Source: an uncultured Acidobacteriaceae bacterium (lineage in GTDB: Bacteria; Acidobacteriota; Terriglobia; Terriglobales; Acidobacteriaceae). Taken from it: a stretch of 64,000 bases of DNA. The stretch spans positions 3,258,860-3,322,859 of the forward strand of contig OY969908.1 in assembly GCA_963704415.1 (NCBI GenBank), in the 5' to 3' direction. The position numbers and the translations under genes were made by a program. The stretch's first letter is position 1. The number at the start of each line of letters is the position of its first letter. This document shows positions 1 through 64,000 of the stretch, one piece after another. Under the pieces are notes generated by a model. The model saw only the letters and a program-made list of their open reading frames with translations, had not been told where the DNA came from and did not search any database.

Positions 1-1014
1 TGAGATGACCCAGAGCGTGAACTCGGTGCGCTGCTCGTCGTGCGTGTAGCGCGACTGCCGTGGGTCGCCCCATCCTGGATGAGGCATGAGCGCGCCTTCG
101 GGGAGCATGTCTTCATCGGGCCAGGCTCCCGGCTTGACGTAAGGCGCCCACTCTGCGAGTCGATCGAAGGCGTCGCGCACGCCAAAGGGGAACTCGCTCT
201 CGCCGGGTTTGTGCGGAGCGGACCAGACATCCCAATGGTCGTCCGAGATGCGCCACATCTGCGCGTATTTCGCGACCTCGGCCGCGTGCTCCAGCTGCGT
301 TGGACCCGGAGAAAGGCTGAGCAGGATAGGACGACCGCTCTTCTTGATGGCTTCCGCGATCTGGCGAATCTCGGTAATCCGATAAGGATGGTCGGAGATG
401 CAGTCGACCTTGATGTAGTCGAGACCCCATGAGGCGTAGAGCTTCATCATGGAGTCGTAGTAGGCCTGCCCGGCTTCGTTGTCGCGCACACCCCAGTTGC
501 CTTCGTCCCATGGGCACGGGGCGTCTTTATCGGCAGCATCCGCGGCGTGAAAACTGGAACCGGCAATGGGGAGATTCTGATCGACGACGCCGCGCGGAAT
601 GCCGCGCACGATGTGGATACCAAACTTGAGGCCTTGCGCGTGCACCCAGTCAGCGAGTGGCTTGAAGCCGGCTCCGTTGGCCGCGGAAGGAAACCGGTTG
701 GTCACGGGAATGAGAAGTCCGTTCGCATCCCAGACGTATTTGCGCGAGGCGACCGTGTCGGCGAACGGGTCCTGCATGTACCAGCCTTCGTCGATTACGG
801 AGTAATTCCAGCCGTACTGCTTCAAACCCGCGAGGACCGTCGTATTGGCGCGGTAATCGGTCTCGTCGATGGTCAGGCCGTAGGCGTCCCAGCTATTCCA
901 GCCCATCGGAGGCGTGGCCGCCAGCTTCTCGGCGCGCGCCGAACCCAGGCCCCAACCCCGGCCAAAGAGCAGGAGGAAAAGAATTAAAGCGCAAAACGAA
1001 GTGCGTTGAAACAT
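1..1014 (-). CDS. Glycoside hydrolase family 27 (alpha-galactosidase-like), 5' part; runs off the window start
   Basis: Absent from the ORF track. My minus-strand translation from ATG 1014 gives a signal peptide, then KLAATPPMGWNSWDAYG...VIDEGWY and later WPDEDMLP, which are GH27 hallmarks. The frame is still open at base 1. Confidence 0.85.
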   Translation of the reverse strand, partial: MFQRTSFCALILFLLLFGRGWGLGSARAEKLAATPPMGWNSWDAYGLTIDETDYRANTTVLAGLKQYGWNYSVIDEGWYMQDPFADTVASRKYVWDANGLLIPVTNRFPSAANGAGFKPLADWVHAQGLKFGIHIVRGIPRGVVDQNLPIAGSSFHAADAADKDAPCPWDEGNWGVRDNEAGQAYYDSMMKLYASWGLDYIKVDCISDHPYRITEIRQIAEAIKKSGRPILLSLSPGPTQLEHAAEVAKYAQMWRISDDHWDVWSAPHKPGESEFPFGVRDAFDRLAEWAPYVKPGAWPDEDMLPEGALMPHPGWGDPRQSRYTHDEQRTEFTLWVIS

Positions 1015-1196
1015 GCGGAAACATATACCACATTCGGCGCGTATTTGGCGGGCAGAGAGGAGCTTTGGAGTGCATTCTCAGAGACATGGCCGTGAATCAA
1101 GTGATGCGCCTCACGTCCAAATGGGCCTATAATGCTGTCGAATCAAATTAACAGCTGCCAGATGCCTTTGCGACACCTGCAACTGAGGAGAGTGTC

Positions 1197-1664
1197 ATGT
1201 TGAAGCCATTCCTGCTTATTTCCGCAGTGGCCTTGTTCTCGATCGCTCCGTCAACTGTTTCGGCAGCTCCGCCGCCCGCAGCTCCACTTCAAGATGCGGC
1301 CGCCAAAGGTTCCGCGAAGGTGACCGCTGACTCGCAAGCCAAAGCCAAGAAACTCTACGCCCGGGATTGCGCCCTGTGCCACGGAGATTCGGGAGACGGC
1401 AAGACCGATCTTGCGAAGGACATGCAACTCACGATGGTCGATTGGACCGATCCCAAGACGCTCGCGGACAGACAGGACCAGGAACTGTTCAAAATCATCC
1501 GCAACGGCAAAGACAAGATGCCTGCCGAAGACACAGGCAGGGCCAAGGATGATGAAGTGTGGAACTTGGTGATCTTTATCCGCGGGCTCAGTAAGGACCA
1601 TCCTGCGGCGCCCGCGCCCGCCACCCCGACAACAGCGACCACGGCTCCGGCTCCTGGCAATTAG
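1197..1664 (+). CDS. Periplasmic c-type cytochrome (single heme)
   Basis: Signal peptide, CALCH (CxxCH) heme motif, distal Met in KDKMP, Pro/Ala/Thr-rich tail; RBS GAGGAG upstream. Confidence 0.85.
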   Translation: MLKPFLLISAVALFSIAPSTVSAAPPPAAPLQDAAAKGSAKVTADSQAKAKKLYARDCALCHGDSGDGKTDLAKDMQLTMVDWTDPKTLADRQDQELFKIIRNGKDKMPAEDTGRAKDDEVWNLVIFIRGLSKDHPAAPAPATPTTATTAPAPGN

Positions 1665-1767
1665 CTCCGGTAGGTGCGTGCCCCATTCGCTCTGTTTGGT
1701 CCGCCCGCATAACGTGCTTGCGGCTTGAGGATAGGCACTTTCAGGAATTTGCAAACCGCACGACGCT

Positions 1768-1855
1768 GGGCGCCTCAAGTCCGGTTCCCCGGCGACAGGT
1801 TTTTGGTCGCTGGAGTGGATGTTTTGCTTTTGAGACATGGGAAAGCAACGAACCC
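1768..1855. repeat. REP-like composite repeat, copy 1
   Basis: Core hairpin CCGGTTCCCCGGCGACAGGTTTTTGGTCGCTGGAGTGG (1781-1818) followed by TGGGAAAGCA. It resembles the reverse complements of 5078-5158 and 10770-10807 and lies between convergent genes. Confidence 0.6.
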
Positions 1856-1883
1856 AACCCACCGGGGGCCGCCCACCGTGTGA

Positions 1884-2321
1884 TCAGAGCGGATGGATGA
1901 TTGTGGCTCCCCATACGTCGGGGCTAAGGTCGCGCGCGTGGCGAGAGAAGAGCCACCGATGGCCTTCAAGGTCTTCGGCGGCATATTGGAACTCGCCGTA
2001 GACCGTCTCGTGCGGCTCCTCCAAAATGCGGGCGCCCGCGCGGCTGGCGCGAGCATGATGGCCCTCCACATCTTCCAGGAAGACCGAAAGGCTCTGCGTG
2101 CCAAATCCCAGCTCAAGGGGATTTCGATAGCCCGGCTTGCCTGCGGACACCATGACCCAGGCATTCGCGAAGCGCCCTTGCGCGCCCGAAAGCGGATCGC
2201 CGTACCGATAATGCTCGACGAATCCAAACGCTCGTGTCAGCCATTCGATCGCTGCACCGAGATCTTTGTAGACGACGTGAGGAAGGACTACATCCGTGAG
2301 TACAGAGCGATTGCGAATCAT
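1884..2321 (-). CDS. VOC/glyoxalase/bleomycin-resistance family protein
   Basis: VVLPHVVYKDLGAAIEWLTRAFGF...GARILEEPHETVYGEFQYAAEDLEGHRWLF. Start trimmed to ATG 2321 because the upstream extension runs through the parS sites. Confidence 0.85.
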   Translation of the reverse strand: MIRNRSVLTDVVLPHVVYKDLGAAIEWLTRAFGFVEHYRYGDPLSGAQGRFANAWVMVSAGKPGYRNPLELGFGTQSLSVFLEDVEGHHARASRAGARILEEPHETVYGEFQYAAEDLEGHRWLFSRHARDLSPDVWGATIIHPL

Positions 2322-2427
2322 GGCGCCAGCATACCTCTGTTCGAGCTTCACAGACTGGCTTTTCGCGATTACACGTCCACGAAAGAGTACGAAAATGGCG
2401 CCGATCTTATGTATCCGCCAACACAAT

Positions 2428-2443
2428 TGTTCCACGTGGAACA
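2428..2443. promoter_or_regulatory. parS: parS site (ParB-binding centromere-like palindrome)
   Basis: Perfect palindrome TGTTCCACGTGGAACA, extending to 18 bp (2427-2444); matches the bacterial parS consensus. Confidence 0.85.
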
Positions 2444-2512
2444 ACTTCGGGGACTGGCCGTCCAGGCAAAAGCTTCGCATGGCGACCCGCAACCGCCTCG
2501 ATCACCCAAAAC

Positions 2513-2528
2513 TATTCCACGTGGAACA
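2513..2528. promoter_or_regulatory. parS: parS site, second copy with one mismatch
   Basis: TATTCCACGTGGAACA, starting 85 bp after the first site. Confidence 0.75.
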
Positions 2529-2622
2529 ATTTGAGTGCTTCAGAACAATCCTTCGCCATTCAGCGCGAAGCCGCTGCCTGGACGGCTAGTCCCCGTGCGA
2601 TAAGCTGATCCGGGGGGTATCG

Positions 2623-3945
2623 ATGCGATTGCGCGCTTGGGGCCGTGCGGTTTTCAGCGGATGTCTGCTGTTTCTGGGGCTGGCGCTCGGGCAAGCGTTT
2701 GCTGCCGGCCAGAATGTCTCGGCGCATGCGGCCCTGCCGGTCATTCACGTCGACAACGGGCCGAATTCAGAAGCAGCGCAAAAGGCACATTACGTCGTGC
2801 TGGTTTCGCTTGACGGCTTTCGCTGGGACTATGCCAAGCGCGATGGCGCAACCCATTTGCTGGCTCTCGGTAAACAAGGCGTCTGGGCGCCCGAAGGCAT
2901 GTTACCGAGTTTTCCATCGCTGACATTTCCCAACCACTTCACCATCGTGACGGGCTTGTATCCGGAGCACCACGGGCTGGTTGCGAACAGTTTCTACGAT
3001 CCGGCGAAGCAGGCGCACTATGCGATCAACGACCCGGCTGCGGTGACCGATGGAAGCTGGTATAGCGGCACACCGTTGTGGAGTCTCGCCGAGAGCCAGG
3101 GAATGCGCTCGGCGTGTTTCTTCTGGCCCGGCTCGGAAGCGAAGATTGCGGGATTTCGGCCGACCTATTATTTGCGCTTCGACAATAAGATTGACGACGA
3201 CGCGCGCATCGAGCAGGTGCTTGCGTGGCTGCGTTTGCCGCCCGCCGATCGGCCGCATTTCATCACACTTTATTACGCCGAGCCGGATCACGAAGGGCAC
3301 GAATTCGGCCCCGATGCGCCAGAGACAAAAGCCGCTGTCGTCAAAGTGGACAACCTTGTCGGCAAGCTGAAAGAAGGGCTCGACGCGACCGGTCTGCCCA
3401 TCGATTTGGTAGTCGTGAGCGATCACGGGATGGCAAAAGTGCAGGGAAGTTGGCTCACATTGGACCAGTTTGCCGACCTCACGGGATTCGAAACGGCCGG
3501 CTCGCTTTTGTACGCGAAGACCGAGGAAGACACAGCGCGCGTTTATAACCAGTTGAAAAAAGCGTCCCCACAGTTCGTTGTGTATAGACGCAAGGATGTG
3601 CCGGGAGAACTCAACTTCCGCGACAATCCGCGCGAAGGAGATCCAGTCGTGATTGCAACGGGTCCGTTCATCATTCGCGCGCATGGTCCGCCTGCGGGCA
3701 AGCAGGAATCGGCTCCCCCCGTCGGCATGCACGGTTACGATCCGCGTAAGATGCCGGAGATGAAGGCGAGTTTTTATGCCGCGGGTCCGGACATTCTCCC
3801 CGGTCACACCGTGCGGCCATTTGAGAACGTCAACTTATATCCATGGCTCGCCCATTTGCTCGGACTGACTCCCCCGAAATCCGATGGAAGCCTGAACGTG
3901 CTGGCTGGAACGCTGCGCGACGGCGGCGGCGAGCCCGCGAATTAA
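2623..3945 (+). CDS. Ectonucleotide pyrophosphatase/phosphodiesterase (alkaline phosphatase superfamily)
   Basis: Signal peptide; VSLDGFRWDY, FPSLTFPNHFTIVTGLYPEHHG, PDHEGH, VSDHGM, GMHGYD motifs. Confidence 0.9.
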   Translation: MRLRAWGRAVFSGCLLFLGLALGQAFAAGQNVSAHAALPVIHVDNGPNSEAAQKAHYVVLVSLDGFRWDYAKRDGATHLLALGKQGVWAPEGMLPSFPSLTFPNHFTIVTGLYPEHHGLVANSFYDPAKQAHYAINDPAAVTDGSWYSGTPLWSLAESQGMRSACFFWPGSEAKIAGFRPTYYLRFDNKIDDDARIEQVLAWLRLPPADRPHFITLYYAEPDHEGHEFGPDAPETKAAVVKVDNLVGKLKEGLDATGLPIDLVVVSDHGMAKVQGSWLTLDQFADLTGFETAGSLLYAKTEEDTARVYNQLKKASPQFVVYRRKDVPGELNFRDNPREGDPVVIATGPFIIRAHGPPAGKQESAPPVGMHGYDPRKMPEMKASFYAAGPDILPGHTVRPFENVNLYPWLAHLLGLTPPKSDGSLNVLAGTLRDGGGEPAN

Positions 3946-4057
3946 AGCGTTCTCGATTCACTTGTTGACATCGCCGTCATCGTGCAGGGTGGTTTTTTCT
4001 TGAGAGAAAAGCCACTCGGCCCTTCCGGTTTCTGTAAAGGGCAGAATCGAACCGTTA
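3943..4057 (+). mobile_element. MITE-like palindromic repeat, copy A (degenerate)
   Basis: Starts in the TAA stop (TAAAGCGTTCTCGA), ends TCGAACCGTTA, central palindrome GTGGTTTTTTCTTGAGAGAAAAGCCAC; aligns with 16037-16148. Confidence 0.55.
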
Positions 4058-4099
4058 TCGCGGGAGCCTCAGATCGATGAACGTAAGGTTGGAAACGTT

Positions 4100-5023
4100 A
4101 TGTTAGGCAACATAGTCTTAGGGATTGACGGCGGTGGCACGCGCACGCGCGCTTCCATTGTCGAGGGCGAGAAGGTTCTCGCCTTTGCCGAGAACGGGTC
4201 GATCAAGCGCTTGCGCGTGGGCGTCGAGGTTGCAGATACCAACCTGCGCGCACTCCTCAAAGAAGTATTTGCGCAATCGGGTGTGAAAGGCGTGCGTGCT
4301 GCTTCGGTAGGCGTCGCCAGTTCCAAGATGCCGGGCGTGGCGGAATGGATCCACGGGGTACTGCAGGAATTGGGCGTGATGCGGGTTGAAATTGTCGGCG
4401 ATGAAGTCATCGCTCTCGACGGGGCTTTCAAAGGTGGTCCGGGCATTCTGCAGATCGCCGGCACGGGTTCAAATTGCATTGGCAGGGCTCCAGACGGCAG
4501 CCGCGAGAGTGCCGGCGGATGGAGTTCGCGGCTCGGCGATGAAGGCTCGGGCTATTGGATCGGGCTGCATGCGGTTCGACGCGCCTTGAAGGCTTATGAC
4601 CGCGAAGAACCGACCCGCGTTCTTCAGGCAGTCGGACGCATCTGGGGAACGACCACAATTGATGAGCTGGTGAATGTGGGCGACGGCACACCGGGGCCGG
4701 ACTTTGCGGCATTGGCGCCGAGCATCAGCAAACTGGCCGAAGAAGGCGATCTCGTTGCAGCAGGGGTGATGGCGCAGGCTGCTTCAGACCTTGTTGATTC
4801 TGTATTACTTGTCCGCGCGAAGTTGCGACGCAAACATCAGCTTACCGCGGAGGTTCCTGTGGCGTGGATCGGCAGTGTGATTGGCAAGGCGCGGCTTGTG
4901 CGCGAACCGTTCTTCGCCGGATTGCGCGCTGCGTCTCCCGATATGCCAATCTGCGAGAGAGAGGTCGCGGGCATTGAAGGGGCGATCTGGCGCGCGCAAC
5001 GGCTGGCGGAAAAGTCCAGCTAG
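4100..5023 (+). CDS. N-acetylglucosamine/sugar kinase, BadF/BadG/BcrA/BcrD type
   Basis: LGIDGGGTRT, IAGTGSNC, GGWSSRLGDEGSGYWIG motifs; convergent with nagA. Confidence 0.85.
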   Translation: MLGNIVLGIDGGGTRTRASIVEGEKVLAFAENGSIKRLRVGVEVADTNLRALLKEVFAQSGVKGVRAASVGVASSKMPGVAEWIHGVLQELGVMRVEIVGDEVIALDGAFKGGPGILQIAGTGSNCIGRAPDGSRESAGGWSSRLGDEGSGYWIGLHAVRRALKAYDREEPTRVLQAVGRIWGTTTIDELVNVGDGTPGPDFAALAPSISKLAEEGDLVAAGVMAQAASDLVDSVLLVRAKLRRKHQLTAEVPVAWIGSVIGKARLVREPFFAGLRAASPDMPICEREVAGIEGAIWRAQRLAEKSS

Positions 5024-5077
5024 CTCAAGATGACAGCCGTTATCCGCTGCGCTTCGCTCGAGAGGACGGTGGCTGGC

Positions 5078-5158
5078 GGGATTTGTGCTTTCCCACCCTC
5101 GACCACCCCCGAACATGAACCTGTTTGCGGGGACTCAGGGAGCTAGGATGGGGCACCC
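5078..5158. repeat. REP-like composite repeat, copy 2
   Basis: GTGCTTTCCCACCC...CCACCCCCGAACATGAACCTGTTTGCGGGGACTCAGG...GATGGGGCACCC, between convergent genes. Confidence 0.6.
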
Positions 5159-5188
5159 AAAGTTTTCAGCGCTCCATGCCAAGATTTT

Positions 5189-6352
5189 CTAGGAAACGGA
5201 AGTTGGCTGGCCGCCGATGATTGATCCGAGGAGATGTCCCGCTGCGTTCACGGCCACGAGATCCGCGGATTGACCGACCGCAATGGAACCGGTTCTACCT
5301 GCGAGGCCCGTCATCGCCGCTGGATTGGCCGTCATCAGGCGTACGCCTTGCTCCGCAGTCCCGCCAGTGAACCGGACAAAATTCGCCAGCGCGCGATCGA
5401 GTGTGAGCACACTGCCGGCCAGTACGCCGTTGGCTGTGGCACGGCCATTCTCCACCTGCACGGCGAAACCACCAAGCTTGTATTCGCCGTCGGGCATACC
5501 GGCAGCACTCATCGCGTCGGTCACGAGGATTGCCCGCTCGGGACCCTTGGCGTTCCACCAGAGCTTCACCATTTCAGGCGCGTTGTGGATGCCGTCGCAG
5601 ATGATTTCGGCGAAAAGAGAATCCGTGGTGAGCACGGTGCCGAGTATGCCGGGCTCGCGATGATCGAGCACGCGCATGGCGTTGAAGGTGTGCGTGGCGC
5701 TCACTGCGCCGGCGTCAATGGCTGCATGTGTTTCGGCTGACGTTGCGTTCGAGTGGCCGACGGAGATGCGCACGCCGCGCGATGTCGCGTGGGCTGCGAG
5801 TTCGGTGGCGCCCGGCAGTTCAGGAGCAAGTGTCATCAAGCGTACATTGCCCTCGGCTGCGTCGTAGAGCCTGTCAAAGGTTGCAATGTCCGGCGTGAGC
5901 AGATGAGCGGCCGGCTGCACGCCGCGTTTTGCGTGCGAGAGAAAAGGCCCTTCCAGATGAATGCCAATGGGACGTGCGCAACCGGCGACTGGTGGTTGTG
6001 CGATCAACTTTGCGAGCCCGGCGACCGCTTTCAGGGTGGCATCGAGCGCCGCGGTGACTGTGGTGGCGAGAAAACTGCCTGTCCCCCTTGTCGCCAAAAA
6101 CGTGCTGATCGCGCCGATCGCGGCTGGTGTCGCTTCCATCACGTCGTGCCCGGCGGCGCCGTGGAAGTGGACGTCAAAAAACGCCGGAGCGATCAATGCG
6201 CCGGGAAAATCAAGAACCTGCGCACCGGTTGGTGCGGCGGTGGACTCCTGGCTTGCGATGGATTGAATGTGTCCGTCTTCGACTGTGACGATTGGACGAT
6301 GGATGAAGCTGCTCCCATCCCAGAGTCTTTCCGCGGTGACTACCAAACCCAT
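5189..6352 (-). CDS. nagA: N-acetylglucosamine-6-phosphate deacetylase
   Basis: PAFFDVHFHG, GIHLEGPFL, TLAPE, GHS, HTFNAM, ICDGIH, LVTDAM, LAGSVLTL motifs. Confidence 0.95.
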   Translation of the reverse strand: MGLVVTAERLWDGSSFIHRPIVTVEDGHIQSIASQESTAAPTGAQVLDFPGALIAPAFFDVHFHGAAGHDVMEATPAAIGAISTFLATRGTGSFLATTVTAALDATLKAVAGLAKLIAQPPVAGCARPIGIHLEGPFLSHAKRGVQPAAHLLTPDIATFDRLYDAAEGNVRLMTLAPELPGATELAAHATSRGVRISVGHSNATSAETHAAIDAGAVSATHTFNAMRVLDHREPGILGTVLTTDSLFAEIICDGIHNAPEMVKLWWNAKGPERAILVTDAMSAAGMPDGEYKLGGFAVQVENGRATANGVLAGSVLTLDRALANFVRFTGGTAEQGVRLMTANPAAMTGLAGRTGSIAVGQSADLVAVNAAGHLLGSIIGGQPTSVS

Positions 6353-6475
6353 ACGGTTCATTATTGCAGGCGGCCACGGAGAGGCAGGTAGAGCGGCTCT
6401 GTTGAGTCCGCATGGCGCGTTGGTTGTAACATTTGTGTGACATGGAACGGGGACGCCCCTGCTATCGTTTTAGCC

Positions 6476-9310
6476 ATGTTCATCAAAGCTCCGATGATCC
6501 TCTTCCCGATGGCTGTGGTACTGATTGCCAGCCAACTCGCTGCCCAAACGCGTGATCTGCCTACCAGCAAGCAACTGATCGAGCCCGTTCCGGGCGCTCC
6601 CAAGAAGATCAACAGTCTACCGATGTCGATTGCGGTTTCACCGGACAAGCGCTACGTAGTCACGGTGAATGCGGGCTTCGGTACGGCGGAATCGAACTAC
6701 GATCAATCGCTCGCGGTTCTGGATACACAGACGGGCCAGATTACGGATTTTCCCGATGCGCGCACGCTGATCCGGATGAAGCAGACGCTGTATTCCGGAC
6801 TCGCTTTCAGCCACGATGGCACGCACATCTACGCGAGTATCGGGTCGCTGACGGATCCACAAGGCACCGGCAAGGACGACACAGGCAGCGGGATTATTGT
6901 GTATGGATTCGCAGCGGGCAGAGTGACGCCGGAGAGGATCATTCGCCTGCCGCTCGAAAAGCTCGCGCCCGGACACGTCACGCGACTAATAGGAGAGAAG
7001 GACGGCGACCAGGGAGTGCCGTTTCCTGCGGCCATCGAGGTGATCGGTTCGGCGGAAGCGGAGAAACTGCTGGTGGCCGAGAACTACTCCGATGATGCGC
7101 TGTTACTGGACGCGGCGAGCGGCGCAATCGAGCATCGCTTCGATCTGGCGGAGAGCGATGCTGTGCCGTCGACCTATCCAGGCGCGCTGGCTCTTTCACA
7201 GGACGGGCATCGAGCCTTTGTCGCGCTATGGAATGCGTCAGAGATCGTGGAACTGGATCTCACAAAGAATGAAGTAGGCCGCAAGCTGGCGCTACTAAAG
7301 CCCACGAATCCGGTTGCGGCGAGCACGCATCCATGCGCCTTTGCGCTCGCGCCGGACGGTAAGACGCTCTACGTCGCGCTGGCGAATCGCGATTCTGTTG
7401 CGGCCATCAACGTGGGCGGGGATGAGTTCGCTGTAAAGGGCTACTTTGACACGCGGTTGCCGGGGCAAAGTTATTTTGGCGCCGAACCGATTGCGGTGGC
7501 ATTGAATGGCACTGGAAGCAGGCTGTACGTGGCCAATATGGCAAGCGACGCCGTTGCGGTGATCGATCCGCACAAGCTGACGGCGAAGGCCGGGCGCGAA
7601 GGGATGGTGGAGCCGATCGGATTTGTTCCCACTGAGTGGCTCCCGTTTTCGCTGGCCTTTCTGTCTTCGTCTGACGGGGGAAAGCTCTACGTCGCGACTG
7701 GGAAAGGGAAGGGAACCGGGCCCAACAACATGCCGCAGCCGGTGACGGAGAGTTCCCAGAGCATTCATATGCGAAGGCCGTCAACTTATATCGGGACGCT
7801 GCTGTATGGGTCGCTGGCTGCGATGGATGAAGCGAACATCGAGAAGAATCTGCCGGAATGGACAGATGAGGTATTGCGCTCGAATCGCATGAAGGCGGCA
7901 GCGGAAAAGATTCAGTTTGCGGGATCGCCGGAGAGCCGCATCAAGCACGTCATTTACATCATCAAGGAAAACCGCACCTACGACCAAGTGCTCGGCGATT
8001 TGCAGCAGAACGGGAAGCCGGTGGGCAACGGCGACCCGAGCATCACCATGTATGGCGCGACTGTGACCCCGAATATTCACAAGCTGGCGCTGCAGTTCGG
8101 CGTACTCGACAATTTTTTTGATTCCGGCGAAGTCTCCGGCGATGGCCATGTTTGGTCGAATGCGGCCATTGGATCCGATTACCTGGAGAAGACGTGGCAG
8201 CAGTCGTACCGCGGGGGCCAGCGCTTCTACGACTTTGAAGGTGTGGTGGCTGCAGGATATCCGCTCCTGCAGAAAATTCCCGACGTGAATGAGCCGACGA
8301 GCGGCTACTTGTGGGGCGATCTCGCAGCGCACGGCAAAACGTATTACCACTTCGGCGAATTCATCTCGTCGGTTTTTTGCGACGAAGCCGCTGCGAGCAA
8401 TCCGCAACTGGGGCCAATGTTGAAGGGGCGCAGCTGCGCGCACAAGGCTGTGGCGCCCGGGGAGACCTTGCCGGCCGAGTGGGGCGGCGGGGTGAACAAG
8501 TGGCCGTGGCCGATTCCGATGATCGCGGCGAACACGGCGACGAAGCCGGAACTTGTAGGGCATTTTGCCGAGGAGGCGCCGGACTTCAACCTGGCAATTC
8601 CCGACCAGATTCGGGTCGATATCTTCATGCGGCATCTGCAGGGTTGGGTCGCCGACAAGCAACAGGGCAAAGACACGATGCCCAACTTTGTGATGTTGCG
8701 CATCCCCAACGACCACACGGCCGGAACCCGCCCCGGTGGGCCGACGCCGAAGGCTTCAGTTGCCGACAACGACTTGGCAGTGGGCCGCGCTGTGGAAGCA
8801 ATTTCGCATTCGCCGTTCTGGGACGATACGGCGTTTTTCATTCTGGAGGATGATGCGCAGGACGGCGGCGATCATGTGGATGCGCACCGCAGCTATGCAC
8901 TGGTCATCAGCAAATACGCCCCTCAAGGACCCGATGGCGGGGCATTTGTCGACAGCCATTTCTATTCGACGGTGAGCGTGGTACGGACGATGGAGTCGTT
9001 GCTGGGGCTGCCGCCGATGAACAACAACGATGCTTTCAGTTCGCTGATTTCGAGCGAATTTACTGGTCCCGGCGATCAGGCGCCGTTTGTTGCCGATACG
9101 TCCAATCGCGACAACAACCTGATCTACACCGCGAATGAAAAGCGAGCGCCGGGAGCGAGTGAAAGCATGAAGATGGATTTCCGCCATGCCGATCGCGCCG
9201 ACGCACAAAAGCTGAACGTGATCCTGTGGAAGGATGCCATGGGCGATGCGCCAGTGCCGACGCTGTTGACACAGCACAGAGCGAAGGCGCGTCGGGATGA
9301 CGACGACTAA
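6476..9310 (+). CDS. Secreted YncE-like beta-propeller fused to a phosphoesterase/alkaline-phosphatase-like domain
   Basis: Signal peptide, repeated propeller motifs (IAVSPDKRY, LALSQDG, ALAPDGKTLYVA), C-terminal IKHVIYIIKENRTYDQVLGD...EDDAQDGGDHVDAHRS. Confidence 0.8.
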   Translation: MFIKAPMILFPMAVVLIASQLAAQTRDLPTSKQLIEPVPGAPKKINSLPMSIAVSPDKRYVVTVNAGFGTAESNYDQSLAVLDTQTGQITDFPDARTLIRMKQTLYSGLAFSHDGTHIYASIGSLTDPQGTGKDDTGSGIIVYGFAAGRVTPERIIRLPLEKLAPGHVTRLIGEKDGDQGVPFPAAIEVIGSAEAEKLLVAENYSDDALLLDAASGAIEHRFDLAESDAVPSTYPGALALSQDGHRAFVALWNASEIVELDLTKNEVGRKLALLKPTNPVAASTHPCAFALAPDGKTLYVALANRDSVAAINVGGDEFAVKGYFDTRLPGQSYFGAEPIAVALNGTGSRLYVANMASDAVAVIDPHKLTAKAGREGMVEPIGFVPTEWLPFSLAFLSSSDGGKLYVATGKGKGTGPNNMPQPVTESSQSIHMRRPSTYIGTLLYGSLAAMDEANIEKNLPEWTDEVLRSNRMKAAAEKIQFAGSPESRIKHVIYIIKENRTYDQVLGDLQQNGKPVGNGDPSITMYGATVTPNIHKLALQFGVLDNFFDSGEVSGDGHVWSNAAIGSDYLEKTWQQSYRGGQRFYDFEGVVAAGYPLLQKIPDVNEPTSGYLWGDLAAHGKTYYHFGEFISSVFCDEAAASNPQLGPMLKGRSCAHKAVAPGETLPAEWGGGVNKWPWPIPMIAANTATKPELVGHFAEEAPDFNLAIPDQIRVDIFMRHLQGWVADKQQGKDTMPNFVMLRIPNDHTAGTRPGGPTPKASVADNDLAVGRAVEAISHSPFWDDTAFFILEDDAQDGGDHVDAHRSYALVISKYAPQGPDGGAFVDSHFYSTVSVVRTMESLLGLPPMNNNDAFSSLISSEFTGPGDQAPFVADTSNRDNNLIYTANEKRAPGASESMKMDFRHADRADAQKLNVILWKDAMGDAPVPTLLTQHRAKARRDDDD

Positions 9311-9419
9311 ATTCCGCTAGTTCGAGTGAACTTCAATTTCTAGAAAATCCTTGGCCGTCCACCTGATTCTGTCCGTGTATGGTTGTATGCGGCAGAATTC
9401 TCGATGTCCGGAGGGATAT

Positions 9420-10769
9420 GTGTGCGCATTGAATCGTAGAAACTTTCTTAGGGCGGCCGGGGCCGCGTCGGCCAGCTCGATGATCGGAACAAAGCTCCAT
9501 GCGCTTGCAGCACTCCAGGACGCACCTGCTCGGCCGGTCTCCGCGAATGACCATATCCAGATTGCGTTGGTCGGCGCGGGCGGGCAGGGACAGTACGACA
9601 CCAAGACCGCGGTTCAGGTGCCCGGCGTGAAACTGGTGGCCGCAGCCGACTGCTATAACGGACGTCTCGTGCGGTGCAAGGAAGTCTGGGGCGACGACGT
9701 TTTCACCACGCGCGATTACAACGAGATCCTGGCGCGGAAGGACATCGATGCGGTCCTCATCGGCACGCCCGATCACTGGCACAAACAGGCGGCGGTGGAT
9801 GCGATGAAGGCGGGCAAGGATGTCTACTGCGAAAAGCCGATGATCCATCTCTATTCCGATGGGCCGGAGATGATTGAGACGTCGCGTGCGACGGGGCGCA
9901 TTTTGCAGATAGGCAGCCAACGCGTGAGTTCCATCATTTATGCGAAGGCAAAGGAACTGCTGGCTGCGGGCGCGATTGGCCAACTCAACATGGTGACTGC
10001 GCGGTGGGATCGCAACTCGTCGATGGGCGCGTGGAACTACACGGTTCCGCCGGATGCATCGCCGGAGACTTGCGACTGGCCGCGGTTTCTTGGGACTGCG
10101 CCGAAGATTCCTTTCAATGCGGAGCATTTCTTTCAATGGCGGAAGTGGAGGGCCTACGGCAGCGGTGTCGCAGGCGATCTGTTTGTGCATCTTTTCAGCG
10201 GGACGCACTTTATCACCGGTTCGCATGGACCCACGCGCGGCATGGCTACCGGTGGCCTGCGCTTCTGGAAGGATGGCCGCGATGTGCCCGATGTGATGCT
10301 GGGCCTCTTCGATTACCGCGAGGGATTCAACTTGAGCCTGCACGTTAATTTTGTCGATGGCGGCGAGGAGAGCGAAGGCCTGATCTTTACCGGGTCGGAG
10401 GGCACGATGGAAATTGGCGGGAACGCCGTCACTGTCAACCGCGTGCCGCTTGCAAGCGCACCCGGCTACACCATCGGCAGTTTTCCCGAGGCGATGCAGA
10501 AAGAGATTATCGAAGCCTACGACGAGAAGTATCCGCCGCACGGGGGCAAGGAGTCGCTGGGCGGAGCGGAAAAATATGAAGCGCCGGAGGGCTACAGCGA
10601 CAGCTACGATCACTTCAAGAGTTTCTTCGCATCGGTTCGGTCGCGGCAGCCTGTGGTGGAGGATGCGGTGTTTGGATATCGCGCGGCCGGTGCGGCGTTG
10701 CTGAGCAATCTCAGTATGGAGAAGGGCGCCGTGGTCGATTGGGATCCGGATGCGATGAAGCTGCTGTAA
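9420..10769 (+). CDS. Gfo/Idh/MocA family oxidoreductase with Tat signal
   Basis: NRRNFLR twin-arginine motif, IALVGAGGQG Rossmann motif, GKDVYCEKPM; GGAGG RBS before GTG 9420 (TTG 9429 is an alternative start). Confidence 0.9.
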   Translation: MCALNRRNFLRAAGAASASSMIGTKLHALAALQDAPARPVSANDHIQIALVGAGGQGQYDTKTAVQVPGVKLVAAADCYNGRLVRCKEVWGDDVFTTRDYNEILARKDIDAVLIGTPDHWHKQAAVDAMKAGKDVYCEKPMIHLYSDGPEMIETSRATGRILQIGSQRVSSIIYAKAKELLAAGAIGQLNMVTARWDRNSSMGAWNYTVPPDASPETCDWPRFLGTAPKIPFNAEHFFQWRKWRAYGSGVAGDLFVHLFSGTHFITGSHGPTRGMATGGLRFWKDGRDVPDVMLGLFDYREGFNLSLHVNFVDGGEESEGLIFTGSEGTMEIGGNAVTVNRVPLASAPGYTIGSFPEAMQKEIIEAYDEKYPPHGGKESLGGAEKYEAPEGYSDSYDHFKSFFASVRSRQPVVEDAVFGYRAAGAALLSNLSMEKGAVVDWDPDAMKLL

Positions 10770-10807
10770 CCACCCCAGCGACGAAGACCTGTCGCTGGGG
10801 ACCCCGG
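10770..10807. repeat. REP-like hairpin, copy 3 (core only)
   Basis: CCACCCCAGCGACGAAGACCTGTCGCTGGGGACCCCGG; stem CCCCAGCGAC/GTCGCTGGGG immediately after a stop codon. Confidence 0.65.
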
Positions 10808-10838
10808 ACATGACGCGTCGCCGTTTAGACTCGTGTGG

Positions 10839-11693
10839 ATGGTAAAGCGCATCGGGGTGCACCTTGGCACGGCGGGCGGAGCATCGAATGCCGTGCAACG
10901 CGCACGCGAGATCGGCGCGAACACCTTTCAGATGTTTTCGTCGAGCCCACGCATGTGGCGCGCCCCCCGGGCAGACTCCGCGCAGTGCGAAAGAATGCGT
11001 GCGCAGCGCGCCGCGCTTGACGTCAGCCCCTTGGTGATTCACACCAGCTACCTGGTCAACGTGTGCAGCCAGACGAAGGAATTTCGCGACAAGAGCGTGG
11101 GTGCGTTTCGCGGCGAGATCGAGCGGGCGCTGGCCTTTGGCGCCGACTATCTGGTGCTGCACCCTGGCTCGTGGAAGGGCATGACGCGTCACGAGGGCCT
11201 CAAGTTGGCCGCAGAATCGATTGAGAAGGCGATCGATGGGCTGCCATGGCAAGGAACCACGTTCACCATTCTCATCGAGAATACGGCGGGTTCAGAATGT
11301 TCGCTGGGAGGCAGTTTTGACCAGGTGGCTGAGTTGGTGGCGTTGCTCCAGGCGCATGCGCCCGTGGCCGTCTGCCTGGATACATGCCACACGCATGTCT
11401 CCGGCTACGACATCGTGAGCGACCAGGGTTACGCAGATACGATGAAGCAGATTGTCGCAACGGTGGGATGCAAAGCGGTGCGCGTTTGGCACTGCAACGA
11501 TGCGAAGGCTGCGCGCGGGTCGAAGCTTGACCGGCATGAGCACATTGGGCAGGGAACGATTGGCGTAGAGCCCTTTCGACGGCTTCTGAACGACAAGCGC
11601 TTCGCCCACGCTGCCTTTATTGCCGAGACTCCGGTGGATGAAGAGGGCGACGAGGAGCGGAACGTACGTGTGCTGAAGAGCCTGGTGAAATAG
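10839..11693 (+). CDS. nfo: Endonuclease IV (AP endonuclease)
   Basis: IGVHLG, HTSYLVN, VLHPGS, ENTAG, CLDTCH, HCND, DRHEHIGQG, ETP motifs. Confidence 0.95.
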   Translation: MVKRIGVHLGTAGGASNAVQRAREIGANTFQMFSSSPRMWRAPRADSAQCERMRAQRAALDVSPLVIHTSYLVNVCSQTKEFRDKSVGAFRGEIERALAFGADYLVLHPGSWKGMTRHEGLKLAAESIEKAIDGLPWQGTTFTILIENTAGSECSLGGSFDQVAELVALLQAHAPVAVCLDTCHTHVSGYDIVSDQGYADTMKQIVATVGCKAVRVWHCNDAKAARGSKLDRHEHIGQGTIGVEPFRRLLNDKRFAHAAFIAETPVDEEGDEERNVRVLKSLVK

Positions 11694-11701
11694 CTCGTGC
11701 G

Positions 11702-11730
11702 TTGCTTGGTGTACCGTTGTACGGTACAAT
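11702..11730 (+). promoter_or_regulatory. Putative sigma70 promoter and autoregulatory operator of higBA
   Basis: TTGCTT-17 bp-TACAAT overlapped by the perfect inverted repeat TGTACCGT-TGT-ACGGTACA (11710-11728). Confidence 0.7.
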
Positions 11731-11749
11731 GGGTTAAGAAAGCAGCCGA

Positions 11750-12046
11750 ATGATTCTCGGATTTCGAGACCGCTGGTTGCAGGAGTTTTTCTTACACGAC
11801 CTGGACAGTCGGAAGATTCCGTCGAATTTGGAGTCGCGGTTGTTCAGGAAACTGCAATTGCTGGACGATGCAATGTCGGATGCTGACCTGCGAGTACCGC
11901 CGAGCAATCATTTTGAGAAGCTTCGCGGGAATCTCGCGGGATGGCATTCCATCCGGATCAACGACCAGTGGCGGTTGATCTTCCAATGGAACGGTAGTAG
12001 AGGCGAAGCTGCCGAAGTTTACCTCGACAATCACAGTTACCGGTGA
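11750..12046 (+). CDS. higB: HigB (RelE/ParE-family) toxin
   Basis: DLRVPPSNHFEKLRGNLAGWHSIRINDQWRLIFQW; toxin precedes antitoxin. Confidence 0.9.
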   Translation: MILGFRDRWLQEFFLHDLDSRKIPSNLESRLFRKLQLLDDAMSDADLRVPPSNHFEKLRGNLAGWHSIRINDQWRLIFQWNGSRGEAAEVYLDNHSYR

Positions 12047-12055
12047 GGAGTGGTC

Positions 12056-12364
12056 ATGCTGAGCACGGAACGGAAGCCCGTTAGCGTAGGCGAGATGCTG
12101 GTAGAGGAGTTTCTGACTCCGATGGAGCTGACGCAAAGTGCATTGGCACAGGCGATGGGCGTACCGCGCAAGCTGGTGAACGAACTGTGCAACAATCGCC
12201 GCGCGGTGACTGCGGATACGGCGCTGATGCTGGCGCGCGTTTTTGGCAACTCACCGGAATTCTGGTTGAATGTGCAGCGTCGAACGGATCTTTGGGAAGC
12301 GCTGCATACGCCGAAACGCCGCCAGCGGATTGAGCAGGCACGGGCACTGCAAATGGCTGGATAG
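12056..12364 (+). CDS. higA: HigA antitoxin (XRE HTH)
   Basis: GEMLVEEFLTPMELTQSALAQAMGV...VTADTALMLARVFGNSPEFWLNVQ; GAGGAG RBS. Confidence 0.9.
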   Translation: MLSTERKPVSVGEMLVEEFLTPMELTQSALAQAMGVPRKLVNELCNNRRAVTADTALMLARVFGNSPEFWLNVQRRTDLWEALHTPKRRQRIEQARALQMAG

Positions 12365-12443
12365 TGAGTGCACTTCTCTAAAGATCCTCTTGAAGGGCAG
12401 CCACGGCTCGGATAGAGCCTTCGTTCTCCGTTTACACTGAAGG

Positions 12444-14981
12444 GTGATGGCGGAAGAAAAAGAACAGCGATACGACCCGGCGGTGATTGAGGCCAAGTGG
12501 CAGGCGCGCTGGGCTGCAGACCCTGCGCTCTACGCGGCCGATCCGGCCGGAACAGACAAGCCGAAATACTACGTGCTCGAGATGCTGCCCTATCCCAGTG
12601 GGCAGCTGCACATGGGCCACGTGCGCAACTACTCCATCGGCGATGCGCTGGCCCGCCATATGTGGATGCGCGGCTACAACGTACTGCATCCCATGGGATG
12701 GGACGCCTTCGGGCTGCCGGCAGAGAACGCGGCGCTCAAGAATAATGTTCCTCCGCGCGAGTGGACGCTCAACAACATCGCCGGGATGAAGCGGCAGTTT
12801 GAGCGCCTCGGCATGGGATTTGACTGGGCCACCGAAATCACCACCTGCCTGCCAGACTACTACCGGTGGAACCAGTGGTTCTTTCTGCGCATGTACGAGC
12901 GCGGGCTCGCCTATCGCAAGAAGAGCAAGGTGAACTGGTGCCCTGAGTGCGCCACGGTGTTGGCGAATGAGCAGGTGATCGACGGCCGCTGTTGGCGCCA
13001 CGAAGACACGATTGTCGAGCAACGCGACCTGGTGCAGTGGTTCTTCCGCATCACCGCATACGCTCAGGAATTGCTGGATGGCCTGGACAAGCTGGAGGGC
13101 TGGCCGGAAAAAGTACGCACCATGCAGCGCAACTGGATCGGCCGCAGCGATGGGACGGAAGTCGACTTTTTCCTGGCGGAAAAAATCGACCAGGGACCAG
13201 GGACTAAGGGACTAGCAAAAGAAAAGATTAGGGTGTTCACAACCCGAGTTGACACGATCTTTGGCGCGACGAGTCTGCAGCTTGCCCCCGAGCATCCGCT
13301 GGTGACAGCTTTAGCCGCAGAAGACGCTGGCCTGAAGGCGCAAGTGAATCAGCTCATCGAAGAGCAGAAGCTTGCGCGAGAAACCGGCGATATCGGGGAG
13401 ATTGAGAAGCATGGAGTGCCCACCGGTCACTTCGCCATCAATCCGTACAGCGGGGAGATGGTGCCGATCTGGGTTGCCAACTACGTGCTCAGCGACTACG
13501 GAACAGGCGCAATTATGAGTGTGCCGGCGCACGATGAACGCGATTTTGAGTTTGCAACCAAATATGCGATTCCGATTCGGCGCGTGATTGCACCCAGGGA
13601 TGCAAGCGGCGAGGAACCGACGCTTCCATTCACGACCAAGGATGGTGTGGTGATCAATTCCGGCGAATTTGACGGCCTTGGCTGTGAAGAAGCGGTGAAG
13701 CGCTTCCAGGCAGTAGCGGTGGCCGGTGGTTTTGGTGAACCCAAAGTGACGTTCCGCCTGAAGGACTGGGGCGTGAGCCGGCAGCGCTATTGGGGCACGC
13801 CGATCCCGATGATCCACTGCGAACGCGACGGCCTTGTGCAGGTCCCGGACGACCAGTTGCCGGTCATTCTGCCGGAAAACATCGAGATTACGCAGCAGGG
13901 CGGCTCGCCGTTGGCGCGTGTGCCTTCGTTCGTTGACGTCATCTGTCCAAAGTGTGGAGGCGCGGCCCGCCGCGAGACCGACACAATGGACACCTTTGTC
14001 GATTCGAGCTGGTACTTCTATCGCTACACCGACGCGAAGAACGCGACTGCGCCGTTTGATCCTGCGCGTGTGGCCTATTGGTTTCCCATCGACCAATACA
14101 TCGGCGGCGTCGAGCACGCAATTCTGCACCTCATCTATTCGCGCTTCTGGACCAGGGTCATGCGCGATCTGGGCATGGTGCAGCACGACGAACCGGTGCG
14201 GCGTCAGTTTTCGCAGGGCATGGTCATCAAAGACGGCGCCAAGATGTCGAAGTCGAAGGGCAACGTGGTTTCGCCCGACGACATGGTGGCACGCTTCGGT
14301 GCAGACTCTGCGCGTATGTATGCTCTGTTCGCGGCGCCGCCAGACCGCGATCTCGATTGGCAGGAGGACGGCGTTGCGGGGGTGAGCCGTTTTCTGGCCC
14401 GCGTATGGAGGCTGGCGAATAAGTACACGCCGGTTGCACGCACAGCGAAGGGCGAGACGGTTGTGGCGCCGAGTGGTGTGTCGCTGAAGTTGCTGCGCAA
14501 GCTGCACCAGACCATCGCGAAAATCACGCTTGATTTTGAAGGGCGCTGGCATTTCAACACGTGTGTTGCAGCCATCATGGAATTCGTCAATGAGATGCAG
14601 GCTGCCGATGCGCAACTCACCGCGGGTGAAGTTCCCGCGCCAGTGATGCACGAACTGCTGCGGTCGCTGGTCTTACTGTTGGCGCCATTTGCGCCGTATC
14701 TCGCGGCGGAACTCTGGGAGGAACTCGGCGAGGACGGCGCAATACTGCGCGCGCCGTGGCCGGTGAGCAACGCGGAATTGGCGAAGGAAGATGAGATCGA
14801 GATTCCTGTTCAGATCAACGGGAAGCTCGTGACACTGGTGCGAGTGAGCGCGGAAGCCAGCCCCAAGGAGATCGAAGCTGCCGCCTTAGCCAACGAAAAG
14901 GTCCAGGCGCGCACCAAGGGGAAGACCATTGCGAAGGTCATTGTCGTGCCTGGCAGAACCGCGAATCTGGTTGTCAAATGA
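12444..14981 (+). CDS. leuS: Leucine--tRNA ligase
   Basis: HIGH-type HMGH and KMSKS motifs, DWGVSRQRYWGTPIP, editing domain GTGAIMSVPAHDERD. Confidence 0.98.
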   Translation: MMAEEKEQRYDPAVIEAKWQARWAADPALYAADPAGTDKPKYYVLEMLPYPSGQLHMGHVRNYSIGDALARHMWMRGYNVLHPMGWDAFGLPAENAALKNNVPPREWTLNNIAGMKRQFERLGMGFDWATEITTCLPDYYRWNQWFFLRMYERGLAYRKKSKVNWCPECATVLANEQVIDGRCWRHEDTIVEQRDLVQWFFRITAYAQELLDGLDKLEGWPEKVRTMQRNWIGRSDGTEVDFFLAEKIDQGPGTKGLAKEKIRVFTTRVDTIFGATSLQLAPEHPLVTALAAEDAGLKAQVNQLIEEQKLARETGDIGEIEKHGVPTGHFAINPYSGEMVPIWVANYVLSDYGTGAIMSVPAHDERDFEFATKYAIPIRRVIAPRDASGEEPTLPFTTKDGVVINSGEFDGLGCEEAVKRFQAVAVAGGFGEPKVTFRLKDWGVSRQRYWGTPIPMIHCERDGLVQVPDDQLPVILPENIEITQQGGSPLARVPSFVDVICPKCGGAARRETDTMDTFVDSSWYFYRYTDAKNATAPFDPARVAYWFPIDQYIGGVEHAILHLIYSRFWTRVMRDLGMVQHDEPVRRQFSQGMVIKDGAKMSKSKGNVVSPDDMVARFGADSARMYALFAAPPDRDLDWQEDGVAGVSRFLARVWRLANKYTPVARTAKGETVVAPSGVSLKLLRKLHQTIAKITLDFEGRWHFNTCVAAIMEFVNEMQAADAQLTAGEVPAPVMHELLRSLVLLLAPFAPYLAAELWEELGEDGAILRAPWPVSNAELAKEDEIEIPVQINGKLVTLVRVSAEASPKEIEAAALANEKVQARTKGKTIAKVIVVPGRTANLVVK

Positions 14982-15883
14982 AAGCGGGCCTCCCGATGGC
15001 GCAGCCAGTGCGGGCGACGCAGAAACTTGTCGATCAGATGGGCTGGGTCTTACGCCGCCCTTCTCTCACGGCCATTGAAATTGCGTGGCACTGGCTGTTC
15101 GGTGCGCCATTTCTCTGGGTTTGTTATGGGCAGGCGAAGAAGATCCTGACTGCGCTGCCGCCTTCTTACACAGGGCTCTCGAACCTGGATACACAGAATC
15201 CCTGGGTCGCTGTCGTGCAACTGGCCGATGCGTGGTCCCGCTACGCACCCTATGTGGCGCATTCGCTTCACTGGCTTGTTCCGACTGCTGCGATTGCCTG
15301 GATTGTTGCTTCGGGAGTGGGACGCGGACTTGTGCTCAAGCTACTCGAACCGGGGTTTCGGTTCAGGCCGCTGGCGATGATGGCGTTGCAGGCCGGGTGG
15401 CTCGTCCTGCTGGGCCTGGTTTTCTGGGGATGGTTCCACTCGATCCAATGGGTGGCTGCCACACATATCGCTCCCGATGGCGACGCCGACCTGGTGGGTT
15501 ATTCGATCTGGGCAATCTTTCTTTCGCTGGGATTCTTCACGCTATGGGCGCTGATTAGCTGGCCGTTTGCGGTCGCGCCTATGCTGATGCTGCTGGAAAA
15601 GCGAAGTGCGGCCTCTGCGTTTGTGGCGAGCTTCGGACTCGGTCGTGCGTTTACCAGTAAGCTGATGGAGATCAACCTGGTGATGGGCATTGTGAAGCTG
15701 GCGCTGATCGTGCTGGCCATGGTGTTTTCCGCCGCACCGTTGCCTTTCAGCGATGAACTCGGCCCGGACGCCATGCATTTTGTGTGGGCCGGATCGACGC
15801 TCTTCTACCTGGTCGTAAGCGACTATTTTCATGTTGTCCGGCTGAAGAGTTTCATCGAATTCTGGCGAACTTTTCGTGGATAA
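14978..15883 (+). CDS. Hypothetical polytopic membrane protein
   Basis: About 6 hydrophobic segments; ATGA overlap with the leuS stop. Confidence 0.7.
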   Translation: MKAGLPMAQPVRATQKLVDQMGWVLRRPSLTAIEIAWHWLFGAPFLWVCYGQAKKILTALPPSYTGLSNLDTQNPWVAVVQLADAWSRYAPYVAHSLHWLVPTAAIAWIVASGVGRGLVLKLLEPGFRFRPLAMMALQAGWLVLLGLVFWGWFHSIQWVAATHIAPDGDADLVGYSIWAIFLSLGFFTLWALISWPFAVAPMLMLLEKRSAASAFVASFGLGRAFTSKLMEINLVMGIVKLALIVLAMVFSAAPLPFSDELGPDAMHFVWAGSTLFYLVVSDYFHVVRLKSFIEFWRTFRG

Positions 15884-16036
15884 GATCGAAATCGCGTCGA
15901 GATCGAATCTCCGCGTCCATCCCCGGTACCTTTGGGGATGCGATGGCATGTAACTTGATTGCGAGCCACGTTCAACCGTGATTCAATCGCCTTCATAGCC
16001 GCACAGCGATATCGAAACCTTGTCGTGAGGTTGATT

Positions 16037-16148
16037 TAGACCGGTTCCACAATTCATGTACCTTCGCCGGTTCGGTTCAAGGTGGCATTTTCTTGAGAAA
16101 AATGCCACTCGGCAGTAGCGGCTCGGGTACAGCAATCGTGGAACCGTA
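16037..16148 (+). mobile_element. MITE-like palindromic repeat, copy B
   Basis: TAGACCGGTTCCACAA...GTGGCATTTTCTTGAGAAAAATGCCAC...GTGGAACCGTA; closely matches the reverse complement of 19508-19621. Confidence 0.7.
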
Positions 16149-16162
16149 GCAAGGGAGCCTGG

Positions 16163-18334
16163 ATGGGTTGGTATTTCGCGTTCTTTTTTCTCTCGGGGTT
16201 CTGCAGCATTCTTTACGAGCTTGTCTGGCTTCGGTTGACGATGGCACAGTATGGCGTCACGACTGCGCTGGTGTCGATCACGCTTTCCATGTTCATGCTG
16301 GGCATGGGTGCTGGGTCCTGGGGGGCAGGTGAAGTTGTTCGGCGTTTTGGTGCAAAGGGCGGCTCGTCGCTGCGCTTATACGCGCTCGCTGAATTCCTCA
16401 TAGGCTGTTCGTCCTTAGCTGTCCCCAGTGAGCTGGCCCTTGGGCATCGGTTGCTCGATTCGCTGACAGGCAATAACAATATGTCATCCGGGACCTACTA
16501 TCTTGCCTCGGGTGCGCTTGTAGCGATCACCCTGCTTCCGTGGTGCGTATGCATGGGCGCCACCTATCCGTTGGCAATGTCTGCGATTGAGGGCGACTCT
16601 AATCGCGAATCTCGCCGCTCTTTCAGCTATCTCTATTTGTCCAACGTAGCGGGCGCGTTCGCTGGGGCCATCGTACCGTTGTTTCTGATCGAACTCTATG
16701 GATTCCATGGCACACTGCGCATCGGATCGCTACTCAACGCTGTCATAGCTTTCACGGCATTTGGACTGTCGCTTCGCAAGCTGGAGAGTAGAGAAGCTCG
16801 TGTGCCCAAGGTCGGGAGCCCGACGGTGGCCGTACTATTGCCGGGCAAGGGCGTCTTGATCCTGCTATTCCTAACTGGCCTAACAACGATGGGTATGGAG
16901 GTGATCTGGATTCGTCTCTTCACACCATATATAGGCCCCCTTGTTTATTCCTTCGCTTTGATCCTGGCCTGCTATCTCGTGGCCACTTTCATCGGGTCCA
17001 TTTTGTATCGGGATGCGAGCCGAAAGGGTGATCCGAATAATCACCTGGCATGGGTCGTTTTGGCACTTGTTGGCATTTTACCCCTGTTGACATCTGATCC
17101 TCGATTCCAGTTCGAACCATTGCAGCGTGTTTGTCTCGGTATCGCTCCATTTGCCTTGTTAATTGGATTTCTTACGCCAATGCTTGTGGATCGCTATTCG
17201 GCCGGTAATCCTGATCGTGCAGGGCGCGGGTATGCGGTGAATGTTCTGGGATGCATTTTAGGCCCGTTGCTCTCTGGATTTATTTTGTTGCCGCTGCTTG
17301 GCGAGCATATCTCGATGCTGCTCTATGCGACGCCGTGGATGTTGATGGCTTTCATCCTGCCGAAGAACAGAGATATTCGTGTTCGGGAAAAGTTCACAGC
17401 CTACGCAATCGTGGTTTCAGTCCTGGTTGTCTTCTTTTTCACGCGGGACTATGAAACGATCTATCCGCAACGTGAGGTATTGCGGGATAGCACGGCGACT
17501 GTGATTGCGACAGGCACTGGGATGCGGAAACGTCTCATCACCAATGGCATGGGGATGACAATGCTGACTCCGATTACGAAGATGATGGCGCACTTGACGC
17601 TTGCCTCGCTCGATCATCAACCTCAGAGCGCGCTTGTCATCTGTTTCGGAATGGGCACGACGTACAGATCGGTGGTTTCCTGGGGAATCTCGTCAACGGC
17701 GGCGGAATTGGTGCCTAGCGTCCCGCGGATGTTCCCCTATTTTCATCAAGATGCCGAGCGAGTCGTGCAATCGCCACAGTCGCATGTGGTGGTCGACGAT
17801 GGCAGGCGATTCCTGGAGCGCACCAACGAGAAGTTCGATGCCATCATTATCGACCCGCCTCCACCCGTTGAGGCGGCAGCGTCCAGCTTGCTCTATTCCG
17901 ACGAATTCTATGCAGTGGCAAAGCATCGGCTGCAGCCAGGTGGAATTCTCCAGCAATGGCTTCCCGGTGGCGAAAAGGAGGTGCAGGCATCGGTTGCCAA
18001 AGCCCTGAAGGACTCTTTTCCGTATGTGACCGTATACGAATCCATGGAGGGGTGGGGATGGCATTTTCTAGCGAGCATGCGCCCTATCCCGAGGCGCAGT
18101 CCCTCTGAACTTGTAGCCCGCATGCCGGCGGCCGCGGTGTCCGACATGATGGAATGGGGACCCGCCGCGACACCGGTTCAACAGTTTCAGTTGGCGCTAT
18201 CGAAAGAGATGACGACAGACCAGCTTATTGACCTTTCTCCATCCACACCCGCAATGAAGGACGACCGCCCCGTGAATGAGTACTTCCTTCTGCGTCGCCT
18301 TGCCGCGGAAAAACGAGGATCAGGAACGCAGTAA
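16163..18334 (+). CDS. Fused MFS-like membrane domain / spermidine-synthase-like SAM-binding domain protein
   Basis: FFLSGFCSILYELVW...GRGYAVNVLG multi-TM N-terminus; C-terminal LVICFGMGTT, AELVP, DDGRRFL, FDAIIIDPP. Confidence 0.85.
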   Translation: MGWYFAFFFLSGFCSILYELVWLRLTMAQYGVTTALVSITLSMFMLGMGAGSWGAGEVVRRFGAKGGSSLRLYALAEFLIGCSSLAVPSELALGHRLLDSLTGNNNMSSGTYYLASGALVAITLLPWCVCMGATYPLAMSAIEGDSNRESRRSFSYLYLSNVAGAFAGAIVPLFLIELYGFHGTLRIGSLLNAVIAFTAFGLSLRKLESREARVPKVGSPTVAVLLPGKGVLILLFLTGLTTMGMEVIWIRLFTPYIGPLVYSFALILACYLVATFIGSILYRDASRKGDPNNHLAWVVLALVGILPLLTSDPRFQFEPLQRVCLGIAPFALLIGFLTPMLVDRYSAGNPDRAGRGYAVNVLGCILGPLLSGFILLPLLGEHISMLLYATPWMLMAFILPKNRDIRVREKFTAYAIVVSVLVVFFFTRDYETIYPQREVLRDSTATVIATGTGMRKRLITNGMGMTMLTPITKMMAHLTLASLDHQPQSALVICFGMGTTYRSVVSWGISSTAAELVPSVPRMFPYFHQDAERVVQSPQSHVVVDDGRRFLERTNEKFDAIIIDPPPPVEAAASSLLYSDEFYAVAKHRLQPGGILQQWLPGGEKEVQASVAKALKDSFPYVTVYESMEGWGWHFLASMRPIPRRSPSELVARMPAAAVSDMMEWGPAATPVQQFQLALSKEMTTDQLIDLSPSTPAMKDDRPVNEYFLLRRLAAEKRGSGTQ

Positions 18335-18356
18335 TCGCCCTTCGTGGTTGAAGCTC

Positions 18357-19433
18357 TCAAAACACCTTTAGCCGAATGATGAAGTATTTTTTCGGATCCT
18401 GGCGGATAGCCTTGAGCAGTTGCTGCGCCTGATCCATGGTCTGATCGAGGTGATCGTAGACGGAGCGGTTCTGCACTAGCTGGCCGATGGTTCCTTTGCC
18501 CTCATCGACAGTGGTCAGGATCGAATCGAGCCGTGTGATCGTATCGTCGAGTTTCTGCGCAAAGGCCGGGTCTCTGGCCAGCTTCCCAATCGAGCCCTTG
18601 CCCTTGTTGATACCGTCCATCAGATTATTCGCGCTGGTGACGGTCGTATTCAGGTTGTTGTAGAGGGATTCGTCCTTCAGCAACTTGCCGACTGTGCCCT
18701 GTCCCTGATCGAGTGAAGCCGTAATGCGATTCACGTTGTCGATCGCGGAGGTGGCCTTGGTATAGAGCGTATCGTCATTGATCAGTTTGCCGATCGTGCC
18801 CTGACCTTCGCCGATTTCATCGGTAATCTTCTCAAGATGGTCGGTGATGCGCGCGATTTTGGCGTAGTAGGCCGGATCGTTAATCAGCTCGCCGACCGTG
18901 CCCTTCTTGGAATTAATAGAGTCCATGAGGATATCGATTTTGCGTATCAGCGTGGAGATATCCTGGATCGAGTCCTGGCTGGAGCTGATCACGGACTGAA
19001 TGTTGGGCGATTGCGTCGCGCGCAGTTCGGCATTGTTGCCCGGGGGCGGCCCGAAGGCATGGGTCGAGTCGATGTCGAGGTAACTATCTCCCAATACGCC
19101 CGCTTGCGCGATGGCCGTGGTGGAGTTCACATGGATGTCGCGCAAATAGGCTTCGCCGATGCGCATGGTCACTTCGACCGGGGTCGGATTCCGCTCGGGA
19201 ACCACACGGATGTGCTGAACATTGCCGATGGTTACGCCTTCCAGCGTCACCGGCGCTCCGTCCTTGAGTCCTGAAGCGTTTGCAAAGTACGAGCGGAGTT
19301 TCAGTTTGGGTGCAAAGATGCCGCCGGTTGAGCCGGACATAAGGAAGATGAGTCCGACAAGCACAGCCACGGCCGCAAGGACCAATGCGCCAACTCTGAG
19401 TTGTGACCACTGGATCTCTTTGCGGCTTGGCAC
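18357..19433 (-). CDS. MlaD/MCE family protein
   Basis: N-terminal TM anchor, ASGLKDGAPVTLEGVTIGNV and GVLGDSYLDI MCE motifs, repeated GTIGKLIND helical region. Confidence 0.9.
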   Translation of the reverse strand: MPSRKEIQWSQLRVGALVLAAVAVLVGLIFLMSGSTGGIFAPKLKLRSYFANASGLKDGAPVTLEGVTIGNVQHIRVVPERNPTPVEVTMRIGEAYLRDIHVNSTTAIAQAGVLGDSYLDIDSTHAFGPPPGNNAELRATQSPNIQSVISSSQDSIQDISTLIRKIDILMDSINSKKGTVGELINDPAYYAKIARITDHLEKITDEIGEGQGTIGKLINDDTLYTKATSAIDNVNRITASLDQGQGTVGKLLKDESLYNNLNTTVTSANNLMDGINKGKGSIGKLARDPAFAQKLDDTITRLDSILTTVDEGKGTIGQLVQNRSVYDHLDQTMDQAQQLLKAIRQDPKKYFIIRLKVF

Positions 19434-19507
19434 GGCACTCCCCTGATTATTTTGACCCGGGACCTATCACCCTCAACCTTTTGAGGATAGCAGACAGAAA
19501 GGGCTAC

Positions 19508-19621
19508 AGCGGTTCCACAACGGCTGTATCCGGGAGCCGGTGCTGCTGAGTGGCATTTTCCTTAAGAAAATGCCCCCCGTTCATGGAACCGAAGAGGCAC
19601 ATAAATTGTGGAACCGCTCTA
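19508..19621 (-). mobile_element. MITE-like palindromic repeat, copy C
   Basis: Terminal inverted repeats AGCGGTTCCACAA/TTGTGGAACCGCT; central GTGGCATTTTCCTTAAGAAAATGCC; one end is the acpS TAG stop. Confidence 0.7.
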
Positions 19622-20002
19622 GCGCCCGTCTTCGACGACTACGCTGGCCATTGCCAAATCGGCAGTATGGGTGAGCGAGAGCGCGGTGTGGGCCACGCCG
19701 AGGGCGGCGGCAATCTCGGCTGCGCGCCCGTGAAAACGCAGCGACGGTTTTCCACCGGGCTCGCGGACCACCTCGATCTCGAGCCAATGGACGCCCCGGC
19801 TGATCCCCGTTCCCAGCGCTTTTGCACCTGCCTCCTTGGCCGCAAAGCGCGCCGCCAGGCTTTCGGGGGCCTTGCGCTTGCGCAAACAATAAGCCTGCTC
19901 CGCCCCAGTGAAAACGCGGTCGAGAAACCGCTGACCAAACCGCACCATCGATTGATGAATGCGACTAATCTCGACCATGTCGATCCCGCTGCCAACGATC
20001 AT
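19619..20002 (-). CDS. acpS: Holo-[acyl-carrier-protein] synthase
   Basis: MIVGSGIDMVEISRI...LAARFAAKEAGAKALGTG...SLTH. Confidence 0.95.
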   Translation of the reverse strand: MIVGSGIDMVEISRIHQSMVRFGQRFLDRVFTGAEQAYCLRKRKAPESLAARFAAKEAGAKALGTGISRGVHWLEIEVVREPGGKPSLRFHGRAAEIAAALGVAHTALSLTHTADLAMASVVVEDGR

Positions 20003-20213
20003 TGTGAATATCGCGTCCTGAATTTCGGTCCTGGATGTGTCGTCCTGCATAACAAGCTAAACCATACATCCCAGGAATGCGCCAACGTTCTTTACGGGTC
20101 GCTGCCGCGAGAGCCTCGACAGACTTCCAACGGAGGTGGCGAACAGCGATCGGTATCGATAGGTCGGATGTGTCAAAGACGGTCAAGCGAAGTGCCACTC
20201 TCGCACATACATC

Positions 20214-20651
20214 ATGCTGAGCTTCCGGGCTCCGATGAACTTAATCGTGAGAGAGCCTGCTCTATTCGGCGATAAACGGAATGAATATGCCGTTCCCTGG
20301 GCCATGCAAATGAGGGCTATCTCTCTTGAAGAGCCATGCCGCCTGGTACACACGCTGACCGGCGCTATTCTTGGATGCGGGGGCTGGGTTCTGAGCCGGG
20401 GCAGCAACGATTCAGGAGCGGTGAACATGCTGTTCGAGTTTGAGCGGCAGGCTTGTGTCGATATCTATACGATCCTGATTGCTTCGGGTATCGAGCTCAA
20501 CCGCAACGGTCACATCCGCTTCACTGAACTCTGCCAGTGCACCCGCCTCAATTACCGGGACTGCGGCGGAGAGATTGCCAGCATCGATCTCGAAATTCAG
20601 ACCTATCCTGTGGAGACCTCCGACCAGACCCAATCAGCGGGGCTGGAGTAG
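20214..20651 (+). CDS. Hypothetical protein
   Basis: The only sensible ORF in the gap, with globular composition; true start uncertain. Confidence 0.55.
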   Translation: MLSFRAPMNLIVREPALFGDKRNEYAVPWAMQMRAISLEEPCRLVHTLTGAILGCGGWVLSRGSNDSGAVNMLFEFERQACVDIYTILIASGIELNRNGHIRFTELCQCTRLNYRDCGGEIASIDLEIQTYPVETSDQTQSAGLE

Positions 20652-20699
20652 CAGCGCCTCTCGCATGCCATGGAAGATAGGCAAATCAAAGACCTCGAT

Positions 20700-21640
20700 T
20701 CATTTGCCTGCATAGGGATCGGGTACCGGTTTTGCGCTTTCCAGCCACGCCGTCAGGACCATGTCGCGCAGCATGCTTGCCCCAGCGGCCAGCCTGGCCG
20801 CCGCAAAGTCGCGCGACTCCGGCGAACCGGCGCCGACAAATCCCCCGGCTTTTTCCAATCCCCCGGCTTTTTCCAATTGATAGACCTTTTCCACCTGAGT
20901 TGCACTCTGCCGCAGGTAGGCGACATAGTTGGTAAAAATGTCGCCCTCGATGGCACGCGGCGGCGTCATCTTCGGTTCCACCTGCGAGGCAGAAATATTC
21001 GCGCCGATAAACGGCCCTTCAAACTGCCAGTGGATTTTGTGTTCGGTTGTGTAGCCGTTCGGATTCGAACCAACCCACCCGTTGTATTGAACAGTAGTGT
21101 GTAGTGGCTGGGAGCCATCGCCGACATAATGGCCAAGCCAACCGGCGTAGAAGAGGACGGCCTGTTCGACAGGTCGCGTGCTCTGTCCTGCAGCCGATAG
21201 GAGGCGGTATGCGCGGAGCGCCGTTTTCAGGCGTTCCCAAACTTCGGTCGTTTGCCATGGCTGAAGGCCAATCTTCTCCGGGCGCTGGCCGGAAGCGAAT
21301 ACCTTGGCCTCGAAGTCCAGACGGTTGCTAGGCAACGGACCGAGAGCGTCGGCCAGTTCCAGATCGAGGAAGTGCTCCGGCGCCTGGGCGGCGTTCAGTT
21401 CCGGCTCCGCAGCTGAGCGCCAACGATCCGGTTCCGGGCCTAGATACTCGATCTCCTCAAGCGCAGCGTCAGAGCGAAGAAACGCCGGGGCATCGGAGGG
21501 CAGGCTGCTGATAGCAAGGCGGTTGATGAGCCGATGTCCCTCATTGCCCCACGAATGGGCGATTGGCGCCGCCTGAAGCAACAGAAAAGGCCAATCAGAC
21601 AACCTAAACCAAAGCGAAAAGGAAGCCGGAGGATGAACAT
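20700..21640 (-). pseudogene. S1/P1 nuclease family protein with an apparent frameshift in the signal peptide
   Basis: Mature-type WGNEGHR, WLGHYVGDGSQPLH, IHWQFE motifs. The signal peptide from ATG 21640 is out of frame by one base at the A4 run 21585-21588. Confidence 0.65.
20839..20877. repeat. 18-bp in-frame tandem duplication
   Basis: AATCCCCCGGCTTTTTCC twice, giving LEKAGG-LEKAGG. Confidence 0.9.
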
Positions 21641-22057
21641 GCGGGCAGTATACGATTGGGAACAGCGCGAGCAGATGCGCAGGATGGACAGAGGCAGTTT
21701 TCCAACCGCCTACTGCCACATCACTGCGGTAACCTCCGCTGTTCCATTCTGGATTCAATCCGGCGTTTTTTGAGTAACATACATGTAACAGCAGGCGTAT
21801 CGTGTTAGCTACGAGCCGTATTAGATATTTTTGCGGATTGAGTCGCACGCATCAGCGTGCGGTCGGCGCTCTTTTGCATGCCTGCTGCAACAAATGTGCT
21901 GAATCCGGCCCAAAGATCATGGCCGGTCGACCTTCTTTCTTAATGCGTCCAGACCCCCTCAAGGGCCGCGCAATAACAAGAATGACCTAAAGTTGATTGG
22001 AGGAGCGGTGAGGGCGCGGTCCTGAATTGTAGGTTTCGGACAGGCGCAGGCAATCGA

Positions 22058-25000
22058 TTGCATCAGAGCCGCACAGGCATGGAGACAAGCGGATCCCAAC
22101 GGACAAAGGAAACGGAACGCGGCACATCGACATCGATGTGGTCCGCGCTTGCCGTGCTCTCGTTGGCAATGGCCGCGGGAGGCATCACGGCGCGCCTCGA
22201 GGCGGGTCCACGCTTCGACTGGCTCCTGTTGATGACCGCCATCGGTTCGACGGGCGCGGTGGCCATGCGCCTACTGGCCGACAACTCCTCTGAGCGCGAG
22301 GCGGCAGGTCGATATGGGGGCGATCCATTCAAGGATCTGCTCGATTCAGCGGGGCCCATCATCGTCTCCATCGGACTCGACGGCCGCCTGACATTTGTAA
22401 ATCCGACGGGCGAAAGGTTGTTGGGATACCGCGCAGCGGAGCTGATCAACAAGTCGCGCACCGTGGAACTTCTTGCGCCCGGTGAAGGCGCACGCCTGAT
22501 CGCGGAGTTGCAGAAGATCTGCGGCATCGACAAGGATGACGAAACTACGCCTGCTGGCCGTCTTGCCGCGTACTCCGAGGTCGTGCGCGCCATGCTTCCC
22601 AGCCAGGTTCCCAGCTTCGAGACGCACTTGCGACGAAGAAATGGAGAGCTGTTTCCCGTCAAGCTGCATCTCTCCGCGCTGCGCAACCAGGATGGTGAAC
22701 CGGCCGGACTTGTCGCTGTGGCTCTCGATCAGAGTACAACGATCCGGAAAGACCAGTGGAAGCGCGAAGCGCGAGAGCGCTACCGCGATGTGTTCGAGAA
22801 CTCGAGCGAAATGGTAGCAACGCTTGATCTGACCGGCCGATTCCTTTACGTCAATCCTGCGTGGAAACGGTGTTTTAGCAACGGCCAGGCCGAGGATAGC
22901 GAGGTTGAGTTCTTCGAACAAGTCTTCAGTCACGACTGCCGAGCCGAGGCCGGCTCGTTGTTGCGCCGCGTGATGAGTGGCGAAACCATCGACCGCGCGC
23001 CGATTCGCAATGAAACAGCAGACGGCCACTTGCAGGAACTCGAGCTGAGCTTGCACCAAAGGCGCAGGGCAGGGAAGCCAATGGCGGTGCAATGCCTGGT
23101 TCGCGATGTCACCCAGCAGAAGCAACGGGAACATCGGCTCGCGTTGCAGTTGCTGGTCACACAGATTGTTGGCGAAAACGTCTCGTCCGAGATGGCCGCG
23201 ATGCGGGTGCTTGAGGCGCTGTGCGTTTCCCAGGGTTGGGACGTCGCGGTGAAATGGGAGATCAACGCCGAAGAAAACAAGCTCGAGTTCAGCACCGCAT
23301 GGGGCGTTCCGGGGAAAGAAACGGAATCACTGATCCAGGAAAGCGTGAGCACCACGCTGACACCGGGGGGCAGCCTTCCAGGGCGGGCTTGGTCTGAGGG
23401 CCGCCTAGTGTGGCTAGGCGACCTTTCGAAGGCTCCCGGTGATCCACGCGTCAAGAGTGCGATGCAGCACAAGATGGTGTCGGGATGGGCCACGCCAGTG
23501 CAGGTGGGCAACAACGTGCTCGCCGTTCTGGAGTTCTACTGCCATTTGAGGCTGCGCGAAGACCGCGAAACCACGGCAGCCATGGAGACGGTAGCAGCTT
23601 CGCTTGGCCAGATGCTTGCGAGAACCCGCGAGCGAGAGCGCGCCGAAGAACTTAGCCGACAGCAGAAGATTCTCCTGCACTCGGTGGCTGACGGCATTTG
23701 CGGCGTAGACCGGAACGGGCTGGTGCGTTTTGCCAACCCTGCTGCGACCCGGCTGCTGGGAGCGCCGGCAGCGAGCCTGATCGGCAAGCAGGTGCACGAG
23801 CTTGTCCACGGAGCCGCTCCAGCCAGCAAGAAATGCGGCGATGACTGCACCCTGTTGAAAGCTGCGAACGGACGCGTCCCTTCGACTGGCGAAGATACTC
23901 TTTACCGCGCCAACGGGGCGGGCTTCCCCGCGGAGTACTTCCTGAACCCGATCCTCGACATGGGCCGGTACTCCGGCTCCGTGTTGAGCTTCCGCGACAT
24001 CAGCCAGCGCTACGCGCTCGACCGGTTGAAGGATGAATTTGTTTCTACCGTAAGCCACGAATTGCGCACCCCCCTCACGTCGATTCGCGGTGCGCTCGGC
24101 TTGTTGTCTTCCGGCATTCTGGGCGATATCAGCGACAAGGCGACCAACCTGCTTCGCATCGCCTTGAGCAACTCCGATCGCCTGGTGAGGCTGATCAACG
24201 ACATTCTCGACCTGGAGCGTGCCCAGAGCGGACGCGAGCCGCTGGTCTTTCGCCCGGTGCAGATGGCCGATCTGGTTAGGCAGTCGATGGATGGCATGCA
24301 GTTGATGGCAGAATCTGCGGGAGTCTTGCTGATTCACGATAAAACGCAAGTTGAAATCACCGCGGACGCCGACCGGCTGGTCCAGGTTCTTACCAATCTG
24401 CTTTCCAATGCCATCAAGTTTTCGCCACCCAATTCGGCGGTCTCGATCATGCTGCGCCCCGGCTCCAGTGGCATGACTCTCTCGGTCATCGACCAGGGCC
24501 GTGGCATTCCGGCCGACAAGCTGGAGGCCATTTTCGGACGCTTCCAGCAGGTCGACGCCTCCGATTCGCGCCAGAAGGGCGGTAGCGGTCTTGGTCTCGC
24601 CATCTGCCGCGCGATTGTTTCGCAGCACAATGGACGCATCTGGGCGGAGCGCAATCCGATCCGTGGTTCTACATTTAGAGTCTTTCTGCCCTATCATCCG
24701 GCCGCGGCAACGAAGACCAAGAGCGCGTCCAATGACTCCCCAGGCCAGGGGGTGGTGTTGCTGGCTAGCGACAATGGCGCTACGAAGCCGCTGATAGGCG
24801 CACATCTCGCCGAGCAAGGCTATCGCATTCTCGAAACTGCCACAGTCGAGCAGACATTGGTTGCAGCACACGACGGCGTGGAAGCAATCGTACTGGACAC
24901 CGGGACGACCGGGATCAATGGATGGGAGTTGCTGCCGCTGTTGCGCAAGTCGGCCCCGGAGGCTCACACACCGGTCATCGTGTTGAGCCTGGATACACAG

Positions 25001-25522
25001 CAGAACGCTTCTGAGATGATCCGCAACGGAAGTGTGCGATCGACCAATGCAAAAGCCATGATGTCCGAGCTGGTTCGTGCGCTTGGAGCCAACACCGAAA
25101 TGGCGCGGGTTCTCGTCGTCGAAGAGAGCGAGCAGATGGCTCTGCTTGTAGGCGAGGCCTTCTCGGGCGACAACACGACAGTAAGGATGGCACGAAGCCG
25201 CGAACAGGCGATGGATGAATGCCTCGCATTCCATCCGCACCTGCTTGTCTTTAACGTGGGCATGCCTGACAATGAGTCGCTGAGCCTGGTGGCTTGGCTG
25301 CGGGAACGGGAGATTCTGACGCATCTTATTCTGGTCGCTTATTCGGGCCGTGGATTGACCTCAGCCGGCGCCCAGTTTGGAATGGAGCCTACGACGCTTC
25401 TGAAGCGGGCGCGGGTGCAGCCAGAGCAGCTTGAACAATTGGTTCTCACCATATTGCGTGGCTCGCGTCATATTGAATCGGCGACCGAAGTTGCCGATGT
25501 ATCCGGTGTGTCCAGCGCCTGA
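22058..25522 (+). CDS. Hybrid sensor histidine kinase (TM-PAS-PAS-GAF-PAS-HisKA-HATPase-REC-REC-like)
   Basis: VSHELRTPL H-box, NLLSNAIKFS N-box, DQGRGI, GGSGLGLAIC; three PAS repeats, a GAF-like segment and two receiver-like tails. Confidence 0.9.
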   Translation: MHQSRTGMETSGSQRTKETERGTSTSMWSALAVLSLAMAAGGITARLEAGPRFDWLLLMTAIGSTGAVAMRLLADNSSEREAAGRYGGDPFKDLLDSAGPIIVSIGLDGRLTFVNPTGERLLGYRAAELINKSRTVELLAPGEGARLIAELQKICGIDKDDETTPAGRLAAYSEVVRAMLPSQVPSFETHLRRRNGELFPVKLHLSALRNQDGEPAGLVAVALDQSTTIRKDQWKREARERYRDVFENSSEMVATLDLTGRFLYVNPAWKRCFSNGQAEDSEVEFFEQVFSHDCRAEAGSLLRRVMSGETIDRAPIRNETADGHLQELELSLHQRRRAGKPMAVQCLVRDVTQQKQREHRLALQLLVTQIVGENVSSEMAAMRVLEALCVSQGWDVAVKWEINAEENKLEFSTAWGVPGKETESLIQESVSTTLTPGGSLPGRAWSEGRLVWLGDLSKAPGDPRVKSAMQHKMVSGWATPVQVGNNVLAVLEFYCHLRLREDRETTAAMETVAASLGQMLARTRERERAEELSRQQKILLHSVADGICGVDRNGLVRFANPAATRLLGAPAASLIGKQVHELVHGAAPASKKCGDDCTLLKAANGRVPSTGEDTLYRANGAGFPAEYFLNPILDMGRYSGSVLSFRDISQRYALDRLKDEFVSTVSHELRTPLTSIRGALGLLSSGILGDISDKATNLLRIALSNSDRLVRLINDILDLERAQSGREPLVFRPVQMADLVRQSMDGMQLMAESAGVLLIHDKTQVEITADADRLVQVLTNLLSNAIKFSPPNSAVSIMLRPGSSGMTLSVIDQGRGIPADKLEAIFGRFQQVDASDSRQKGGSGLGLAICRAIVSQHNGRIWAERNPIRGSTFRVFLPYHPAAATKTKSASNDSPGQGVVLLASDNGATKPLIGAHLAEQGYRILETATVEQTLVAAHDGVEAIVLDTGTTGINGWELLPLLRKSAPEAHTPVIVLSLDTQQNASEMIRNGSVRSTNAKAMMSELVRALGANTEMARVLVVEESEQMALLVGEAFSGDNTTVRMARSREQAMDECLAFHPHLLVFNVGMPDNESLSLVAWLREREILTHLILVAYSGRGLTSAGAQFGMEPTTLLKRARVQPEQLEQLVLTILRGSRHIESATEVADVSGVSSA

Positions 25523-25660
25523 CCTCGAGGCCTGCTCACCATGTGTTCCGGGCGCATGCCAAAGGCGTTCGATAGATTACTACCTTATCCGGCGGGGTGT
25601 TGGCGCCCTTCCGGCAGCTGAGCCACCAGGACCCTCGGTCGGCTAATGGAGTGAACGACA

Positions 25661-26035
25661 ATGCCGCACCGCATCCTCATCATCGACGATGAAGATGATA
25701 TTCGCGAAGTTGCAGCGATGAGTCTTGAGACTGTAGCCGGTTGGGAAGTGATGGTTGCCAACTCGGGGGCACAGGGCCTTACCCGGGCTGCGACCTACAA
25801 GCCCGATGCCATTCTGCTGGATGTGATGATGCCGGGAATGGACGGCCCCACCACGTTTCGCGAGTTGCGGAAGAATCCCGTAACGGCGAAGATTCCGGTT
25901 CTGTTTCTTACCGCCAAGGTGCAGGCCACGGACCGGCGCCGTTTTGCCGATCTCGGTATTCACGCAGTGCTCGTGAAGCCCTTCGACCCGCTCACGCTCT
26001 CTACGCAGATTGCGAGCGCCCTCGGCTGGAAGTAG
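25661..26035 (+). CDS. Single-domain response regulator (CheY-like)
   Basis: ILIIDDE, ILLDVMMPGMDG, FLTA, KPF. Confidence 0.95.
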   Translation: MPHRILIIDDEDDIREVAAMSLETVAGWEVMVANSGAQGLTRAATYKPDAILLDVMMPGMDGPTTFRELRKNPVTAKIPVLFLTAKVQATDRRRFADLGIHAVLVKPFDPLTLSTQIASALGWK

Positions 26036-26046
26036 AAGGTCTATCG

Positions 26047-26382
26047 ATGGGAATGTCCAATCCATCAGCGCTCGTCGAGGCAATGAACCGGTTGTGGTCG
26101 CAGTTCTTGCCGCAGATCGAAGAGCGAGTGTCGACCTTGGAAGACGCTGCAGCGGCACTCGCTGAAGGATCTCTGACCCTCTCCCAGTGTGAGGAGGCAG
26201 CTTCGGCAGCGCACAAGCTCGCCGGGGTTTTGGGCACGTTTGGACTCGATCAGGGCACAGAGTTGGCGCGCGAAGCGGAACTGCTTTACTCAAGCGGGCC
26301 ATCGTCACCTTCCATGTCGAGCGGGCGTCCCGCCGCACTCGCCGCGCAACTCAGAACCATGCTCGCCACAAGGGAGAAATAG
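26047..26382 (+). CDS. Stand-alone Hpt domain protein
   Basis: AAHKLAGVLGTFG phosphotransfer motif; start trimmed from the longer ORF. Confidence 0.85.
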   Translation: MGMSNPSALVEAMNRLWSQFLPQIEERVSTLEDAAAALAEGSLTLSQCEEAASAAHKLAGVLGTFGLDQGTELAREAELLYSSGPSSPSMSSGRPAALAAQLRTMLATREK

Positions 26383-26409
26383 ACTGCCCTTCAGCAATTA
26401 CACTCGACC

Positions 26410-27834
26410 ATGGTGACCAACCAATACTCATCCGCCGGCCAACTTGACCTCGTTTTTGAGGAGAGCTCCGCACGCCGTATCTGGCCTGTTCGCGCATTGG
26501 TCGAGCAGGTGCGCGGCATCGTCGAAAAGAAATTCTTTGACGTGTGGGTTGAGGGGGAAATCTCAAATTTTCGGCCGGCCCCCTCGGGCCACATCTATTT
26601 CAGCCTGAAAGATGCTGAAGCGCAGCTCCCGGTTGTGTTGTTTCGCCGCCAGGCTGTTCTGCTCCGTTTCCGCCCGCAGGACGGCTTACATGTCCTGGTG
26701 CGCGGCAGGGTCAGCATTTACGAACAACGCGGCCAGTTGCAGCTGGTGGCCGAGGTTCTGGAACCGGTTGGTGCGGGCTCTCTGCAACTCGCGTTTGAAC
26801 AGCTCAAGGAGCGGCTCAAAGCGGAGGGGCTCTTCGATACGGAGCGGAAGCGCCCGCTGCCTGCATTTCCTCGCACCGTCGGCATCGTCACTTCCCCTAC
26901 AGGCGCGGTCATCCGCGATTTCCTGAATATCGTCGGGCGCAGGCATTCCGGGCTCAACGTGCTGCTGTATCCCGTTTCCGTGCAAGGCGAATCTGCACCG
27001 TTTGAAATCGAAGCGGCCTTGGCTCAACTCAATGGTTCGTGCCTGGTCGACGTGATTGTTGTGGCCCGTGGTGGTGGATCACTCGAAGACCTGGCAGCCT
27101 TCAACAACGAGCGGGTGGCGCGCGCCATTGCCGCATCGCAGTTGCCGGTTGTCTCCGCGGTGGGCCACGAGACGGACTTTACGATTGCCGATTTTGTTGC
27201 AGATCTTCGTGCGCCCACGCCTTCCGCTGCGGCCGAGCTGATTACCGAAGCCCAGCACAAAGTTGCCGAGCGCGTCGCGAGTCTGGACGTGCGGCTCGAA
27301 CGGGCTGCGCGTTTTCAGCTTCTCCACGCGCGCCAAAAAGTTGACGGCCTTCACGCGGAGCGTGTCGAGTGGCGGATGAATTCTCTGTTGAACCGGCTGG
27401 AACAGCGGCTGGACGATTGCCGCCTTCGCCTGGAAACAGACCTCCGCGATGGGTTGAACCAGTTTCAGCGCAAGGTCGCCGAACTCACCGGCATCATCAT
27501 TCGGCACGACCCACGCCGACTGGTTGGAGAGACCCGTGAACGGTTGGCCTTAAGCTGTACTCGACTTGACCGCACGCTTGAACGATTCGTTCGCGATCTG
27601 GGCACCCATCTTCACGCAACCGACGCGCGCCTTCACGCTCTTTCGCCGCTCGAGGTTCTTCATCGTGGCTATGCTCTGGTGCAGAACGCCGACGGGGCTC
27701 TCGTTCGTTCCGCTGCTCAGGTCGTTCCTGGCGACCTGGTCAGGACGCGCCTGAGCGATGGCTCCTTTTCGAGCAGGGTAGAACCAGAGACTGCGACCGA
27801 TGCCCCACCCAAGAGTCGATCCAGAAAAAGGTGA
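26410..27834 (+). CDS. xseA: Exodeoxyribonuclease VII large subunit
   Basis: VWVEGEISNF, SGHIYFSLKD, VARGGGSLEDL, VGHETDFTIADFVADLRAPTPSAAAE. Confidence 0.95.
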   Translation: MVTNQYSSAGQLDLVFEESSARRIWPVRALVEQVRGIVEKKFFDVWVEGEISNFRPAPSGHIYFSLKDAEAQLPVVLFRRQAVLLRFRPQDGLHVLVRGRVSIYEQRGQLQLVAEVLEPVGAGSLQLAFEQLKERLKAEGLFDTERKRPLPAFPRTVGIVTSPTGAVIRDFLNIVGRRHSGLNVLLYPVSVQGESAPFEIEAALAQLNGSCLVDVIVVARGGGSLEDLAAFNNERVARAIAASQLPVVSAVGHETDFTIADFVADLRAPTPSAAAELITEAQHKVAERVASLDVRLERAARFQLLHARQKVDGLHAERVEWRMNSLLNRLEQRLDDCRLRLETDLRDGLNQFQRKVAELTGIIIRHDPRRLVGETRERLALSCTRLDRTLERFVRDLGTHLHATDARLHALSPLEVLHRGYALVQNADGALVRSAAQVVPGDLVRTRLSDGSFSSRVEPETATDAPPKSRSRKR

Positions 27835-27854
27835 GACTCCAAAAAAGTGAGACG

Positions 27855-29219
27855 ATGAACACATCAACCACACGCAAGCTTTTCGGAACCGATGGAATTC
27901 GCGGCATCGCAGGCGAGCCGCCCCTCGACACGGCGACGGTCTTCGCTGCCGGCTTAGCAATTGGTCACTCTCTACGCAAGACCGCTTCAAAGCCAAAGGT
28001 CATTCTAGGCCGGGACACACGCGAGTCGAGCGTGTGGATCGCGTCCACCATTGCCGCGGGTTTGCGCGAAACCGGTGCGGCCGTCGAAAGCGCTGGAGTG
28101 GTCCCGACGCCCGCGGTGGCTTTCCTGGCACACACCCATGGATTCGACACGGGCATCGTGATCTCCGCTTCCCACAATCCATGGCGCGACAATGGGATTA
28201 AGCTCTTTGGCGCTGACGGGTTCAAACTCCCGGACGCGCTCGAACTTGCGATCGAAGATGAGATCCTTCACCACGCGGCTGCGACGGTCGCGCCGGATCC
28301 ATCAAGGCTTTCTCCGATCGAAGACAACGCCGACCTTCAAGCTGACTACATCCAATTCCTCATTGATTCTGTTCCGGGGCTACAGCTCAAGGGACTGGGC
28401 ATCGTCGCTGATTGCGCCAATGGCGCCGCTGCGGCCATTGCGCCGACGCTATTCCCTCGACTCGGCGGAAACGTGGCGCTTCTCAACATCGCGCCCAACG
28501 GCCGCAACATCAACGACGGTTGCGGAGCGCTTCATCCCACCTGGGTCGCGAGTGAAGTGATCAGCCGCCGCGCCGAGATTGGAGTCACCTTCGATGGCGA
28601 TGCCGACCGATGCATGCTGGCCGACGCGAAAGGGAACGTGGTCAATGGCGACGCTATCCTGCTGCTCGCAGCCCGGGATCTGAAGTCCCGCGGCCTCTTG
28701 ACCGGAGATTTGGTCGTGGCCACCACCATGTCGAACATGGGCCTCGAGGCGGCACTCAAGCGCTCTGGGATCCGCATGCTGCGCGCACCGGTCGGCGATC
28801 GATATGTGCTCGAGCAGATGCTTGAAAACGACGCCGCATTGGGCGGAGAACAGTCCGGCCACATCCTGTTTCCGCATCTCGCAACGACGGGCGACGGCCT
28901 GCTGACTGCGCTTGTCGTCCTCGATCTGATCGCCAGGACCGGTAAGCGCCTCGATGATCTGACCTCCGATCTGAAGGTGTTTCCGCAGGTGATCATCAAC
29001 GTAAAGGTGCGCGAGAAGAAGCCCATGGAATCGATGCCCGCAGTGGCCAGGCGCATTCGTGCCGCTGAAGACGAGTTGCGCGATTCCGGGCGAGTTGTCA
29101 TTCGCTACAGCGGTACCGAGCCTCTGGCTCGCGTCATGATCGAGGCTGAGAGCGAAGAGGCGATGCGCAGCCATGCTGAGGCGATTGCCGAAGCGATCCG
29201 CAAGGAACTGGGAGTTTAG
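27855..29219 (+). CDS. glmM: Phosphoglucosamine mutase
   Basis: LFGTDGIRG, VISASHNPWRDNGIK, FDGDADR, GGEQSGH, RYSGTEPLARVM. Confidence 0.95.
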   Translation: MNTSTTRKLFGTDGIRGIAGEPPLDTATVFAAGLAIGHSLRKTASKPKVILGRDTRESSVWIASTIAAGLRETGAAVESAGVVPTPAVAFLAHTHGFDTGIVISASHNPWRDNGIKLFGADGFKLPDALELAIEDEILHHAAATVAPDPSRLSPIEDNADLQADYIQFLIDSVPGLQLKGLGIVADCANGAAAAIAPTLFPRLGGNVALLNIAPNGRNINDGCGALHPTWVASEVISRRAEIGVTFDGDADRCMLADAKGNVVNGDAILLLAARDLKSRGLLTGDLVVATTMSNMGLEAALKRSGIRMLRAPVGDRYVLEQMLENDAALGGEQSGHILFPHLATTGDGLLTALVVLDLIARTGKRLDDLTSDLKVFPQVIINVKVREKKPMESMPAVARRIRAAEDELRDSGRVVIRYSGTEPLARVMIEAESEEAMRSHAEAIAEAIRKELGV

Positions 29220-29432
29220 CGGGCGTTACCTTTACCGATTCATGGATAAAGATCGGTCTCCAAAGCACGGACGCCTCAGTTATCGTGCTAATTAGATGCG
29301 ACCATGGAAATCGGTGCCGCGTCTCCCGCTTGATTTGCTCTTCCATGGTCTCGCGGATCCAGCCAGCTATTCCGGCGTTCGAGGAATAGTTCGGTCGCCT
29401 CGAGGAATCGTCTTTGTGAGGAAAGGTCAAAA

Positions 29433-30761
29433 ATGACAAACGCGCGCAGAGACGGTCTCTACTTGGTATTACTTGGCAGCGCCGTATTTCTCATGATCGG
29501 ATCCGCATTGGAGACTGCTGTTCCCGTCACGACCGTGGATTTCAGAGTTGTCTATTACAGCGCACGATGCCTTCTGGAAAACCGAGACCCTTACAACGAG
29601 TCAGACTTAGATTACATATACCGGACACAAGGTGGAGTAACGGCAAAGGACAGTCCCCAAATTCGCAGAAGCGAGAGACGGTATAACTATTTGCCAACCG
29701 CTTTTCCCATTACTCTACCGTTCGCGATTTTTCCGTTTGGCCCGGCGCACTTTCTGTGGCTTGCATTCACCGCAGGCAGCGTGGTCCTCGCGTCGTACCT
29801 CATGTGGGAAATCGGGGCGCAATTCGCACCAATTCTTGCCGGAGCCTTAGTCTGTCTTTCCCTGGCCAATAGTGAGCTGTTTCTAATCTTGGGCAATCCG
29901 GCGGGCGTTGCAATCGGTCTCTGCGTTATAGCCACATGGAGTTTCATGCGCGAGAGACTCGAATATATCGGGGTACTATGTTTCGCCATAAGTCTGATGC
30001 TTAAACCACATGACTCAGGCCTGATCTGGCTCTATTTTCTGTTGGCCGGAGGAGTTCTCCGAAGACGCGCGTGGCAGATCCTTTTAGTGGTCACAATTCT
30101 GAGCATCCCTGCAATTTTGTGGGTCTCGTATGTTGCCCCCAATTGGCCGCATGAACTGCAATCGATCCTTGCAGCTTATTCATCGCATGGTGATGTGAAT
30201 GATCCCGGACCGTCCTCCATGGCTTCTCACGGCATTGGGATGGTTATCAGTCTTCAAGCAGTGATTAGCGTCTTCCGCGACGATCCACGATTCTACAATC
30301 CTTTGACTTATCTCGTGTGCGGGGCGCTTCTACTTGCTTGGTTGGTTAAAGTGGTGCGTTCGCCGAACACGCCAAACACGGCTTGGTTCGCCCTTGCGCC
30401 CATTGCGGCTTTTTCGATGTTGCCCATTTACCACAGGATCTATGACGCCAGACTCCTTCTCATTACGATTCCTGCGTGCGCAATACTGTGGAAAGAGGGA
30501 GGCGCGGTAGCATGGTTTGCTCTGATCGTGGATGCAATTGGCATCTTGTTTACGGGAGGCGTGCCGTGGGCCATTTTCTTTGCTTTTCTGAAGCATGCGC
30601 ACTTACCTTCAGCAATCTCTTCTGGAATGCCCCTCATAGTTATGCAGGTCTTCCCCGCACCTCTCGCAGTGTTATGCGCAGGAGTTTTTTTCCTATGGGT
30701 CTTCGTGCGACGCTCTCCGGCCGGCATAGAGACGCTCTCAAGCGAAACCGGAAACGTGTGA
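29433..30761 (+). CDS. GT87/DUF2029-like membrane glycosyltransferase, paralog 1
   Basis: DFRVVYYSARCL..DPY, YNYLP, LMLKPH, HRIYDARLL; about 10 TM segments. Confidence 0.75.
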   Translation: MTNARRDGLYLVLLGSAVFLMIGSALETAVPVTTVDFRVVYYSARCLLENRDPYNESDLDYIYRTQGGVTAKDSPQIRRSERRYNYLPTAFPITLPFAIFPFGPAHFLWLAFTAGSVVLASYLMWEIGAQFAPILAGALVCLSLANSELFLILGNPAGVAIGLCVIATWSFMRERLEYIGVLCFAISLMLKPHDSGLIWLYFLLAGGVLRRRAWQILLVVTILSIPAILWVSYVAPNWPHELQSILAAYSSHGDVNDPGPSSMASHGIGMVISLQAVISVFRDDPRFYNPLTYLVCGALLLAWLVKVVRSPNTPNTAWFALAPIAAFSMLPIYHRIYDARLLLITIPACAILWKEGGAVAWFALIVDAIGILFTGGVPWAIFFAFLKHAHLPSAISSGMPLIVMQVFPAPLAVLCAGVFFLWVFVRRSPAGIETLSSETGNV

Positions 30762-30840
30762 AACGTGTGAATACCGAGTTACAAATTGGCAGGATGATTC
30801 CAACATATCGCATGAGTCTCCACTTAAGCAGAGGGTCAGT

Positions 30841-32181
30841 ATGATCAAAGCACGGACTGACGGCTTGTATCTGATGATACTGGGAACGGCGGTCTTTCTC
30901 TTGCTCGGATTTGCATTGGAAAATGCCGCACCTGTGTCGACAGCAGACTTCCGGTTGATGTATTACAGTGCTCGTTGCCTGCTCGAGCATCACGATCCGT
31001 ACAACCCGAACGAGTTACAGCAGATTTATCGGGCGGAAGGCGGAGAGAGCTCGCACGATACGTCGAAGATTCGTACGACTGAAACTCAATACATCTATCC
31101 GCCAACCGCGTTTTCGATCACAATACCCTTTGCGATACTACCTTTTTGGGCTGCGCAAATTCTGTGGCTGCTGGCGACAGCAGGGAGTTTGATCCTCGGC
31201 GCATTTTTGATGTGGGAGGTCAGTGCACAGTATGCACCGCTTCTTTCCGGGGCTCTAATTGGGCTGACTCTCGCAAATTGCGAGTTGTTCCTCGCGATCG
31301 CCGGCCCGGGCGGAATCGCGATCGGCTTATGCATCGCAGCCGCTTGGTGTTTTGTTCGAGAGCGGTTCGTTATCTTGGCAGTTTTCGGCCTGGCGATCAG
31401 TCTGATGTTGAAACCTCACGATTCAGTGTTGGTCTGGCTCTATTTCTTTTTGGCCGGCGGAACATTTCGAAAGCGGGCCGTGCAGGCGGCACTTGTAATT
31501 GTTGTGTGGAGTTTGCCGGTTCTGGCATGGACTTCGTATGTTTCCCCCCATTGGGTACACGGATTACTGACCAATCTGGCGGCCAATTCCGCGCACGGAG
31601 GACTGAGCGACCCCGGCTCCGCTTCTGCTGCTGGACATGGCATCGCGATGATCATCAGCCTCCAAACGGTATTCAGCTTTTTTAGAGACGATCCGCGATT
31701 TTACAATTCCGCAAGTTACGTTGTTTGCGGTGTGCTCCTCGTAGTGTGGGCAATTGGGACACTGCGTACGCGCAGTTCACTCAAAACCGCTTGGTTTGCC
31801 ATCGCCCCAATCGCTGCTCTTTCGATGCTTCCTATCTATCACAGACTGGATGACGCCAAGCTCCTGTTACTGACGGTTCCAGCCTGCGCTATGCTCTGGG
31901 TCAAAGGCGGACCGATCGGGCGCCTCGCGGCCCTGCTGAATGTTCTCCAGATTCTTTTTACGTCGGGAATTCCGTGGGCGATCTTCTTTCGCCTCCTCAA
32001 GCATTTCTCAACCTCTATTAGTTGGTTACCTAGCCCTCTACTAATAGCAATGCAGGTATTTCCTGTCCCTATCATCTTGCTTGCCGCGGGGTGTTTTTAT
32101 CTGTATGTCTATGTGATGACCTACCCGGGCGCAGCAGACGGAAATCATACTGCCTTCTATGCGAATCCAGGGGGGGAATGA
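30841..32181 (+). CDS. GT87/DUF2029-like membrane glycosyltransferase, paralog 2 (tandem duplicate)
   Basis: DFRLMYYSARCL..DPY, YIYPP, LMLKPH, HRLDDAKLL; colinear with paralog 1. Confidence 0.75.
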   Translation: MIKARTDGLYLMILGTAVFLLLGFALENAAPVSTADFRLMYYSARCLLEHHDPYNPNELQQIYRAEGGESSHDTSKIRTTETQYIYPPTAFSITIPFAILPFWAAQILWLLATAGSLILGAFLMWEVSAQYAPLLSGALIGLTLANCELFLAIAGPGGIAIGLCIAAAWCFVRERFVILAVFGLAISLMLKPHDSVLVWLYFFLAGGTFRKRAVQAALVIVVWSLPVLAWTSYVSPHWVHGLLTNLAANSAHGGLSDPGSASAAGHGIAMIISLQTVFSFFRDDPRFYNSASYVVCGVLLVVWAIGTLRTRSSLKTAWFAIAPIAALSMLPIYHRLDDAKLLLLTVPACAMLWVKGGPIGRLAALLNVLQILFTSGIPWAIFFRLLKHFSTSISWLPSPLLIAMQVFPVPIILLAAGCFYLYVYVMTYPGAADGNHTAFYANPGGE

Positions 32182-32272
32182 CCAAATCGGTGCCGTCTGA
32201 CTGAAATGCTTTCACTGAACCATGCATCGGGTCGAATGGGTCATCAGTGGACGAATAATCTAAATTGCTTGT

Positions 32273-33508
32273 TCAGCTCTCCGATCCGCTACCCGGGACG
32301 GGCCGTCCACCAGGAAGTAAGATTACATGAGACGCTTGACATTTCGCATTGCAATATTTGAGGGTTACGAGCAAAACAGAGCTGGTCACAAAAGCGAATA
32401 AGCCAAAGTGGCCGATTAACAGAAAGAACAGCATGCAAAGGCACGTTGCAGCGCAGATTGACATTACCTTCCGATTTGCGACAAACAATGCCAGCACAGG
32501 AATGATTAAGAGAATCAGATCGTGAGCGAAGAGATGCACGCTCAGAAGGAGTGCTGCCGCAATGAGCGGAGGAAACAGGACTTCTGGCGATCGTTGCTGG
32601 CGCAATCTCCACGCAACAACCAAAAAGAGCAGCGTGGATAGGATAGCCGTCAGCAACAACGTATTCGCGCCAAAGCCCAGCGACCATACGATTCCGCGTA
32701 TGTTGGGCATTGCGCTAGGCTCGCCGGAAAATACCCTGCCCGAGCCGGAAGCGGCTGCTTTCCATAGCCCCTCCATATCGCGAAAGCCTCGGAGCCCTAC
32801 GATGCCAAGGCTAAGGAGCAGAATCGCAGTGCTGCCTCCAAGAAAGCCCTGCAGGAATCGATGACCACGCCGCCAAATGAGCATTGCGGCTAAGGGAAGA
32901 ATCAGTTGGGGCTTGACCATAGCGGCAGCAATGAGAAAACCGGCAGGTCGATCCTTCTCCCGGCACAAGAACATAAGTGACGACGAGAAGAGCAGAAGAA
33001 CGAGTATCGAATCCTGCCCTTGATAAAGCGTGACGACTACGGGAAAAAATCCGACAGCGAGCAGGAAGACGTGAAGCCTGACTACGTTGAATATGTCCGC
33101 CAAAAATCGAGTTGAACAAATCAACATACAGACGGACACGACGCGCCAAATCCACAGCGCAAGCTTCATCGGCAGGAATGCGAGAGGTACGAAAAGTAGT
33201 GCCTCGTATGGGAAATGCATAAAAGGCATCAGTCCCGGTCTTCCGAGGACTCGATGCTGGAATTCAAGCTGAGCTTGTGGATTGAACATGTAAGCGGAGT
33301 GCCCTTCGACGATCAAACCTCCGGCTGTGTAGAGGCCAGAGAAATCAAGATACGTAGGGTTTGCATTCCTCAGGGCAAGCAGAAAGAAAGTGAAGTTAGC
33401 GACTCCAACGCACATTATGAGAAGGAGAGCGTCGGCTGAAAAGGACCACCTTGTGCTTTCATTCGTTGGATTCATTTCACTCAATTGCCGCTTCATAGTG
33501 GATGTCAC
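32273..33508 (-). CDS. GT87/DUF2029-like membrane glycosyltransferase, paralog 3 (divergent)
   Basis: DFSGLYTAG, FMHFPYE, YQGQDS, MVKPQL, HLFAHDL. Confidence 0.75.
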   Translation of the reverse strand: MTSTMKRQLSEMNPTNESTRWSFSADALLLIMCVGVANFTFFLLALRNANPTYLDFSGLYTAGGLIVEGHSAYMFNPQAQLEFQHRVLGRPGLMPFMHFPYEALLFVPLAFLPMKLALWIWRVVSVCMLICSTRFLADIFNVVRLHVFLLAVGFFPVVVTLYQGQDSILVLLLFSSSLMFLCREKDRPAGFLIAAAMVKPQLILPLAAMLIWRRGHRFLQGFLGGSTAILLLSLGIVGLRGFRDMEGLWKAAASGSGRVFSGEPSAMPNIRGIVWSLGFGANTLLLTAILSTLLFLVVAWRLRQQRSPEVLFPPLIAAALLLSVHLFAHDLILLIIPVLALFVANRKVMSICAATCLCMLFFLLIGHFGLFAFVTSSVLLVTLKYCNAKCQASHVILLPGGRPVPGSGSES

Positions 33509-33601
33509 GATAGTTCCCTGGTTGATGCGACTTCTTGCACCGGGATGAAAAGGCGCCGAGGCAAAGTGTAGTAATTACCCATTGGTCAATTCGCCTGATT
33601 G

Positions 33602-34321
33602 TTATCTGCGCACTATATTGTATTTACAGATGCACCATAGCGCCCTGATACCATCGCGCCAGCCGATTTTCTTTCCCTCTGCATAGGTACGGCCATTGTA
33701 CGAAATACCTACCTCGTAGATTCGTACCTTTGCTTTGGCGATCTTGGCCGTGATCTCTGGCTCGAAACCGAAGCGGTTCTCCTCAATTCGAATCGCCTGA
33801 ATGATCTCGCGGCGAAACGCCTTATACCCTGTCTCCATGTCGGTGAGATTCAAATCCGTCGCCATGTTCGAGCACATGGTGAGAAAGCTGTTCCCAACCG
33901 AGTGCCAGAAATACAGAACCCGGTGGGCCCCGGCACTCCCTAGAAACCGCGAACCAAAGACCACGTCTGCTTTGCCGGACAAGATCGGAGCAAGCAACAA
34001 GCAGTATTCCGTTGGATCGTATTCCAAGTCGGCATCCTGAATGACGGCGACCTTGGAAGTCGCGTGCGCGATGCCGGTGCGCAGCGCCGCGCCCTTACCC
34101 TGATTCACTTCGTGCCGATATAGCTTGACGCGCGGGTCGCTAGTCGCCAATAACTGCAATCGATCCCAAGTGCCGTCGGTAGAGGAGTCATCCACAATCA
34201 CCAACTCCTGCACCGGGCGTTGCGCGAGAACCACGCTGACAACGTCGGCCACGGTTGCGGCCTCATTGTAGACCGGCATTACCGCAGTGAGACAGGGTTC
34301 AATATCATGATTGGATACCAT
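33602..34321 (-). CDS. GT2 glycosyltransferase, polyprenyl-phosphate sugar (DPM/ArnC-like) synthase type
   Basis: [59 protein letters not shown]. Confidence 0.9.
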
Positions 34322-34397
34322 TGTGGACATCGTAACATCCGGTGAGGTTAAGACAAGGAAGCAGGTTTGACGATGAATTACATATGTACCTTAGGTG

Positions 34398-37085
34398 CTA
34401 GAGGTCCCGCCAATTTGGACCGAAGCCCAAGTCTGCGATGAGGGGGACAGATAGCTTCACAACGCCTTCCATCTCCCCACGGACCAGCTTCTCTACTTCT
34501 TCGGTCTCGTCGGCGGGTACTTCAAACAATAACTCGTCGTGAACCTGCAAGACCATGCGCGTTCTAAGTCGTCGCTCCAAGATCTTGCGATCCAGGGCAA
34601 TCATGGCTAGCTTGATGAGGTCCGCAGCCGTGCCCTGGAGGGGCGTATTAATGGCGGTGCGTTCTGCGAAGCCGCGCCGGTTTGGATTTCTGCTTTCGAT
34701 ATCTGGAATTGGCCGCATTCGCCCGAACATTGTGCGCACGCTTCCTTCGCGTCGCGCTCCCTCAAGGGTCTTTTCGATGAATGCCTTCACTCCTTCGTAG
34801 CGCGCGAAGTAGCGGTCAATATAGGCACGGGCCTCGCTCTGAGGGATTCCCAACTGTGCGGCGAGGCCGAAAGGTGAAATCCCATACACAATCCCGAAGT
34901 TGACGGCTTTTGCGCGGTTGCGCGTTTCCTTGTCCATCGATTCCGCCGGGACACCGAAGACCTCACTTGCGGTCAGCGTATGAATATCTTCGTTATAGGC
35001 ATAGGCCCGCACCAGGAGCGGATCGACGCTGAAATGAGCCAGGAGCCTCAGCTCGATTTGGGAGTAATCGGCGGAGAGCAATTGCATCCCCGGCGCGGCG
35101 ATGAACGCGGCGCGAATCTCGCGGCCCAGCTCTGTTCGAATCGGTATGTTTTGAAGGTTTGGATTGACCGAAGATAGTCTTCCGGTTGCGGTGGCTGCTG
35201 CCTGGAAAGTGGTATGGACACGCGCCCCTTCGTCGGCTTGCAGCGGCAATGCATCAATATAGTTCGATTTCAACTTAGCCAGGTGCCGGAACTCAAGGAC
35301 CAAGAGCGGGACCTCGTGTACCTCTGCTAGTTGTTCCAGAACGTCCTGGGCTGTTGAGACCACCTTACCTTTTCCTCGGACCATCGGAGCAGGCAAGCCC
35401 ATATGCGTGAAGAGAACCTCTCCGAGTTGCTTGGGAGAGCTGATGTTGAAGCGGCGTCCTGCGAGTTCGAAAATTCGTTCGCCCACTCGCTCCAGTTCGA
35501 CCGCAAACCGCTTCGAGAGGCCATCCAGAGCACTGACATCAATGCGCACGCCTGCTCGCTCCATCCGATAGAGCACCGGCGCCAGGGGGAGATCGATGTC
35601 GTTGTACACACGTGCCACTTCGGTTCGCTCTGCTTCTGTCCTAAGGGCTGGAACCAACGCATCGATTGCCGCAGCTGCTGCGGGGAGTGTGGAAGGTTGC
35701 CCCTGGCCGTGACGGGCTGCAACGTCCGCGAGGGTTTGCGTTGTGTGTGTCGGATTCAAGGCGTAAGAAAGCAGCATCGCGTCATCGATTACGCCTGCCG
35801 GCTCAACGTCGAACCCGCGAAGCACATGGAGAGCCAGCTTCAGGTCATGGACTCGCTTCGGCACACTTGCATCTTGCAGTAATGCGCGCAGCTCCTGCGT
35901 GAAAGGCAGCTGAAGCGCGACGCCACGTTCAGCGGAGACGCCAATATTGCACCTTGTCTTTTCCTCTGCCTTTTCGATCGCATCCAGCAGCGAAAGGGAT
36001 TGCTGGGCGTTTTCGTCGGTCTCCTCCTCCAGGGGCTCAGCGGCATCGAGCGCGAACGCGAAACCATGCGCACGCGCCGCCTTGTAGAAAGCAGCAAGTT
36101 GCTCCGAATCCGGATTCTCGATCAGCTGAATTGGAGCTGCGGTGGGAGAGGGCACAAGCTCCCGCAACATCGAAGTGAATTCGAGCTCGGTGAAGAGTTC
36201 GCGGCAAGCTTCAATATCCGGCGGCAGAGTCGTCATGGCTTCGAGATCCAATTCGAGGGGCACATGGCAGTCGATGGTGACTAATTCTTTCGAGAGCAAT
36301 ACAGCATCCCTATTCTGTTCCAGGCTCTCGCGGTAACTTTTCCGCTTGACCTCGCTCGCCCTGTCCAGAACAGCTTCCACGCTGCCGAATTGAACGATCA
36401 ACTCGACGCTCCCCTTGTCGCCGATGCCCGGCGCGCCCGGTATATTGTCGACCGAATCGCCGCGCAGGGCCATGACATCGACCACTTTCTCCGGCGGGAC
36501 GCCAAGCGTTTCAAGAACCTTGGCCGGATCGAGGATGAGATTGTCCTTTTGCGGGTTGAGTACCTTCACTTGCGGCGTGACAAGCTGCATCATGTCTTTG
36601 TCGCCGGAGACGATGAAGACTTCGTGCTCACGTTCGGCTGCTTCGCGCGCTAGTGTACCGATCACGTCGTCGGCTTCGAACCCCATTGCCTCGAGAACAG
36701 GGATCCGGAGCGCCTCGAGGGAGCGGCGGATGTACGGTATCTGCCGCCGCAGATCTTCCGGCATCGCTGCCCGGTGGGCTTTGTATCCCTCGTAACTCAC
36801 GTCTTCGAAGGTTTTCGTACGCGAGTTCCACTTGCGCAACATACCCATCGCGCGTGCCCGCTCGTCGCGAAAGACTTCGCCACTGACGTCAAACACGGCG
36901 GCAAAGTAGCGCGGGGAGAAGTCCTGCCGGAGCTTCTTGATCATGTTGACGAACACGTAGGTTGCGGCTGTGGGCAATCCCGCCCGCGTCGACATGGGTC
37001 GACTCCGCTGCATCGCATGGTATGCGCGAAAGATAAACGACATCGCATCGAGCAGAAAGACTGGCGGCTTGGCTTCGTCTGGCAC
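34398..37085 (-). CDS. polA: DNA polymerase I
   Basis: 5'-3' exonuclease (GFEADDVIG, GDSVDNIPG) and polymerase motifs (TGRLSSVNPNLQNIP, ADYSQIELR, VNFGIVYG, LQVHDEL). Confidence 0.98.
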   Translation of the reverse strand: MPDEAKPPVFLLDAMSFIFRAYHAMQRSRPMSTRAGLPTAATYVFVNMIKKLRQDFSPRYFAAVFDVSGEVFRDERARAMGMLRKWNSRTKTFEDVSYEGYKAHRAAMPEDLRRQIPYIRRSLEALRIPVLEAMGFEADDVIGTLAREAAEREHEVFIVSGDKDMMQLVTPQVKVLNPQKDNLILDPAKVLETLGVPPEKVVDVMALRGDSVDNIPGAPGIGDKGSVELIVQFGSVEAVLDRASEVKRKSYRESLEQNRDAVLLSKELVTIDCHVPLELDLEAMTTLPPDIEACRELFTELEFTSMLRELVPSPTAAPIQLIENPDSEQLAAFYKAARAHGFAFALDAAEPLEEETDENAQQSLSLLDAIEKAEEKTRCNIGVSAERGVALQLPFTQELRALLQDASVPKRVHDLKLALHVLRGFDVEPAGVIDDAMLLSYALNPTHTTQTLADVAARHGQGQPSTLPAAAAAIDALVPALRTEAERTEVARVYNDIDLPLAPVLYRMERAGVRIDVSALDGLSKRFAVELERVGERIFELAGRRFNISSPKQLGEVLFTHMGLPAPMVRGKGKVVSTAQDVLEQLAEVHEVPLLVLEFRHLAKLKSNYIDALPLQADEGARVHTTFQAAATATGRLSSVNPNLQNIPIRTELGREIRAAFIAAPGMQLLSADYSQIELRLLAHFSVDPLLVRAYAYNEDIHTLTASEVFGVPAESMDKETRNRAKAVNFGIVYGISPFGLAAQLGIPQSEARAYIDRYFARYEGVKAFIEKTLEGARREGSVRTMFGRMRPIPDIESRNPNRRGFAERTAINTPLQGTAADLIKLAMIALDRKILERRLRTRMVLQVHDELLFEVPADETEEVEKLVRGEMEGVVKLSVPLIADLGFGPNWRDL

Positions 37086-37245
37086 GCTACAGAGTCTATC
37101 AGGTTAGAAACGAGGGTCCTCCGGGTGACGGCGGCGACGCCAACAATGCGGAAGGGCTCGTGGCGTTGACGGATGAAATGCCGAAAGTACTGCGCCGCCT
37201 GTGTTTCTCTTGCCGCCTTGTTCGATGGTCAGATACCGTGATTCT

Positions 37246-38787
37246 ATGACTCCTCAATCAGTCGAGCAGGAAGCTTCTTCTGAAGGATTCGAAGGCGTTG
37301 GAGATGAAGCTCGATTGACGCGCGTCGTCAAGCGGATCTTTGGCCGCCACCTGATGGATATGGCGATCCTGGTGCTGCTTCCATTGGTTCTGTCTGGTTT
37401 ACGCGACAGAGAGCACGTCCTAGGCGATCCGGATATCTGGTGGCACCTTGCGAATGCGCGCATCCTTTGCGAGTCGCATCATTTTATACACATCGAGCCA
37501 TATTCATTCTCGGTCGCTGGCCAGCGCTGGGTCGATCCCGAATGGCTGTCGGAGCTCCCGTTTTGGTTTGGCTTCAAGGCGTTCGGATTAGTTGGGATCT
37601 ATCTCGTGGCTTGGTTGGGCGTCTGCGCGAATGTCTTGTTCGTTTACTGGCGGAGTTACCTCGGCATGCGGCATGCCGGCGTCGCCCTCTGGATGTCTGC
37701 CCTCGGATTCGTATTGATGTGGGTCAATACCAATGCGCGGACGATCCTTCTTGCCTATTTAGTCATGTCGGTGGAACTTGGGATTCTGGAGGCTGCGGAA
37801 CGAGGCCGTCCTCAAAAGCTGTGGCTTCTGCCGCCGCTCTTCTGTCTCTGGATCAATCTCCACGGAAGCTGGCTCATCGGGGTTGGGCTGCTTGTTCTTT
37901 ACATCGTCTGCGGGCTGTTCCGCGTCAGCGCCGGCACCTTCCAACAGGAGAGATTCTCCAGTGAGCAGCGCAATCGACTCTTGGTCACGCTGGGTGCAAG
38001 TCTGGCGCTCCTCTTTGTCAACCCTTACGGTTGGCGGTTGGTCTGGAACCCGTTGGATATGGTCTTTAACCAGTCGCTGAACATTGCCAATGTCCTGGAA
38101 TGGCAGCCCCTGAATCTAAGCTGGAATGTTGGCAAAGCTGCAATCATTGTCATAAGCCTGACCATCCTCGCGAATGTGATCCACAGCCGGAAATGGAAGA
38201 TCTACGAACTCGCGTTCATTTTCTTCGCGTGGTATGCGGCTTTCGACCATGCACGATTTACTTTCCTTGCGGCTGTCGTGACCATCCCAATGCTCGCCGC
38301 TGATATGAAGCGGAGTTTTTTCCCTATCTCGAACCCAAAGACAATCCCGCTGATGAACGGCCTGGTGGCCGCCGGCGTTATCGGTGTGATTGTCTGGTAT
38401 TTTCCGACCAATTCGCGGCTTCAGAAGGGCCTCGTTGAAGGGTTTCCTCTGCAAACCATCGCATCTGTTCAGCCTGCCTGGCGCACGCTCAATGAAGAGC
38501 ATATTGGCGGCATGATGGATTTCAATTTCAAGCCCACGTTTATTGACACGCGGTGGGATACATTCGAGCATCATGGCGTTTTCAACGACTATCTCGACAT
38601 CTTTCGTCTTCGCAACCCACTGCCGCTTTTGGACAAGTATCGGGTTGATCATGCGCTGCTTAGGAAAGATGAGCCTCTTTCCTATGTTCTTGAGCGCTCT
38701 CCCGGATGGAGTGTGGTGCGAACTGAAGGGCAGGGGCAGGATCGGTACGAGCTTTTTGTGAACTCACGCGAGGCTGGAAAGCGTTGA
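37246..38787 (+). CDS. Polytopic membrane protein, putative GT-C fold ('DPDIWWHL' family), paralog 1
   Basis: GDPDIWWHL..EPYSF..WVDPEWL, LWINLHGSW, VNPYG, FIDTR.D; 10 or more TM segments. Confidence 0.65.
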   Translation: MTPQSVEQEASSEGFEGVGDEARLTRVVKRIFGRHLMDMAILVLLPLVLSGLRDREHVLGDPDIWWHLANARILCESHHFIHIEPYSFSVAGQRWVDPEWLSELPFWFGFKAFGLVGIYLVAWLGVCANVLFVYWRSYLGMRHAGVALWMSALGFVLMWVNTNARTILLAYLVMSVELGILEAAERGRPQKLWLLPPLFCLWINLHGSWLIGVGLLVLYIVCGLFRVSAGTFQQERFSSEQRNRLLVTLGASLALLFVNPYGWRLVWNPLDMVFNQSLNIANVLEWQPLNLSWNVGKAAIIVISLTILANVIHSRKWKIYELAFIFFAWYAAFDHARFTFLAAVVTIPMLAADMKRSFFPISNPKTIPLMNGLVAAGVIGVIVWYFPTNSRLQKGLVEGFPLQTIASVQPAWRTLNEEHIGGMMDFNFKPTFIDTRWDTFEHHGVFNDYLDIFRLRNPLPLLDKYRVDHALLRKDEPLSYVLERSPGWSVVRTEGQGQDRYELFVNSREAGKR

Positions 38788-38890
38788 AGATCGATTGACA
38801 GATTTGCCAAGGGATCGGTTGAAGCCGCAAAGGGCGAATCGCAGAGTCAGGATCTGATCGGCCCAAATCGGCAGGAATGGTTGGTGCCGG

Positions 38891-40216
38891 TTACGTTTGC
38901 TCGTTGCTCGATCTGGCAAGAGTCCGACGAGAGTACACCCACAGATAGAAAATGGCGGTCACCAGCAAGATCAGTGGGGCCGGACGAGTGATCACTGCGG
39001 TCGCAATCTTTCCAGCTAATCCGGCTGCCGGTGAATACAGGTGCCGGGTCAAGTGCATGAGGATCGCCAATGGAAGATCCCCGGTGAAGAATACACCCGC
39101 AGTACTGATCAGAAGGGCCAGCCATGCGGTAGCTCCGCCTTCAGTCCACAGCAGTGCGCAGGCCGGAACAGAAAGGAGCAAAAGCTTCGCATCATACGAT
39201 CGGTGATAAGTCACGAGCATGGACAGAGCGGCGACCGACACAAGCGCAAAGAGCGCGTTTTCCGATGATGGCCCTGAGCGAAGCACGACGATCAACCACG
39301 CAAGCAAAATGGCTCCGCAAACCGCGTAGGTCACCGGATTATAGAAGTGCGGATCGTCGCGGAAAATGCTGACGAATGTCTGCAAATCGATGATCATGTC
39401 CGGGCTGCCGACACCAATCGATGTGGGTCCAGGCTCATTAATCCCACCGTGCGCTGAAATCGTCGCGAGATTCGACCGCAGCTCCGGCACCCAATGCGGC
39501 GCGACGTACGTGGCCCACATGGCGCCGATCACTCCCAGCGCGAGTGCCAATCCGCCAGCTTGAAGCGCACGTATTCTTTGAACTCGACCGGCGAGCAGAA
39601 AATAGAGCCAAATGAGACCAACATCATGGGGCTTGATTGCCAGGCTCGAGGCGAGGCAGATGATTCCCAAAATAACGAACCGCTCTTTCAGCAGGCACCA
39701 CACGGCGATGACACAGAGCCCCACGACGACTCCTGCGGTATTGCCGCCGGAGAAAATGATCTCGCAGTTTGAAAGAGTGACGAATGTCAGGAGGAGGGAA
39801 ACTCCCGTCGAATAGACGGCTCCGGTTTGCCACATCAAGAACGCGGCGAGCAAGAAACCCCCTACGACAAGAGATAGCCAGACCGCCTGTGCCCACGCTA
39901 ATGGCAACAAAGTTAGGGGGGCCACGAAGAGGGATGTGGTGGGCAGGTTAACGTACAGGCTGATGGACTGCATTCGCTCAACGGACTCTGAAGGGATTTG
40001 AAATCCCTCGGCCTGGTAGACACGCCGTATCTGGTTTACCTGGTAGGGATCGCAGCCCTGCATTAAACATCTCGTGCCGAAATAGATCCCGGGGAAACCC
40101 ATGACCCCGCCACGCACTCCACGCTCCAGAGAAATGCCAAATGCGAGCGAAATTCCAGCGCCCACAAGCAGCAGGAGGAGACTCGTTCGATGGATCCACC
40201 TCTTGCTTGATCCCAT
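38891..40216 (-). CDS. GT87/DUF2029-like membrane glycosyltransferase, paralog 4
   Basis: IYFGTRCL..DPY, LAIKPHD, DDPHFYNPVTY, YHRSYDAKLL; ATG 40216 with AGAGG RBS, 11 bp after the GT2 stop. Confidence 0.7.
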   Translation of the reverse strand: MGSSKRWIHRTSLLLLLVGAGISLAFGISLERGVRGGVMGFPGIYFGTRCLMQGCDPYQVNQIRRVYQAEGFQIPSESVERMQSISLYVNLPTTSLFVAPLTLLPLAWAQAVWLSLVVGGFLLAAFLMWQTGAVYSTGVSLLLTFVTLSNCEIIFSGGNTAGVVVGLCVIAVWCLLKERFVILGIICLASSLAIKPHDVGLIWLYFLLAGRVQRIRALQAGGLALALGVIGAMWATYVAPHWVPELRSNLATISAHGGINEPGPTSIGVGSPDMIIDLQTFVSIFRDDPHFYNPVTYAVCGAILLAWLIVVLRSGPSSENALFALVSVAALSMLVTYHRSYDAKLLLLSVPACALLWTEGGATAWLALLISTAGVFFTGDLPLAILMHLTRHLYSPAAGLAGKIATAVITRPAPLILLVTAIFYLWVYSRRTLARSSNEQT

Positions 40217-40227
40217 TGCCTCTTGTC

Positions 40228-41016
40228 TCAGGAGCGGTGCGCGAGTGCGGAGTAATAGTTCTGCGTGATCTTTCTGCCCGCTGGATCGAATCGGGGAATG
40301 CGGCGGATGTTCCATTTGTGCGCGATGAAATTGGCGGTTGTCACCAATACGCCGATCCCATACTCCACGCTGCGCTTGAAGTTGATCGAAGATGCTTCCT
40401 CGAAGTATTTCGTGGGACAGGATATTTCGCCGATCCGGAAACCAAACATGACGGCCTGCGCAATCATCTGGTTGTCGAAGACGAAATCGTCCGAATTCTC
40501 CAGCAGTGGAAGTGTCTCAAGAAGCTCTCTCGAAAAGGCCCTGAAGCCGGTGTGATACTCGGACAACTTCACGCCCAAAAACAGGTTTTGAAACGCAGTG
40601 AGAAAACGGTTGGAAACGTATTTGTAACGCGGCATTCCGCCTTTTAGGGCGCCGCCTCCAAGGATGCGAGAAGCCAGGACCATGTCATAGATGCCGCTCG
40701 CGATCATTCCGGCCATTGCCGGGACAAGCGATGGAGTGTATTGATAGTCCGGATGCACCATCACTACGATGTCGGCGCCAGCAGCAAGAGCTTCGCGATA
40801 GCAAGTCTGCTGGTTACGCCCATACCCGTAGTTGCTGTCGTGGATGAAGGTCTGTACGCCGAGTTGCCGCGAAAGGGCAGCGGTTTGATCCTTGCTGGAG
40901 TCATCGACCAGGATCTTGATGTCAACGATCTCGGACAGCTCCCTGACGGTCTTCTCTAGCGTCTTTTCGGCATTGTATGCCGGCATCACTACCGCGACGC
41001 GCTTTCCGTTGATCAT
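40228..41016 (-). CDS. GT2 glycosyltransferase, polyprenyl-phosphate sugar synthase type
   Basis: [41 protein letters not shown]; GGAGAGG RBS before ATG 41016. Confidence 0.9.
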
Positions 41017-41556
41017 CGCCTCTCCATGGAGATATTTTCTATTCTCGTCCTTGAGAGCTCGTAAAAGCACGCCGTGTGAAGGCGGTAACCTAGGTAGGCA
41101 AGAGCAGATATCGCCTCTATTGCGCCGGGCTTCCTCTCTCAGCGAAGCCAATTCTCGAACTCTACTCTCTATATTATTCGCGGAGATGATTCTCGGCGCC
41201 AGATAACCTTGGCGGGAGGGCATCTCCCGAATCGAGACGCACCATCTTGCTGCCAGATTAGACTTGCTCGTTACGTCTGTGCTTCATAGAGCACGAGTGA
41301 CGATCGCAAGCAAGAGCGATCCGTAGGACTTCGAAGAGAGGTGGAACAAGGATTGAGCCGGCTGATCAACCGTGCAGGATAATGGAAAGCCCACAGCCCG
41401 CTGCGTCTACGCGCAGGCCGTGCTCTAGGGGGGCAGAGGCATGAGCCCCCCCTATCCAATAGCTCACTAGGTAAATCCAACTAATCTACATAAATAAACT
41501 GCAGAAACTGTGGTTGCACGTTTCTCAGTCGTCCATCGGCTGTTCACTACAACTTG

Positions 41557-41661
41557 CTAAGAGAGACGCAAACAGATCGTGCAACCTGCTGCCGAGCATC
41601 AACGAGTACTAAGTGATGCGAAGCAATAGCGCCAAATCCGTCTTTGCCGCTCTCGGTTCAT
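41557..41661 (-). pseudogene. Probable decayed third flp pilin copy
   Basis: Minus strand ATGAACCGAGAG-CGGCAAAGAC...TTGGCGCT-ATTGC-TTCG...GCA-CGATCT...CTCTCTTAG aligns by eye with the adjacent flp genes, with indels. Confidence 0.35.
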
Positions 41662-41721
41662 GTCTTGATCTTGACGTCTCACTCAAGCCAATTGTTCCCG
41701 GAATACCCCGGACTCAATCCA

Positions 41722-41919
41722 CTAGAGCGAAGTGGCAAGATCGCTGCTTATTGCATTAAACGCGGTCTTGATCTCAGTCGAAAGGCCCTTCATAGAAATG
41801 ACTGCACCGAATGCAATCAGCGCCACAACGAGCGCGTATTCGACTAGATCTTGTCCTTCTTCCCAATTTAAGAGAGTTACGAAGTAAATATGGAGTTTGG
41901 GGAACACTATCTTCACCAC
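41722..41919 (-). CDS. flp: Flp family type IVb/c pilin, copy 2
   Basis: EEG|QDLVEYALVVALIA prepilin cleavage/Flp motif; 65 aa. Confidence 0.95.
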   Translation of the reverse strand: MVKIVFPKLHIYFVTLLNWEEGQDLVEYALVVALIAFGAVISMKGLSTEIKTAFNAISSDLATSL

Positions 41920-41971
41920 TCTCTAAATATTCAGTCGGTCCTTCTGGCAGTTACCATCGGACCAACACTAA

Positions 41972-42166
41972 TTACAGGGAAGTCGCCAGATCGCTGCTGA
42001 TCACGTTGAATGCAGTGTTGATTTCGCTGGACAGGCCCTTCATGGCGGCAACCGCGCCGAAAGCAATCAAGGCAACGACGAGCGCATATTCCACGAGGTC
42101 CTGACCTTCTTCCCGATTCATCAGGGCCTGCAACTTCAAGTAGGTTTTGAGCATCATTTTATTCAT
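41972..42166 (-). CDS. flp: Flp family type IVb/c pilin, copy 1
   Basis: REEG|QDLVEYALVVALIA; 64 aa; AGGAGA and GGAG upstream. Confidence 0.95.
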   Translation of the reverse strand: MNKMMLKTYLKLQALMNREEGQDLVEYALVVALIAFGAVAAMKGLSSEINTAFNVISSDLATSL

Positions 42167-42224
42167 CTCCAGTTCTCCTAAGCATTGTTTGTGTCCCAGC
42201 TACACGCTGAGCTAGCTATCTCAT

Positions 42225-42240
42225 AGCAAATCCATTGCCA
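42225..42240 (-). promoter_or_regulatory. Sigma54 (-24/-12) promoter of the flp genes
   Basis: TGGCAATGGATTTGCT (GG-N10-GC), with an IHF-like site ACTCAATAACTTA at 42270-42282. Confidence 0.7.
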
Positions 42241-42597
42241 CTCGATAAGGGTACGTTGCATTCATTAAAACTCAATAACTTACGAGGAGTCAAGAACAAT
42301 TAGATGTAAACTGCCGTATACAGTTGCTCGTGAGTTTGCCCTTTTCGTATACATCACACGAAAGTGTTAGCTCACAGAATGCGGCAACATACAGATTCGT
42401 CAGCCCTTTCGCACTGACGGAAATTTGAATTCAGGCGAAGGACCACCGGCTACTTGAGTGCCTCAGGCAAATGCGACAGTATCAAAGTAACGTCTGAGAA
42501 ATCGCCCCGGCAATACTGACCCCAATCGGATTCTCCCACTTGAACGGATTGCATGCGCTGCTCTGCTAACTAACTTCGGACGCTGCAGTTATGCGGT

Positions 42598-43005
42598 CTA
42601 TTCTGGATGGAAGGTCGCAATTTCGACAATGTCTCCTGGCTGTGCGATGTTCTCCTGAATGCTGCCTGCCGCGAGCTCGATTACGGAATGAGCTCGAAGA
42701 CAAGCTGACAAGCGCCACGGCGGCACGTTCTTACGGATCTTTCTTATCCGATATTCCCGATCGATGTACACCAAGTCGATCGAAAACTGCATACCGAAGG
42801 TGTGGACCGCTTCGCATGGGACGATCCAAAGCCCTTCTCCGGCAGCAAGCCCTTTGCGGCCCAGCAGCCCTCGTGATCGTCTAGCACCACTATCAGCAAG
42901 CTCGACGTCCGTAGCAATTTGAGTATTGCGCGTGATGTTCTTGACTCGCAGCCTCGAAGCCTTTTCGGAAACATGTTTTCGCGTAAACCACTCGCGTAGA
43001 GACAT
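42598..43005 (-). CDS. DUF192 family protein
   Basis: VELADSGARRSRGLLGR..GLWIVPCEAVHTFGMQFSIDLVYID..VIELAAG; AGAGGTGA RBS. Confidence 0.85.
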   Translation of the reverse strand: MSLREWFTRKHVSEKASRLRVKNITRNTQIATDVELADSGARRSRGLLGRKGLAAGEGLWIVPCEAVHTFGMQFSIDLVYIDREYRIRKIRKNVPPWRLSACLRAHSVIELAAGSIQENIAQPGDIVEIATFHPE

Positions 43006-43124
43006 CGATCGATCACCTCTTCTGAGCTTCGTAGGCCAAGCAGCCTGGTTGCCTGGATATTTAGGACGGACCGAACTCACGAAGCGAGTCCGACAATCAA
43101 AAGTAAAGAGCCGGGACTAAAGAA

Positions 43125-43153
43125 CAAGCCCTGTCCGTCGCGGACAGGGCTTG
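43125..43153 (-). terminator. Rho-independent terminator after cpaC
   Basis: CAAGCCCTGTCCG/CGGACAGGGCTTG stem followed by TTCTTT on the minus strand. Confidence 0.75.
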
Positions 43154-43202
43154 CACAACACAGGAATTATTTCTCGAGCGATCGGACGAATCACGGTCGA
43201 AG

Positions 43203-44852
43203 CTATTGAGGCGACGAACCACCCATACTGGCGCCGCTTCCACCTCCGCCACCTCCGCCTCCTCCGCCGCTACCGTAGCCGCCGCTATCCGACAAGGGCG
43301 TCTCAGGTTTCATCGTCTCGATGAGTTGCTCCACTGGCATCGTCGCCGGCGCGGCCGGTGGGACGATTGCCGTCGTGTCGGGTGTGTTCATAGGAGTGTT
43401 CGAGTTGGGTGGCAGGAACGGCTGTGGACGTTTTGGCAACGCAATATCCGTTCCAGCCGGCACGGGAGTGACGATCTCGGGCGTGACGATGACAATGAGC
43501 TCTGTATTGTTCTTGGTTCGCGACATGCTCTGGAAGAACTTGCCAAGAATCGGAATGTCACCCAGGAACGGGATCTTCTGAAAGGTTTCGTTTTCCGTAT
43601 TGTCCAGCAGGCCACCGATGGCGAAGCTCTGGCGATCTCCGAGTTCCACCTCGGTCTTGACCCGGCGCACCGTAATTGCTGGCTCCACGAATCCTGCGAT
43701 CGAAACAGCGTCGCCGAAGTCCAGTGCGCTCACTTCGGGGGAGACCTGCAAACGGATTGTGCCCCGCGGCGTGATCGTGGGAATGAAGTTCAGGCGGATG
43801 CCGTATTCCTTGAATGCGATCGTGACGGCGCCGCTTCCCCCGACTCCGGCTCCTTGAACCATTGGAAAGGGATATTCACCGCCCGCGAGAAAGCTGGCCT
43901 GTTTTCCATTCTGAGCAAGGATATTGGGCTCGGCGAGCGTTTCAGCCAATCCCCTTAGCTCCATGGCCTCGATGGTGGCTCCGATGTTTAAGTCGGGATA
44001 AAAGGCGAATAGGTTGAGAGGGTTCGCGACACTAAGCGAGGCAGGAGCGCCCCCCGTGCCCGGGGTAACCGAGGGCGAAGAAAATTGTCCGGTTGTCTCC
44101 GAGCCGATCGTATTTCCAATTCCAGTGCTGAACACGTTGATGCCCAGCTGCCTCTCTTTGGTGCGATCGATGCTTGCAAAGCGCACTTTCAGGAGAATCT
44201 GCCGCTCCGGCTCCGGAACCTTCACGTTCAGCAGGTTGATGACTTTCCCGGCCGTGCCCGCAATGAGAACGGCCCGGCTGGAGCTGCTCAAGTCGGCCAC
44301 GGTGCCACGAAGATAGACGTTGCCTCCTTCCGTAGTCACGTTGAGCTCCTGGCCCGGTAGTTCGGTGCGCAATTGGCGCCGCACTGCCTCCAACTGATCA
44401 TGTGTGGCGAAGGTGCTTGGACGAACAGTGACATTGAAGAACTGACGGCCGCCGCCTGTGTCCCACAAAATGAGCGTCGTTTCTCCGGCCAATTTACCGT
44501 TCACGAGGACCTGTGTCGGACTGACGGCGCTGGCTTCGGCATAGTCACCCAATCCGACCACAATGCGCGTGATGGGCCGCGCGAGATCGAGGACGACAGA
44601 CTTGCCGACGGTCACAGATAGGTCGTTCGCGGAGTCCTGGCTGGATGGTCCAATCGGCTGCATCGGCGTCGGGCCCGCGGCAGGCTGTGCGGGAGGCGCA
44701 GAATTCTGCGGCGCCGGCGGAGTTACCTGAGCAGCAGGTGTTCCACTCTGAGCGGCTTCAGCAGCCGCCTGACTTCGGATTGTCATCGGGGCGCATACAA
44801 CGAACGCCAAAATACCAAGACTGGCAATGCTAACGCCGGTTCTCACTTTCAC
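43203..44852 (-). CDS. cpaC: Tad pilus secretin CpaC/RcpA
   Basis: Signal peptide, T2SS-T3SS pil_N-like domain (GETTLILWD), BON-like segment, secretin core (LAEPNILAQNG, FLAGGEYP, KIPFLGDIPILGKFF, TELIVIVTP). Confidence 0.9.
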   Translation of the reverse strand: MKVRTGVSIASLGILAFVVCAPMTIRSQAAAEAAQSGTPAAQVTPPAPQNSAPPAQPAAGPTPMQPIGPSSQDSANDLSVTVGKSVVLDLARPITRIVVGLGDYAEASAVSPTQVLVNGKLAGETTLILWDTGGGRQFFNVTVRPSTFATHDQLEAVRRQLRTELPGQELNVTTEGGNVYLRGTVADLSSSSRAVLIAGTAGKVINLLNVKVPEPERQILLKVRFASIDRTKERQLGINVFSTGIGNTIGSETTGQFSSPSVTPGTGGAPASLSVANPLNLFAFYPDLNIGATIEAMELRGLAETLAEPNILAQNGKQASFLAGGEYPFPMVQGAGVGGSGAVTIAFKEYGIRLNFIPTITPRGTIRLQVSPEVSALDFGDAVSIAGFVEPAITVRRVKTEVELGDRQSFAIGGLLDNTENETFQKIPFLGDIPILGKFFQSMSRTKNNTELIVIVTPEIVTPVPAGTDIALPKRPQPFLPPNSNTPMNTPDTTAIVPPAAPATMPVEQLIETMKPETPLSDSGGYGSGGGGGGGGGGSGASMGGSSPQ

Positions 44853-45700
44853 TGTTGCCCCCCGGGAGAAACAAATTTCTCTTCAGATTTTTGTGCACCG
44901 TTAATCACCGTGATCGTGAATGGCGGCGGTGCAGCTGCCTTTGCCCTCTTTGGCGCGGCCGCCGCTGTTGCTGGCTTCTGCGGCGATTTTCCGCCTGTAA
45001 ACAGGTTGGTCATCTGTGTATCCGGGACGGTCACGGTCGTGGTATCAAGCGGGTTCCGCAAAACCAACTGGATCTTCATCTGGTTGCTTGCCAGCGCCAG
45101 GATTTGCGCCTGTTCGGGTGTGACGAGAAGATTGACCACCTGCACTTGCTGCGGCTTGCCCTCGGCGTCCTTCTGAATGTCAGTGCCGGCCGACAAAACT
45201 TCGATGTTCTGCAGGATCGTTTTCGTTTGCGTGTCTTGACTATTCCCCTGGCCTGGCGGCACACCCGAAACCAGTACGTCGACCCGCATACCCGGAGTGA
45301 CGAAGCCTGCTACACCAACGACCTCATCTACTTTGATCGCGCAGGCGCGCATGCCTTCCTTGATCGTCGCTGCCAGTCCGCCACCAGATCCCATCGGCGC
45401 CAAGCGGTTATCGAGAATCGGCTCTCCCGAATAAATATTTGAAATGACCCCACGGCCGATCGCATTTTTCTTGTCAAGAATGGCGCCTGGCGGGACTTGT
45501 CCAACAAGCTGGATGCTTGTCAGGTCAGTAGGGGCAAGGATCATCCCGATTTTGATGTCTTTGGCAGCGGCAACGACGGTCGTCGACGCCTGCGGCTTGG
45601 CAACATTCAAACGCGTCCCCACCATGCGCCAGACGACGTATGTGCTGATCGCTGCGATCACGAAAGCACTGAGGAGGATGATCAACAATCTTCGGTTCAT
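44849..45700 (-). CDS. cpaB: Flp pilus assembly protein CpaB/RcpC
   Basis: N-terminal TM, SAF domain (VVAAAKDIKIG), RcpC domain (GMRACAIKV, GVAGFVTPGMRVDVL, ILQNIEVL). Confidence 0.92.
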   Translation of the reverse strand: MNRRLLIILLSAFVIAAISTYVVWRMVGTRLNVAKPQASTTVVAAAKDIKIGMILAPTDLTSIQLVGQVPPGAILDKKNAIGRGVISNIYSGEPILDNRLAPMGSGGGLAATIKEGMRACAIKVDEVVGVAGFVTPGMRVDVLVSGVPPGQGNSQDTQTKTILQNIEVLSAGTDIQKDAEGKPQQVQVVNLLVTPEQAQILALASNQMKIQLVLRNPLDTTTVTVPDTQMTNLFTGGKSPQKPATAAAAPKRAKAAAPPPFTITVINGAQKSEEKFVSPGGQQ

Positions 45701-46416
45701 TCAGAGATCCTGTCTTCGTTAACTTTATGGTTTGGCATCGGCCCCGTTATCCTAGCGTCCGCGAACGCATAGGAAACGGCGGGCGAGTCCGCCGAGTTAG
45801 GGAGTCACTTGGTTGGGCTCCAAATGAGGATTAATGACGATGAAGTATAGCATCACTGCAGGAGCGCTTCGTCAACAAAAAAAAGAACCTTTAACCTATA
45901 GTACCCCTGCTGTCACCTAGCTTTTTCCCATAAGAAATTGCGCGTAGTTGCCCGCATCGTCTAGCTCCGCAGCTTCACCGCTTGAAGCTTCAGCGTTAGT
46001 CATTAAACCGGTCTCAATTGAACGCAAGCCCACCTGACTTGTCCCTTCGGTACGTTATTACTGCAAGCTGATCTGTGCCACTACTATGAGCAATGCCAAT
46101 AACCCTGTCTAGTTACTTTCGGATTCGGTTCAGCCCTTCCACGTTCTTTCTAACTCCTCACAGTTTTCCCGGGGCAAAAACTTCCTCCTCCAACGGAGTT
46201 TCGGCTTACCTATGGATCGAAAATGCCGATTGCATCAGGTTCGTTCAAGAAGAAACTCCATGAGAGTCTCCCAAGCCCGATCCGGAATCGTCCACAGTTC
46301 CTTTCATCGCGAAGGTAACAAAAGGCATCTGCATTTGTTATATCTACCTGCTCACAAAGAGTCTCTCTCCATGTAAAGTAGGATCAAGCCAAGCAGGAGA
46401 GGAATCCGATCCCGAT

Positions 46417-47871
46417 ATGGGGACTCCCCCGATTTCACTTTTTGCGGTACCGCCGCGAGGGCACCAAAGACCGTATTCCTTTGTGGTATCGGTCCTGGTG
46501 CACATTCTCGTTGTGGGCATTGTTGCTTATGGCTTCATTTTCGCTCCTCGCATTAACATGCGATCCGCCGCAGACCGCTATACGCTTCGGCAGGTCGACA
46601 TTACTCTTCCCGATCCCGTGAGAAGGCAGAATTCAGCCAACAGCGGGATGTACCCCGGTCAAAACTCGACCGCGCACACGACGTCTGCTCATGATCTTCC
46701 CGCCGCGCCCACGTCGAGTCCTCTCCAGGTTCCAAAGTTGCACCTTGCCGACAGGACGATCGTTCAGCCTGACATTCCGCCGAATCAACTGATTACTAAA
46801 GCCAAGCTTCCGTCCCTGCTGCTTTGGTCGGCGCAGCGGCCCAAGCTGCAACTCATCACCCCGCCGCAACCGCAAAAGCTTGCCATCAACAATACGCGTC
46901 CGGTCCTGACGCGCCCGACGCCCGAGACCCACGTCTCGGATATTCCGATAACATCAACGCCGTTTTCAACGTCGATGCCAATGCCGTCGCCCAGCTCGTC
47001 GACGCCTGTCGTAGTTTCGGGCGCCACCGTTTCCGATCTGCTGCCTGAGACAACGTCCAAGTCCTCTATTCAGCCGAGTTCGGCAGCCATGCTATCTATC
47101 TCGGAAGAGGAGATGGCCAAGGGGACCATCGCCTTGCCGGCTGTCAATCAGACCGGGCCTGGCAGTGAGTCCGGCGCCATGCGACCGGGCAAAGCAGGGA
47201 ATTCTTCCCAGTCCGGCACCGGCGATCCTAAAAGCAACGGTGCCGAAAAAGGTCTTCAGCAAAGTCAAGGTGCGTCTGGAAATTCGCCCGGCCCGGCAGG
47301 GACGCGCAACGGCGCCAATGCTGGAAATGGAGGAAACTCCGGCAACGCGAGCGGTAACTCCGGCGCTGGGAACGGAGGCGGCGGGCAGGGAACCGAGCCA
47401 ACGTTCACTCGGATGACTCTGCCGCAAAACGGTCAGTATGGTGTTGTCGTTGTCGGTTCTTCCATGGCTGAGGAATTTCCGGAGACATCCAGGCTCTGGG
47501 GAGGACGGCTCGTCTATTCCGTATATCTTAAGGTAGGTTTAGCGAGGAGCTGGATCCTGCAATACTCGCTTCCGTCTAAGACAGAAGCAGCCACAGCAGG
47601 GAACGTGAATCACATCGACGCTCCGTGGCCGACTTACATCGTTCGGCCCGGCGACAGCCCGGTCAATGTAAATGCGGACGCCTTGATGGTTCATGGATTC
47701 GTGAATGAAACCGGACACTTTGAATCGCTGGCGCTTGTTTTCCCGCCGGAGTTTACGCAGACGCGGCTTTTGCTGCAGGCGCTACAGCAGTGGAAATTCC
47801 GGCCGGCGAAGCACAATGGGCAAATTGCCCGCGTTGAAGTGCTCTTGATCATCCCGGAAGACGCCGATTAA
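46417..47871 (+). CDS. Membrane-anchored Pro/Ser/Gly-rich protein with TonB-C-like C-terminus
   Basis: TM (SVLVHILVVG), long Pro/Ser/Thr and Gly/Asn linkers, C-terminal ALQQWKFRPAKHNGQIARVEVLLIIP. Confidence 0.6.
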   Translation: MGTPPISLFAVPPRGHQRPYSFVVSVLVHILVVGIVAYGFIFAPRINMRSAADRYTLRQVDITLPDPVRRQNSANSGMYPGQNSTAHTTSAHDLPAAPTSSPLQVPKLHLADRTIVQPDIPPNQLITKAKLPSLLLWSAQRPKLQLITPPQPQKLAINNTRPVLTRPTPETHVSDIPITSTPFSTSMPMPSPSSSTPVVVSGATVSDLLPETTSKSSIQPSSAAMLSISEEEMAKGTIALPAVNQTGPGSESGAMRPGKAGNSSQSGTGDPKSNGAEKGLQQSQGASGNSPGPAGTRNGANAGNGGNSGNASGNSGAGNGGGGQGTEPTFTRMTLPQNGQYGVVVVGSSMAEEFPETSRLWGGRLVYSVYLKVGLARSWILQYSLPSKTEAATAGNVNHIDAPWPTYIVRPGDSPVNVNADALMVHGFVNETGHFESLALVFPPEFTQTRLLLQALQQWKFRPAKHNGQIARVEVLLIIPEDAD

Positions 47872-47988
47872 AGCGGCTCCCGCAACTCCACAAGTGCTAG
47901 ACCCCGAGCCGTTACCGCCGAGTGGATTTTCCTTAAAATGCCACTTTGCACTGAACTGGCAAGGGCGCATGGATGTCGAACCGCTCTA
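47869..47988 (-). mobile_element. MITE-like palindromic repeat, copy D
   Basis: Minus strand TAGAGCGGTTCGACA...GTGGCATTTTAAGGAAAATCCACTCGGC...CTTGTGGAG; the other end abuts the TAA of the 46417-47871 gene. Confidence 0.6.
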
Positions 47989-48118
47989 ATGATGAGCGGC
48001 TCGTTTCGATTCCCGGTTTTCTATTTGGAATGCGCGCCAAGGTCGGTCTACTAGCGATTCAGGATGCCTTCGCTCGTGTGCCGCGGCCGGATGCAGACGA
48101 CGATCGATGTTGATCGGC

Positions 48119-49111
48119 TTATCTTCCTGCGAAGCGCAGCTCGACGTTGCTCTCCTTCAGCCGTTCAAGGAAGCGATCGAGCATCTTCCTGTCTGCGCCA
48201 TTTTCCCGCATTGATTCGCCGCTGTTCGGATCGACGGCCTTCGAGAGAACGAAGGCAAGGCCCAATCCATCGCTGCCCCAGCGGACGACCCGCGACTGAA
48301 CCGCTATCGAATCATCGAGGTTTTTCCCGGCGCTATCTGTTCGTTGTAGCGTCATGAGAACCATGGTCCCTGGGAACCACCGCTCTTCAGTGAGCACGTA
48401 GAAGCCACTAATACTAATATCGGCGATCTGATAAGCGCGAGGGGTGCTGCCCGTCCAGTAATAGGCAACGAGCCCCGGCAGTGGCTGGCGGGGCGCACGC
48501 CGACGATCTGATGAGAGCCAGTTTTGGATCCAGCCTAAGAGTGAACCTCGCTTTCCGGTCTTTAAACCTAAGTTATCCATAGTGTCTTTCCCCTGATCTG
48601 TAGTTTGCATACCTGCCGAGCGAATCTGCAATGAGGCATGGGTAGAGGAGCCGTTGCCAGAATGCTTTTCCTTTGTCGTTGCATCGCTCTGGGAATTCGA
48701 CATGGAAGCAAGAGAGCCCGACAGCCGCTCTAAGCGGCGCTCCATTTCGTCCGCCACGCAAATCACCATCTGATCGCCCGGCTGCGTTTGCGAGGAATAA
48801 ATAGTGTGCGCCGGCAACACCAGTGCGCTTGCCGCCTCGTCCTTCAATGGTTCGACAGTAGAAGTCAGAAAGGACTCGATTTCTTGTATAACTCGATAGT
48901 TACTGTCCAGGTAAACCAAATCCACTGGGGAATGGACGTGCGCTGGAAGAATGCCTCGATAGGGAATCATCCATAGGCCGCTATCCGGCTTGACGCTCAC
49001 TCTATCGATTAACTCTCTTACATAACCTGGGGCAGCGTCGGCTACAGTAACTCCTAAACTCAGGAAACTCTCGCGCGTCTGATTGTAAACACAGTATCTT
49101 TGACCTTCCAT
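48119..49111 (-). CDS. Degenerate DUF192-like N-terminus fused to a PilZ domain
   Basis: YNQTRESFL..VADA..GLWMIPY..VDLVYLDSNYRVI (DUF192-like); C-terminal DRRRAPR (RxxxR) and DISISG (DxSxxG). Confidence 0.8.
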   Translation of the reverse strand: MEGQRYCVYNQTRESFLSLGVTVADAAPGYVRELIDRVSVKPDSGLWMIPYRGILPAHVHSPVDLVYLDSNYRVIQEIESFLTSTVEPLKDEAASALVLPAHTIYSSQTQPGDQMVICVADEMERRLERLSGSLASMSNSQSDATTKEKHSGNGSSTHASLQIRSAGMQTTDQGKDTMDNLGLKTGKRGSLLGWIQNWLSSDRRRAPRQPLPGLVAYYWTGSTPRAYQIADISISGFYVLTEERWFPGTMVLMTLQRTDSAGKNLDDSIAVQSRVVRWGSDGLGLAFVLSKAVDPNSGESMRENGADRKMLDRFLERLKESNVELRFAGR

Positions 49112-49375
49112 ATCTCCTCACCCTTTCCGCGCGACCGCAGGGCGTGCTGCTCTTTAACTAGTCTCTGTTCCCTGTTATTGAATTCAATTCACGCAATGAT
49201 TGAATGGCAATACTTCTAAAGCTACCGGCCGGGTCACGTTTCCTGGAGTCTTATCTAAATGGAACAGTCTAAAATTCTCCCACTCAAAGAAACGAAACTT
49301 CCGGCCGGCGATGCGAACGGTGGATTCGCCGACTGTATTGCCGCCCGGCCACTTTCTCTACTCGTGTCGCCTCCG

Positions 49376-49471
49376 CTACTTGACGCGGGTGCGACGGCGC
49401 TGAATCAGGATGACCAGCACGAGAACAAAAAGCACGCCGGCAGCAATCCGGATGATTGTCGCTGTGTCCAT
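49376..49471 (-). CDS. 31-aa single-TM microprotein, copy 1 (MDTATIIRIAAGVLFVLVLVILIQRRRTRVK)
   Basis: Hand-translated; GAAAGGGGG RBS; 9 synonymous codon differences and 1 R/K change relative to copy 2. Confidence 0.85.
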   Translation of the reverse strand: MDTATIIRIAAGVLFVLVLVILIQRRRTRVK

Positions 49472-49560
49472 TACGATTCCCCCTTTCGCGTGTTCGGATC
49501 CATCTGGGTCACATGGTGCGAAGTGTTGCAGGCTCCACAGGATCTTCGATGAGTAGTGAA

Positions 49561-49656
49561 CTACTTAACCTTCGTGCGTCGGCGCTGAATCAGAATGACC
49601 AGCACAAGAACAAAGAGCACGCCGGCAGCAATTCGGATAATTGTCGCAGTGTCCAT
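49561..49656 (-). CDS. 31-aa single-TM microprotein, copy 2 (MDTATIIRIAAGVLFVLVLVILIQRRRTKVK)
   Basis: Hand-translated; GAAAGGGGG RBS. Confidence 0.85.
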   Translation of the reverse strand: MDTATIIRIAAGVLFVLVLVILIQRRRTKVK

Positions 49657-49742
49657 CGCGTTACCCCCTTTCCATGTTTGGATCCGTCTCACTCACACGG
49701 TGCGCAATAATGCAGGTTTCCCACGGTCCTCACGAATCGTGG

Positions 49743-49838
49743 TTACTTAACACGGCTACGGCGGCGCTGGACTAAGAAGCCCAGAACCAGAACGAAAAGC
49801 ACTCCGGAAACCACTCGGATGATTGTCGCGCTGTCCAT
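49743..49838 (-). CDS. 31-aa single-TM microprotein, copy 3 (MDSATIIRVVSGVLFVLVLGFLVQRRRSRVK)
   Basis: Hand-translated; AGGAGG RBS within the 17-bp gap after the tadC stop. Confidence 0.85.
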   Translation of the reverse strand: MDSATIIRVVSGVLFVLVLGFLVQRRRSRVK

Positions 49839-49855
49839 TGCAATCCCTCCTTCTT

Positions 49856-50770
49856 TTAGTGACCAAATAGAGATTTGAACGAATCTGCCATAAGGATCAC
49901 GGCAGGTCCGAGAACCACAACGAACAGAGAGGGGAAGATAAATAGAACAAGCGGAAAGAGAAGTTTGACTGATAGCTTTGCTGCCTTCTCTTCAACCTCC
50001 TGCACGCGCTTCGTTCGCAGCGTGTCAGAATGAACTCGCAAAGTCTTCGCAATGCTCGTACCGAATTGCTCCGACTGAACGAGCATCGAAACCAGATTGC
50101 GGACAATATCGAGGCCGGTGCGATCGGCCAGGTGCTTCCAGGCCTCTGAGCGAGCGCTACCTGCCCTTTGTTCCAGTGCGACGACACTCAACTCATCGCT
50201 CAGGATCGGCTGTGATACTTTGAGCTCCTCCGCGGTACGAGCGGTGGCCTGGTCAAGACTGAGGCCGGCCTCGACGCAGATGACGAGCATATCGAGCACA
50301 TCTGGCAAGCCACGCCGGATCTTCATCTGGCGGTTCGAGATCTGCCTTCCCAGCCAGAAGTCCGGGCCAAGAAATCCGATGCCCAGGCAGGCAACATAGA
50401 TGAAGAACGGATTCTGCCGGGCGAAACCGGTCAACATGGCAATCAGGCAGAGAAACAGCGGCGTGATCACCTTTGCGCCGTAGAAGATCTTCATCGCAGA
50501 ATCTTCGCGGAATCCGGCGCGGATCAACCGCGTCTGGATGACGGACACTTCCGCTTCGCTCCGGGGAATGACTTTCTCGAACCGCTCCACGACACCTTCC
50601 AGCACTTCGCGGGTGTCCAGGATGGTGGTCTTCAGGGTCTTCTGCTGCTTTACTTGCGGATTGATCGCGGAGCTGATGCGCGCCTGAATGGTTTCGCGAT
50701 AGAAGATGAGGACGCCGCCGCTCAAGACCAGCAGGAACACCGCAAAAAATGATGCTATTGCAACTCCCAT
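49856..50770 (-). CDS. tadC: Tad pilus platform protein TadC (T2SS F family)
   Basis: LPDVLDMLVICVEAGLSL, SEQFGTSIAKTLRV, KLLFPLVLFIFP. Confidence 0.92.
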   Translation of the reverse strand: MGVAIASFFAVFLLVLSGGVLIFYRETIQARISSAINPQVKQQKTLKTTILDTREVLEGVVERFEKVIPRSEAEVSVIQTRLIRAGFREDSAMKIFYGAKVITPLFLCLIAMLTGFARQNPFFIYVACLGIGFLGPDFWLGRQISNRQMKIRRGLPDVLDMLVICVEAGLSLDQATARTAEELKVSQPILSDELSVVALEQRAGSARSEAWKHLADRTGLDIVRNLVSMLVQSEQFGTSIAKTLRVHSDTLRTKRVQEVEEKAAKLSVKLLFPLVLFIFPSLFVVVLGPAVILMADSFKSLFGH

Positions 50771-50779
50771 AAGTCCCCT

Positions 50780-51757
50780 TTACACGTCCATGTTGACGAT
50801 CTTGCGAATAATGAGTCCGCCCACCACGATCATGCCGCCCGCCGCGTAGAGAAGCTTGATTCCGATCTCGCGCGTCCACAGCAGGCTCATCATTTCAGGA
50901 TTGACGAAATACAACGCGCATCCCAGGAAAATCGGCAGAAAGGTAAGAATCAATCCGGTCAGCCGTCCCTGCGCGGTATGAGTCATGATTTGCCGCTTGA
51001 GTCGAAATCTCTCGCGAATGACTTCGGAGGCCTTTTCCAGCACTTCGGCCAGGTTGCCGCCGCTCTCTTTCTGAATCAGAATTCCCGTAACCACAATCCG
51101 CAGGTCCTGGACCGGCATCCGATTGGTCATGTTTTCCAATGCCGTCTTCAGTTCCAGGCCGTAGTTCTGTTCATCGAAGCAGACCCGGAATTCAGTGCCG
51201 ACAGGATCGGGACACTCACGCGTGACCAGCCCCAGCGCGGAATTCAAGCTGTGTCCGACGCGAAGCGCGCTGCAGACCAAATCCAATGCCTCCGGCAGCC
51301 CCTCTTCAAACTTGCTCAGCCGCTTGGTGCGCTTGAACATCACGTAGCCGATGGGGGCAAATCCGGTTACTGCGCCGATGAGCACTCCGAAAAGAATCGC
51401 GCCGGTGCGCCAGTAGACAAGGTAGCCCGGAATCGCAAACGCTACGAAGCACATCATCATCAGGCCGCCAACAGTCCATTTCAAGTCGGCCTGATAGAGC
51501 AAACGGCGCAGGCGCGGCGTGAGTTCGACTTTGCGCAAAGCCTTGTCGATCCAAGGGATTGTGCTCAGCAACTCATTCTTGCGGACGTCAATCAGCAAGT
51601 CGGACATATCGCCCTTCGACTTGCCCGTGGCCAGAGCTGAATCAAGCCGGGCCAGCATTTCCTTGTCCTGCTTTGTGGCGCCAGTGCCGGTTGCAGCGGC
51701 CAGCAAAGCGACTACTGCGAAGACCCCGAGAAATACAACTACGACGATCAGTCCCAT
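50780..51757 (-). CDS. tadB: Tad pilus platform protein TadB
   Basis: LPEALDLVCSALRVGHS, IQKESGGNLAEVL, TAQGRLTG. Confidence 0.92.
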   Translation of the reverse strand: MGLIVVVVFLGVFAVVALLAAATGTGATKQDKEMLARLDSALATGKSKGDMSDLLIDVRKNELLSTIPWIDKALRKVELTPRLRRLLYQADLKWTVGGLMMMCFVAFAIPGYLVYWRTGAILFGVLIGAVTGFAPIGYVMFKRTKRLSKFEEGLPEALDLVCSALRVGHSLNSALGLVTRECPDPVGTEFRVCFDEQNYGLELKTALENMTNRMPVQDLRIVVTGILIQKESGGNLAEVLEKASEVIRERFRLKRQIMTHTAQGRLTGLILTFLPIFLGCALYFVNPEMMSLLWTREIGIKLLYAAGGMIVVGGLIIRKIVNMDV

Positions 51758-51779
51758 CGCTGCTTAGCCCCCTTTCTGC

Positions 51780-53075
51780 TTAATTGACTTCGGTGACCCG
51801 CTCAAACAAGCTCGGTGGCAGGAAAATACCCGCGGTCCGCAGTTGCTCGAGGAATCGCGGACGAATGCCGCTCGGCTTGAACAAGCCAAGCACTTTTCCA
51901 TTCGGCCCGATTCCTTTCTTTTGGAACGTGAAGATTTCCTGCATGCTGATCACGTTCTCTTCCATGCCGGTGATTTCGTGGATGCTTACGCATTTGCGCG
52001 AGCCGTCGCTCAAACGCGTGCACTGCACAACGATGGTGAGTGCGGAGGCAATCTGTTGCCGCACGGTCTTTTCCGGAAGGTTCAGATTGCTCATCGCCAC
52101 CATCGACTCAAGACGGGTGAGGGCATCGCGCGCCGTGTTGGCGTGGACCGTTGTCATTGAACCTTCGTGGCCCGTATTCATGGCCTGCAACATGTCGAAT
52201 GCTTCCTCGCCGCGCACCTCACCGATGACGATGCGGTCGGGACGCATACGAAGGCTGTTGATGAGCAGTTGCCGCTGCCGGATCGCTCCCTGGCCTTCGA
52301 CGTTCGGCGGGCGCGTTTCCAGGCGCACAATGTTCTCCTGGGCCAGCTGTAATTCCGCCGCATCTTCGATGGTGATGATGCGTTCGTTCTGCGGAATGTA
52401 CTGCGAAAGAATGTTGAGGAAGGTTGTTTTACCGGCGCCGGTGCCGCCCGAAATGAGAATGCTGAGGCGGGCACGCACCGCGGATGAGAGCAATTCCATC
52501 ATTTCGGCGGAAATGCTCTTCAACTGCACCAGCTGATTCGCGGCCAGAGGGCCAGTACCAAATCGGCGAATGGACAACGATGGGCCGTCGAGAGCCAGCG
52601 GCGGAATGATGGCGTTCACGCGCGATCCATCAGGCAAGCGGGCATCCACCATGGGCGACGATTCGTCGACTCTGCGTCCAACGCGTGACACGATTCTGTC
52701 AATGATCTGGAGCAGATGGCGATCGTCGCGGAATGCTGCATCCGCGCGGGTCAGCAGGCCGCCGCGCTCGATGAAGACATGGTCCTTGTCGTTGACGAGA
52801 ATATCGGAGATCTTCTGGTCTTTCAGCAATGGCTCGAGCGGCCCGAGTCCAAAAACTTCGTCCAGCAAATCGGTTTGGATCTTTTCCTGCTCGTCAAAAC
52901 TCAGCGGTACCCGCCGATCGCTGATGATTTCACTGATGATGCTCGACACTGCCTGGCGCGCCTGGTTCGAGTTGACACGCGACAGTTTCTCCAGATCCAG
53001 TTTCGAGATCAGAGTGCGATGTACTTCCGATTTAAAATTCTCAAGATTTAGATGTTCCACTTTTCGACCTTCCAA
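51780..53075 (-). CDS. tadA: Tad pilus ATPase CpaF/TadA
   Basis: [24 protein letters not shown], Walker [33 protein letters not shown]. Confidence 0.96.
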
Positions 53076-53102
53076 TTCGCGGGATTTTTAAGACCCCATC
53101 GT

Positions 53103-54305
53103 TCAACCGAATAGACTGAAACCTTTTTTCTTTTCAGGCTTCGCCGGCATGCCGCACGCCGTCCGTGCCATGTCCTGGATAGCCCGGGCGATCATCGAAT
53201 CTTCCAGGGCCAGCGGTGTGGCCTCATTCTGCATGCGCCGCACCGTCACGTAATCGCTGGGAATCTTCCATTGCACCGGCCGGGTCAGCGCTTTCGAAAT
53301 GTGTTCCTCGTCCACCCCGCCTGAACGCGGCATGAAGCGGTTGAGCACAATCTCGAGATTGGATCCGCCGTTCTTGAAGTACTCCGAGATGACGCGGTGT
53401 GAATTGCGCAATTCCGGAATCCCGGCCTGCATCACCAGGTAGACCGTGTCCGCCTGATCCACCAGCGTGGTCCCGCTCAAATCAAATCGCGAACCTGCGT
53501 CGACCACCACAAAGTCATAGGCCATCCGGGCAACGGAAACCAGCCGCTCCATGGCTTCGTTGCTCACTTCCACCTGGGGAAATTTGCCCGGGGCCGCGAG
53601 CACAAACAACCCCGAACTGTGCTTGGTGAGAAGCTTCGAAAGAAAGTTTTGATCCATCCGGGTGTAGTTCTGAAGAGCATCCACGGTGGAGAACTGGGGG
53701 CTGATGCCGAGATTCAGCGCAGCATCGCCGAGGGGAAGATCCATATCGATCAACACCGCGCTTTGCGCGCACTCCTGCACCAGCGACACCGCAAAGTTGC
53801 AAGCTACGGTGGTGACACCGGAGCCGCCTTTGCCGCCTAGAAAGACCAATACCTTTCCGCCCGGCTTGTTGGAGGCCATGCGTGTAGCTGGGCGGCGTGA
53901 GGAAGCTCGCGACAACGCCTCGTTCAGCGGTCCCAGCGCCACCGGTTGCGAGAGAAACTCGCGCGCCCCTGAACGCATGCAGCTCATCAGCAGGTTGGGG
54001 TCGTTATTCATCGAGAAGACCATGACCGTCACGGCCGGATTGGCGGAGATCTCTTCGACCAGCTCGAGCGCGTAGCGCTGGTCGCCGTCCAAATCGATGA
54101 TGTAAACGTCAAAATTCTGTTCCATCATCCGTGGAACATCGCCCGTCTTCGAGGGATACGCTGGGAACTCCCGCACGGTCGAGCTGCCTGAGCCGGCCAG
54201 GGCGTTGGCGACAATCCTCCTGCGATTTTCATTCGGGCCGATTAAGGCTATCGACAAATCGCTGACGCCCGCCGCTACTTCTAAATCTTCAAAATGATTC
54301 TGCAT
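53103..54305 (-). CDS. cpaE: CpaE/TadZ-like protein (receiver-like domain plus ParA/MinD ATPase)
   Basis: N-terminal REC-like (CMRSGAREFL), deviant Walker A GGKGGSGVTT, LIDMDLPLGD. Confidence 0.88.
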   Translation of the reverse strand: MQNHFEDLEVAAGVSDLSIALIGPNENRRRIVANALAGSGSSTVREFPAYPSKTGDVPRMMEQNFDVYIIDLDGDQRYALELVEEISANPAVTVMVFSMNNDPNLLMSCMRSGAREFLSQPVALGPLNEALSRASSRRPATRMASNKPGGKVLVFLGGKGGSGVTTVACNFAVSLVQECAQSAVLIDMDLPLGDAALNLGISPQFSTVDALQNYTRMDQNFLSKLLTKHSSGLFVLAAPGKFPQVEVSNEAMERLVSVARMAYDFVVVDAGSRFDLSGTTLVDQADTVYLVMQAGIPELRNSHRVISEYFKNGGSNLEIVLNRFMPRSGGVDEEHISKALTRPVQWKIPSDYVTVRRMQNEATPLALEDSMIARAIQDMARTACGMPAKPEKKKGFSLFG

Positions 54306-54399
54306 TACCGGTCCGAGACTCCTAGCTGCTTGCGGCGTTGATCGGGTTTAACTCGCATCTCGATTTTTCTTCTCTCTTGCATAACGCAAATCTATTGTC

Positions 54400-54948
54400 T
54401 CAACCCGCAAAGGCAAAAAACGAAACCAGTGTCCCTACTGCAATGGCCGGCGCATACGGCATCTTCCGTGCACCGGGATTTGAGAGCGTATGCTTTTTTT
54501 CTGAACGCCCTTTACGTTTTTTCCACCCGAACATCAAATCGCCTGTGCCGGTAAAGAGCTCTCCGACAAACCCGCCCAAGACCGCCCAGCCGATTGCCAT
54601 CACGCCACCCACGATTCCTGTCAATACCAATGCCACAAACATCTGCTTCGGCCCGACCCATGCGCCAATCGCCGCGCAAAGCTTCACATCTCCCATACCC
54701 ATGCCGCCCATGTAGGCGAGAAAGCCGAACAGTAACAACCCCAAACCCATTCCTTCAAGACTCTGGCCGATTCCGATTCCGTGCCAACCCGCGGGAACGC
54801 ATGACACAACGATACCCACTGCCAAAAAGGGCAGCACCAGCCAATTCGGAATGCGGCGGCTGCGTAAATCGGTGAAGGTCGACACAGCAAGAACGAGAAC
54901 AGTCGGCCACCAAGCGATCGAGTGCAACTCTGCCCCCTCATTCCTCAC
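54400..54948 (-). CDS. cpaA: Prepilin peptidase CpaA/TadV (A24)
   Basis: TDLRSRRIPN, GMGDVKL, MPYAPAIA. Confidence 0.92.
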   Translation of the reverse strand: MRNEGAELHSIAWWPTVLVLAVSTFTDLRSRRIPNWLVLPFLAVGIVVSCVPAGWHGIGIGQSLEGMGLGLLLFGFLAYMGGMGMGDVKLCAAIGAWVGPKQMFVALVLTGIVGGVMAIGWAVLGGFVGELFTGTGDLMFGWKKRKGRSEKKHTLSNPGARKMPYAPAIAVGTLVSFFAFAG

Positions 54949-54975
54949 TGTGAATACGGAATACTTCTCTTTATA

Positions 54976-54991
54976 AGCAATTGTCCCTCCA
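54976..54991 (-). promoter_or_regulatory. Candidate sigma54 promoter of the cpaA-cpaE-tadABC operon
   Basis: TGGAGGGACAATTGCT (GG-N10-GC, TTGC at -12). Confidence 0.5.
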
Positions 54992-55398
54992 AATCATGAT
55001 AAGTCAAGGTGTATTAATTCAATGCGATACACTGAAGTTGTAACAACTTGGTGTACACGCTTGTATACGGCGGGCAAGGCCGGGTGAAGCAGTAGGGTTA
55101 CACTCTCAGGCCACCCAAGATCATGTTTCTTGAGTTAAAAGCCGACCCCTAACTCCCCCAGAACTCCGGATATCCCGTTGCAGCCCAGTTACTGGCTTTG
55201 GTTGAAGCATGGCCCGTGCAATACTTGATTCCCCTTACCCCGGCGGACACGAAATCTCCTGCAACCCGCGATCCAGCATGCCCGGCAATTCTCGCTGCGA
55301 CCTCTTACCCAGGAGTCGCCGGTCTAATCAGTGAGAGATAGGGCAAGTGTAATGGTCAACCGGTCATAGGCGAGATTCGAAGCTTGGCTTCCGGTTAC

Positions 55399-56487
55399 TT
55401 AGGTCAGGAACATGCAATCTCCGTAGCTGAAGAATCGATAGCTTTTCGTGACTGCATGAGCGTATGCGGCTAAAATTCCTTCCCGGCTGGCAAATGCGCT
55501 CACCAGGATGAGCAAACTCGATTGGGGTAGATGAAAGTTCGTCAATAAACCATTCACAATACGAAACTGAAATCCAGGCTGAATGAAAATCTCCGTTTCT
55601 CCGCTGTTTGCCTCGAGCCGGCCGCCGTCCGCCTCTAACGCAGCCGCTTCCAGGGTGCGCACCACAGTCGTGCCTGCGGCGATGATCCGGCGTCCTTCCC
55701 GCTTGGCATGGTTCACACACTCGGCCGCCTCCGGGGAGATTGTGTAGTGCTCCCGGTGCAAACGCACCTCGTCGACCCGGTCGACGCGTAAAGGCGCAAA
55801 TGTTCCCAGACCCACGTGCAAAGTGACCCGCGCAATTTCCACGCCCTTTGCAGCAATTGCGTCGAGCACAGCACTGGTGAAATGCAGCCCGGCCGTAGGT
55901 GCAGCCACGGAACCGCGCTCGCGCGCGAAAACGGTCTGATAGCGTTCGCGATCTTCCACTGCATCTTCGCGTCGAATGTAAGGAGGCAACGGAATGTGCC
56001 CGATCTGTTCGAGAGCTGCGTAGAAGTCCCTCACCGGCGCGAAGCGCAGCAGTCGCTCCCCGAATCCGCCCCGCTCCACCACTTCAGCTTCGAGCGCAAT
56101 CTGCCCTGAAGGCGACTCGAAAACCAGCTGCTCACCGAGGCCGACCTTCCTGCCGGGTCGGACCAGCGCACGCCATTCACCCTCGCCTGCCTGTTCGATG
56201 AGCATGACTTCAATACGCCCGGTGGGTTTCTCCCGCTCTCGAGGCAAGGTCCGTCGGGCGAACAGGCGCGCGGGAATCACGCGGGTGTCGTTGAGCACCA
56301 GCAGATCGCCAGGACGCAACAGGGTAGGGAATTCGCTGAACTGGGCGTCCCGAAAGTTTCCACTGAGGCGGTCCATCACCAGCATGCGGCTTTGTCCGCG
56401 TTCTGCTGGAGGATGCTGTGCGATCAACTCTCCGGGCAGATCGAAATCGAAGTCGGCGACCCGCAGACCGCTCCCCGAAAGGTTCAT
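55399..56487 (-). CDS. queA: S-adenosylmethionine:tRNA ribosyltransferase-isomerase
   Basis: [74 protein letters not shown]; ATGA overlap with the upstream gene. Confidence 0.95.
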
Positions 56488-57215
56488 GAGGAAACTTTCC
56501 CGAAGCGTGCAAGCGCACGCAGGCGCGCCCTCTCGATCGCCGCATTCAACTCTTCGCGTTTCGTCTCTAAATTCTCTGGAGGCAAATCCGCAGCGACCTT
56601 GGTCCAGTTCGCCCAGCTCACGCAAATACGCGTAAAGGGCCTGGGAATCAGGAAGCGATCCCACGATTTGAGAATCCAGGCTCTCTGCGGCTGAAGATGA
56701 AATGCTCCTATGGGTGCGCCCGTGATCTGCGCCAACTTGACAGGCCCCATTTTGGTTCGATAAATCGGTCCACGCGGCCCGTCCGCGGTGAAGATCGCGG
56801 TACGTCCAGACTCGATGACGTGAGCCAGACCCAGCAGCCCTTCGCGCGCCCCACGGGAACTGGAGCCGCGCACAGCATCGAAGCCAAACATCCTGAGAAT
56901 TCGCGTGATGAGTTCGCCGTCGAAGCTGTGGCTGATCAGGATCACAGCGCCCGATCCGCGAAAATAAAACGCGCAGGGAAGGACGCATTGGTGCCAGAAG
57001 CAGTAGATCTCCGGGCCGGCCTTCTTGCCGTCGCGCACTGGAATGACGCCCGGTTCGGCAATCACATCGAAGCGCCAGGTGCGGCCAACCACGCTGAGCA
57101 GAGCCCACACAATACGCGGAACGATGGCCAGCACAAGACGCTGACCCAAGGTGAATTTGTGGCTCGCTTCGGTGATCACTGCTTCGATTCTAGCTGCGTG
57201 TTTCGGACTGGACAT
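56484..57215 (-). CDS. DUF374 / lysophospholipid acyltransferase family protein
   Basis: [42 protein letters not shown]. Confidence 0.85.
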
Positions 57216-57226
57216 TGAACCGTTCG

Positions 57227-58474
57227 CTAGCTGTAGCGCAGCCAGCGCATCAATTCCGGCAACGTCGCGCGCTTTCCATACATGAGAATGCCCACCCGAT
57301 AGAGCCGTGCGGAGAACCACAACACCAGCCAGACACTCAAGATCAGCAGTCCGATCGAAACTGCAAGCTGCCACGTAGGAGGGATCTCCGAAGCCATGCG
57401 CAGAAACATGATGACCGGCGCGGTCGGTGGAAAGAACGAGGCTGCCACGGACCAGAAGGAGTTCGAGTCGTTAATGATCAGCAGGATCAGGGCGAAGCTT
57501 AGCCACGTTGGCGCTGCCGCCAAGGGCATGTACATCTGGAGCTCCTGTTCCGTCTCGCACGTTGCGGCAAGGCCGGCAAACAGGGAACTGTACAGCAGAT
57601 AGCCGAGCACGAAGTACACCGGAAACAGAACAGCTTCAGTCCACGTGAAGTGCACTGCAAATTCGCCAGTCATGAGGACTGCCGCGAGCGGCGAGAACAG
57701 AATCACCGCGCCAGCCGCCAGCCAAATGGCAATCTGCGTCAATCCCACAGCGCCTACGCCGATCAGTTTTCCCGCCAGCATGTCGCCGGGCTTTGCAATC
57801 GCCAGCATCACTTCAAAGATGCGCGATGTCTTCTCCTGAATGATTGAACGGGCCACGTTCATGCCATAAATCATCGTGGTCATCGACAACAGAAAGGCCA
57901 TTACATAGCCCTTCCAGAGCGAGGCCTCGGCGTTGGTCTTCACCAGGCTTCCGTCCTTTTTCACCTGGAGCGTGTTCAGTGCGACGCCGTCCACGAGCCT
58001 GTCCGCATCCCCTTGCTTCATTCCGCCGCCCATCAACTGCTCATCCAGCACCGCGTGCGTCAATGCCGATTTCAGCCGCGCCGCGGTAATAAAATCTCCC
58101 GAGGATTGAGAGATGAACGCGCCGACGGGTGTTTTCCCCGGCGCCGCATCCACCCAAAGCAGTCCATCCAGCTGGTCGGATTGCACCTGCTTCACAAGTT
58201 GCGCGCGTTTCTGCGGCGTCGGCTGCGTAATCACATCGACTCGTGCCTTGGCTTCTTTATCGCCGACGAGCTGATTGCGAATCTCGGTTGCCAGCGCCGG
58301 ATCGGACGCCACAACGGCCATATGCCGGTTCGCGCCCAGGCCGAGGCTGGATAGATACCCGACGCCGAGAATCAGCGCAAACACTCCGGGCAGGCCAATG
58401 GTCGTCATCCGGAAAGCTCGTCCGCGCACTTGCTCCAAATATTCGCGTCTTGCGATGAGCAGAATATTACGCAT
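57227..58474 (-). CDS. ABC-2 exporter permease (NatB-like)
   Basis: IARREYLEQVR, IIQEKTSRIFEVML, MLAGKLIG; about 6 TM segments. Confidence 0.88.
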   Translation of the reverse strand: MRNILLIARREYLEQVRGRAFRMTTIGLPGVFALILGVGYLSSLGLGANRHMAVVASDPALATEIRNQLVGDKEAKARVDVITQPTPQKRAQLVKQVQSDQLDGLLWVDAAPGKTPVGAFISQSSGDFITAARLKSALTHAVLDEQLMGGGMKQGDADRLVDGVALNTLQVKKDGSLVKTNAEASLWKGYVMAFLLSMTTMIYGMNVARSIIQEKTSRIFEVMLAIAKPGDMLAGKLIGVGAVGLTQIAIWLAAGAVILFSPLAAVLMTGEFAVHFTWTEAVLFPVYFVLGYLLYSSLFAGLAATCETEQELQMYMPLAAAPTWLSFALILLIINDSNSFWSVAASFFPPTAPVIMFLRMASEIPPTWQLAVSIGLLILSVWLVLWFSARLYRVGILMYGKRATLPELMRWLRYS

Positions 58475-59369
58475 CCGCTTTGCCTCCCACTGTCCAGATG
58501 AAAATCTCTTCGAGCGATGGCTCGACAATTTCATAGCGGTAGATCGTGGCGCCCGCCGAAGCCTCCTGCAACAACTTTTGCGCGTTGCCGTGCGGCTTGA
58601 GCCGAATTTCCGCATGGCCGGAAAAGTTCTTTGCCTCGGCGATCTCCGGGCTGTTCAGAAACTCCGCACTGCCCTCAAACTCGACCACCACGTGATTCCG
58701 CTCGTAGCGTGACTTGATCTCCCTCATCGTCCCCGTGAGTACCGCTACTCCTTTGTCGATGAGGCAAATCGAATCGCAGAGCTTCTCCACCTGGTCCATG
58801 CGATGGGTCGAAAACACAATCGCTTTGCCTTGATCTTTCAGTTCGAGAAGCGTCTTCTCCAGCAGCTTGGCGTTCACCGGATCGAGTCCGCTGAATGGCT
58901 CATCCATCACGATCAGCCCTGGGTCGTGGAGCAGCGATCCGATGAACTGGATCTTCTGCTGCATGCCCTTGGAAAGCTCTTCGGTTTTCTTGCCCAGGGT
59001 CTCATCGATCTCCAGCCTCTTGGCCCAATCCGCGGCCCGCTTGCGCGCTTCAGACGCCTTGAGTCCGTGTAACTCGCCAAAGAATGCGAGTTGCTCGAGC
59101 ACTTTCATCTTCTTGTAGAGGCCGCGTTCCTCCGGCAGATAGCCTACGCGCTCCAGGCTTTTCCGCTCGAATGGTTTTCCGAAGAGGCTCACTTGCCCCG
59201 AGTCGGGAAGGGTGATGCCCATCATCATGCGAATCGAGCTCGTTTTGCCAGCACCATTGGGTCCCAGGAGGCCGAACATCTGGCCGGCTTCAATCGAAAG
59301 ACTCAATTCGCGTACGGCAACTTTGTTCTCGTAGGCCTTGGTCACGCGAACGAGTTCGACAACGGGCAT
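58467..59369 (-). CDS. ABC transporter ATP-binding protein
   Basis: GPNGAGKT, LSKGMQQK signature, MDEPFSGLD, STH. Confidence 0.95.
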   Translation of the reverse strand: MPVVELVRVTKAYENKVAVRELSLSIEAGQMFGLLGPNGAGKTSSIRMMMGITLPDSGQVSLFGKPFERKSLERVGYLPEERGLYKKMKVLEQLAFFGELHGLKASEARKRAADWAKRLEIDETLGKKTEELSKGMQQKIQFIGSLLHDPGLIVMDEPFSGLDPVNAKLLEKTLLELKDQGKAIVFSTHRMDQVEKLCDSICLIDKGVAVLTGTMREIKSRYERNHVVVEFEGSAEFLNSPEIAEAKNFSGHAEIRLKPHGNAQKLLQEASAGATIYRYEIVEPSLEEIFIWTVGGKADA

Positions 59370-59523
59370 CCAATCTCCTGAGATTTTCTGTAATCGAATT
59401 GGGAAGAGACCGTGGCGCTGGTCCGCGAGAAGTGTAGCAAAGGCGCGTCACCCAGTTCGACGCGTCGTATCATGCGGCAATGAGCGCGCAGTTCCGATTC
59501 GATCAGTTGGGCGCCGATCGCGG

Positions 59524-60429
59524 TCAGCTGTGCTTGTTGTAGGCCGGCGGCCCCGCCATCACCAGCGCGCTGCTCTTTTCGCCGTGAATGTAACGGCAGC
59601 ACCAGAATGTTTCATGCATCGGCGCCTCGCCGACCGCGGAGAGTTCCATGTACTGAATCCGGCCGAAGAGGAAGAGGGTCTCCTCCCAGCGCTCCACCTT
59701 CTTCAACACTTCGGGGGTCTTGCAGATCGTTCCCAGATCTTCACGGTTCAGAGCCCAGATGCCCGTGGCTTCGCCGGGGAGGAGAACAATCGGTTCCGGT
59801 TCGTCTCCCGCTTCCACTTTCTCGAACTCCGGTGTCTTGGCCAAGTTGGTTTCATCGACCGCGATCTTCACCTGGTCCACTGAAGAGACGATGCGCGCCG
59901 GGCTGCGTCCGCGATTCGAAGCCATCACTTTGAAGCTGTTTTCCATGGTGAGAAAGGGTTCCACGGTCACCACGATCCACGGCCTCTCCGAGCTGGCAAT
60001 CGCCTGGGCGAGCGCGAGCGCGGCATTGGCGGTGTCCATCGCCACCTTGGTGACGGCGCCCCCCGATTCGAGGTGCTTGTCGATGCTTTTCAATGTGCGC
60101 AGCGCAAGCATGATGCCGACGTAGCCGAGGACGGCAAGCACGATCGTCGCACCCCAGGTGAGTTGCTGCCGCCATCCCCACTCCACCGGGGGCGGCGCCG
60201 GAGGGTTGACGATAATCTGCGGCTGGTTGTTTGTCGGTGTTTCTTCTGATGCCGGATTCGTTTGAGCGCTGCCGTCGGTCGGCGTGGCGGGCTTACGCGG
60301 GGTTCGCGTAACGGAGCCATCAGGGTTCAAATGGGAAGGCGCGGTGTCGGTTGTATCCTGTGCCGCGATTGCCGCGCCTGCGTGCATCAACGCAAACAGC
60401 GCAATCAGTACCGCCCATCGCCTTGACAT
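59524..60429 (-). CDS. Hypothetical membrane protein
   Basis: Signal peptide, Pro/Thr-rich linker, one internal TM, coiled helix and C-terminal globular domain. Confidence 0.65.
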   Translation of the reverse strand: MSRRWAVLIALFALMHAGAAIAAQDTTDTAPSHLNPDGSVTRTPRKPATPTDGSAQTNPASEETPTNNQPQIIVNPPAPPPVEWGWRQQLTWGATIVLAVLGYVGIMLALRTLKSIDKHLESGGAVTKVAMDTANAALALAQAIASSERPWIVVTVEPFLTMENSFKVMASNRGRSPARIVSSVDQVKIAVDETNLAKTPEFEKVEAGDEPEPIVLLPGEATGIWALNREDLGTICKTPEVLKKVERWEETLFLFGRIQYMELSAVGEAPMHETFWCCRYIHGEKSSALVMAGPPAYNKHS

Positions 60430-60598
60430 GATGTACGCACTATAGCAGTTCAATTGCAGCTATTCCGTAAGCTATTGGCAGTGCTGGCTATGTACTTCCG
60501 AGCTACCTCGGCCGGGCATACGGCGAGGACGAACGGAATGCGGAACCGCACGATGGATGTATTCCAGCTCTGAATTTGGACGGGCAAAATCGCGAGAC

Positions 60599-61999
60599 CT
60601 ATGCAGAAGCTGATTCCGAGCCGATGCTCTCGGGTTCGAAAATAACATCCGGTTCGGCCAGCCGGATCAGGCGATGCAGATAAGCACGGGAGATGCCCAG
60701 GCTGCGGGCTGCAAGGGTCTTGTTGCCGTTGTTATCGCGTACAGCGTCGATGGCGAGTTTCACTTTGTAGTCGCGGAGCAGATGTTCGAATGTGCACTCA
60801 GGATTGTATTCGCTGATGTCGATGACCTTGTCCGCGTGCATGTTCAACGGGAGGTCTTCAGAACGGATCGTCAACCCTGGAGCAAGAATAATGGCCCGTT
60901 GAATGGTGTTCTCTAACTCGCGCACATTGCCCGGCCACGGATAGTTTTGCAGGATGCCCATAGCTTCCGTCGAAATCGTCTGCATCGGCTTTTGGAACAT
61001 CTCCGCGTAATGCTTCAAATAGTGGGCGGCAATCTGAGGAATATCTTCCGCATGATCGGCCAGCGCGGGCGAGACGATCTTCATCACGTTGATGCGGTAG
61101 TAGAGATCCTGCCGGAATTTTCCTTCCCCAACCAGTTTCGCCAGATCCTGGTGCGTGGCAAAGATCAGTCGCGCCTTCAGCGGAATCAGCTTGCTGCTCC
61201 CCAACCGGCTGAACTCCATCTGCTGCAGCACGCGCAACAGTTTTACCTGGGTGTAGAGGCTCAGATCGCCAATTTCGTCCAGGAAAAGTGTTCCGTCACG
61301 CGCCTGCTCAAAATAGCCTTCCCGCGCTCCCACCGTCCCGGTAAATGCGCCCTTTTCGTGGCCAAACAACTCGGCTTCAATCAGCGTCTCCGGAATTGCT
61401 CCACAAGAGACGGCCACAAAGGGTTTCTCTGATCGTGAGCCAAGATTGTGGATGGCTCGGGCGATCAGTTCTTTGCCGGTGCCGCTCTCCCCGGTCACCA
61501 GCACGGAAGCATTCAGATTCGCCACGCGGTGAACGAGGTGATATACCTGCCGAATCTGGGGGCTCGAACCAATCAGGCGGTCGCAGTTCGTGACCGCTTC
61601 AGGGCGCTGATGGACTGTCTGCAACTGCCGCTTGAGCAAGGAATTCTCACTCGCCCTGCAGAGCATGGCCTTCAGTTCCCGAATCGAAGGGGGCCGGCGG
61701 CAATAGCCGTAAGCGCCTAGCCGAACCAGTTCAACCGCCGTCGAACGCAGACCATCGTCTGCCATGACGACGGCCGGAATCTCTTGCGCGATAATGCGTC
61801 GCGAGCACTCGACCCGCTCTTTCATCAAGCCGTTGTTTGAATTCAGATCCAGAATCAGTGCGTCGCACTCCCCGGAATCGACCAGGCGCAAGATTTCCCC
61901 TTCGCTCGTCGCTAACGCAACCTGGAAGTCCTTACCCAGGGCAGAAGCAAGAAGGGTTTGTAACGCGCGATCTTCTGAAAGCAGGCCAATCCGGATCAT
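60599..61999 (-). CDS. Sigma54-dependent transcriptional activator (atypical REC-AAA+-Fis HTH)
   Basis: GESGTGKE, ELFGHEKGAFTG, LFLDEIG, FRQDLYYRINV, WPGNVRELEN, NKTLAARSLGISRAYL. Confidence 0.92.
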   Translation of the reverse strand: MIRIGLLSEDRALQTLLASALGKDFQVALATSEGEILRLVDSGECDALILDLNSNNGLMKERVECSRRIIAQEIPAVVMADDGLRSTAVELVRLGAYGYCRRPPSIRELKAMLCRASENSLLKRQLQTVHQRPEAVTNCDRLIGSSPQIRQVYHLVHRVANLNASVLVTGESGTGKELIARAIHNLGSRSEKPFVAVSCGAIPETLIEAELFGHEKGAFTGTVGAREGYFEQARDGTLFLDEIGDLSLYTQVKLLRVLQQMEFSRLGSSKLIPLKARLIFATHQDLAKLVGEGKFRQDLYYRINVMKIVSPALADHAEDIPQIAAHYLKHYAEMFQKPMQTISTEAMGILQNYPWPGNVRELENTIQRAIILAPGLTIRSEDLPLNMHADKVIDISEYNPECTFEHLLRDYKVKLAIDAVRDNNGNKTLAARSLGISRAYLHRLIRLAEPDVIFEPESIGSESASA

Positions 62000-62635
62000 A
62001 GGTAATTTGTCTCTTTTCCCAGTTGCGCCGGAATCAAAGTCGGCGCCGTTTAAAGCACACCCAACGACGGGCCAGACTCTAGGGCCTTCCTTCGGAATTG
62101 AAGAGTCCGCCAGGATGCTTCTTCGGGGAAATGGTTCAAGTTAAGCGTCTTTCGTTAACTTTTTAGAAGGCACCACGTGAACGTGATTTTCGCCGCCTGG
62201 TACCGTTCGGTCAATACCCCACCAGTGACTCTAGGTAACACGGAGGTAACCGTGCGGGCTTGATACGCTTCATTCCGGGAATGCCATTCGACAATCTCCC
62301 GATAATCGGTGAGCGGACCTTTACACTGCCTTCCCCTTGGTCTAAAGTGACACGAACCGTTGAGGCCTGATCCCGAGTCAGGCTCGTCCTATCTGGCACG
62401 ATTGTCCAAATTTAAGAGGACGTTTTGAGCCACGTTGATTTCGTCGGCGCAGAGTGCTTCTTGCTCCCCTGGTGACGCAATGAAGCCGTTTGGGCAGAAT
62501 TCCCCGTCGTCCTGGCGCACTTTTCTTGGTTCGTTTCTGGGTTCGTCATCCGACGTTACCATGGTTGGTCCGAAAGCCGGGTTTCTCTCTCGCCCTCTTA
62601 CCAATCCAGTAAACACCCGGGATACTGTAGTGCAT

Positions 62636-64000
62636 ATGGACGCCACTGCTGCCGAACCTGCCGCCGCCGAGGGTGCGGCCCAAGAAACACCCGCGCCGTG
62701 GGTTCGCCTCTATTCCCGGCACCTGATGAATATGGCCATCCTGGTGATGTTGCCGATGGTGGCGGCAGCCACCTTGAACCGCTCGCGAACCCTCTTCGTC
62801 GACCCCGACATCTGGTGGCACCTTGCGAACGCACGCATCCTCGTCACCGCCCATCACTTCATCCACACAGACCCCTACTCCTTTACTGTGGTCGGGCAGC
62901 CCTGGATCAACTGGGAATGGCTCTCGGAACTGGCCTATTGGTTCAGCTACCAGGCCCTGGGTTTGCGCGGGATCTATGTCGTCACCTGGTTCGCTCTCGC
63001 CGCCAACATCCTCTTCGTCTACTGGCGGGGTTATTGGCTGGGTCGCAGTGCCGACGCGGCTTTGTGGTCGTCCGCCATAGCATTCGTGCTGATGACCGTG
63101 AACTCCGGTCCCCGCATGATCGAGTTCGCCTACCTTGCCATGTCCGCGGAACTGGCGATCCTCGAAGCCGCCGATCGGGGCAACAAGCGCTGGCTCTGGC
63201 TGCTTCCGCCGCTCTTTTGCCTCTGGATCAACCTGCATGGCATGTGGTTCGCGGGTCTGGTTTTGCTCGGGATTTACATTGCCTGCGGCATGGTCCCCGT
63301 GAGCCTGGGAATCTTTGAGCAGAGAGCCTTCACCCCTTCCGAGCGCAACCGGCTCCTGGGCATCTTCGGCGCCTGCGTCGTCGCGCTGTTTGTGAACCCC
63401 TACGGCTGGCACCTGATGTGGAACCCGCTCGACATGATGATGAATCAGAAGCTGAGCGTTTCCACCATCGCCGAATGGCAGCCTTTGAATCTATCCAACA
63501 TGGAAGGCAAGGGCGTTGTCGTCGCCATCGCCGTGATGGTTATAGCCAATTGCATTCGCGGACGAAAATGGAAGATCTACGAGATGGTCTTCGTCTTTCT
63601 CGCTTGGTACGCGGCTGTCGCGCATGTACGCTTTTGCTACTTTGCGGCCGTGCTCACCGCACCCATGCTGGCAAGAGACCTTGCCCGCAGTTTCAGCAGC
63701 GAATCCGATACGAAAACCATTCCGGTGATGAACGGCCTCCTGGCGGCCGGCGCGCTTGGCGTGATGCTGTACATGTTTCCGACCGAGGCGGCTCTCCAGA
63801 AAATGGTGGAAATGATGTTTCCCGTTCATGAAATTGCCGCTATCCAGACGTCGTGGCGCACACTCGACTACGATTATGTCGGCGGCCGTATGGCTTTCCA
63901 GTCCAGGCCCAGCTTCATCGACTCTCGTTTTGACAGCTTCGAACATCTGGGAATCATGAAGGACTACCGAAGCATCATGATGTCCTATAACTCCATTGAG
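62636..64000 (+). CDS. Polytopic membrane protein, 'DPDIWWHL' family, paralog 2; runs off the window end
   Basis: Absent from the ORF track. My translation from ATG 62636 (MDATAAEP...SRHLMNMAIL...DPDIWWHLANARIL...) is colinear with 37246-38787. Confidence 0.8.
   Translation, partial: MDATAAEPAAAEGAAQETPAPWVRLYSRHLMNMAILVMLPMVAAATLNRSRTLFVDPDIWWHLANARILVTAHHFIHTDPYSFTVVGQPWINWEWLSELAYWFSYQALGLRGIYVVTWFALAANILFVYWRGYWLGRSADAALWSSAIAFVLMTVNSGPRMIEFAYLAMSAELAILEAADRGNKRWLWLLPPLFCLWINLHGMWFAGLVLLGIYIACGMVPVSLGIFEQRAFTPSERNRLLGIFGACVVALFVNPYGWHLMWNPLDMMMNQKLSVSTIAEWQPLNLSNMEGKGVVVAIAVMVIANCIRGRKWKIYEMVFVFLAWYAAVAHVRFCYFAAVLTAPMLARDLARSFSSESDTKTIPVMNGLLAAGALGVMLYMFPTEAALQKMVEMMFPVHEIAAIQTSWRTLDYDYVGGRMAFQSRPSFIDSRFDSFEHLGIMKDYRSIMMSYNSIE

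Follow-up and report, generated by a model that had tools for sequence, protein, structure and literature searches.

Annotation of the window (the whole stretch of DNA that was analysed, 64 kb in length) showed a tad locus encoded on the minus strand, and its genes and the features described below are listed in Table 1. The gene set that the sequence-only reading had placed upstream of the array was identified by domains as an A24 prepilin peptidase, a CpaE/TadZ-like ATPase, TadA, TadB, and TadC. The two Flp genes matched the Flp_Fap HMM (PF04964) with values of 2e-7 and 4e-7 and lie 7.5 kb from the array, with an oppositely oriented gene in between.

Three tandem ORFs of 31 codons were present on the minus strand as that reading had described them, with start-to-start periods of 182 and 185 nt, a strong Shine-Dalgarno sequence upstream of each copy, and a measured gap of 17 nt (AAGAAGGAGGGATTGCA) from the tadC stop to the ATG of copy 1. 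Between copies 2 and 3, 10 codons differ, 9 of them synonymously and 1 by a K/R exchange; the same count had been reported before and holds exactly for the pair at 49376 and 49561, then numbered 1 and 2 in plus-strand order, which are copies 3 and 2 in the order of transcription. The tadC-proximal copy 1 showed 8-9 residue differences from the other two. A peptide identical to copy 3 was present in two further loci (L011 and L012), while no copy outside the array was found in the 64-kb window.

Table 1. Genes and sequence features of the tad locus and the microprotein array in the window.
Feature	Coordinates	Strand	Basis
Flp pilin 2, G|QDLVEY motif	41722..41919	-	motif + Flp_Fap match
Flp pilin 1, true pilin, G|QDLVEY motif	41972..42166	-	motif + Flp_Fap match
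Stand-alone DUF192 gene belonging to the tad locus	42598..43080	-	domain match
rcpA/cpaC secretin	43203..44852	-	domain match
rcpC/cpaB	44849..45700	-	domain match
PilZ-domain protein, DUF192-like N-terminus, downstream of the array; syntenic in related loci	48119..49111	-	domain match
GC-rich hairpin and U-rich run after the last copy, candidate terminator/3' end of the tad core transcript	49285..49351	-	fold, weak
Microprotein gene copy 3, B-type, MDTATIIRIAAGVLFVLVLVILIQRRRTRVK (ends ...TRVK)	49376..49471	-	ORF + translation
Spacer between copies 2 and 3, duplication remnant, no significant fold	49472..49560	-	fold z = +1.7
Shine-Dalgarno of copy 3, GAAAGGGGGA	49478..49487	-	sequence
Microprotein gene copy 2, B-type, MDTATIIRIAAGVLFVLVLVILIQRRRTKVK (ends ...TKVK)	49561..49656	-	ORF + translation
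Spacer between copies 1 and 2, duplication remnant, no significant fold	49657..49742	-	fold z = -0.6
Shine-Dalgarno of copy 2, GGAAAGGGGG	49664..49673	-	sequence
Microprotein gene copy 1, tadC-proximal, A-type paralog (G20/V23/S28), MDSATIIRVVSGVLFVLVLGFLVQRRRSRVK	49743..49838	-	ORF + translation
Shine-Dalgarno of copy 1, GAAGGAGGG, within the 17-nt gap 3' of the tadC stop	49845..49853	-	sequence
tadC, T2SSF domain, 304 aa, immediately upstream of the array	49856..50770	-	domain match
tadB, T2SSF domain, 325 aa	50780..51757	-	domain match
tadA/cpaF secretion ATPase (T2SSE)	51780..53075	-	domain match
cpaE/tadZ-like ParA/MinD-type ATPase, receiver-like N-terminus	53103..54305	-	domain match
cpaA/tadV prepilin peptidase (Peptidase_A24)	54400..54948	-	domain match

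A fixed-length pattern search yielded 163 copies of the gene (145 distinct nucleotide sequences, 91 sources), and all 163 had 31 codons followed by a stop. Nucleotide diversity at codon positions 1, 2, and 3 of the 145 distinct copies was 0.16, 0.08, and 0.46, respectively, while pN/pS was 0.21 uncorrected and about 0.12 after Jukes-Cantor correction. A retained 31-codon frame together with variation concentrated at third positions is beyond chance by far, and by this pattern of substitution the three ORFs are real coding genes under purifying selection, the claim that had earlier been drawn from two copies.

The profile search matched 523 representative clusters (E<=1e-3) in a library without taxonomy labels, and the protein search, for which the query was a 43-aa GTG-extended reading of copy 2, gave 92 clusters at 90 % identity. 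Among the GTDB species representatives about 305 stretches were found, nearly all labelled Terracidiphilus or Acidobacteriaceae. All named matches were Acidobacteriota except one MAG labelled Alphaproteobacteria (L072), which is probably mis-binned. The carriers identified are Terracidiphilus/Acidobacteriaceae and related unnamed Acidobacteriota. The search with TadC of the window listed matches of at least 73 % identity, and the boundary of the family was approached through divergent metagenome peptides and the TadC of locus L127. Family peptides are 31-35 residues long.

No match to the peptide or the array passed the threshold in Pfam, NCBIfam, PHROG, PADLOC, Rfam, or PDB sequences; the best PHROG match was no better than E = 0.07, and Rfam gave zero matches on both strands of the array. 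No homology of the peptide to TadV/CpaA, TadZ, TadA, TadB, TadC, RcpA, RcpC, TadD-G, or Flp was detected with Pfam and NCBIfam. The key component classes in a survey of Tad components (PMC6668835) include no protein of this kind, and no description of the microprotein family was found in the literature searched, in agreement with the earlier statement that no described Tad component of this type was known to that reading. In current annotations the very short ORFs are often missed or mis-extended by gene callers, and in certain genomes the gene is wholly uncalled; some members carry the JGI names "tetrahydromethanopterin S-methyltransferase subunit F" or "Fe2+/Pb2+ permease". Longer database entries of the peptide proved to be frame errors or upstream over-extensions, and the TadC-peptide "fusions" in databases were likewise frame errors. 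An origin by gene fission from TadC was rejected; TadC of the window is full length (304 aa, positions 2-124 of the 125 of the T2SSF profile) and keeps its C-terminal hydrophobic segment.

Homologs unlinked to tad loci and a match to a characterised family had been named beforehand as refuting results; no such match was seen, and in the loci open to testing the peptides sit in tad operons. In loci L001 to L090 the peptide started 18-50 nt past tadC wherever a full-length TadC match permitted testing, and the larger gaps coincided with truncated TadC alignments or missed copies. Among the metagenome loci, tad linkage was found in 64 of the 64 testable loci and in 8 of 9 further ones, at TadC identities down to 42 %, and adjacency to tadC was usually kept even at a TadC identity of about 37-50 %. 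The array has the orientation of tadC and abuts it in testable loci. The Terracidiphilus-type loci all have the PilZ gene after the array, while in a divergent branch with a QRRK tail the PilZ gene follows the peptide at 15-54 nt, a spacing that suggests translational coupling. Loci L171 and L173 contained an uncalled peptide copy between tadC and a DUF192 gene, whereas in L127 and L172 the peptide ends the operon behind tadG and is followed by neither a PilZ nor a DUF192 gene; no DUF192 gene was seen anywhere in the L172 operon. In total, about 170 loci with three gene orders have the peptide within a tad operon, a linkage that comes from one phylum and is largely inherited synteny rather than many independent events, the three gene orders being its independent part.

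The number of copies per locus was one, two, or three, with single-copy loci commonest (38 loci). In most three-copy arrays the tadC-proximal copy is a distinct conserved paralog (G20/V23/S28), and this A-type copy is the first of the array in all related loci that bear it. The idea that the gene had been triplicated for high dosage is too simple for a copy number of 1-3 and a distinct first paralog; the part of it that held is that RNA depth suggests expression above tadB and tadC. Peat metatranscriptome contigs covered the array in all four runs. Contig depth, a poor measure of expression taken here from unstranded RNA contigs, was 13.1 over the array against 4-4.9 over tadC/tadB in run X1, 12.8 against 2.9 in X3, and 7.6 against 2.2 in X4, an excess of 3-4 times in three of the four runs, while run X2 showed none. 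DNA runs (three from study P1, the source of RNA runs X1 and X2, and one unrelated) were flat at 3-8 over the same stretch. The RNA contigs span the 3' end of tadC into the array, which, with the shared orientation and the abutting position, supports the proposed co-transcription with the tad genes. No promoter-like site was found for the microprotein genes.

The similarity of the two spacers that had been described as a shared leader is real within the window and is not conserved between species, where spacers are about 43 % identical and the Shine-Dalgarno sequence, a purine-rich block 6-14 nt upstream of the start that is kept across loci, is the sole conserved feature. Folds of 48 spacers were no better than those of shuffled sequences (mean z = -0.13, p = 0.37), and with the low identity and the lack of an Rfam match a conserved RNA element in the spacers was rejected. 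Judged by these comparisons, the "leader" is only the footprint of a recent duplication. Behind the final copy, 49 of 90 loci carry a hairpin with a T-run, a combination seen in only 2 of 72 inter-copy spacers, while a generic terminator scan gave none on the minus strand of the window.

Across loci the peptide was 74-100 % identical where TadC was 57-94 % and the PilZ protein 34-88 % identical, and by these identities the microprotein is better conserved than TadC. Among 148 distinct peptides G12, F15, Q24, R25, and R26 were without variation, although the search pattern demanded G12 and R25 and only F15, Q24, and R26 are independently invariant. V13 is nearly invariant (93 %), and the near-invariant helix core reads G12 V13 L14 F15 V16. 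V18 L19.. L22. Q24. The hydrophobic core comprises residues 9-23 and is flanked by an N-terminus of the form MD(S/T)xT and a C-terminus QRRRTRVK with five basic residues. AlphaFold2 predicted one helix over residues 3-30 (pLDDT 93.6), so that sequence and model agree with the single hydrophobic helix and basic tail described before. The entropy moment of conservation was maximal at 100 degrees, but this peak was not significant (permutation p of 0.12) and does not establish a single packing face (stripe G12-F15-L19-L22-R26). By the positive-inside rule we infer an N-out/C-in topology.

The retention of the peptide in tad operons through three gene orders makes it a probable, hitherto undescribed accessory component of the Tad (Flp) pilus machine of soil Acidobacteria. 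Our tentative preference within that frame is that the genes are translated into inner-membrane microproteins with a single pass, which serve specifically the Tad (Flp, type IVc) pilus of Acidobacteriota as accessories of the TadB/TadC platform. The short acidic N-terminus (MD..T) would point toward the periplasm and the invariant Q-R-R-R tail toward the cytoplasm, and the helix core would pack on the transmembrane helices of TadB/TadC, possibly with self-association of the peptide. The basic tail would lie at the cytoplasmic face, in the docking zone of TadA, TadZ, or the DUF192-PilZ protein, and the microprotein may stabilise or tune the inner-membrane assembly platform. The 1-3 gene copies and the extra transcript would provide more molecules than there are of TadB and TadC. 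A few-copy platform has no obvious need for 1-3 genes and 3-4 times the RNA, and a partner that is stoichiometric with the pilin fits this abundance at least equally well. A structural form of the platform proposal, and a somewhat unlikely one, is an unseen Tad inner-membrane subunit, such as an oligomeric collar of antiparallel helices round TadB/TadC that would pass Flp to the platform. Were that so, functionally equivalent microproteins too small for annotation cut-offs may have escaped notice in other phyla, whether in Tad or in archaeal Epd-type systems.

The nearest competitor, in our judgement unlikely, replaces the platform as partner with the pilin or the prepilin peptidase. Within the membrane the microprotein and the Flp prepilin helix would run antiparallel, with the Q-RRR collar of the former at the cytoplasmic interface beside the G|xxxxEY cleavage site and E5 of mature Flp, and the microprotein could hold or shield membrane-bound Flp, or else gate CpaA, at a near-pilin stoichiometry. 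The 1-3 gene copies and an RNA depth of 3-4 times that of tadB/C in three of four runs suit a need for many copies, the locus has two Flp genes and an A24 peptidase of its own, and the predicted basic-tail-inside topology is opposite to that of the prepilin. However, all three gene orders place the gene beside tadC or tadG, none beside flp or cpaA, and in the window the flp genes are 7.5 kb away beyond the oppositely oriented gene.

With a chance that we put lower again, the peptide could anchor the downstream DUF192-like PilZ protein in the membrane or act as its adaptor; this probable c-di-GMP receptor would then be tethered to the Tad platform, and pilus assembly would thereby be linked to c-di-GMP. 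This would suit the PilZ gene that follows the array in all Terracidiphilus-type loci and at 15-54 nt in the QRRK branch, as well as the DUF192 gene directly after the peptide in L171 and L173, given the DUF192-like N-terminus of the PilZ protein. It accords poorly with L127 and L172, where the peptide comes last after tadG and where the L172 operon shows no DUF192 gene, and also with the much faster evolution of the PilZ protein (34-88 % identity), which is unusual for an obligate partner.

Type I toxin-like or membrane-active peptides of the Hok/Ldr/Ibs/TisB style that are merely lodged beside tadC are very improbable. Small hydrophobic peptides with a charged end in tandem repeats would be expected of them, and the unstranded RNA contigs are compatible with an antisense RNA, but position and orientation are fixed in about 170 loci with three gene orders, 17-50 nt behind the preceding gene and each with its own strong Shine-Dalgarno sequence. 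Single-copy loci are commonest, other copies are absent from the window, a promoter-like site, an Rfam match on either strand, and a PADLOC match are all missing, and the spacers are neither conserved nor structured, unlike the leaders of type I toxins. We give scarcely any credence to an unconventional very short pilin or other Tad substrate cleaved after G12: the invariant G12, the 93 % conserved V13, the hydrophobic stretch that follows, and the place of the gene in a pilus operon that also encodes an A24 peptidase recall such a substrate, but the +5 position is not E, neither an EY motif nor a Flp_Fap match was found, the acidic N-terminus and five basic C-terminal residues invert the charge pattern of class III signal peptides, and genuine Flp pilins exist in the locus. 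Least credible of all is that the ORFs, very short as they are and so often missed or mis-extended by gene callers, are not functional proteins and instead form a DNA or RNA repeat or leader ORFs that regulate the PilZ gene, since third-position variation with frame and length kept in 163 copies largely refutes it, the spacers are not conserved and carry no RNA structure signal, and operons that lack a downstream PilZ gene still keep the peptide.

Tad/Flp pili serve adhesion and biofilm formation in many bacteria, and there is no solved structure of a TadC relative. The microprotein is a concrete candidate for a missing part of the TadB/TadC platform, better conserved than TadC and kept through rearrangements. 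It is, besides, an example of a deeply conserved gene of abundant peat and soil Acidobacteria that stayed unnamed or mislabelled. If the peptide binds the platform, it would offer a small handle for structural work and a new class of component to be sought in other type IV filament systems.

The array was compared with several known kinds of small hydrophobic protein. The resemblance to a free-standing C-terminal sorting or anchor segment that had been suggested earlier proved to be one of composition only. The microprotein shares a hydrophobic helix followed by an Arg/Lys cluster with C-terminal sorting signals (MYXO-CTERM TIGR03901, PVV-CTERM NF051874, LPXTG TIGR01167), while the HMMs scored 12.1-14.9 bits against cut-offs of 15.9-27, no signature motif or cargo domain is present, and the genes are free-standing with their own Shine-Dalgarno sequence and ATG. 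In major coat proteins of inoviruses, such as Pf3, one helix joins an acidic N-terminus on the outside to a basic C-terminus on the inside, and these proteins are associated with a secretin-plus-ATPase export machine. The predicted polarity, the single helix, and the association with a machine of that type are alike, whereas the microprotein is shorter, phage genes are absent nearby, and the PHROG search gave no match better than the value stated above.

Type I toxin peptides (Ldr, Ibs, Hok, TisB) often occur in tandem arrays and are similar in size, hydrophobic helix, charged end, and repetition. The microprotein genes differ in their fixed operon synteny across a phylum-level lineage and in leaders that are unstructured and unconserved, and the array lacks what marks an autonomous module of this type (own promoter, structured leader, patchy distribution). 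With the Flp/Fap pilins (PF04964) the microprotein shares a short, mostly hydrophobic helix, an invariant Gly that precedes the core, tandem copies, and a place in the tad locus. The earlier statement that the peptides are not pilins was upheld, as the G|xxxxEY motif is absent, the residues after G12 are VLFVL/I without E or Y, the Flp_Fap HMM gave no match even at E<=10, and the true Flp genes lie at 41722-42166; the charge polarity is reversed and the predicted topology opposite.

AcrZ with AcrB, KdpF with KdpABC, and CydX with CydAB are small single-pass accessory subunits of membrane complexes. The microprotein resembles this class in having fewer than 50 residues, one transmembrane helix (here in the AlphaFold2 model) with strong conservation, a gene that lies within, or closes, the operon of the complex served (putatively so here), and a size that annotation easily misses. 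No accessory subunit of this kind for type IV filament machines was described in the literature searched. The microprotein differs from AcrZ, KdpF, and CydX in that it has no sequence relationship to them, occurs in 1-3 tandem copies of which the first paralog is distinct, and has as its putative host a type IV filament machine.

The analysis showed a coding, strongly constrained, single-helix peptide that resides only in tad operons. In the window its three ORFs are arranged as a direct repeat (about 112 nt) whose starts are 182 and 185 nt apart, and when all 64 kb were scanned in six frames with the HMM, copies of the peptide appeared at these three positions only. Copy 1 begins 17 nt after the tadC stop codon, with a Shine-Dalgarno sequence (GAAGGAGGG) within those 17 nt, and copies 2 and 3 carry theirs (GGAAAGGGGG and GAAAGGGGGA, respectively) at the same distance from the start. 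rcpC, a secretin gene and a DUF192 gene lie further downstream. With these genes and two Flp genes that carry the G|QDLVEY motif, the locus makes up a full Tad system that has true pilins of its own.

Features of the tad locus and the microprotein array (window coordinates)
Feature	Position	Strand	Remark
A24 prepilin peptidase	54400-54948	minus	upstream of array
CpaE/TadZ-like ATPase	53103-54305	minus	upstream of array
TadA	51780-53075	minus	upstream of array
TadB	50780-51757	minus	upstream of array
TadC	49856-50770	minus	directly upstream of array
Peptide ORF copy 1	49743-49838	minus	31 codons, tadC-proximal
Peptide ORF copy 2	49561-49656	minus	31 codons
Peptide ORF copy 3	49376-49471	minus	31 codons
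PilZ protein	48119-49111	minus	downstream of array
484-aa ORF	46417-47871	plus	no Pfam match; opposite strand, between PilZ gene and rcpC
Stand-alone DUF192 gene	42598-43080		part of tad locus
Flp pilin gene	41972-42166	minus	tandem pair, G|QDLVEY
Flp pilin gene	41722-41919	minus	tandem pair, G|QDLVEY

Between the tadA-C core and the tandem Flp genes, 7.5 kb downstream, lies an oppositely oriented gene; both Flp genes score slightly under the Pfam gathering threshold (30-31 bits vs 32.2). The place of the 484-aa ORF is kept in all Terracidiphilus-type relatives, with genes of 432-485 aa in loci L001-L010. At its N-terminus the PilZ protein gave a full-length match to DUF192, though one below threshold (E = 0.012, profile 3-95 of 96), and it therefore looks like a DUF192-PilZ fusion; DUF192 genes adjoin tadC or the peptide gene in distant lineages (L127, L171 and L173). 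The C-terminus of the secretin (43203-43260, minus strand) is a long Gly/Ser-rich tail (…SGGYGSGGGGGGGGGGSGASMGGSSPQ), which to our knowledge is unusual among RcpA/CpaC-type secretins.

The coding test set drew on the window and 90 related loci and comprised 163 copies, with 145 distinct nucleotide sequences among them. By codon position, nucleotide diversity was 0.16 (first), 0.08 (second) and 0.46 (third), and pooled pN/pS was 0.21 uncorrected and about 0.12 after our own Jukes-Cantor correction. Every copy from the fixed-length pattern search had 31 codons and a stop. The ten differing codons (nine synonymous, one K/R) counted in the sequence-only reading hold exactly between the copies at 49376 and 49561; copy 1 differs from copies 2 and 3 at 8-9 residues. 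On evolutionary grounds the array ORFs are to be regarded as real genes, and the peptide is presumably translated. Among 148 distinct peptides, G12, F15, Q24, R25 and R26 showed no variation; since the search pattern demanded G12 and R25, independent invariance within this set holds for F15, Q24 and R26 only. G12 was also invariant in alignments built without that pattern. V13, L14, V16, V18, L19 and L22 were 93-99% constant. The AlphaFold2 model of the peptide is a single helix spanning residues 3-30 (mean pLDDT 93.6), its core constrained almost throughout; the conservation entropy moment peaked at 100 degrees per residue (permutation p = 0.12 for a single face). The peptide is 74-100% identical to that of the window where TadC is 57-94% and PilZ 34-88% identical.

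In loci L001-L090, wherever the TadC match extends to the C-terminus of that protein, it ends 18-50 nt before the first copy; the few wider gaps are found where the TadC alignment is truncated or copies were missed, and the last copy is followed at about 260-330 nt by the PilZ gene. Because these loci share synteny and are not independent observations, divergent members were sought. A metagenome scan seeded with divergent QRRK-type peptides gave 80 loci; a T2SSF gene ended 20-290 nt upstream of the peptide in 64 of the 64 testable loci, with TadC identity to the window down to 42%, and in the QRRK branch the PilZ gene starts just 15-54 nt behind it. The peptide stood directly behind tadC in eight of nine loci that the pattern had missed, several with a GTG start. 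The lineage at the greatest distance (TadC at 37% identity) has a rearranged gene order: L127 and L172 read tadC-(DUF192)-tadE-tadE/F-tadG-peptide, with a 35-aa peptide (MDPTLIRVVSGVLFVVIVFIILMRRKGMATKRKRI) as final operon gene, and L171 and L173 hold an uncalled copy (MSPEMIRLIAGVVFVALVGIIIMRRKR...) between tadC and DUF192. Across no fewer than three gene orders the gene has thus been kept within tad operons, and of all the findings this persistence argues most strongly for a function specific to Tad.

A search with a 43-aa extended reading of copy 2 gave 92 clusters, nearly all exactly 31 aa (consensus MDxxTIIRIAAGVLFVLVLVILIQRRRTRVK), and a profile search of 1.84 billion representatives gave 523 clusters at E<=1e-3; the few long database matches came from frame errors that fused TadC C-termini to the peptide, or from extension too far upstream. 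GTDB representatives (one genome per species) held 305 stretches with a relative, the best 80 of the 305 being nearly all labelled as Terracidiphilus or Acidobacteriaceae MAGs of peat, bog and soil. Source labels were "hypothetical" or spurious names prompted by the transmembrane helix, and no gene was called for the divergent relative at 7938-8042 (plus strand) of both L171 and L173; the family is under-annotated. One locus from a MAG labelled "uncultured Alphaproteobacteria" (L072, CAWAVJ010000031.1) has an Acidobacteriaceae-type tadC-peptide-PilZ order and a TadC 70% identical to that of the window, and is probably a mis-binned contig or from a mislabelled bin. Pfam and NCBIfam gave only sub-threshold compositional matches for the peptide (CcmD, MYXO-CTERM, PVV-CTERM, LPXTG), PHROGs and PADLOC no meaningful match, PDB sequences no match for the peptide or TadC, and Rfam none. 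No such component is described in the literature searched, including the reference survey of type IV filament components (PMC6668835), which bears out the earlier statement to that effect.

Arrays held one copy in 38 loci, two in about 32 and three in about 20. Where an array has three copies, the one next to tadC mostly belongs to a distinct type (G20, V23, S28; window copy 1) that recurs across species, and the distal copies are near-identical to one another; mean nucleotide identity among copies was 0.835 within and 0.781 between loci. The triplet thus combines an old paralog with a more recent duplication, and is not the simple triplication for dosage first proposed. The leader said to be shared by the two spacers proved a duplication footprint: the window spacers resemble each other, but between species spacers are about 43% identical, with only the Shine-Dalgarno conserved, and structure was no greater than in dinucleotide shuffles (window z = -0.6 and +1.7; 48 spacers, mean fold z = -0.13, p = 0.37). 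In the window the last copy is followed by a GC-rich hairpin with a U-rich tail; across loci, 49 of 90 have such a hairpin behind their last copy, against only 2 of 72 spacers between copies, which hints weakly at a transcript that often ends behind the array.

The stretch is present in peat and wetland metatranscriptomes, with contigs covering the array in four runs (X1-X4). In three runs they link the 3' part of tadC to the array (49519-50133, 49706-50019 and 49439-50009), and the peptide is transcribed together with tadC, as had been expected. By contig word depth, a crude measure on unstranded contigs from communities, the array reached 13.1, 12.8 and 7.6 in X1, X3 and X4, against 4-4.9, 2.9 and 2.2 over tadC/tadB, respectively, with no excess in X2; peptide transcription is thus probably above that of tadC. 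The PilZ gene was nearly missing from the metatranscriptome assemblies of these runs. DNA libraries (three from the study of X1 and X2) showed a flat depth of 3-8 over PilZ, array and tadB/C, so a mapping or copy-number artefact was ruled out. Their sole spike was the conserved Walker region of tadA (51750-52250). Near-identical sequence of many other organisms maps to this region and raises its depth to 10-30 times the local value in community assemblies of DNA and RNA alike, and it is best left out of operon depth comparisons. The higher-depth RNA contigs over the array start in the last 150-280 nt of tadC (50009-50133) in three runs, which suggests an internal promoter or RNA processing site there that raises peptide mRNA above tadB/C.

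By the positive-inside rule the N-terminus would lie at the periplasm and the QRRR tail at the cytoplasm, antiparallel to prepilin. Our preferred reading, a tentative one, is that the peptide serves the inner-membrane assembly as a small accessory subunit: it would pack against TadB/TadC and place its basic collar on the side at which TadA, TadZ or PilZ act. A partner directed at the pilin or peptidase is unlikely, the dosage signals being in its favour but gene position not. That the peptide anchors the DUF192-PilZ protein is quite improbable, as no PilZ or DUF192 gene adjoins it in L127 and L172. A type I toxin-like role is very doubtful, since the autonomy expected of such toxins is missing, and a very short pilin is harder still to credit, every tested defining feature of Flp pilins being missing in a locus with its own Flp genes, in agreement with the sequence-only reading. 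A non-coding element or leader ORF is scarcely conceivable.

The Tad system here thus appears to hold an additional, undescribed, lineage-wide microprotein component with a role that we infer. Its conservation and persistence through rearrangements are striking and make it a concrete, testable candidate for the Tad field, within the limits of a putative function and hosts that are hard to work with. The supposed resemblance to a C-terminal sorting or anchor segment came down to the sub-threshold compositional matches, every tested defining feature of such signals being missing. With AcrZ, KdpF and CydX the peptide has size, single helix and operon linkage in common, its binding to any partner being putative, and this likeness is one of functional class and not of homologous family.
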